DNA from: a virus
Taxonomy: Duplodnaviria; Heunggongvirae; Uroviricota; Caudoviricetes
Reading direction: 5' to 3' (one strand)
DNA: 23,152 nt
IMG/VR virus record: IMGVR_UViG_2974563859_000001
Part shown: one piece after another, positions 1-23,152 of the stretch
Numbering within the stretch: the first letter of the stretch is position 1
Layout: each line of letters begins with the position of its first letter
Translations under genes and position numbers: made by a program
Notes under the pieces: model-generated
Databases searched by the model: none
Told to the model about the DNA's origin: nothing
The model's input: the letters and a program-made list of their open reading frames with translations, nothing else

Positions 1-16
1 ATGTTTTCTAATAAAA

Positions 17-28
17 AACATATAATTA
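17..28 (+). promoter_or_regulatory. AR9-type late promoter motif (AACA-N6-TA)
   Basis: AACATATAATTA, 36 nt before the likely ATG at 64; same motif and spacing recur before seven other late genes. Confidence 0.7.
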
Positions 29-63
29 AGTTAAATCATAATATTAAAAGGAGGTACATCAAA

Positions 64-522
64 ATGTTATCCAAATATGAGTCATTATTATTAGTTGAAC
101 ATGAAGAATTTGATTCATATAGAGAAGAATATTTTCTATTAAAAGAAGGTTTAGCAACTGATGTCGATAAGACTACTAAAGGTATATTTAATATAATTAA
201 AAAACTCCATTCCTCTAGTGATGATAGATTAATTGAAAATATGCCAGATTTTTCTAGACTATTAACACGTTGTATCATTATTGGAAGTATTGCCGTTATC
301 AGTCCTGTTATCGGTCTTATTACTTTATATACTAGTTCAGTTATTAGAAGACGTAATGATGCTAATAGAAGAGAAAAATTAATTCATCTTTATTCTAGTA
401 AATTAGAATATATTGAAGACCGATTAACTAGAGAATCAGATGAAAAGAAAAGACAAAATATGATTAAAATGAAAAATAAATTAAAAAGTGACTTAGATAA
501 ACTAAAAGTCATTAAAGATTAA
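64..522 (+). CDS. hypothetical protein, probable virion/head-associated (hydrophobic segment plus C-terminal coiled coil)
   Basis: ORF track 1..522; strong SD AAAGGAGG at 47-54 favours the ATG at 64; late promoter motif upstream; head gene cluster. Confidence 0.75.
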   Translation: MLSKYESLLLVEHEEFDSYREEYFLLKEGLATDVDKTTKGIFNIIKKLHSSSDDRLIENMPDFSRLLTRCIIIGSIAVISPVIGLITLYTSSVIRRRNDANRREKLIHLYSSKLEYIEDRLTRESDEKKRQNMIKMKNKLKSDLDKLKVIKD

Positions 523-541
523 ATGAAGGGAGTGTATATAT

Positions 542-1183
542 GTGACAGATTTTGATACCCTTCTAATTGATTTTAATAAAAAATTAATGGAAGATACAAA
601 ACATAATAATAATTTTTTCCTTAAAGAAGATGAAGACGATGATGATGTAGGTATGGATAGTCTTGAAGACTTATCTGTTGGACATTCTAATGACCCTGCT
701 CATCCAGAAGATGAAACAGATAGTAAATCTGAAGAAACTAATGATGGTAATTCACCGGAATCTTTAGATGGAGGAGATGATAATTCAAATCCTTCAGATG
801 GAGATACTGGCGATTCAGATGATCAAGGGGATGCTGATTCAGGAGATTTGGATAATGAACAAGATGATAGTCCTACTGATAATGATAAAAAATTACAATT
901 GTATAAGTCATATAAGACAATCTACACTTCTATCGATAATTTTTTAGATAAAGTTTCATCTTATAAGGAATATTTAGATACAGAAGAAAATAAGAGTAAG
1001 AATTATGAACTTGTTGAATATATCGAAGATAAATTATATAATCTAAAAGATAGTACCAAAATTATGTTAACTGACAAAATTAAGACAATGGATTATGAAA
1101 AAGTAAAAACTGTTTTCGTATATACAAAAAGTGAAATTAACTTACTGGTCAACCTATTTAACAAATTTTCTTCTTCCAAGTAA
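542..1183 (+). CDS. acidic low-complexity protein, candidate head scaffold/internal protein
   Basis: GTG start after GAAGGGAG; D/E/S/G-rich N-terminal half and helical C-terminal half; directly upstream of the major capsid gene. Function inferred from position only. Confidence 0.7.
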   Translation: MTDFDTLLIDFNKKLMEDTKHNNNFFLKEDEDDDDVGMDSLEDLSVGHSNDPAHPEDETDSKSEETNDGNSPESLDGGDDNSNPSDGDTGDSDDQGDADSGDLDNEQDDSPTDNDKKLQLYKSYKTIYTSIDNFLDKVSSYKEYLDTEENKSKNYELVEYIEDKLYNLKDSTKIMLTDKIKTMDYEKVKTVFVYTKSEINLLVNLFNKFSSSK

Positions 1184-1185
1184 TA

Positions 1186-1197
1186 AACAATTTAATA
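1186..1197 (+). promoter_or_regulatory. AR9-type late promoter motif, upstream copy before the major capsid gene
   Basis: AACAATTTAATA immediately after the stop of the 542-1183 gene. Confidence 0.45.
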
Positions 1198-1246
1198 GTA
1201 AAAAAATTATAAATCAATTTATTAGATTTTATATTAGAGAGATCTA

Positions 1247-1258
1247 AACAAAAAATTA
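1247..1258 (+). promoter_or_regulatory. AR9-type late promoter motif for the major capsid gene
   Basis: AACAAAAAATTA, 37 nt before ATG 1295. Confidence 0.75.
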
Positions 1259-1294
1259 TTAAAATCTAATAATTAAGAAAAGGAGTAATGATCA

Positions 1295-2890
1295 ATGTCC
1301 GTAGAATATCGAACTAATCATTCAACTGGAACAACTGATGAATTCAGTCAAACATTAAAAGAAAGTCATCAATATTTCTTACAAACTCAACAAGTAAACA
1401 TCCTTGGAGAAGGCTTCAGTGATGTTCTTTCTGAAGCATCCACTTTTAGTGCTTATGTAGATAAATTAGTAGAAGGCTTAGATGCAACTGAAGAAGCAGA
1501 TATGCGTCAATTACTTGCAAACAACCGTCAAGCAATCCTTCAAGAGTCCGTAGTTGCAGGTATCCCTCCAATTGCGTCTCTATCTATGCCAACTATTCGT
1601 AAAATGTGGGCTAAGATTGCATTGAAATATGCTATTCCTACTGAACCTGTTAAAACACCTGCTTTCTCTGTATCATTCTCTAAACCTTATATCATTGATT
1701 CAGTATCAGGTGAAAAACATTATCTTCCAGAATCTCTTCGTTCTTTAGATAATGGACTTGCTGAAAAAACAAAACTTTCTTCTCAAGCTTATGAGCTACC
1801 TTTGGATAACAAAGATCTTCTTGCTGATGTAGGTGCTTCTGCACAAGCTGGAGATGCAATTGATCGCCGTTTCCATATTGTTGAAGTTGAAGTTTCTGCG
1901 GCAAGTGCGACTGGAACAGCTGAGACTGCTGAAACAGTTAAAGTAAAAGTTAACTCTAAAATTGATATTAACAACAAACTATATGCTGAAGTTAAAGCTA
2001 AACACTCTGATGGTACTGTAACTTCTGACGTACTTATGGGTGCTGTTGATCCAGAAAAAGGTACTGTTAGCTTAGTATCTCTTCGTCAAGCAGTTAAAAA
2101 AGTTGTATTCCTTGGTTATGTATCTTCTGAGGCTCATAACAGAGCAACTAACGTATCTTTCGATATTGAACGTAGAGATATCACTATCGGAACTGGCGAA
2201 CACTTAGAGGCTTCTCTACCACTTGAAATGCTAACTGATACAATGGCACTTTATCAAATTGATGGTGCTAATGAAGTGGTAGACACAATGTCTAACGTTA
2301 CAGCTCAAAAAGTTGACCAAGAAATTTATAATTTCATTGATGCGGCTTTCCAATCTAACCCTACTTATATGGGTAAATTTAACGTTCATCCTGCACCTCA
2401 GTTTGCTGGAAATCCTAGAGACTGGTTGGATGGTATCAAACGAGTAATTGATTACTTTGCTCAAAAAATTAAATCTGAAACTTACTACTACCAAGGTTAC
2501 TTTGTAATTGTTGGGAACCCACTTGATACTGCTTTGATTCCAAATGTTACTTGGACATTTAACCGAGTATCAGATGCTCAAAATGGTATTGAAGTAGATT
2601 ACAGTATTGGAGCTGTTTCTGGTGCAAGCCGTTACACAATTGTTTCTTCTGACTTGATTCCTCAAGGCGAATTGACAATGTTCATGGTTCCACTTACTAA
2701 TAAATTTATGACGTTCAAGTACTATCCGTACACTTTCAATGTTGTACACAACTACCTGAACACTCGTAATCCTAATATTCCTTCCATTATGATGACTAAA
2801 CGTCATACCCTTGAAGAGTTCCTTCCAATGGTATGCAAAATCAAAATTGAGAACAATGATGGTACTCTTGTTTCTCAATATAATGGATAA
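1295..2890 (+). CDS. major capsid protein precursor (T4 gp23/phiKZ-like)
   Basis: 531 aa; SD AAAAGGAG; segment LSMPTIRKMWAKIALKYAIPTEPVKTP parallels the start of mature T4 gp23; LxE-rich propeptide; followed by a strong terminator. Confidence 0.85.
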   Translation: MSVEYRTNHSTGTTDEFSQTLKESHQYFLQTQQVNILGEGFSDVLSEASTFSAYVDKLVEGLDATEEADMRQLLANNRQAILQESVVAGIPPIASLSMPTIRKMWAKIALKYAIPTEPVKTPAFSVSFSKPYIIDSVSGEKHYLPESLRSLDNGLAEKTKLSSQAYELPLDNKDLLADVGASAQAGDAIDRRFHIVEVEVSAASATGTAETAETVKVKVNSKIDINNKLYAEVKAKHSDGTVTSDVLMGAVDPEKGTVSLVSLRQAVKKVVFLGYVSSEAHNRATNVSFDIERRDITIGTGEHLEASLPLEMLTDTMALYQIDGANEVVDTMSNVTAQKVDQEIYNFIDAAFQSNPTYMGKFNVHPAPQFAGNPRDWLDGIKRVIDYFAQKIKSETYYYQGYFVIVGNPLDTALIPNVTWTFNRVSDAQNGIEVDYSIGAVSGASRYTIVSSDLIPQGELTMFMVPLTNKFMTFKYYPYTFNVVHNYLNTRNPNIPSIMMTKRHTLEEFLPMVCKIKIENNDGTLVSQYNG

Positions 2891-2897
2891 TAAATAA

Positions 2898-2940
2898 AAA
2901 TATCAGTTGTGACCATAACGGTTACAACTGATATTTATTT
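2898..2940 (+). terminator. intrinsic terminator after major capsid gene
   Basis: 17-bp stem AAATATCAGTTGTGACC (2898-2914) / GGTTACAACTGATATTT (2920-2936), one G-U pair, then T-rich tail. Confidence 0.75.
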
Positions 2941-2956
2941 TAAGAGGTGTAGATGT

Positions 2957-3928
2957 ATGGTAGATACTATTTTACTAGAAAAAATTTATCATAGAACAGA
3001 ATTGGATCAATTAGATGACTGCTTTGAAGAAATACTTAATCTACTACCATCGAAGAATTTTAAAGATGCTGGTTTTAAAAGGAATATATCAAAAATAGAA
3101 AAACTCTTGAAGAGTACTTTTAATATAGATTGTAAAATTTTTCTTCATCCAACATTGAGTAATAAAGTAAGTTATGGTATGAGAATTTTCCCTTCTTATG
3201 AAGAAATGAAAGGACAATATTTAGAAGCCATTGAATCTAAGAAAAAAGGTTATCAGTTAATCGATTGTCATAATGTATCAATTGAAATTGAAGGATCTCT
3301 TTTAAACCTATTTAAAAGAGAAGGAGCAACAGCTAGAATGCTAACTGCAATTTTAATTCATGAAATTGGACATAAAGTATATGTTAAAGTTCAAAATGCT
3401 CTTAGGGATGAAGAAAATTCTAAGAATATGGCTAATATTGGTTATGGCATGGGATTAGCTATGGCAGTACTCTCTATGACCGTTAGAATGGGTAAGAGAA
3501 CTTTATCAGTTCCATTAACTGTAATGAGCCCAATTATAGGTTTTGTAGGTTTGGTTATGATTGTAATGGGTACAAGTTCTCTTATGGATTTTGTTGCAAA
3601 TAAATATTATTCAGAGAGAGAAATATATAGTGATAGTTTAGCAGTTAAATATGGATATGCTGATGAGATGTATCAGACACTCTCAATGCTTCAAAATCAT
3701 ACTAACTCAACTCATAAAATTAGTACGAATGTATTTATTAATTGGATAAGGAAAAATTTAAACTTCTATTATTTAAGAAGAAAAGGAGTTATTGATGTTC
3801 TCAAGAAAGAATATCAAACTGCTGAAACAGAATTAGAGAAAGAGTTGATTAAGAAAGTACTAATTGATTTAAATAATAAGCAGAATAAAGATTTTGGTGA
3901 GGATAATACTCTTTTATTAAAAAAATAA
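2957..3928 (+). CDS. zinc metallopeptidase-like protein (HExxH, M48/HtpX-like layout)
   Basis: ILIHEIGH, two hydrophobic segments, then SEREIYSDSLAVKYGY (third-ligand ExxxD motif); SD GAGGTG favours ATG 2957 over the track's GTG 2909. Confidence 0.7.
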   Translation: MVDTILLEKIYHRTELDQLDDCFEEILNLLPSKNFKDAGFKRNISKIEKLLKSTFNIDCKIFLHPTLSNKVSYGMRIFPSYEEMKGQYLEAIESKKKGYQLIDCHNVSIEIEGSLLNLFKREGATARMLTAILIHEIGHKVYVKVQNALRDEENSKNMANIGYGMGLAMAVLSMTVRMGKRTLSVPLTVMSPIIGFVGLVMIVMGTSSLMDFVANKYYSEREIYSDSLAVKYGYADEMYQTLSMLQNHTNSTHKISTNVFINWIRKNLNFYYLRRKGVIDVLKKEYQTAETELEKELIKKVLIDLNNKQNKDFGEDNTLLLKK

Positions 3929-3958
3929 AGAAGGGCAAAGTATCTGTCCTTCTTTATT
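3924..3958. terminator. bidirectional terminator between convergent genes
   Basis: AATAAAGAAGGGCA (3924-3937) / TGTCCTTCTTTATT (3945-3958). Confidence 0.75.
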
Positions 3959-3962
3959 GTAA

Positions 3963-4151
3963 CTATTCAGTTATTAATTGTCCAAGATTATCAACTATAT
4001 AAGTAGCAAATGGTCCAATATCATACAATTCATCTTCCATATCATTTAGTTCTCCGATAAATTCGCTATTGCTATCATCATCTAATTCTACAAAATCAAA
4101 ACTAATTTCATCAATACCATCAAGTAGTTCTTTGACCTCCGCTTTGCTCAT
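3963..4151 (-). CDS. small highly acidic protein, candidate DNA mimic (weak Ugi-like pattern)
   Basis: 62 aa, 19 D/E versus 2 K; perfect SD AAGGAGG; PFATYIVDNLGQ resembles Ugi PWALVIQDSNGE. ORF is solid, function speculative. Confidence 0.7.
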   Translation of the reverse strand: MSKAEVKELLDGIDEISFDFVELDDDSNSEFIGELNDMEDELYDIGPFATYIVDNLGQLITE

Positions 4152-4226
4152 TTCAAATTCCTCCTTGAGTGAGAGTTGGTATTTCTAGATGTTTTATTTT
4201 AACCAGAAAACTTCATCTTGAAACTC

Positions 4227-4272
4227 AAAAAAGAAAAAAAAAATTCACCTGAACTAGTTTATGCAGGTGAAT
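4227..4272 (-). terminator. intrinsic terminator for the 4285-4998 gene
   Basis: Stem ATTCACCTG (4243-4251) / CAGGTGAAT (4264-4272) next to a long A-run (U-tract on the minus strand). Confidence 0.75.
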
Positions 4273-4284
4273 CTCTAAGATGTC

Positions 4285-4998
4285 TTATGTTAGTTTAGTT
4301 AGTAGGATTCTAAATCCATTTACACTAACAGGGGAATATTGAATACTAGTTATATTTTTATCTGGAAATTGGTTTCTTATATAACTCTCAGTTTCTTCAT
4401 TTTCAGGTATAGCAAAATAATCCAAAATGGAGTTATCACTATTTTCAAATGTTATAAAAGCACCATATAATTTATACTCAAATCCTTCTATTCCATGAGT
4501 TTTCTTATATTCAGTAATTATCTTATCGGATATTCCCATTGTTTCTAAAGCAGTTAATATCATTTTTTCAGAAAGATCACCAAGTTTATCAATACTCTTT
4601 AATCTTTTCTTACTCATATAATCTATTAATTTACTTAGATTATCTAAACCATTCCGTCTTAATAAGTTAAACGTTCTTAAATCTAGTAAATCTTTATCAA
4701 TTTGATATGTTAAATTTTTCTTTCTTTTACCTTCTTGTATTTCTTCATTTTTACATTTTTCAAATGCTGTCCATACTAACTGATTTACTCTTGCTGATGA
4801 TAGATTTACGATCTGTCCTACTTCTTCATTAGAAAGTATTCTATCTCCACCAAATTTTATAATTACTGTCTGTAATTCATTATTCGTAATCACATCTTTG
4901 TTTCTTTTAAAGAATTTAATTACATCCTCTAATTCATAATTGATTCCAAAGTATTCTATTATTTCCTTGTCAATATTTCTTCTCTCTTTTCGTACCAA
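4285..4998 (-). CDS. sigma-70 region 4 HTH fused to an RNA polymerase alpha-CTD-like domain
   Basis: aa ~37-83 ITNNELQTVIIKFG..SNEEVG..LSSARVNQLVWTAFEK parallels sigma4 (LTAREAKVLRMRFG..TLEEVG..VTRERIRQIEAKALRK); aa ~100-155 LDLRTFNLLRRNGL..LKSIDKLGDLSEKMI parallels alpha-CTD; TTG start with SD AAAGGAG. Confidence 0.75.
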   Translation of the reverse strand: MVRKERRNIDKEIIEYFGINYELEDVIKFFKRNKDVITNNELQTVIIKFGGDRILSNEEVGQIVNLSSARVNQLVWTAFEKCKNEEIQEGKRKKNLTYQIDKDLLDLRTFNLLRRNGLDNLSKLIDYMSKKRLKSIDKLGDLSEKMILTALETMGISDKIITEYKKTHGIEGFEYKLYGAFITFENSDNSILDYFAIPENEETESYIRNQFPDKNITSIQYSPVSVNGFRILLTKLT

Positions 4999-5026
4999 TG
5001 ACTTTCTCTCCTTTCACTCTTTCTCA

Positions 5027-5039
5027 TATATAATATATA
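5027..5039 (-). promoter_or_regulatory. putative early (virion RNAP) promoter motif TATATATTATATA
   Basis: Identical 13-mer recurs at 20476-20488, in both cases upstream of minus-strand non-structural genes; contains TATATTAT, similar to the phiKZ early core TATATTAC. Confidence 0.5.
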
Positions 5040-5066
5040 CTTAGTTTTATATTTTAATACGGTACA

Positions 5067-5078
5067 AACATTCTATTA
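5067..5078 (+). promoter_or_regulatory. AR9-type late promoter motif for terL
   Basis: AACATTCTATTA, 27 nt before ATG 5105. Confidence 0.75.
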
Positions 5079-5104
5079 ATATATCATAATAGGAGGTTGA
5101 TTAA

Positions 5105-5707
5105 ATGTATGATTATTCTACTAGAAACCTAAGTTTTATTAAGATCTGGAAGTTTCTAAAAGATCAAGGTATAAAAAATAATAAATTCTTTTTAAAATTG
5201 AATGATGAAACATTACAAGGTGTTGATCCATATGATCCAAATTTAACTGATGAACAAAAGGTAAGAATACAGGTTGAAGTAATGACTAACTTTTGGTATT
5301 TCTTGAGGGAAGTAGTGCGAATTCCTGAATCGGGTGGTTCTATTCATTTCATGCTACACAGAGCTAATCTTGGTCAAATGTTTCTTATGGAAAATAATAT
5401 TGATATGATTGAGATACTACCTCGTCAGAATGGAAAAACAATTGGGGCTGTATGTCGATATATATGGGTATATCATTGGGCTACCAAAAATACTCATATG
5501 ATTTTTAGTAATAAACAATACGCCGATTCCCAATTAAATATTAAACGTTTCAATGATATAACAGAATTATTACCAAGTTATTTAAAAACGCATTTAGATC
5601 CTAAAAAAGATACAAATAACTTAGCTCAAATTTCATGTGCAAAGAATAATAATAAAATTGATGCAATGAGTACTGCTAGGACTGTTACTGACGCTGACAA
5701 ACTGGGT
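5105..5707 (+). CDS. terL: terL exon 1 (N-terminal ATPase, Walker A)
   Basis: PRQNGKT; reading frame stops at the TAA that forms the first three bases of intron 1. Confidence 0.9.
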
Positions 5708-8306
5708 TAACTAACTATGGCTCAGTATAAACTCCTTTAATTTCTGGAACGTCCTTCCAAGGATAATCAGAAGCTAAGACTTTTAAAAGTAAAGTTCAAC
5801 GACTATCGAAACCGACTTATCAGATCGTTGTGATAACGCTAGATAGGGATAAGGGAGTAGAGTAGAATACAAGCTATAGGTATTCAAAAAGGGGAGCGCC
5901 GTATTTAGGTGAAGATATAGTCTCATCTCTATGGTAACATAGAGCAGTTCATAAGAGAACGGTATAGGCGTAGCGAACCTATATGAAGGTAACTTGCGTG
6001 GTTGTACAGTACCAATTATATGGTTAAATTTTTAGCCCATTATAATAGTGATATTATAATGAATCCTTCTTAACTGCTGGAACATCCTTTTAGGACAATC
6101 AGCATCCAAGCATTGTTATATAAATAACAATGAAGGTTCAACGACTATCGAAACCGACTTATCAGATCGTTGTGATAATGCTAGATAAGGATAAGGGAGT
6201 AGAGTACAACTCAAGCGATTGGAGTTGGAAATGGAAGGCATCTCAATGAGATGAAGATATAGTCTCATCTTCATGGTAACATGGAGCAGTTCATAAGAGA
6301 ACGGTATAGGCGTAGCGAATCTATATGAAGATAAATGATGATGAATTTGCATTTTTAAAATATAATGATACGGTATACGCTAAACTGGTGTAACTGGCGT
6401 ATTAAAACTCTCTTAACTGCTGGAAACTCCTAAAGTCTTTAGTACCAAAGTGTAATAATCTAAAGGATATATGGACAATCAGCATCCAAGCATTGTTATA
6501 AATAACAATGAAGGTTCAACGACTATCGAAAAATATAATTTGTATTATATTGAGTAGAGTACTTTCAAGCGAAAGGAAAAGGAGAGCATGATGAAGGTAT
6601 TAAATACTGGAGTGAAGATATAGTCTCATCTCTATGGAAACATAGAGCAGTTCATAAGAGAACGCATTAGACGTAGCGAATCTAATGGAAGGTAATTATG
6701 AGTGCTGCACCAGCACTATCAAAAGCATCAGAAGCCGCACAGCGTAATGGTACTCCTTACGGAAAATTAATTACAACAACTCCTAAACTATTGGGCAATA
6801 CATTAGTAATAATGTAATTGAATCTTCCTTAATTGCTGGAAAATCCTATATGGACAATCAGCATCCAAGCATTGTTGTTTATAACAATGAAGGTTCAACG
6901 ACTATCGAAACCACTCTAACAGATCGTTGTGATAACGCTAGTTAGAAGGAAGGGAGTAGAGTACAACCTAAGTGATTGAGGTTGGAAAAGGGAAGCATCT
7001 CAATGAGATGAAGATATAGTCTCATCTTCATGGTAACATGGAGCAGTTCATAAGAGAACGCATTAGATGTAGCGAATCTAATGGAAGATAAATGAATGAT
7101 CTTGATACAGAAATGGGTAAATATTGTAAGGGTATGATTGATGATGCATGTCCATTTGATGAAGCTTGGTATGATTGGGATATTGATGAAATTAAAAAAT
7201 ATATTGAACAGAACTCTCGAAATGACTTTGTTTATTTAGTATTTAATTATAAAGAGTTAGGACATGATGAGAAATGGTATCAAAAACAATGTCGTCAGCT
7301 CAATAATGACTTATTAAAAATTAAACGTGAAATATTATTGGAATGGACATTGGCTAACGATACTTCGCCTTTTTCAGAGGAACAATTAGCAGAAATTGGA
7401 CAACATGCAGGTGAACCTATTGGTAAGTTTTATGTAATGAAAAGATATAAATTTGAAATTTTCAGTGAAATGCGAAATATATTTAAAAAATCATGGCTAA
7501 TCGGTATAGATATTGGAGCAGGTTTGAATCGAGATTTTACAGTGATATCTATTATTGATCCTAAAGATATGGTTCAAAAAGCAGTATTTAGAAGTAATAA
7601 TATATCTTTACCTGATTTAAAAGATTTGGTTATACACCTAGTATTAGAATTTTGTCCTAATGGTGTCATTATTCCAGAACGAAATAACTTAGGTATCTCT
7701 TTAATACAAGATCTACTACGTTCAGAAGTAGCTAATAACTTATATTATGAAGTTAGAGAAGTAAAAGGAGAAAAGAAAGTTGATGATCCAAAAAGATCAT
7801 CTAAAAAGACAGTTAAGACTAAAACAAGAGTTTATGGGGTTACTACTAGTAAAGATAGTCGGGATATAATGATCAATGAGATTCTTAGTAATGCAGTTAA
7901 TGATACTCCATATGTGTTTACAAGTAAATATATTTTTGAAGAATTAAGAACATTAGAAAGAAATAAGAAAGGAAAGATTGAGCATAGGGATGGAGGTCAT
8001 GATGATACATTATTCTCATGGCTAGTGGCATGCTATGCTTTCTTATATGGAAATAATATAAATAAATTTGTTAAAGTCATCAGTGATGGCGATAATAATG
8101 AGAATGAAGAAAATAATAAAGATAGAGCTAGAAACATTCATGCATTGTCTAAAATTAATAGTGGTGAAAAATCACAGAGTGAAATATTATTAGAAATGTA
8201 TAAGAATGAAAGTAGATTTTTTGAAGATCATAATGAGAATGATAATAATATTAGAAAGCAAAAAAGAATGAAAAGCCTAAATTTTATTACTAGTTTAAAT
8301 AGATAA
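5105..8306 (+). CDS. terL: terminase large subunit, spliced from 5 exons: join(5105..5707,5997..6024,6338..6381,6701..6784,7095..8306), 656 aa
   Basis: Exon lengths 603+28+44+84+1212 = 1971 nt, in frame. Spliced protein: Walker A PRQNGKT, junction region KLG|RGCTVPIIW(Y)DEFAFLKYNDTVYA|SAAPALSKA..LITTTP|NDLD, nuclease motifs GIDIGAG and HDDTLFS. Confidence 0.92.
5708..5996 (+). mobile_element. group I intron 1 of terL (IA-like, no ORF, 289 nt)
   Basis: 5' splice after U; P1 ACTGGGT/GCTCAGT(5720-5726) with terminal U-G; P10 TAACTATG(5712-5719) pairs exon 2; core TTCAACGACTA and GAAGATATAGTC (P7 GACTA/TAGTC); GTAA tetraloop hairpin; ends in G. Confidence 0.93.
5997..6024 (+). CDS. terL: terL micro-exon 2 (28 nt; RGCTVPIIW plus 1 nt)
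   Basis: Supplies the hydrophobic strand preceding the Walker B acidic pair. Confidence 0.85.
6025..6337 (+). mobile_element. group I intron 2 of terL (IA-like, no ORF, 313 nt, phase 1)
   Basis: Core elements TTAACTGCTGGAA, AATCAGCA, TTCAACGACTA, GAAGATATAGTC; imperfect P1 with GCCCATTATAAT; terminal G; removal creates the Tyr codon T|AT of WYDEF. Confidence 0.93.
6338..6381 (+). CDS. terL: terL micro-exon 3 (44 nt; Walker B DEFAFLKYNDTVYA)
   Basis: Encodes the catalytic DE of Walker B. Confidence 0.85.
6382..6700 (+). mobile_element. group I intron 3 of terL (IA-like, no ORF, 319 nt)
   Basis: P1 ATACGCT/GGCGTAT with U-G; CTGGTG pairs CACCAG in exon 4; same core elements; GAAA tetraloop hairpin; terminal G 6700. 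Confidence 0.93.
6701..6784 (+). CDS. terL: terL micro-exon 4 (84 nt; SAAPALSKASEAAQRNGTPYGKLITTTP)
   Basis: Ends with the motif III (coupling) sequence TTTP. Confidence 0.85.
6785..7094 (+). mobile_element. group I intron 4 of terL (IA-like, no ORF, 310 nt)
   Basis: Core TTAATTGCTGGAA, AATCAGCA, TTCAACGACTA, GAAGATATAGTC; short guide TATTGGG; terminal G 7094; in-frame join TTTP|NDLD. Confidence 0.92.
7095..8306 (+). CDS. terL: terL exon 5 (ATPase lid and RNase H-like nuclease domain)
   Basis: GIDIGAG..DFT, ERNNLG, HDDTLFS; the track's ATG at 7092 is the last three bases of intron 4. Confidence 0.9.
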   Translation, partial: NDLDTEMGKYCKGMIDDACPFDEAWYDWDIDEIKKYIEQNSRNDFVYLVFNYKELGHDEKWYQKQCRQLNNDLLKIKREILLEWTLANDTSPFSEEQLAEIGQHAGEPIGKFYVMKRYKFEIFSEMRNIFKKSWLIGIDIGAGLNRDFTVISIIDPKDMVQKAVFRSNNISLPDLKDLVIHLVLEFCPNGVIIPERNNLGISLIQDLLRSEVANNLYYEVREVKGEKKVDDPKRSSKKTVKTKTRVYGVTTSKDSRDIMINEILSNAVNDTPYVFTSKYIFEELRTLERNKKGKIEHRDGGHDDTLFSWLVACYAFLYGNNINKFVKVISDGDNNENEENNKDRARNIHALSKINSGEKSQSEILLEMYKNESRFFEDHNENDNNIRKQKRMKSLNFITSLNR

Positions 8307-8309
8307 ATG

Positions 8310-8342
8310 AAAGAATGTAGATGAAAATCTACATTCTTTTTT
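8310..8342 (+). terminator. intrinsic terminator after terL
   Basis: AAAGAATGTAGAT-GAAA-ATCTACATTCTTT followed by a T-run. Confidence 0.85.
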
Positions 8343-8360
8343 ATATTGAAGAGAATTACT

Positions 8361-8372
8361 AACAAATTCATA
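8361..8372 (+). promoter_or_regulatory. AR9-type late promoter motif
   Basis: AACAAATTCATA, 44 nt before ATG 8416. Confidence 0.7.
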
Positions 8373-8415
8373 TGAATTTAATTAAAATTAGTTGACATAT
8401 ATAGGAGGAAGTCTA

Positions 8416-9186
8416 ATGGCTGAAATGATGGATGAACAAGAAGCAAAATTTTTAACAGATGAGGATATTGATCATGTAATTACATCTTTATCAGATGATA
8501 TTATTTTTGATAGTTTGAAAGAACAGATTAGCAATGTATTTGTACAATCTGATAGTAATCCAGTATACTATATTACTTATTTTACTGGTAAATATAATTA
8601 TATTATGAATAAATATTCAGAGTATGAAGAAGTATGTGAAAAAATAAAAGAAATTAGAGAAGAATTTTATGAAAAACTTAAAACACTAATTGAAGAAAAA
8701 TTTGATTTTACATTAAATTTACCTGCATTCTTTGATGATGAAGAGAAGTTTAATATTATTGGGAACCTTTATGATTTCTTCATAATTAGAAATAAAGTAA
8801 ATTCAGTTAATGTTATCTCTGGATATATTGACAGAGAAATTAAAGATCTTATTAAATATTATAAGCCTTTAATTGATAAAAAAGACCTTACCTACAATAA
8901 CATCAAGAAGACTATTAATAAAGATATTGCAGTAATTATTTGTAAATTACCTGACATTATTTCAAACCTGACAGTGGAGTCTGGGTTTGATCTAGTACAG
9001 CTAATGATAGATGATGAACAAGAAATTACGAATATGGTTATTGGTACTTTATTTGATGAGAATACTGAATATATTAATATTGGAGAAAGCTTTATTGATA
9101 ATATTCTTAATGCTATTAAGAAAAATGAAGTATATTACTTGCAGGCTAGAACTCAATTAGTAAATAAATATTCAGATAAAAAATAA
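8416..9186 (+). CDS. hypothetical late protein, probable virion structural protein
   Basis: SD AGGAGG at 8403-8408 favours ATG 8416; late promoter; lies between terminase and tail sheath. Confidence 0.75.
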   Translation: MAEMMDEQEAKFLTDEDIDHVITSLSDDIIFDSLKEQISNVFVQSDSNPVYYITYFTGKYNYIMNKYSEYEEVCEKIKEIREEFYEKLKTLIEEKFDFTLNLPAFFDDEEKFNIIGNLYDFFIIRNKVNSVNVISGYIDREIKDLIKYYKPLIDKKDLTYNNIKKTINKDIAVIICKLPDIISNLTVESGFDLVQLMIDDEQEITNMVIGTLFDENTEYINIGESFIDNILNAIKKNEVYYLQARTQLVNKYSDKK

Positions 9187-9200
9187 ATTATTGGAGGACT

Positions 9201-9917
9201 ATGAAGATGGCAGTTATCGACAGTAAAAATAATGACATGATTAAAACAATGAAAGGACTTCAAGAAAGTTCAGAATCACTATTAAAAACTTTTAAAGATC
9301 TAGGTTTAGATAAAGAAAATAAAGAAGATTTTGAGGTATTAGAAAAGTCTGCTAATGAAATTAAGCAAGAATTTGATACTATTGCTACGATTGAGGAAGA
9401 AGTTAAGAAATATTCTGGCTGTAGTGCTTTTATTAAACAGCTAGAAGAGGTTCTTGAAGATGATTCACAGAGTGAAGAATTAAAAGAAAAAATTAAGAGA
9501 CAGATTTTTATGATTAAAAGTAGTTATAATTTTAAAGCATTTAGTGAATTACAACCTACTTTAAAGCCTAAAACTTTACTTAATAATTATAAAGCATTAC
9601 GAAATAAAGCTGAAAATAAATTAAAGAATAATAATACTTTTACATTTAATACATCCTTTTATTTAGAAAAAATGATTAAAGGAGTATTACCAGATGATTT
9701 GAAATCTTATTCTAGAATGACAGCGTCATATATTTATGCTTTTATTAATACTGCTTCTCTTAAGCGAGGCGGTTATGCTATCTTTGTTGGATTCTTAATT
9801 AACAATATTAATAATTTAGATAAAGAATATCCAGAAAAAGAAGAATTGATTAATAATCTTATCAAATTAACTCAGTTACTAAAAGATGAATTAATTGGTA
9901 GTGCTAAAACAAAGTAA
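9201..9917 (+). CDS. hypothetical late protein, probable virion structural protein
   Basis: 238 aa, SD GGAGG; co-transcribed with the previous gene; helical N-terminus. Confidence 0.75.
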   Translation: MKMAVIDSKNNDMIKTMKGLQESSESLLKTFKDLGLDKENKEDFEVLEKSANEIKQEFDTIATIEEEVKKYSGCSAFIKQLEEVLEDDSQSEELKEKIKRQIFMIKSSYNFKAFSELQPTLKPKTLLNNYKALRNKAENKLKNNNTFTFNTSFYLEKMIKGVLPDDLKSYSRMTASYIYAFINTASLKRGGYAIFVGFLINNINNLDKEYPEKEELINNLIKLTQLLKDELIGSAKTK

Positions 9918-9920
9918 ATA

Positions 9921-9964
9921 AATAAGTAAACCTATATATTAAATTATATATAGGTTTACTTATT
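9921..9964 (+). terminator. long hairpin, probable terminator
   Basis: 18-bp perfect inverted repeat AATAAGTAAACCTATATA (9921-9938) / TATATAGGTTTACTTATT (9947-9964). Confidence 0.7.
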
Positions 9965-9969
9965 ATTAA

Positions 9970-9981
9970 AACATAATATTG
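9970..9981 (+). promoter_or_regulatory. AR9-type late promoter motif (AACA-N6-TG)
   Basis: AACATAATATTG, 31 nt before TTG 10012. Confidence 0.7.
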
Positions 9982-10011
9982 AACTACTAAGTCATGAAAG
10001 GAGTTTAACAA

Positions 10012-10758
10012 TTGAAATATAATTTTTTAAAGAAAGTTGATAATAAAATAATTTTTGATGGTGAATATATGGAAGTTTATATTCCTAAAGACTATTTTTC
10101 AAAAGGAATTGCTAGTTATCATGGTGATATGGTGAATACATTAGGGGTTTTTAACTTTATGGTTTACACTCAACCAAAAGAATCCAAAAATAAAGGTGAG
10201 ATTCATCTATTAAAGCTTCCTATGGAAATAAAGTTTGAATTTACAACATACCATGATATATCTACTAAATTAAGAGCAGACTTAGATAAGGACGATTATA
10301 GAGTTTTTCAATTGGAAAAAGGCTCTGTATTCATTGATAATGTTATTAAAGAACAATCTGCTGAAAACAGTAAAAAATTTATTTACCTACTTCATGGTGG
10401 AAAATTACCTAAATCACTAAAGTACAGTGATATAATTGACTTATATCATGAAAGTATCTCTTTAAATAAAGTAAAATTAAATAACCCATCAGTAATATTT
10501 GAATTAATCATTGCTGAACTATGTCGCTATAGAAATAATACAGAAGTTCCATTTAGAATGATGATTGGTAAAGAGAATGCTAAAGTATCCGACTATGACT
10601 ATAATAATATAGCTCTTAAGAAATTACCTGCTATTAACTCAACATTTAATGCAATGACATTTGAAGATATTAACCAAGCCATTATATCTTCAATTCGTAA
10701 AACTCGTAATAATGAGAATGAAAATCCATCACCTGTAGAAAGAATAATTAAGTACTAA
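10012..10758 (+). CDS. RNA polymerase beta' C-terminal-like subunit (putative virion RNAP subunit)
   Basis: [22 protein letters not shown] parallels RpoC [35 protein letters not shown] parallels SFISAASFQETTRVL; SPVERII parallels GLKENVI; TTG start, SD AAGGAG. Confidence 0.65.
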   Translation: [248 protein letters not shown]

Positions 10759-10778
10759 AATTTTCTTATTTGTAAAAG

Positions 10779-10790
10779 AACATTTAATTA
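10779..10790 (+). promoter_or_regulatory. AR9-type late promoter motif for tail sheath
   Basis: AACATTTAATTA, 34 nt before ATG 10824; identical to the portal promoter. Confidence 0.75.
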
Positions 10791-10823
10791 ATGAAATAAA
10801 GATTTCTGTAAAGGAGAGATAAA

Positions 10824-13787
10824 ATGGCTACTGAAGCTAGTACATCACAATCAATTTCTACTGGTACTGAAGTAAGTCCTACTTGGTTACACCCAAGCGT
10901 TACAAGTGTAATCAATAGTGAAGAGATCACTTATCAAAGTGGCTCTGGACAACAAAAAATGCTTTCTATCTTTACTTCTGAAAAAGGTGAAGATAATAAA
11001 CTAGTACTATATACTGATCCTGATGAATTTATTGCCAAAACTGGTAATCCAAATCTTAAAAAATATGGTCAATCAGCTTATAACATCATTAACTGGTTAA
11101 AGGCTGGTGGTGAAGTTTATGGTATGCGTGTAATGCCTGATAATGCAGGTTTTGCTCATGCATTCTTAAATGTTCTTTCTAAAGTTGATACTAAAAAAGT
11201 CAAGGATAAGGACGGTAATGCTGTTTCCTATAAAAATGTTACATTGAAACCAGCAGTTGCTTATTCAGATGTAAATAATGTATCTGAAACACTATTAAAT
11301 TATGAATTAAATAAAGATAGATCATCTGATGAGACTATTGATGGATTTAAGAATCACTTATTATTTGCAGTCTATCCTACAGGACGAGGAAGTGCATATA
11401 ATAACTTGGGATTCCGAATCACTCTAAATACTTCTTATGATGAACAACACGATTTCCGTGTTTATAACTTTGAAGTAATTAGATATGATGAATATAATAC
11501 CGCTAATATTATTGAAGGACCATTTTACGTATCTTTGAGTCCAGATGCTCTTTCTTCATCTAATGAAAGTATGTTTATTGAGGATGTAGTTAATAAATAT
11601 TCTACTCATTTAAGATGTATGTTTAATGAAGATGCTTTCCTTGATCTTTGTCGTACTATTAATCCAGATGTTTCTCCATCTAAGATTGATCCACTAACAG
11701 GTAAGACAAGAACTGTTCGAGGTGTAGTTGATACTTTCTATAGTAACATTACTAAGAAATTTGAAGATACACATATTTCTTTACACCGCTATGATACTAA
11801 TGGAAATGTTATGACTGATTCTAACGATAATCCAATCTTGAATATTATTGATGCTGGTGATCTAATTGAGCAATCAATTCTATTGGCAGATAACACTTAT
11901 CGTAAACGTATGTATGAAAGATATCTTGCTGGTATCGATTATATGAAACAAGTGTTCAATAGTATTGAGAATAATGATTATAATACAATCATTACTAAAT
12001 TGCTTTATACTCCTGATGGTGTAACTCCTGAATCTGGTTTAATCCCAGAAATGGTTGAAAAGCTAAATGGTTATCATACTACTATTCAAAACCTTGTAAC
12101 AGTATTTAATAGTAGTCATTTAGAATCAGATTTCAATCGGATTGTCACTGAGAATACTCTTGTTGAACAAGGCATTAAAGATATTATGAGTCTGATTGGT
12201 CAACTTCTAAGTTATCATAAAGCATTAGAAATGAGTTCAACAGTTCTTGATCTAGATGAGAAAGTTAATTCTGTTTACAATAAGTTAAATCTTAAAGAGA
12301 TTATTGATATCCGTGCAGTTTCTAAAAAAGATAAGATTAATGAAATTTCTGACACTATTCTTACTTTAAAAGGAACTGGTGATGAAGATGAACAAGCAAG
12401 TGCTTTAACCTCTATTCTTTCTGATGTTAAAACAACTATTGATTATCTTCTTATGATCATCAATGAAAATTCTCTATCTGCTACAGATATTAACCAAGCA
12501 GTAACTCGTTATAATGCAATCATTGATATGTATAATGCTATCTTTGATCCAATTGTATCTAATGATGCGGCTAAAACTATTCTTGCTAATATTTATAACA
12601 GTCTAGATGAATTAGTTGCAGATCTTTATAATATTTGTGAACTTGCTATCGTTAATATTGATTTACTTATTATTGATGATATTATTAGTAAGAAAATTGC
12701 AAATATTGTATCTGGTATTGTTCCTGTAACATATACTAATACTGAATTGTATGCACAAAAGGTTTCTACAACAGAAGGAAAAGCTGAACTATTATCTAGT
12801 ATTCGTAAGAATATTGATAACTCTACAGCTGTTGTAACTGTGATGAAATCTATTGTTTATACTACTCAGCTTCAAGACTTTAATTCCCCTGCCATTTTTA
12901 TGAATGGTAGTGATGGTGATCTTGATGAAAGTAATCCTTCACTTAAGAGTAAGACTATGTTAAGTCTTCTAGTTAAAGGATATCAAGGATTAATTGATGA
13001 TAGTGTTACTAATCGTAGAGTTGCCCCTTTCCAATTTGTATTAGATGCTAATTATCCAACGGATGTTAAGAATGCAATTGTTACATTAGCAAGAGATATC
13101 CGTAAAGATATTTTCTTCTATGCGGATTCTGGTATTCAAGCTAGTCCAGCAGATGCTATTAGTTGGAGAAATGCTTCTTTCAATGTATCTTCCCAATTCC
13201 TTGGAATTTATACTCAAGACTTCGTAGTTTATGATGAGTATAATGGAAGAGATATTAAAGTAACACCAACTTATTTCTTGGCTACTAAGATTCCTAGTGT
13301 TGCATCTCAATATGGATTACAATATCCAATTGCAGGTAACAAACGTGGTACAATTGATGGATTTAAGTCTATTAGTTATGTACCAAATGAATCCTATAAG
13401 GAACAATTATATACTCGTCAATTGAACTATGTAGAACATGATAGTAAACGTACTAAGTTTGGCAGTCAATTAACAGCTGATATGCAAAGAACTCCATTAT
13501 CTAATATCAATAACGCTATCATTGCTCTTGATATTAAACGTAATGTTGAGGAAATGGCTGAAGATTATCAATTCGAGTTTGAAGATGATGAAACTATCAG
13601 AACATTCCAGTACAATCTTAATGATTATCTATCTACCTACATTTCTAATAGAAGTTGTGATGAAATTTCTGCAACCGTATATGCATCTGATTATGATAAA
13701 ACTCAACAGATTCTTCGTGTTAAAATCACAGTTAAGTTTAAAGCGGTTGTTGAACGCATCGTAATTAGTATTGATGTAGTTAAGTAA
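10824..13787 (+). CDS. contractile tail sheath protein
   Basis: 987 aa; N-terminal HPSVTSVI and GNPNLKKYGQ, NGSDG, FVLDANYP, YPIAGNKRG, and C-terminal sheath strand ILRVKITVKFKAVVERIVISIDV; followed by tube gene. Confidence 0.88.
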   Translation: MATEASTSQSISTGTEVSPTWLHPSVTSVINSEEITYQSGSGQQKMLSIFTSEKGEDNKLVLYTDPDEFIAKTGNPNLKKYGQSAYNIINWLKAGGEVYGMRVMPDNAGFAHAFLNVLSKVDTKKVKDKDGNAVSYKNVTLKPAVAYSDVNNVSETLLNYELNKDRSSDETIDGFKNHLLFAVYPTGRGSAYNNLGFRITLNTSYDEQHDFRVYNFEVIRYDEYNTANIIEGPFYVSLSPDALSSSNESMFIEDVVNKYSTHLRCMFNEDAFLDLCRTINPDVSPSKIDPLTGKTRTVRGVVDTFYSNITKKFEDTHISLHRYDTNGNVMTDSNDNPILNIIDAGDLIEQSILLADNTYRKRMYERYLAGIDYMKQVFNSIENNDYNTIITKLLYTPDGVTPESGLIPEMVEKLNGYHTTIQNLVTVFNSSHLESDFNRIVTENTLVEQGIKDIMSLIGQLLSYHKALEMSSTVLDLDEKVNSVYNKLNLKEIIDIRAVSKKDKINEISDTILTLKGTGDEDEQASALTSILSDVKTTIDYLLMIINENSLSATDINQAVTRYNAIIDMYNAIFDPIVSNDAAKTILANIYNSLDELVADLYNICELAIVNIDLLIIDDIISKKIANIVSGIVPVTYTNTELYAQKVSTTEGKAELLSSIRKNIDNSTAVVTVMKSIVYTTQLQDFNSPAIFMNGSDGDLDESNPSLKSKTMLSLLVKGYQGLIDDSVTNRRVAPFQFVLDANYPTDVKNAIVTLARDIRKDIFFYADSGIQASPADAISWRNASFNVSSQFLGIYTQDFVVYDEYNGRDIKVTPTYFLATKIPSVASQYGLQYPIAGNKRGTIDGFKSISYVPNESYKEQLYTRQLNYVEHDSKRTKFGSQLTADMQRTPLSNINNAIIALDIKRNVEEMAEDYQFEFEDDETIRTFQYNLNDYLSTYISNRSCDEISATVYASDYDKTQQILRVKITVKFKAVVERIVISIDVVK

Positions 13788-13799
13788 TACAGTAATAAT

Positions 13800-13836
13800 G
13801 TATAGTGTGAGGATAATTGCCTCACACTATACTATT
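13800..13836 (+). terminator. terminator hairpin after tail sheath
   Basis: GTATAGTGTGAGG (13800-13812) / CCTCACACTATAC (13820-13832). Confidence 0.75.
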
Positions 13837-13847
13837 TATAATAATTA

Positions 13848-13859
13848 AACATATTGATA
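13848..13859 (+). promoter_or_regulatory. AR9-type late promoter motif for tail tube
   Basis: AACATATTGATA, 38 nt before ATG 13897. Confidence 0.75.
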
Positions 13860-13896
13860 TAGAACTTTTATATTATGAGAGAAAGGTGAATGATTA

Positions 13897-14694
13897 ATGA
13901 TTAAACAAGGTAACGTTAGAGTTTTTGACTCTTCACTGGCGCAACAGCAATCATTCTTCACTGGTGGCTTAAATCTCAAACAACTAGCTTTTGACCCATT
14001 GGTTACTGGTTATGCGTTTATTGTTTGGACTAAATTACCAAAATGGATTGTCCAAGAATATCCGGGATTCAAAGCTATGACAGAGAAGAACTTTAAAGGA
14101 TTCACTGGTCTAGAAGATATGGAACTTCAGACACAACAATACCAATATGGTTTTGCTAACAATGATTATAACGTTGCGGCTGGTATTACTAAAAATAACA
14201 CTGAATTCACTCTTCGTCATCAAGAGTATTCTGGTAGTCCTATTAAAAATATGTATCAGTTCTGGGTTTCTTCTATTTCAGATCCAGAGACAGGTATTGC
14301 AACATATCCAAAAGTATATGGTATGGAGTATGCGGCTAAAAACCATACTGGTGAGTTAATGTATATTGTTACACGTCCTGACGTTAATAATACTGAAAAG
14401 AGAAATATTGAACAGGCTGTTTATTATACTAATGTAATGCCTAAACGTATTCCATTATCTCATTTTGATTATACTCAAGGTGAACATAACCTAGTTGAGC
14501 TTGAAATTCCATTTAGTGGTAATATGCATATTTCTTCTAAAGTAGATAACTATGCTAAGAAACTTCTTGCTACTACTTACTCCTTTGTTACTGCTGGTCT
14601 ATTTGATCCAGAAAAAGCTAATGTTGGTGGACGTTATCTTTCTGAATTTAATAATAGTGCTGGTAGCGTACAACAAGGTCTTGGTGATATTTAA
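13897..14694 (+). CDS. tail tube protein
   Basis: 265 aa directly after sheath; beta-rich; FDPLVTGYAF, EYSGSP, W..I.DP.TG segments typical of jumbo myophage tubes. Confidence 0.8.
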   Translation: MIKQGNVRVFDSSLAQQQSFFTGGLNLKQLAFDPLVTGYAFIVWTKLPKWIVQEYPGFKAMTEKNFKGFTGLEDMELQTQQYQYGFANNDYNVAAGITKNNTEFTLRHQEYSGSPIKNMYQFWVSSISDPETGIATYPKVYGMEYAAKNHTGELMYIVTRPDVNNTEKRNIEQAVYYTNVMPKRIPLSHFDYTQGEHNLVELEIPFSGNMHISSKVDNYAKKLLATTYSFVTAGLFDPEKANVGGRYLSEFNNSAGSVQQGLGDI

Positions 14695-14700
14695 TAATAA

Positions 14701-14738
14701 AATAAAAGCATATATCTTAATTGATATATGCTTTTATT
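14701..14738. terminator. bidirectional terminator between tube and portal
   Basis: AATAAAAGCATATATC (14701-14716) / GATATATGCTTTTATT (14723-14738). Confidence 0.8.
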
Positions 14739-14745
14739 CTTTAAA

Positions 14746-16941
14746 TTAGAATCCTCCTCCTAAGTCTCCTCCATCACCTTCAGAATTATTTGTCTTAAGG
14801 GCACTTTCAGTAGAATCCATTAGAGCATCTTCGTATAATCTATCCATTAGATCCCAATCAATATTTGGAATCATTTGTCTAACAATTTTCTTCTTAAAAC
14901 TAGTCTTTTTAGATGTATCTGCATCTGTTTCGTCTATATAGGAAGATGTAATAAAATCAACCGTTTGACTAGCATTAGAAATCTGATCATTAATATTAGT
15001 CAGATTAAGGGATATTGGGGGTGGAAATAGTACTTCAATATCATTAACATCAATATAATCTTGACTATCTTTTTTCTTCTTTTCATTATCTTTATCTTTT
15101 CTATTATCATTTAAATGATATTCATTGCGATATAATATTCTAATTAATTCTGAAAAGCTCTCAGAGAATGATGCTTGATCTGATACAATAGTTCTTACAA
15201 ATGTAGAGTTTTGCATAACAAGTGATCTAGCAAAATCAACATCTTGAGAAGCATCAATATAGTTAGCAGGTACTCCTGTACCATTTACTGCTGACTTTAA
15301 TAAGAATTGAAGGAAATCACTATCTGCGTCCACATCCATACCACTCAATGTATCAAAGTCTAAAGGTTTTTCTCCATCTATAAGAGGAATATAGTAGTCA
15401 TCAAATACTCCAATACTATTTAGAATTGTAGAAACACTTTTTAAAATATCTGTCTGAATTTCTTTTGACTTAATATCTTTAACTACTCCTTGAATAGCAC
15501 CTTCAATATCTGCGTCTAATCCAGTTTCAACATACACCAAACGTTTATCCCTACCACGAGAGATCTTTTGCATTAATTCTGTAATCAAAGTAGCAAGATA
15601 TAATTTAGCAAAGAACAGACTTCTTGCTAATTTTGATTGTCCATATAATTCATCACTATCAGTCATAAAATGTACTACCTCATCTGGTGCTAGGTAGGTA
15701 ATCTTAACTTTCTTTTCAGTGATATATTTTTCCTTTAATAACGCATAGATATAGTCTTTGAATTCTTTATTATCTTTAATGAATTCATTATCTATCTTTT
15801 TTGAAATCCCTTTAATAAACACATTGGCAATAATTTCTTCTCTATCCTTATGATTTGATTGCTCAATATCTACTCTTGAATTGAAGAAATCACTAATTGC
15901 TGTTGTACCTGAACCCTGTGTTGCAATCTCATCAGTCTTTTCAATATGAATATAACCAAAATTTATTCCATCTACTTCGAGTTTAATAACATTCTCAGGT
16001 GAAAGCATTCTTATAATAGAACCCTTAATACCAAAATGTGTAAACTCATCCTCATCATTTTCCTTATTTTTCTTTTTATTTAATTGAGATAATCCATCCG
16101 CAGATAAGTTAAGTAAAGATTTTCTTGGATCATCTTCATAATCAATATTATTATTTATAACACTTGAGATTTCTGATTTAATCTGATTATAATTATACTC
16201 TGATTTCTCATTCAAATTAGTTTCGAATAGCATTTTTAAATCTTTATCATCAATATCTTCTTTCATGATAAATCTAGAATTTTGCTGTTCCTCATTATTT
16301 GAATTAAATAAATCCTTATTATCTTCTGTTAATAGCATTTTATTAAATTCTTCATCATACTTTAATACTGCAACAAAATAATCACCAAGCGTTAATGTTT
16401 TTCTTATAATATTCTTTGCTCTCTTATTTAATTTATACTTTTTAACGAGGAAGTTAGTATTCTTTATAACATCGTTACTTAATTCATCTTTTACTTTATC
16501 TGATTTATAACGGATATTTAAAGAGTCTTTAGTCAAATCATCTGGTGACATGATACTATCTCTATAAACATTAATACACTCAGCTAATTGAGGAATATAA
16601 GAGTAGATAATACTATAATCACTATATCTAGAGATTCTTTCTTTTTCAAAACCCATTAATTGTGATAAATTCTCTTTGGATAAGACTTTTTCTAACTGAC
16701 CTTTATCAAATTTCTTCTTAGGTTTTTCTCCACTCATATTAGCATCATTATTAAATTCAGATGCATTTAGAAAGTCCATCATATTTGGAGTAGTATAAGA
16801 TTTATTTTGATCTATAATCTTATTAATAGAGTTAGATATTTCTTTTGTATCGTTCTCGAAATTATCAGATGTATCAGTACCAAAGATCTGATTATTTATC
16901 TTATGTTCTAAACCATCAATTTTTCCTCTTGGATCTGCCAT
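14746..16941 (-). CDS. portal protein (T4 gp20-like)
   Basis: 731 aa; ISRGRDKRLVYVETG, FDDYYIPLIDG..DTLSG, GTGVPANYI and FVRTIVSDQASFSESF parallel T4 gp20 ITRAPDRRVWYVDTG, EDYWLQRRDG..DTLPG, ALRVPLSRI and FAKFIRELQHKFEEVF. Confidence 0.85.
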   Translation of the reverse strand: MADPRGKIDGLEHKINNQIFGTDTSDNFENDTKEISNSINKIIDQNKSYTTPNMMDFLNASEFNNDANMSGEKPKKKFDKGQLEKVLSKENLSQLMGFEKERISRYSDYSIIYSYIPQLAECINVYRDSIMSPDDLTKDSLNIRYKSDKVKDELSNDVIKNTNFLVKKYKLNKRAKNIIRKTLTLGDYFVAVLKYDEEFNKMLLTEDNKDLFNSNNEEQQNSRFIMKEDIDDKDLKMLFETNLNEKSEYNYNQIKSEISSVINNNIDYEDDPRKSLLNLSADGLSQLNKKKNKENDEDEFTHFGIKGSIIRMLSPENVIKLEVDGINFGYIHIEKTDEIATQGSGTTAISDFFNSRVDIEQSNHKDREEIIANVFIKGISKKIDNEFIKDNKEFKDYIYALLKEKYITEKKVKITYLAPDEVVHFMTDSDELYGQSKLARSLFFAKLYLATLITELMQKISRGRDKRLVYVETGLDADIEGAIQGVVKDIKSKEIQTDILKSVSTILNSIGVFDDYYIPLIDGEKPLDFDTLSGMDVDADSDFLQFLLKSAVNGTGVPANYIDASQDVDFARSLVMQNSTFVRTIVSDQASFSESFSELIRILYRNEYHLNDNRKDKDNEKKKKDSQDYIDVNDIEVLFPPPISLNLTNINDQISNASQTVDFITSSYIDETDADTSKKTSFKKKIVRQMIPNIDWDLMDRLYEDALMDSTESALKTNNSEGDGGDLGGGF

Positions 16942-16969
16942 TTCATCACCTTTTTCTATTTCAACATTA

Positions 16970-16981
16970 TAATTAAATGTT
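16970..16981 (-). promoter_or_regulatory. AR9-type late promoter motif for portal
   Basis: Minus-strand AACATTTAATTA, 29 nt before ATG 16941. Confidence 0.75.
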
Positions 16982-16991
16982 TTTCTTTATG

Positions 16992-17032
16992 AAAAAAATA
17001 AAAAAAAATAAAGCATGTAAACATGCTTTATT
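16992..17032 (-). terminator. intrinsic terminator ending the minus-strand replication operon
   Basis: AATAAAGCATG / CATGCTTTATT (17007-17032) next to A-runs (U-tract on the minus strand). Confidence 0.75.
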
Positions 17033-17744
17033 CTGCTATATCAGTAATAAGTATATACTGTTTTACCTCAATATTATTTGAAGGAACAATAATCTCGATA
17101 ATATAGAGATTTTCATCTGAATTATAATCATATAATTTAAAATAGATATCTTGTTTAGATGTCTTAGTACCTTTGAATCCAACTAAAAATTTCTTATTAT
17201 AAATTATTCTAATATAGCTATCATCATCTTCTAATTTTTCATCTATAGTACAATTACCAGTATTAGGGTAGAAATAAATAGAAAATGGTGAATTCTTATA
17301 TTCTTTTATTACCTCGGTTTGATCACTATTTAATTGAAATTCTCCTAATAACTTATAGTTTTCTATCTTAAATCTATTAGAATCATCAATGAATTCATAT
17401 TTTTGTTCTACTAAAGGAACGTCAGTGTTAAATTCAATATAATTATTATCTATTCTTACTTCAGTTATATTATTCTTATATTCTTTAAAAAAGGCATAAT
17501 AATCAGATCCCCTAATGGAAAATCTACAATTATTAATTATATCTTCTAAAAATGCATTCTTTTTAGAATAGACAGGATAAGCAGTAATATAAGGAGTTAG
17601 TTGTTCATGACCATTAGCAATTATAACTCCATTAATGTAGTTATAATGTTCCCTGCTATTATGTACCTTTTTCATATATTGATTAAGATCATTAAGCAGT
17701 TTACAAAATTCTTTAACCTCATTCGCATCAGATAATACAATCAT
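17028..17744 (-). CDS. hypothetical protein
   Basis: Track 17028..17795; SD AGGAG favours ATG at 17744 (MIVLSD); no recognised motif. Confidence 0.75.
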   Translation of the reverse strand: MIVLSDANEVKEFCKLLNDLNQYMKKVHNSREHYNYINGVIIANGHEQLTPYITAYPVYSKKNAFLEDIINNCRFSIRGSDYYAFFKEYKNNITEVRIDNNYIEFNTDVPLVEQKYEFIDDSNRFKIENYKLLGEFQLNSDQTEVIKEYKNSPFSIYFYPNTGNCTIDEKLEDDDSYIRIIYNKKFLVGFKGTKTSKQDIYFKLYDYNSDENLYIIEIIVPSNNIEVKQYILITDIAE

Positions 17745-17764
17745 ATTATCACTCCTATTATAAT

Positions 17765-17793
17765 GATTCCAGTAGAATTTATCTACTGGAATC
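17765..17793. repeat. 12-bp perfect inverted repeat
   Basis: GATTCCAGTAGA (17765-17776) / TCTACTGGAATC (17782-17793); no U-tract on the transcribed strand. Confidence 0.7.
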
Positions 17794-17851
17794 ACATTTA
17801 TTTATCTTTCCACTGATTTAATAACAATTTCCCTTTTTCATAATATATCCC

Positions 17852-18088
17852 TCATTTACTTGTTATCTGTTCTTTATTTTTAACTTGAGATTTCTTTAGA
17901 CGCTTATTTTGGTGTTCTAATAAGTTATTATAACTGTTAATCCTAATGTTCTCATTTGATAAGTATTCAGTTTTTGTCCGTTCTTCATTATATTTATCCA
18001 TTAAACTTCGATATTTATATAATAACGAAAAAGCAGCAATATTAACTATCACAAATTCCACTCCTAGAAATACCTTAATAATATCCAA
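17852..18088 (-). CDS. small membrane-anchored coiled-coil protein
   Basis: 78 aa; TTG start with SD AAGGGG; N-terminal hydrophobic stretch followed by a charged helix. Confidence 0.65.
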   Translation of the reverse strand: MDIIKVFLGVEFVIVNIAAFSLLYKYRSLMDKYNEERTKTEYLSNENIRINSYNNLLEHQNKRLKKSQVKNKEQITSK

Positions 18089-18101
18089 TATTATATCCCC
18101 T

Positions 18102-18695
18102 TTAGTGTTTTTTACTAACTAATGCTCTCTTATTAATTACCTTTCTATGATAAGCACTATTAAGTTTGTAATAACATTCTTTAATTACTTTAGCATCATG
18201 GAGTGCATTATGTTTATTTTCACTAAATGGTAATCCAATATATTCTTCTCGATTAATATCAGGATCAATGTCTAGGATTTTAAATAGAGTACAAATATCG
18301 AAAGGAATATAATTAATATTATCTGGAATGTCGAAAGCACTACCAAATAAATTATTAAATAATATCCAATCATAAGATAAACAATCAGACCACATGTCAA
18401 TGTAATCAAACTGTTCTAACCATGTTTCTAATGCTTCTTTAATTTCTTTAGAATTTCCTTTCATTGTTACAGTGTAATCATCTCTATTAGACTTAAAATT
18501 ATTAAATTGATTATAATCATTGTATAGTAATTTATCAATAACATTTTCCTGTAACCATTCATCTACTTGATCTTTGTTATAATCATTAAATTCAGCATAA
18601 AAAGATCTTCCATTTTCAGCAACTAATCCAATACTAATAAGACTGGTCTCCTGATGAAGACCAGTAAATTCTGTATCAAAGAAAATTTTTGCCAT
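18102..18695 (-). CDS. DEDDh 3'-5' exonuclease (Rv2179c/RNase AS-like exoribonuclease)
   Basis: IFFDTEFTGL, DCLSYDW, HNALHDAK. Confidence 0.85.
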   Translation of the reverse strand: MAKIFFDTEFTGLHQETSLISIGLVAENGRSFYAEFNDYNKDQVDEWLQENVIDKLLYNDYNQFNNFKSNRDDYTVTMKGNSKEIKEALETWLEQFDYIDMWSDCLSYDWILFNNLFGSAFDIPDNINYIPFDICTLFKILDIDPDINREEYIGLPFSENKHNALHDAKVIKECYYKLNSAYHRKVINKRALVSKKH

Positions 18696-18708
18696 TTATA
18701 TCTCTCCC

Positions 18709-20373
18709 TTAAGATACTTGTAATTGTTTTTGCTGTTTTAATTTTTGAATTAAATCACTTGTTGTTGGCAAATTATGCCATTTATTACCAAAATTAATAT
18801 AGTCCTTACTTGAATAATCATCAACATATTCTTTTGATATATCATTGCCATCTTCTTCAATAATGACTCTTCCATAACATGTTTCAGGAGAGATATTAAA
18901 TGCTTGAATAATTGATGGATATAGAGAGCTTAAATCAAAGTCGATACAATTCTCAAATAGGAATTTAGATTTTTCCCCTAATAACTCAATACCAATATTA
19001 TCAATATTATTTGGATTAGCTACAAACGCACCTTTAATTTTTCCCTCAGTTTGCTCTCTAATTTTTGCTCTATTATTAGAGATATAAACTCCTTTTTCAC
19101 GATAGAATTTAGAAGCAAGATTTCGTAAACAAATTGTTTTCTTCATTGCTTTCTCAATACGTGTTTCAGTTAACATTGCTACTGAATAGATTGCATCAAC
19201 ATCTCTATTCTTTTCTTCCATCATCATCATCATAACAGTATCTTGAATATTATAAAACATAAATTTCTTATAATCGGTAATATGGAAAGTTTTAAATCCT
19301 TCTTCCATTACATCTTTTGTTAGACCTACTTCTTTTTCCCCAATATAGTCCAAACTATAAGACTCTTCTTTACCCATACCTTTTCTTAAGTTAGCATAGA
19401 GGTTCATTGCATCTAGATATACTGAATAAGATGTAACATTCATTTCATTACCATTATCAGATGGATCTTGGTTAAATGTATCTTTTCTATAGCTAACTCT
19501 CTTATATTTAAATTCTTTTGGACACATAATATCTTCTGGATTATATCCTAATCTCATAATTCTATTCATTAAATAAGGATTATCGAATCCATGTCCATTC
19601 CAAGCTAATACAAAATCAGGTTTAATTTCAATATTAATAAGATCGTAGAATCGTTTTATCATATGAATCTCACTTTCCCATTCTTCAATGATAAAATTCA
19701 TCTTTCTACCTTTTAAGATCTTTTTATATCTTTCTTCTAGTTCACTCTTAATACTATCTAGGTTACTCATTGTTTCTACATAAGTATCATGATTATATTT
19801 TAAGCAAAGTGTATAACAATTAAGATTATCCATATCAATAAGTGTCATAATATTTACTGGTGCTTCAGCTTCTTCTGGTTCAGGGAATCCAACAATTTTC
19901 TCAATATCAACCTCTATATCGTATACCACTTTAGTTAAACCGAAGTTATTTTTATCGACTGGGTGTTTCTTTAAAAATTGAGAAATATAATAATCTTGAA
20001 TGTTTACATCTGAACCATGTAAACGATAGTCTAAATGAATTCGATTTAATTTCTTTCCAATTCCATAGCCGCCAGATTTTATTGTATCCCAGAAATAATT
20101 TGTAAGATTCTGATCATTTAATGTAGTGATAATTGACTTATATAAATCTTTCGCATAACATTTGATTGGAAGTACCTTATCTTTTTCAATGTAGTTTCTT
20201 AGTTTTCCATCCCAATATTGTGGTTTTGTAATGTAATATTCAATGACTGGTTTTTCAATTGTTTCACAACGCTTATTACCATTTTCATCTTTAACAATAA
20301 ATAGTACCTTATCAAAACCATCTTTACTTTTTCTATCTGGATAAAAATAATGTGTGTTAATCATCTGAACCAT
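18709..20373 (-). CDS. family B DNA polymerase, N-terminal subunit of a split enzyme (proofreading exonuclease plus motif A)
   Basis: ExoI YDIEVD, ExoII AWNGHGFDNPY, ExoIII YNIQD, motif A DFDLSSLYPSII; stops about 70 aa later without motif B or DTDS. Confidence 0.85.
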   Translation of the reverse strand: MVQMINTHYFYPDRKSKDGFDKVLFIVKDENGNKRCETIEKPVIEYYITKPQYWDGKLRNYIEKDKVLPIKCYAKDLYKSIITTLNDQNLTNYFWDTIKSGGYGIGKKLNRIHLDYRLHGSDVNIQDYYISQFLKKHPVDKNNFGLTKVVYDIEVDIEKIVGFPEPEEAEAPVNIMTLIDMDNLNCYTLCLKYNHDTYVETMSNLDSIKSELEERYKKILKGRKMNFIIEEWESEIHMIKRFYDLINIEIKPDFVLAWNGHGFDNPYLMNRIMRLGYNPEDIMCPKEFKYKRVSYRKDTFNQDPSDNGNEMNVTSYSVYLDAMNLYANLRKGMGKEESYSLDYIGEKEVGLTKDVMEEGFKTFHITDYKKFMFYNIQDTVMMMMMEEKNRDVDAIYSVAMLTETRIEKAMKKTICLRNLASKFYREKGVYISNNRAKIREQTEGKIKGAFVANPNNIDNIGIELLGEKSKFLFENCIDFDLSSLYPSIIQAFNISPETCYGRVIIEEDGNDISKEYVDDYSSKDYINFGNKWHNLPTTSDLIQKLKQQKQLQVS

Positions 20374-20475
20374 AAATTTATAACCTCCTCAATATTCATC
20401 AATAATTTAGTTTTCCATTTTTATAAAAAGTTAGGCTAAATCACTATATTCTTCCTTTCTATTTATGTAATCATT

Positions 20476-20488
20476 TATATAATATATA
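20476..20488 (-). promoter_or_regulatory. putative early promoter motif TATATATTATATA (second copy)
   Basis: Identical to 5027-5039; lies just past a terminator and upstream of the polymerase gene. Confidence 0.5.
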
Positions 20489-20491
20489 TTT

Positions 20492-20530
20492 AAAGTGGTT
20501 ATGTGAATTTAATATCCACATAACCACTTT
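20492..20530. terminator. terminator hairpin
   Basis: AAAGTGGTTATGTG (20492-20505) / CACATAACCACTTT (20517-20530), immediately past the stop at 20534. Confidence 0.75.
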
Positions 20531-20533
20531 TTA

Positions 20534-20788
20534 TTATCTAGTATTTACTTTATTAGCCTTTAGTTTAATTAATTTTAATTTTCCGTCTGAAAATTCTACA
20601 GTCATCTTATCAGTTTCACCATTACTGTTGACTTTAATAATATTTTTAATACTATATCCATAAGTAGTAGCATTACTTACTTCATTAATTACCTCTTCCT
20701 CTGATTTTGCTTGGTTGAAGTATATTTCATCATTTTCATCTTTACTAATTACTATAAAGCTATTCTTTTCAATTTTTTCTTTATTCAT
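20534..20788 (-). CDS. hypothetical protein
   Basis: 84 aa ORF within a minus-strand run, SD AAGGA. Confidence 0.65.
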   Translation of the reverse strand: MNKEKIEKNSFIVISKDENDEIYFNQAKSEEEVINEVSNATTYGYSIKNIIKVNSNGETDKMTVEFSDGKLKLIKLKANKVNTR

Positions 20789-20815
20789 TTTATCTTCATC
20801 CTTTGATAAATTATT

Positions 20816-21196
20816 TTAATTACTCTCAGATCCAAATTTCTTTTTTAGTTCTTCATATCTTTTTCTATCTGCTTCTTCTTTTCTTCTTAGATGATCTTTT
20901 CTAACTTGCTCTTGCTTTCTCTTAACTTCTTTATCATACTCTTCCCAATCTTTTTCAGTAATAATTCCTCTCTTATTAAGTTCATCTCTAACATATTTGT
21001 CATTATATAGACTATATTGTGCTTGTATTTTTGGATATACTCTAATTTCAGTGTCCCCAAATTCATCAGTCTTTTGCTGAATCAAACAAACTCCACCATC
21101 TTTAGTAGCAATAGTAGTATAGTCGGCAAATTGATTTGCTGAAACAAAGCCAATTACTTTTCCTTCTAAATCATTAGTATCATCGATAAAATACAT
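20816..21196 (-). CDS. hypothetical protein with charged C-terminal helix
   Basis: 126 aa, SD AAGGAGGTG. Confidence 0.75.
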   Translation of the reverse strand: MYFIDDTNDLEGKVIGFVSANQFADYTTIATKDGGVCLIQQKTDEFGDTEIRVYPKIQAQYSLYNDKYVRDELNKRGIITEKDWEEYDKEVKRKQEQVRKDHLRRKEEADRKRYEELKKKFGSESN

Positions 21197-21200
21197 ACTA

Positions 21201-21455
21201 TTACACCTCCTTATTTTTACGTCTATCTAATTTAAAGACATCATTTAGATAAAGGGCAAGCCAGTCTAATTCCAATTCTGTTTTCCCTCTTCCATTTTTA
21301 ATACTTTTACGAATTGCATTATTTACATCTGAAATTCCTTTATTTTTTCTGAATAAATATTTTCCTTCAATAGCTTGTTCTAAATCTTCTTTATTTTTAA
21401 TATTTCCAAAGAAAAATTGACCTGCAAGATCTTTTAAATTATATACTTCTTTCAT
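21201..21455 (-). CDS. hypothetical protein
   Basis: Track 21201..21476; SD AGGAG favours the ATG at 21455 (MKEVYNL). Confidence 0.65.
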   Translation of the reverse strand: MKEVYNLKDLAGQFFFGNIKNKEDLEQAIEGKYLFRKNKGISDVNNAIRKSIKNGRGKTELELDWLALYLNDVFKLDRRKNKEV

Positions 21456-21465
21456 TATTAGTCTC

Positions 21466-21681
21466 CTAACATTCACTACATTTTTTACATACTCTATAAT
21501 AATAAAATTTGCCTAAATCAGTTCCTACCCAATATTGACAACTATTTCCCTTTTGTATCATCTCATTACAGAATTCACATATAAAATTTTTTCTTGATTC
21601 TCTAACTTGTCTAATTTTCATGAATGGAGGATAGGTGGGGATTCTTCCTAACCTCTCATCATTATTATAAAATTCACTCAT
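21466..21681 (-). CDS. small zinc-finger-like protein (CxxC...CxxC)
   Basis: CEFC..CKKC; ATG at 21681 overlaps the upstream stop, so preferred over the track's 21732. Confidence 0.6.
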   Translation of the reverse strand: MSEFYNNDERLGRIPTYPPFMKIRQVRESRKNFICEFCNEMIQKGNSCQYWVGTDLGKFYYYRVCKKCSEC

Positions 21682-22144
21682 TATTCTTGAATAGATTAAT
21701 AAAATTCCAAATATCCCCATAAGAAATATCATTTAATATTTCAAATTCACCAGTCCAATTACCTCTTTCTTTTAAAACAATGGTATCTGGAATATTTAAT
21801 GCTTTAATATTGTTAAGAAGTTTATTTAGAGCCTCAATTTGTTTTGAAGATAATTTTTTCAAAATATACTCTTTCTGTAATTGTGCATATTTTTCACCCT
21901 TTAATTCTTCATAAGTATAATAAAATTCTTGTCGAAACTCTATATCATTAGCATCATTTCGGAACCAAATTTGTTTTTTATTTTCATCTATATCAATAAT
22001 ACCTCTAACGCCTTCATTATAAATAATATTTACTTTTCTATGATAATCGAGTTCAGCCATTGCTTCAGCATTATTCAATATTTTCCAATATAATTCAATA
22101 AACATATTCATTTCTTCATCAGAAATTCTTTCTATTTTACGCAT
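21674..22144 (-). CDS. hypothetical protein
   Basis: 156 aa, SD GAGGTG, coupled to neighbours. Confidence 0.7.
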   Translation of the reverse strand: MRKIERISDEEMNMFIELYWKILNNAEAMAELDYHRKVNIIYNEGVRGIIDIDENKKQIWFRNDANDIEFRQEFYYTYEELKGEKYAQLQKEYILKKLSSKQIEALNKLLNNIKALNIPDTIVLKERGNWTGEFEILNDISYGDIWNFINLFKNNE

Positions 22145-22637
22145 TTTTAACCACCTCTTTTTTCATAGTTATATACCAATAATTATATTTATTATCAAAC
22201 TCAATATTTGTATACGGATTATTATTAAAATAAGATACAACCATATGAATTAAATCATTTCCATAATCATTAAAACTCTTATTCTTATCAATGATATATT
22301 TATATACTTTGCGACTTACTTTGTTTTTCTTTCTCCAGAAATCAAATCTAAAGAATTCATCTAAAGATATATCAACATTAGATTCAGATATTGCTAATTC
22401 AACACCTTGTGATGGATATTTTACTAATACATTTTCAATATATGATATTACTTCATTGACTGCAAGCTTATAATACTTGTGTTTATTTTTATTATATCTT
22501 TTTCTTTCAAAAGCCTGAAACTTCTTATAGAAGAAGTTACAAGGCTTTTCAATGAGAAATAAAAGTATACTATAGTACAACTTTTTATATTTTTTCTTTC
22601 TTTTTTCTTTATTGATTCTTTTTGGTATGTGACTCAA
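22137..22637 (-). CDS. hypothetical basic protein
   Basis: 166 aa, TTG start after a G-run SD. Confidence 0.65.
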   Translation of the reverse strand: MSHIPKRINKEKRKKKYKKLYYSILLFLIEKPCNFFYKKFQAFERKRYNKNKHKYYKLAVNEVISYIENVLVKYPSQGVELAISESNVDISLDEFFRFDFWRKKNKVSRKVYKYIIDKNKSFNDYGNDLIHMVVSYFNNNPYTNIEFDNKYNYWYITMKKEVVKNA

Positions 22638-22649
22638 TTAAATTCCCCC

Positions 22650-23152
22650 CTAGTACTTATAAATAATTCCTTTATTTTGCATGAACTCTTCATTATCTGT
22701 ATCTATATTATGACCATTTAATAAAATTAGATCAACTGGACTAGAATCAAATTCATTATTATGGCTGATCACAAATACTTGCTCGATACCTAATTCTTGA
22801 ATTTGAGACTCAAGCAATGATGTATATAGTCTTCTATTTCTTGCAGATAACGTACTATCAACCTCATCTAAATAAAGAATATTATACTTAGTTGATTCCA
22901 TCATTCTTTCTATCATTCCTAGTGATAGAGAGATAATTGTTAATGATGTTTCCCCTTGAGAAGCTTCTTTAATATCTTCTAGAGAAGTACCATCAGATTT
23001 AAAAACATTGATAAAGAAATCAGATGCACTTATATCAAATTTAATCTTAAATTGATCACCATATGCAATATCTAATAAGTTATTAGCTCTCATTGCTATA
23101 TCTTTAAGATAGTTATCGATAAAGAATAATGGAATTCCTTTCTTTGGATCAA
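22650..23152 (-). CDS. SbcC/Rad50 (T4 gp46-like) ATPase, C-terminal part; 5' end lies outside the window
   Basis: Frame open to the window edge (DPKKGIPLFF..); signature ASQGE, Walker B/D-loop ILYLDEVDSTL, H-loop VFVISHN. Confidence 0.88.
   Translation of the reverse strand, partial: DPKKGIPLFFIDNYLKDIAMRANNLLDIAYGDQFKIKFDISASDFFINVFKSDGTSLEDIKEASQGETSLTIISLSLGMIERMMESTKYNILYLDEVDSTLSARNRRLYTSLLESQIQELGIEQVFVISHNNEFDSSPVDLILLNGHNIDTDNEEFMQNKGIIYKY

Follow-up and report, generated by a model that had tools for sequence, protein, structure and literature searches.

AR9 gp120, a pre-early protein with sigma region 4-like and alpha-CTD-like domains, as a candidate accessory modulator of host transcription

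Known phage inhibitors of host transcription include gp67, which disrupts the contact between alpha-CTD and the UP element (PMC4495994), and T4 AsiA, which mimics sigma region 4 (sigma-4) at the beta flap tip, whose helix sigma-4 itself binds (PMC6755090). AR9, a jumbo phage of Bacillus with RNA polymerases of its own, has been reported to encode no alpha or sigma homologue (PMC5312081, PMC5449584), and its g120 is one of eight "pre-early" genes, a class that the AR9 authors left unexplained (PMC5312081). During AR9 infection of B. subtilis 168 in LB, host mRNA falls about two-fold and 34 host genes change (PMC5312081), so any effect of gp120 on the host is expected to be modest or conditional; these 34 genes have no common regulator, and no Spx or ComA regulon signature was found among them. 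Here, we describe gp120 as a protein that joins a sigma-4-like domain to an alpha-CTD-like domain. This qualifies the statement that AR9 is without alpha or sigma homologues, which is true for whole subunits but not for domains.

The window, by which we mean the whole 23,152-nt stretch analyzed (IMG/VR record IMGVR_UViG_2974563859_000001), comes from a Takahashivirus jumbo phage, as read from its head, tail and replication genes (major head, terminase, sheath, tube, portal, and DNA polymerase). The protein encoded at g120 is 100% identical to AR9 A0A172JI21 (gp120), 99% identical to gp303 of Internexus, which served as the whole-genome proxy for the window, and 84% identical to Goe21 gp136; the published g120 primer falls inside the reading frame (Table 1). 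AR9 annotation calls it "hypothetical", and its PHROGs family, PHROG_28674, is labeled "RNA polymerase". Translation starts at a TTG codon with AAAGGAG 9 nt upstream. The original prediction had given the gene an early promoter and a terminator of its own, and both hold. The 51 bases upstream of window position 5025 are those of the mapped AR9 promoter P120, the 27-nt leader is equal too, and the promoter combines an AR9 early core of the AAATATATATTAT type with a mapped start site and a transcript at 5 min. The terminator (9-bp stem, 12-nt loop, 10 U; -15.4 kcal/mol, z -4.7) was missed by a simple terminator scan because of its loop length. A scan for host sigma70-type promoters returned 11 sites against 9.1 expected, that is, no signal. 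In published RNA-seq, g120 stands at 313, 237, and 167 FPKM at 5, 20, and 40 min, with its peak at 5 min.

Two features flank g120. On one side, g119 (3963-4151, minus strand) encodes an acidic protein of 62 aa and is strongly late (77/330/10726 FPKM); the annotated uracil-glycosylase inhibitor of AR9 is g104, located elsewhere, and not g119. On the other, the terminase large-subunit gene (5105-8306, plus strand) carries four closely spaced group I introns and is uninterrupted in Goe21 and BpSp.

Table 1. Features of the g120 locus, with the introns of the adjacent terminase gene and the fusion paralogues of the more distant AR9-like phage G005; positions are those of the window unless a contig (L173, L175) is named.
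Feature	Position	Strand	Basis or remark
g120 open reading frame, 237 aa (AR9 gp120, UniProt A0A172JI21)	4285..4998	-	identity 100%, primer match
N-terminal helix aa 9-17, with IIEYFG aa 13-18	4948..4974	-	second model
Sigma region 4-like domain aa 23-88 (profile match aa 34-84)	4735..4932	-	profiles, model
Start of recognition helix, SSARVNQ aa 67-73	4780..4800	-	sequence, alignment
Basic linker aa 85-99, replacing the sigma C-terminal helix	4702..4746	-	alignment, model
Alpha-CTD-like domain aa 100-156	4531..4701	-	profiles, alignment, model
C-terminal region aa 161-237	4288..4518	-	model, shared with P0004
Ribosome-binding site AAAGGAG	5008..5014	-	sequence
Transcription start (G), 27 nt before start codon	5025	-	P120, PMC5312081 Table S2; sequence identical
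Early (virion-polymerase) promoter core AAGTATATATTAT	5030..5042	-	mapped P120
Upstream box CCGTATT, G 18 nt before core	5056..5062	-	common to pre-early promoters
Intrinsic terminator, stem 4264-4272 with 4243-4251, 12-nt loop, U tract	4234..4272	-	hairpin fold
Group I introns	5698-5944, 6016-6286, 6367-6647, 6774-7043	+	inside terminase large-subunit gene
G005 fusion paralogue	L173 1081-1677	+	32% identical to the other paralogue, N-terminal YPENL, boxed early-type promoter
G005 fusion paralogue	L175 1450-2064	-	32% identical to the other paralogue, N-terminal YPENL, boxed early-type promoter

Profile searches recover both domains. Taken alone, gp120 scores below both Pfam cut-offs, with 15.7 bits against 24.1 (gathering cut-off) for Sigma70_r4 (PF04545; aa 55-83, E 0.011) and 15.3 bits against 23.8 for RNA_pol_A_CTD (PF03118; aa 91-152, E 0.017). 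The Sigma70_r4 score rises to 21.1 bits in the Goe21 protein and passes the cut-off in P0004, an orthologue only 27% identical (42.8 bits, E 4e-11), which also matches RNA_pol_A_CTD with an E of 1.7e-4. Searched against the PDB, a profile made from the three orthologues alone matched SigA region 4 with its residues 34-84 (E 4e-6 to 1e-5), alpha-CTD with residues 95-157 (E 4e-5), and little besides. A first structural model, built on three alignment rows (pLDDT 60), resolved sigma-4 alone and superimposed on the sigma-4 structure 1ku3 with a Foldseek probability of 1.0 and an rmsd of 1.1 over 54 residues. The three-orthologue profile and this model bear out the helix-turn-helix proposed earlier: the region 4.1/4.2 fold is present and the region 4.1 pattern is intact. 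Sigma region 2 gave no match in gp120, where 33 residues precede region 4.

What the domain would recognize appears to have changed. As originally read from the letters, the TRERIRQ of the recognition helix is SSARVNQ in gp120; equivalents of T583, R586, and Q589 are retained as S, R, and Q, whereas those of R584, E585, and R588 are lost. S68 and A69 occupy the -35 base-reading positions R584/E585, which is not the arrangement of a functional primary sigma, and the alignment further gives N for R588, T for K593 (T77), and E for R596 (E80). In all five AR9-like copies examined, the R584 equivalent is lost (S, S, Y, G, T) and R586/Q589 are kept. Residues S67, R70, Q73, and K48 align with Taq T408, R411, Q414, and R387, a set that touches the non-template strand between -38 and -35 (R411 and Q414 among them) and the backbone (R387); Taq R409, at the position of S68, reads the -31' G (PMC1540707). 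R70, Q73, and K48 are invariant across the three orthologues, at 27% identity. The equivalents of R70 and Q73 in SigA touch the -35 thymine methyl, and activators touch a basic patch of sigma-4 made up of K593, R596, and their neighbors. The C-terminal sigma helix (host ...LKDFLD) is replaced in gp120 by the basic linker EIQEGKRKKN, which aligns with the Firmicute alpha inter-domain linker.

The alpha-CTD-like helix-hairpin-helix domain is likewise upheld, by the three-orthologue profile and by a match to the rpoA profile TIGR02027 (E 6e-6, aa 78-156) that covers only positions 216-293 of 298 and thus leaves out the alpha N-terminal domain. In a second model (pLDDT 82), the best alpha-CTD match is that of B. 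subtilis (1z3e_B; Z 7.9, rmsd 2.4, 66 residues), a result that is partly circular because alpha-CTD-like rows were part of the input alignment. Four of the six residues of the UP-element determinant are kept (R108, N111, G140, and S143 for R265, N268, G296, and S299), including the R265/N268 pair originally read as kept, and two are lost (N294 to K138, K298 to L142). The prediction had further stated that LGKKS reads LGDLS; LGDLS does stand at aa 139-143, with D141 and L142 at two basic alpha positions (K297/K298), but the motif of the B. subtilis host is LGRKS. R108, N111, and G140 are invariant across the three orthologues at 27% identity, and R108 and G140 align with B. subtilis alpha R261 and G292, where substitution proved impossible in vivo (PMC4495994). 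F110 and R114 align with Y263 and K267, the Spx and ComA contacts of B. subtilis alpha (PMC2801614); P0004 has C and R there, and the position of C265 is L. As judged from these alignments, gp120 keeps the fold and the backbone contacts of both modules while -35 reading and the flap-side helix are lost, and its activator surfaces seem partly kept but not conserved among orthologues. The retention of R70, Q73, R108, N111, and G140 is weak evidence, since these residues are conserved in most proteins of these folds, and DNA binding may be weak because much of the basic DNA-facing surface is gone.

Beyond the alpha-CTD-like domain, the second model predicts a helix and then a small beta-beta-alpha-beta domain (about aa 175-223), a domain present in P0004 too; searched within the whole protein, it gave no Pfam, Atlas, or structure match. 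At the other end, IIEYFG (aa 13-18) reads VSDFFGE in P0004 and has, by eye only, a likeness to the beta flap-tip helix. Mimicry of the flap tip was set aside: a profile of the motif returned no RpoB from the PDB, and, scored for the YPxNL-type motif of several fusion members, this end of the protein did not rise above shuffles (p 0.29 and 0.09).

Fusion of sigma-4 to alpha-CTD is, on the sequence matches gathered here, a recurrent, large, and mostly phage-borne architecture that is not particular to AR9. ESM Atlas clusters carrying PF04545 and PF03118 have 54-179 members and are 75-100% viral; examples are P0012, P0013, P0016, P0017, and P0024, further members were found by profile search, and a profile of other fusion members finds both domains in gp120. 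In the literature searched, outside which lies the original 2016 AR9 genome paper, we found no characterized member. P0004, the only distant full-length orthologue of gp120 found among 1.84 billion representatives, belongs to a related phage that has Ugi and whose head protein is 77% identical; its gene is on a 260-kb contig, at a locus different from that of g120. Scans of viral and metagenome contigs and a word search from P0004 added no others. P0004 aligns colinearly over both domains with one of two fusion copies (E 9e-8, linkers differing) in the more distant AR9-like phage G005 (head protein 41%). No fusion gene was detected in the complete genomes BpSp, G001, G002, and G006, in which very divergent copies could escape, nor was one found in LPJP1, SA1, or MarsHill; phiR1-37 gave a marginal partial match in a 91-codon frame. 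Across the AR9-like clade, then, g120 is dispensable.

Some neighbors of this family deserve mention. Two g120 copies, P0003 and L049 1118-1584, carry frameshifts within A-runs, the former after aa 132 and the latter after aa 94; both are on short contigs, one filed under B. subtilis, and may reflect read errors or real knock-outs. The 320-kb contig G006, which has an AR9-like head protein, encodes at L181 958-1716 a sigma70-like protein of 253 aa, parts of which resemble regions 2 and 4, in a phage group said to encode no sigma factor. A search for Ugi, as a pointer to uracil DNA, in G001, G002, G005, and G006 found nothing.

The timing of g120 may be explained by a promoter element. The box CGTAT(T/C), with its G exactly 18 nt before the core, occurs in nine promoters of the published AR9 table. 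In Internexus, it stands at 18 nt in nine promoters and at 17 nt in two, including the equivalent of P292 (the AR9 table is without the upstream part of P292); the background is 0.0003 per position. All eight pre-early genes lie behind boxed promoters, directly or in the same operon (operons inferred from gene order). For genes that come first after a boxed promoter, the median ratio of expression at 20 min to that at 5 min is 0.88 (n=9), compared with 4.57 (n=27) for the unboxed (p 9e-5; p 0.008 for promoters above 200 FPKM only). The CGTATY box therefore marks AR9 pre-early promoters and offers a sequence explanation for this class; no description of it was found in the AR9 literature searched (again with the original 2016 genome paper outside the search). 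The box occurs 5-10 times, at the same spacing, in each of BpSp, G001, G002, G005, and G006, and is thus found in the window, Internexus, Goe21, L003, and these five, with or without g120; a reversed control pattern had no match, and two Staphylococcus jumbo phages searched are without the box. It keeps a constant spacing in no fewer than six AR9-like jumbo phages and implies a second promoter element near -35, read by a conserved factor that is probably the virion polymerase or else a conserved partner. Box-plus-core combinations at 17-nt spacing were also seen in LPJP1 (143772, 200449) and phiR1-37 (179869, 186116), where they may be chance or a remnant of the class, and the early core of g132 (DNA polymerase; 20479-20491, minus strand) is without a box. 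Both promoters of the published chloramphenicol test, P087 and P104, are unboxed as well.

The box precedes the genes for gp120, P0004, and both G005 copies, so that all four gene lineages (AR9/Internexus/Goe21, L003, and the two G005 paralogues) have a boxed promoter of their own, compared with about one-quarter of AR9 early promoters. The simpler reading is that the fusion gene has repeatedly been placed in the earliest promoter class.

Comparison with Goe21 indicates that g120 is under purifying selection, stronger on the two N-terminal domains (dN/dS 0.17 for sigma-4, 0.11 for alpha-CTD, and 0.55 for the C-terminal part). Its synonymous distance to Goe21 is 0.40, against 0.01-0.06 in six neighboring genes, and divergence is 13-20% within window positions ~4300-4900 (Goe21 L002 8001-8711) but 0-1% in the flanks. 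By this sequence pattern, g120 in Goe21 is an exchanged, divergent functional allele within otherwise near-identical genomes, and such exchange is, we infer, common in host-interaction genes.

Every AR9-like copy sits behind a boxed promoter, which suggests that gp120 is wanted at once; as it is needed at once, is not needed by the phage polymerases, and is built from host upstream-promoter modules, it acts most likely on the host, where mild interference with transcription is probable. A host-directed accessory protein would fit the pre-early timing, the patchy distribution, and the allele swap. We therefore favor, tentatively and with less than even confidence, a reading in which gp120 is an accessory, loosely specific binder of A/T-rich host upstream-promoter DNA. 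Produced at the very start of infection as a host-directed accessory modulator of transcription, gp120 would work alone, without polymerase, setting the helix-turn-helix into the major groove and the alpha-CTD against the A/T-rich minor groove next to it, as both modules sit on a host promoter. DNA would be contacted through the backbone and the upstream edge rather than by reading TTGACA; at promoters that rely on a UP element or an activator, gp120 might then be a weak competitor of host holoenzyme and activators, and the C-terminal domain may add oligomerization or a partner. The original prediction was of a decoy of the two promoter-upstream modules of host polymerase. This idea is supported in part, docking on the flap and blocking of -35 elements being its least likely forms.

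A protein decoy working off DNA, in which helix 1 of the alpha-CTD would titrate Spx, ComA, and the like and sigma-4 would titrate sigma-4-binding proteins, is the next candidate and on balance unlikely. The eroded DNA-facing charges, the identity of helix 1 (aa 105-114) between AR9 and Goe21, the placement of F110 and R114 where B. subtilis alpha meets Spx (Y263) and ComA (K267) (PMC2801614), and the structural match to the B. subtilis domain (Z 7.9, from the model that included alpha-CTD-like rows) all speak for it. The Spx contact, however, is not conserved, because P0004 has C at the Y263 position; that protein keeps only a basic residue, R, at K267, and the C265 position reads L. The sigma-4 basic patch that activators would touch reads T77 and E80, and the 34 changed host genes carry no Spx or ComA regulon signature.

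Quite unlikely, in our estimate, is a feedback repressor that would occupy the CGTATY box together with the A-tract beside it and turn off the pre-early promoters, its own included, after the first minutes. Boxed promoters do stop rising after 5 min (0.88 vs 4.57, p 9e-5), the box lies roughly where sigma-4 and alpha-CTD sit on a promoter, and all four gene lineages are boxed against about one-quarter of AR9 early promoters. Yet membership in the pre-early class explains this association without autoregulation, and the two main base-reading positions change from copy to copy (SA, SS, YT, GE, TG) although the box never varies. The box is also probably not a gp120 operator because it is found in relatives without the gene: the four complete genomes BpSp, G001, G002, and G006 have 5-10 boxed promoters each and no detectable fusion gene, which weakened this candidate.

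The further readings are improbable. In the first, gp120 would be a host-selective promoter blocker. Since it keeps R70 and Q73 at the upstream edge of the major groove, it could in this reading cover the thymine-containing, A/T-rich upstream DNA of the host and ignore the uracil-containing phage genome. Blocking through the -35 sequence itself is unlikely, as neither of the two main base readers is left. We give an equally low probability to gp120 docking on RNA polymerase, either at the host flap tip or on a phage polymerase, where it would take the place of sigma-4 or alpha. The sigma-4 fold with its intact region 4.1 pattern, the flap-tip binding of sigma-4 that T4 AsiA mimics (PMC6755090), the PHROG_28674 label "RNA polymerase", and the fact that no virion polymerase was purified in the 2017 AR9 paper leave room for it. 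Occupation of the beta-flap tip, another form proposed originally, is made unlikely by the replacement of the helix that helps to form the flap-binding surface (...LKDFLD to EIQEGKRKKN, a basic linker), and gp120 has neither a region 2 nor an alpha N-terminal domain. Purified nvRNAP has five subunits, none of them gp120 (PMC5449584), the listed virion proteins do not include gp120, whose gene is early rather than late, and most relatives that share the polymerase strategy are missing the gene. Absent from purified nvRNAP and from BpSp, G001, G002, G006, LPJP1, and SA1, gp120 is no core polymerase subunit.

There is a similarly slim chance that the C-terminal domain is the effector, acting for example against a defense system or host protein, with the polymerase-derived domains merely targeting DNA or transcription complexes. 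The domain and its secondary-structure pattern are kept in P0004 at 27% identity, are absent from the other fusion members examined, and show the most relaxed or diversifying signal (dN/dS 0.55), but no family or fold match suggests an activity, the two N-terminal domains are under stronger purifying selection, and the G005 paralogues share the timing and architecture without a C-terminal domain. Finally, that gp120 is a leftover of the fusion family, in decay and without any function today, is hardly credible: its Pfam scores are below cut-off, the gene is lost from several relatives, and two frameshifted copies (P0003, L049) are on record, but both domains have dN/dS of 0.11-0.17, promoter, ribosome site, and terminator are intact, a full-length 27% orthologue exists at another locus behind the same promoter class, and the frameshifts, which lie within A-runs on short contigs, could be errors of the reads.

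Returning to the accessory DNA binder that we favor, its modules can be set beside their bacterial sources. Primary sigma region 4 (B. subtilis/S. aureus SigA, Taq SigA; 1ku3, 4g6d) has the same fold, region 4.1 pattern, and R586/Q589 equivalents, but gp120 lacks the equivalents of R584, E585, R588, K593, and R596 as well as the C-terminal helix, and it is unattached to regions 2-3. With Firmicute alpha-CTD (1z3e, 3gfk), it shares the fold, the R265/N268/G296/S299 equivalents, an aromatic residue at Y263, and a preceding linker-like segment, and it differs in K for N294, LGDLS for LGRKS, and the loss of most of the acidic 261 determinant. The whole RNAP alpha subunit has an N-terminal assembly domain that gp120 is without.

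Its closest relatives are the stand-alone sigma-4/alpha-CTD fusions, which have the same two domains in the same order and likewise no region 2 and no alpha N-terminal domain. Typical members keep (T/S)xERIRQ and NLGRK, have a linker of 50-100 residues, stop after the alpha-CTD, and often begin with a YPxNL motif; gp120 has a worn recognition helix, a 15-residue linker, an extra C-terminal domain, and, in the model, an N-terminal helix. By these sequence features, gp120 is a worn variant of an unstudied fusion family. It is an atypical member, but its phage is a cultured model whose host is tractable, its promoter has been mapped, and its timing is known, which makes the function of the family directly testable.

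Among described phage proteins, gp67 of S. aureus phage G1, T4 AsiA/MotA and Alt/ModA, phiKMV Rac, and SPO1 Gp33 are likewise early and aimed at the upstream-promoter machinery. Most such inhibitors come from phages dependent on host polymerase, and we know of none that is built from copies of both modules. Were gp120 a host-selective blocker, it would be the functional counterpart of T4 Alc, assembled from pieces of sigma and alpha. The known inhibitors bind or modify the host modules, whereas gp120 is built from copies of them.

What the first reader, a model, noticed from the sequence alone, without database searches (positions are those of the whole stretch)
5708..7094. Four tandem group I introns and three micro-exons build the terminase ATPase active site
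Seen: 1231 of these 1387 nt are intron; exons are 28, 44 and 84 nt. Insertions fall at KLG|RG, inside the Tyr codon of Walker B (W-Y|DE), at YA|SAAP and right after motif III TTTP. Each intron has P1 U-G, P7 GACTA/TAGTC and a terminal G, and each puts a stop in frame within 11 codons, so all four must splice for packaging. Established: single terL introns and closely spaced multiple introns (Twort) are known in Gram-positive phages; I cannot tell whether this four-intron terL is described. Inference: a serial ribozyme gate on DNA packaging that gene callers would annotate as two broken fragments.
Basis: partly seen in the sequence, partly recalled or inferred. Interest (0 to 1): 0.88.

Follow-up and report, generated by a model that had tools for sequence, protein, structure and literature searches.

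The report
Four self-splicing introns in phage terminase

Summary
Rfam finds four full-length group I introns (72-93 bits): 5708-5996, 6025-6337, 6382-6700 and 6785-7094. They are separated by exons of 28, 44 and 84 nt.

Joining the five exons gives a 1971-nt, 656-aa TerL. It is collinear, with no gaps and 2 aa differences, with the uninterrupted terL of Bacillus phage Goe21 (about 99% nt identity), and collinear with 29 full-length homologues. Profile alignment to T4 gp17 places the insertion sites at G|RG, in the codon before the Walker B Asp-Glu, 12 residues after that Glu, and right after the C-motif TTT-P.

The window is most likely PBS1. AR9's public TerL protein (653 aa) is already a spliced product with the same first three junctions. 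Its fourth junction drops the conserved 'TTP', probably a 9-nt annotation slip.

Points I did not see stated in the papers I could read:
- Alleles exist with 0, 1 and 4 introns.
- Relatives carry homing-endonuclease-bearing orthologues at sites 1, 3 and 4.
- Synonymous differences cluster at the sites (19 of 33; P about 5e-12), and one flank resembles an intron-bearing donor.

All this fits selfish introns that have lost their endonuclease genes. The 'ribozyme gate' is true only as logic; regulation is unsupported. The scan has seen similar multi-intron terL genes in other jumbo phages. No RNA data could be consulted.

The parts
5105..5707 (+). terL exon 1 (aa 1-201). Contains Walker A (PRQNGKT) and ends ...KLG.
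   Evidence: ORF. PHROG terminase large subunit phrog_32359, E 3e-123. Walker A aligns to T4 gp17 161-167.
5708..5996 (+). Group I intron 1 (289 nt, no ORF). Begins with an in-frame TAA and ends in G.
   Evidence: RF00028 82.3 bits. 9-bp P1 with U.G at the splice site. Absent from Goe21 and SRR547798 alleles. An orthologous endonuclease-bearing intron sits at the same site in L007.
5997..6024 (+). Micro-exon 2 (28 nt): RGCTVPIIW plus the first base of the Tyr codon.
   Evidence: Collinear with Goe21 and 29 homologues. 7 of 28 nt differ synonymously from Goe21.
6025..6337 (+). Group I intron 2 (313 nt, no ORF), phase 1, in the codon before the Walker B Asp-Glu.
   Evidence: RF00028 93.5 bits. 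P1 and P2 predicted. Absent from Goe21 and SRR547798 alleles.
6338..6381 (+). Micro-exon 3 (44 nt): completes Tyr, then DEFAFLKYNDTVYA (Walker B D212, catalytic E213).
   Evidence: D212-E213 align to gp17 D255-E256.
6382..6700 (+). Group I intron 3 (319 nt, no intact ORF).
   Evidence: RF00028 72.0 bits. 8-bp P1. Absent from Goe21. Present in the SRR547798 allele, where the contig shows the start of an endonuclease-like ORF.
6504..6557 (+). Probable remnant of the 3' end of a homing-endonuclease ORF inside intron 3 (...STTIEKYNLYYIE, then stop), overlapping the P7 5' strand.
   Evidence: Weak tblastn match to the C-terminus of the L005 intron ORF (E 0.09). The overlapping DNA 6515-6572 is 83% identical to the L005 intron (E 1e-11).
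6701..6784 (+). Micro-exon 4 (84 nt): SAAP...KLITTTP, ending with the C-motif (motif III) TTT-P.
   Evidence: TTTP aligns to gp17 T285-T287 and P288.
6785..7094 (+). Group I intron 4 (310 nt, no ORF).
   Evidence: RF00028 85.2 bits. 5-bp P1 (CCU|AA with UUGGG) including U.G. Absent from Goe21 and SRR547798 alleles. An orthologous endonuclease-bearing intron sits at the same site in L005.
7095..8306 (+). terL exon 5 (aa 254-656 plus stop): rest of the ATPase domain and the nuclease domain.
   Evidence: Profile match to the gp17 nuclease domain. AlphaFold model of the near-identical Goe21 protein has T4 gp17 as its top Foldseek hit, E 6e-22.

Best explanation
The single terL gene of this AR9/PBS1-type Bacillus jumbo phage is interrupted by four paralogous, ORF-less group I introns of phage type. 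Each has a large insertion between P7 and P3', which from my own knowledge of group I classification I read as the P7.1/P7.2 extension of subgroup IA; this was not tested. The four introns lie within 156 nt of coding sequence, in the best-conserved ATPase motifs.

Each intron must excise itself from the pre-mRNA by the standard mechanism: guanosine attacks after the U of the P1 U.G pair, then the exons are ligated after the terminal G. The result is an mRNA for a normal 656-aa TerL.

The introns are selfish mobile elements. They descend from, or are mobilised by, relatives that carry a homing-endonuclease gene at the same sites. They entered this lineage by homing or recombination, dragging short stretches of donor exon with them, and have since lost the endonuclease ORF. 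They are tolerated because they splice, not because the phage needs them.

Shown here: intron identity, exact junctions, collinearity, presence/absence polymorphism, endonuclease-bearing orthologues, and clustered synonymous changes.
Inferred: actual splicing in vivo, the homing history, and the lack of benefit.
For: Intron identity:
- Four full-model RF00028 hits at 72-93 bits.
- U.G in P1 and a terminal G in all four.
- The four introns are paralogues with an invariant core, and their P8 and P9-region helices differ by what I read off the alignment as compensatory changes.

The spliced product is a real TerL:
- It is collinear with the uninterrupted Goe21 terL, with 2 aa differences, and with 29 full-length homologues without indels at the sites.
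- Profile alignment matches T4 gp17 motifs and the predicted fold matches gp17.
- terL is single-copy in the sister genome Internexus.

The introns are dispensable and sporadic:
- Goe21 has 0 terL introns. The SRR547798 contigs L003/L004 have only intron 3.
- Internexus has 16 RF00028 hits above cut-off, Goe21 has 1.

Mobile relatives occupy the same sites:
- L007 has a 1156-nt intron at site 1 with the same P1 guide sequence (GGCTCAGT) and a 280-aa ORF.
- L005 has a roughly 1.2-kb intron at site 4 with a 271-aa ORF.
- Both ORFs hit phrog_559 and phrog_9084, annotated HNH or homing endonuclease, at E 1e-22 to 3e-58.
- The intron 3 copy in L003 shows the start of a related ORF.
- Many metagenomic C-terminal fragments start at aa 254, 226 or 202/203, just after sites 4, 3 and 1.

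Co-conversion signature:
- 19 of 33 PBS1-Goe21 differences lie in mRNA 590-770, all synonymous, binomial P 4.5e-12.
- The base at -1 is U in PBS1 and A in Goe21 at sites 1 and 4. With the Goe21 exon, P1 of intron 1 is not formed.
- mRNA 598-631 of PBS1 is 94% identical to L007, against 76-80% in the flanks and 73.5% for Goe21.
- Between PBS1 and Internexus the micro-exons are identical and the introns differ by 0-1.6%, while exon 1 differs by 4.15%.
Against: No RNA evidence for splicing was available to me.

No endonuclease ORF is present in any of the four PBS1 introns, so current mobility is unproven.

The clustered synonymous changes could partly reflect selection for P1 pairing after insertion and not co-conversion. 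The site-4 donor signal rests on only 25 nt.

L003 and L004 are short Logan contigs from a run whose library type I could not check. Their Goe21-type flanking codons do argue for a DNA allele and against a spliced RNA.

A fitness benefit, such as immunity of occupied sites to a co-infecting phage's endonuclease, is not excluded.
Confidence: 0.85

Rival explanations
1. Regulatory gate or 'on-switch'. The four ribozymes make TerL synthesis depend on serial splicing, and hence on GTP/Mg2+ or RNA-folding conditions. This would delay or tune DNA packaging late in infection.
For: All four introns place an in-frame stop within 11 codons, so unspliced RNA cannot yield TerL. Group I splicing needs guanosine. 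A 'molecular on-switch' hypothesis for introns in rNDP reductase, polymerase and terminase genes has been published for Bastillevirinae, together with time-dependent splicing in vivo (PMC11878797).
Against: Goe21, about 99% identical in terL, has no terL introns, and another allele has only one. Intron numbers and positions vary freely among relatives. The flanks carry a homing-type signature. Nothing in the sequence distinguishes these introns from ordinary phage introns.
Confidence: 0.06
2. Competitive or protective role. Occupied sites make terL immune to homing endonucleases of co-infecting relatives, or trans-acting endonucleases of the same phage cut intron-less rivals. On this reading the cluster is kept because it helps in mixed infections.
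For: Endonuclease-bearing orthologues exist at sites 1, 3 and 4 in related phages. One of them, at site 3, is in a terL allele about 99% identical to PBS1. An intron endonuclease has been shown to mediate interference competition in jumbo phage PhiPA3 (PMC11620839, seen in abstract only). Trans-homing of a defunct-endonuclease intron by free-standing mobE is known in T4 (PMC2790892, seen in abstract only).
Against: No endonuclease gene lies in or beside the four PBS1 introns, and the window encodes no homologue of the relatives' intron ORFs except a 17-aa remnant. Immunity by occupancy is a by-product of any homing system and needs no selection on the phage.
Confidence: 0.12
3. terL here is a decaying pseudogene or an assembly artefact, and the repeats are not functional introns.
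For: Public annotations show only fragments. The four repeats are 76-87% alike over their shared blocks and lie in tandem, which could suggest duplication artefacts.
Against: The same arrangement is found in the independently sequenced Internexus genome. All ribozyme core elements and all exon codons are intact, and the spliced ORF has no stop. The phages of the matching records are deposited as isolates with named hosts, and terL is single-copy in Internexus.
Confidence: 0.01

Closest known systems
TerL of Bacillus phage AR9 (AMS01205.1 / YP_009283025.1, 653 aa; genome paper Lavysh et al. 2016, Virology 495:185, PMID 27236306, which I could not read)
   Same: It sits in the same 90%-identity protein cluster. 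Its sequence runs straight across junctions 1-3 exactly as predicted here, so it must be a conceptual splice of the same exons. Other papers state that AR9 has multiple introns and that it has a gene repertoire disrupted by introns similar to one that includes the large terminase.
   Different: The AR9 product lacks 'TTP' at junction 4 (…KLIT|NDLD…). These residues are kept in the intron-less Goe21 gene; T251, T252 and P253 are invariant in 30 homologues; and they align to the gp17 C-motif. The U.G rule also puts the splice 9 nt further downstream. I could not see AR9's DNA or its join coordinates. AR9 also differs from the window product at 2 residues.
Group I introns in terL of Bastillevirinae Bacillus phages (NAR 2025, PMC11878797)
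   Same: The terL genes are split by up to two or three group I introns. Intron ORFs of PHROG 559 (Vsr-type fold, annotated 'HNH endonuclease') occur specifically in terL introns. Splicing was shown in vitro and in vivo. Small internal exons occur and one is skipped in SIOphi terL. An 'on-switch' hypothesis is proposed.
   Different: A different phage group and a different TerL family (phrog_675 versus phrog_2/32359). At most three introns. The PBS1 introns carry no ORF.
Staphylococcus phage Twort orf142 (three group I introns; Landthaler & Shub 1999, PNAS 96:7005, PMC22036; known to me from the title and from its citation)
   Same: Several closely spaced, related group I introns in one phage late gene, with short internal exons. 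Exon skipping by the ribozymes was reported.
   Different: A structural gene and not terL. Three introns, not four. A different phage family.
[quoted passage not shown]
   Same: AR9-related jumbo phages with TerL 37-39% identical over the exon-5 part. terL is cut by several introns. In MarsHill the first one lies at the homologous site, …KAG|RG.
   Different: From my own reading of the MarsHill sequence, its introns are much smaller (very roughly 120-180 nt). The other MarsHill insertion sites differ, and there is none after TTTP. The authors could not reconstruct the mature TerL.
terL of 'Jug' gut jumbo phages (Sci Adv 2026, PMC12880540)
   Same: terL is split into 2-3 fragments by small group I introns. 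There are about 18 introns per genome. Splicing is supported by metatranscriptome reads.
   Different: Phages predicted to infect Bacteroides or Phocaeicola. Fewer terL introns.

Membership tests
Group I self-splicing intron (Rfam RF00028) | Match to the covariance model above the curated gathering score, covering P1-P9 | tested here: met
   Four hits at 72.0-93.5 bits (gathering 50), model positions 1-253 of 253.
Group I self-splicing intron (Rfam RF00028) | 5' splice site after a U that forms a U.G wobble pair in P1 with the internal guide sequence | tested here: met
   All four exons end in U, which pairs with G in a locally predicted P1 of 5-9 bp. With the Goe21 exon at site 1, P1 is lost.
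Group I self-splicing intron (Rfam RF00028) | Terminal G (omega-G) at the 3' end and conserved P7 (guanosine-binding) strands | tested here: met
   The introns end ...CTTG...AATG...TATG and ...AATG. The P7 strands are invariant in the four-way alignment.
Group I self-splicing intron (Rfam RF00028) | Precise removal restores an intact, collinear host gene | tested here: met
   The spliced ORF is 656 aa and aligns without gaps to the natural intron-less allele (Goe21) and to 29 homologues.
Group I self-splicing intron (Rfam RF00028) | Guanosine-dependent self-splicing of the RNA (in vitro or in vivo) | not testable with these tools
The AR9 paper is not held.
Mobile (homing) group I intron | Intron-encoded homing endonuclease | tested here: not met
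   None of the four PBS1 introns has an ORF longer than 47 aa on the + strand. Only a 17-aa remnant is present in intron 3. Orthologues at sites 1, 3 and 4 in relatives do carry such ORFs.
Mobile (homing) group I intron | Presence/absence polymorphism at the same site among close relatives | tested here: met
   Alleles with 4 introns (PBS1, Internexus), 1 (SRR547798) and 0 (Goe21), at 98-99% exon identity.
Mobile (homing) group I intron | Co-conversion of flanking exon sequence from the donor | tested here: inconclusive
   Synonymous differences cluster strongly at the sites (P 4.5e-12), and the site 1-2 flank is 94% identical to the intron-bearing L007. Selection for P1 pairing is an alternative explanation, and no experimental cross was done.
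Large terminase (TerL), T4 gp17-like ASCE ATPase plus RNase H-like nuclease | Walker A, Walker B with catalytic Glu, C-motif, and nuclease-domain acidic residues, in gp17 order; TerL fold | tested here: met
   The family profile hits gp17 (3ezk, 3cpe) at E 1e-13. It aligns RQNGKT, hhhhDE and TTTP to gp17 161-167, 251-256 and 285-288. The AlphaFold model (pLDDT 84.6) has gp17 as its top Foldseek hit, E 6e-22. PHROG terminase families match. Pfam Terminase_6N is below its threshold (18.6 bits against 22).

The most novel reading that the evidence does not exclude
The tandem intron cluster is kept because serial self-splicing, sensitive to guanosine nucleotides, Mg2+ and co-transcriptional folding, and prone to exon skipping between near-identical neighbouring ribozymes, sets the timing or amount of TerL. 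It would then act as a true checkpoint on packaging in this uracil-DNA jumbo phage.
Probability: 0.06. Interest if true: 0.7.

Novelty: already known. Interest (0 to 1): 0.33.

Why it matters
This is a clean, well-supported example of how far selfish introns can crowd an essential gene. Four ribozymes sit within 156 coding nucleotides of an ATPase active site, and the exons between them are as short as 28 nt.

Practical value:
- It gives the correct 656-aa TerL for PBS1-type phages, whose records list only fragments.
- It flags a probable 9-nt error at the fourth junction of the AR9 product. This matters because TerL is the standard marker for phage phylogeny and packaging-type prediction.

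Scientific value: the natural series of 0-, 1- and 4-intron alleles at about 99% identity, together with endonuclease-bearing orthologues at the same sites, is a ready system in a laboratory host (B. subtilis). It could be used to measure homing, co-conversion, exon skipping and any fitness cost or benefit of tandem group I introns.

It does not reveal a new kind of element.

Tried and rejected

Literature and records:
- The AR9 genome paper (PMC13189113) and the J Virol version of Korn et al. (PMC8428398) are not held.
- The AR9 and PBS1 records are not in the phage collection.
- The AR9 TerL product is not on record as a called gene. Its join coordinates therefore could not be read, and the 'TTP' discrepancy remains an inference.
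- No whole genome is held for the window.

Weak or empty searches:
- Pfam on the separate exon-1 and exon-5 products found nothing. On the full-length protein it gave only a sub-threshold Terminase_6N.
- A single-sequence PDB search found nothing. A 30-sequence profile was needed.
- Rfam at gathering threshold found no intron in the relatives' loci. The endonuclease-bearing introns of L005 and L007 reach only 28 bits in E-value mode. Their intron nature therefore rests mainly on sequence homology of their ends to the PBS1 introns and on exact site identity.
- A PDB sequence search with the L007 intron ORF gave nothing.
- No DNA could be fetched for the P0046 contig.

Rejected readings:
- Pseudogene or assembly artefact (intact spliced ORF, independent genome).
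- Inteins or frameshifting (the intervening DNA is ribozyme and carries stops).
- Nested twintrons (the intron-less allele shows the micro-exons are coding).
Full report
**What is there.** The window is a structural/late region of an AR9/PBS1-type Bacillus jumbo phage (genus Takahashivirus).
- Around terL lie a major head protein (1295-2890), a phage RNA-polymerase-family protein (4285-4998, minus strand), a tail sheath (10824-13787) and a DNA polymerase (18709-20373, minus strand).
- Window 5000-8400 is 98.5% identical to Bacillus phage vB_BspM_Internexus and 98.9% identical over the matching parts to vB_BsuM-Goe21.
- The exact 404-aa exon-5 ORF is on public record on a 252,197-bp contig. The cluster's UniRef name refers to phage PBS1. 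Earlier notes of this scan also call this genome PBS1. I take the window to be PBS1.

**Check of the observation.** Rfam's group I model matches four times on the + strand, full length, at 82.3, 93.5, 72.0 and 85.2 bits against a gathering score of 50.
- Introns: 5708-5996, 6025-6337, 6382-6700 and 6785-7094 (289, 313, 319 and 310 nt; 1231 nt in all).
- Micro-exons: 5997-6024, 6338-6381 and 6701-6784 (28, 44 and 84 nt).
- Every number in the finding is right, including the phase-1 split of the Tyr codon and the in-frame stops at codons 1, 4, 4 and 11 of read-through.
- Each 5' exon ends in a U that pairs with G in a predicted P1 stem of 5-9 bp. Each intron ends in G.
- The four introns are paralogues. 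The core strands P3, P4, P6, P7, P8 and the P9 region are nearly invariant, and the P8 and P9-region helices differ by what I read as compensatory changes.

**The decisive test: an intron-less allele exists.** Goe21 carries an uninterrupted 1971-nt terL (L002:1606-3576, annotated only as 'hypothetical protein').
- The five window exons, joined at the coordinates above, give exactly 1971 nt / 656 aa.
- They align to Goe21 without a gap, with 33 nucleotide and 2 amino-acid differences (E312D, Y526H).
- Twenty-nine further full-length homologues (37-75% identity) are also collinear through the region, with no indel at any of the four sites.

**Where the introns sit in the protein.** A 30-sequence profile of the family hits T4 gp17 (3ezk, 3cpe) at E 1e-13. 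The alignment gives:

| Window motif | T4 gp17 equivalent |
|---|---|
| PRQNGKT | Walker A, 161-167 |
| GRG | R245-G246 (the first Gly of GRG falls at gp17 V244) |
| IIWY-DE | Walker B 251-255 and catalytic E256 |
| TTT-P | C-motif 285-287 plus P288 |

- An AlphaFold model of the Goe21 protein (pLDDT 84.6) has gp17 as its best Foldseek hit, E 6e-22.
- In the model the Walker B and C-motif segments are the expected beta-strands, 208-212 and 246-251.
- Site 1 lies between G201 and R202 of the invariant GRG.
- Site 2 lies inside codon 211, directly before D212-E213.
- Site 3 lies after A225.
- Site 4 lies after P253.
- G201, R202, G203, D212, E213, T251, T252 and P253 are invariant in all 30 sequences.
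- 'Build the ATPase active site' is a fair description. Calling GRG an arginine finger would be my inference only.

**Is it already known?** Yes, in substance.
- The same 90% protein cluster holds 'terminase large subunit [Bacillus phage AR9]' (AMS01205.1 / YP_009283025.1, 653 aa).
- Aligned to my spliced product, it runs straight through junctions 1, 2 and 3 exactly as predicted. It is therefore a conceptual translation of joined exons.
- Other papers say that AR9 has multiple introns (PMC5759034). They also say it has a repertoire of intron-disrupted genes similar to one that includes the large terminase (bioRxiv 10.1101/2020.12.14.422802).
- I could not open the AR9 paper itself.
- Multi-intron terL genes are further described for Bastillevirinae (two to three introns, PMC11878797), for the Staphylococcus MarsHill group and for gut 'Jug' phages (PMC12880540).

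**A discrepancy worth recording.** The AR9 product reads …KLIT|NDLD…, three residues (TTP) shorter than mine.
- TTTP is present in the intron-less Goe21 gene. T251, T252 and P253 are invariant in the family, and the motif equals the gp17 C-motif.
- The orthologous intron of L005 is inserted right after …ACAACAACGCCT.
- Only the site after CCU gives a U.G pair in P1.
The AR9 join is probably 9 nt short at the exon 4 end. I could not see AR9's DNA to exclude a real difference.

**What the relatives add: polymorphism.** Alleles differ in intron number at 98-99% exon identity.
- PBS1 and Internexus have four introns, with identical micro-exons.
- Goe21 has none.
- Two Logan contigs from run SRR547798 (L003, L004) together show a terL allele, about 99% identical, with only intron 3.
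- The exon codons of that allele around sites 1, 2 and 4 are of the Goe21 type. This argues that it is a DNA allele and not a spliced RNA of a PBS1-type gene.
- Genome-wide, Internexus has 21 RF00028 matches (16 above cut-off) and Goe21 has 5 (1 above cut-off).

**What the relatives add: endonuclease-bearing orthologues.**
- In L007 (a 260-kb contig, TerL 70-83% identical across its two exon blocks) the only interruption is a 1156-nt insert exactly at site 1. It has the same exon context and the same guide sequence (GGCTCAGT) as PBS1 intron 1, and a 280-aa ORF.
- In L005 (a 270-kb contig) the only interruption is about 1.2 kb exactly at site 4, with ends homologous to PBS1 intron 4 and a 271-aa ORF.
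- The two ORFs are 42% identical. Both hit PHROG families annotated as HNH or homing endonuclease (phrog_559, 3e-58 and 1e-48; phrog_9084). phrog_559 is the family reported in Bastillevirinae terL introns.
- The intron 3 copy in L003 carries the start of a related ORF.
- PBS1 intron 3 still holds what looks like the last 17 codons of such an ORF, overlapping P7 (6504-6557).
- Many metagenomic C-terminal fragments begin at residue 254, 226 or 202/203, just after sites 4, 3 and 1.
- MarsHill shares site 1 only.

**What the relatives add: footprints in the exons.**
- Of the 33 PBS1-Goe21 differences, 19 fall in mRNA 590-770. All are synonymous, and the binomial P is 4.5e-12.
- At sites 1 and 4 the base before the insertion point is U in PBS1 and A in Goe21. 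With Goe21's exon the P1 of intron 1 is not formed.
- The 34 nt spanning sites 1-2 are 94% identical between PBS1 and the intron-bearing L007. The neighbouring sequence is 76-80% identical, and Goe21 is 73.5% identical to L007 over the same 34 nt. A weaker signal of the same kind links site 4 to L005.
- Between PBS1 and Internexus the intron block has diverged by 0-1.6%, while exon 1 has diverged by 4.15%.
- Together this is what homing with co-conversion from diverged donors would leave. Selection for P1 pairing could contribute.

**How it most likely works.** The pre-mRNA must undergo four independent group I splicing reactions. Any failure leaves a stop codon.
- The introns are best read as selfish elements in the endonuclease-loss stage of the homing cycle. 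They may still be mobilised in trans.
- They target invariant active-site codons because those sites are conserved between phages and cannot tolerate imprecise deletion. That last reason is established reasoning in the field and is restated in PMC12908238.
- The 'serial gate' is logically true but has no support as a regulatory adaptation, since near-identical phages do without the introns.
- One risk specific to this arrangement is exon skipping between near-identical neighbouring ribozymes. It has been seen in Twort orf142 and in SIOphi terL. It is untested here.

**Verdict.** The feature is real and was read accurately, but it is already in the public record for the sister phage AR9. It is an ordinary, if extreme, example of a known kind.

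Noticed in passing
window 6776-6784 (last 9 nt of exon 4) versus protein P0070 (AR9 TerL): The public AR9 TerL product (653 aa) lacks the three residues TTP of the conserved C-motif at junction 4. This is probably a join misplaced by 9 nt and not a real difference.
   Followed up: partly
L003:1251-1586 and L004:1-59 (Logan contigs of SRR547798): A terL allele about 99% identical to the window has only intron 3. In that copy the contig shows the start of an endonuclease-like ORF (L003:1444-1584) in the region downstream of P6. Introns 1, 2 and 4 are absent and the flanking codons are of the Goe21 type.
   Followed up: partly
L007:3150-4305 and L005:3290-4503: Related jumbo-phage contigs each carry a single intron of about 1.2 kb in terL, at site 1 and site 4 respectively. 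Each has a 280- or 271-aa ORF of PHROG 559/9084 (homing endonuclease) that reads through the P7 strand of the ribozyme.
   Followed up: partly
window 6504-6557 (inside intron 3): A short frame ending ...STTIEKYNLYYIE plus stop resembles the C-terminal tail of the relatives' intron endonucleases. It is a likely remnant of a deleted endonuclease gene. Introns 1, 2 and 4 keep only the STTIE part, which is the P7 strand itself.
   Followed up: partly
records MW749003 (Internexus) and OM728297 (Goe21), whole genomes: Group I intron load differs sharply within one genus: 21 RF00028 matches (16 above cut-off) in Internexus against 5 (1 above cut-off) in Goe21, at nearly the same genome size.
   Followed up: no
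window 5105-7094 versus L001: Between PBS1 and Internexus, exon 1 has diverged by 4.15%, but the micro-exons are identical and the introns differ by 0-1.6%. This suggests the intron block was exchanged or homogenised more recently than its surroundings.
   Followed up: no
L008:4396-4990 (Staphylococcus phage MarsHill terL): MarsHill has its first mini-intron at the site homologous to PBS1 site 1 (…KAG|RG…). Its other introns lie at different positions and there is none after TTTP. The mature TerL that its authors could not reconstruct looks recoverable by alignment to the Goe21 protein.
   Followed up: partly
L002:1606-3576 (Goe21_01370): The only uninterrupted terL in this group is annotated merely as 'hypothetical protein'. 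The Internexus record lists a 31-aa ORF lying inside intron 4 as a hypothetical protein.
   Followed up: no
window 4285-4998 (minus strand): A divergently oriented 237-aa gene directly upstream of terL matches a PHROG annotated 'RNA polymerase' (phrog_28674, E 2e-163). It may be one of the phage's RNA polymerase-associated subunits.
   Followed up: no
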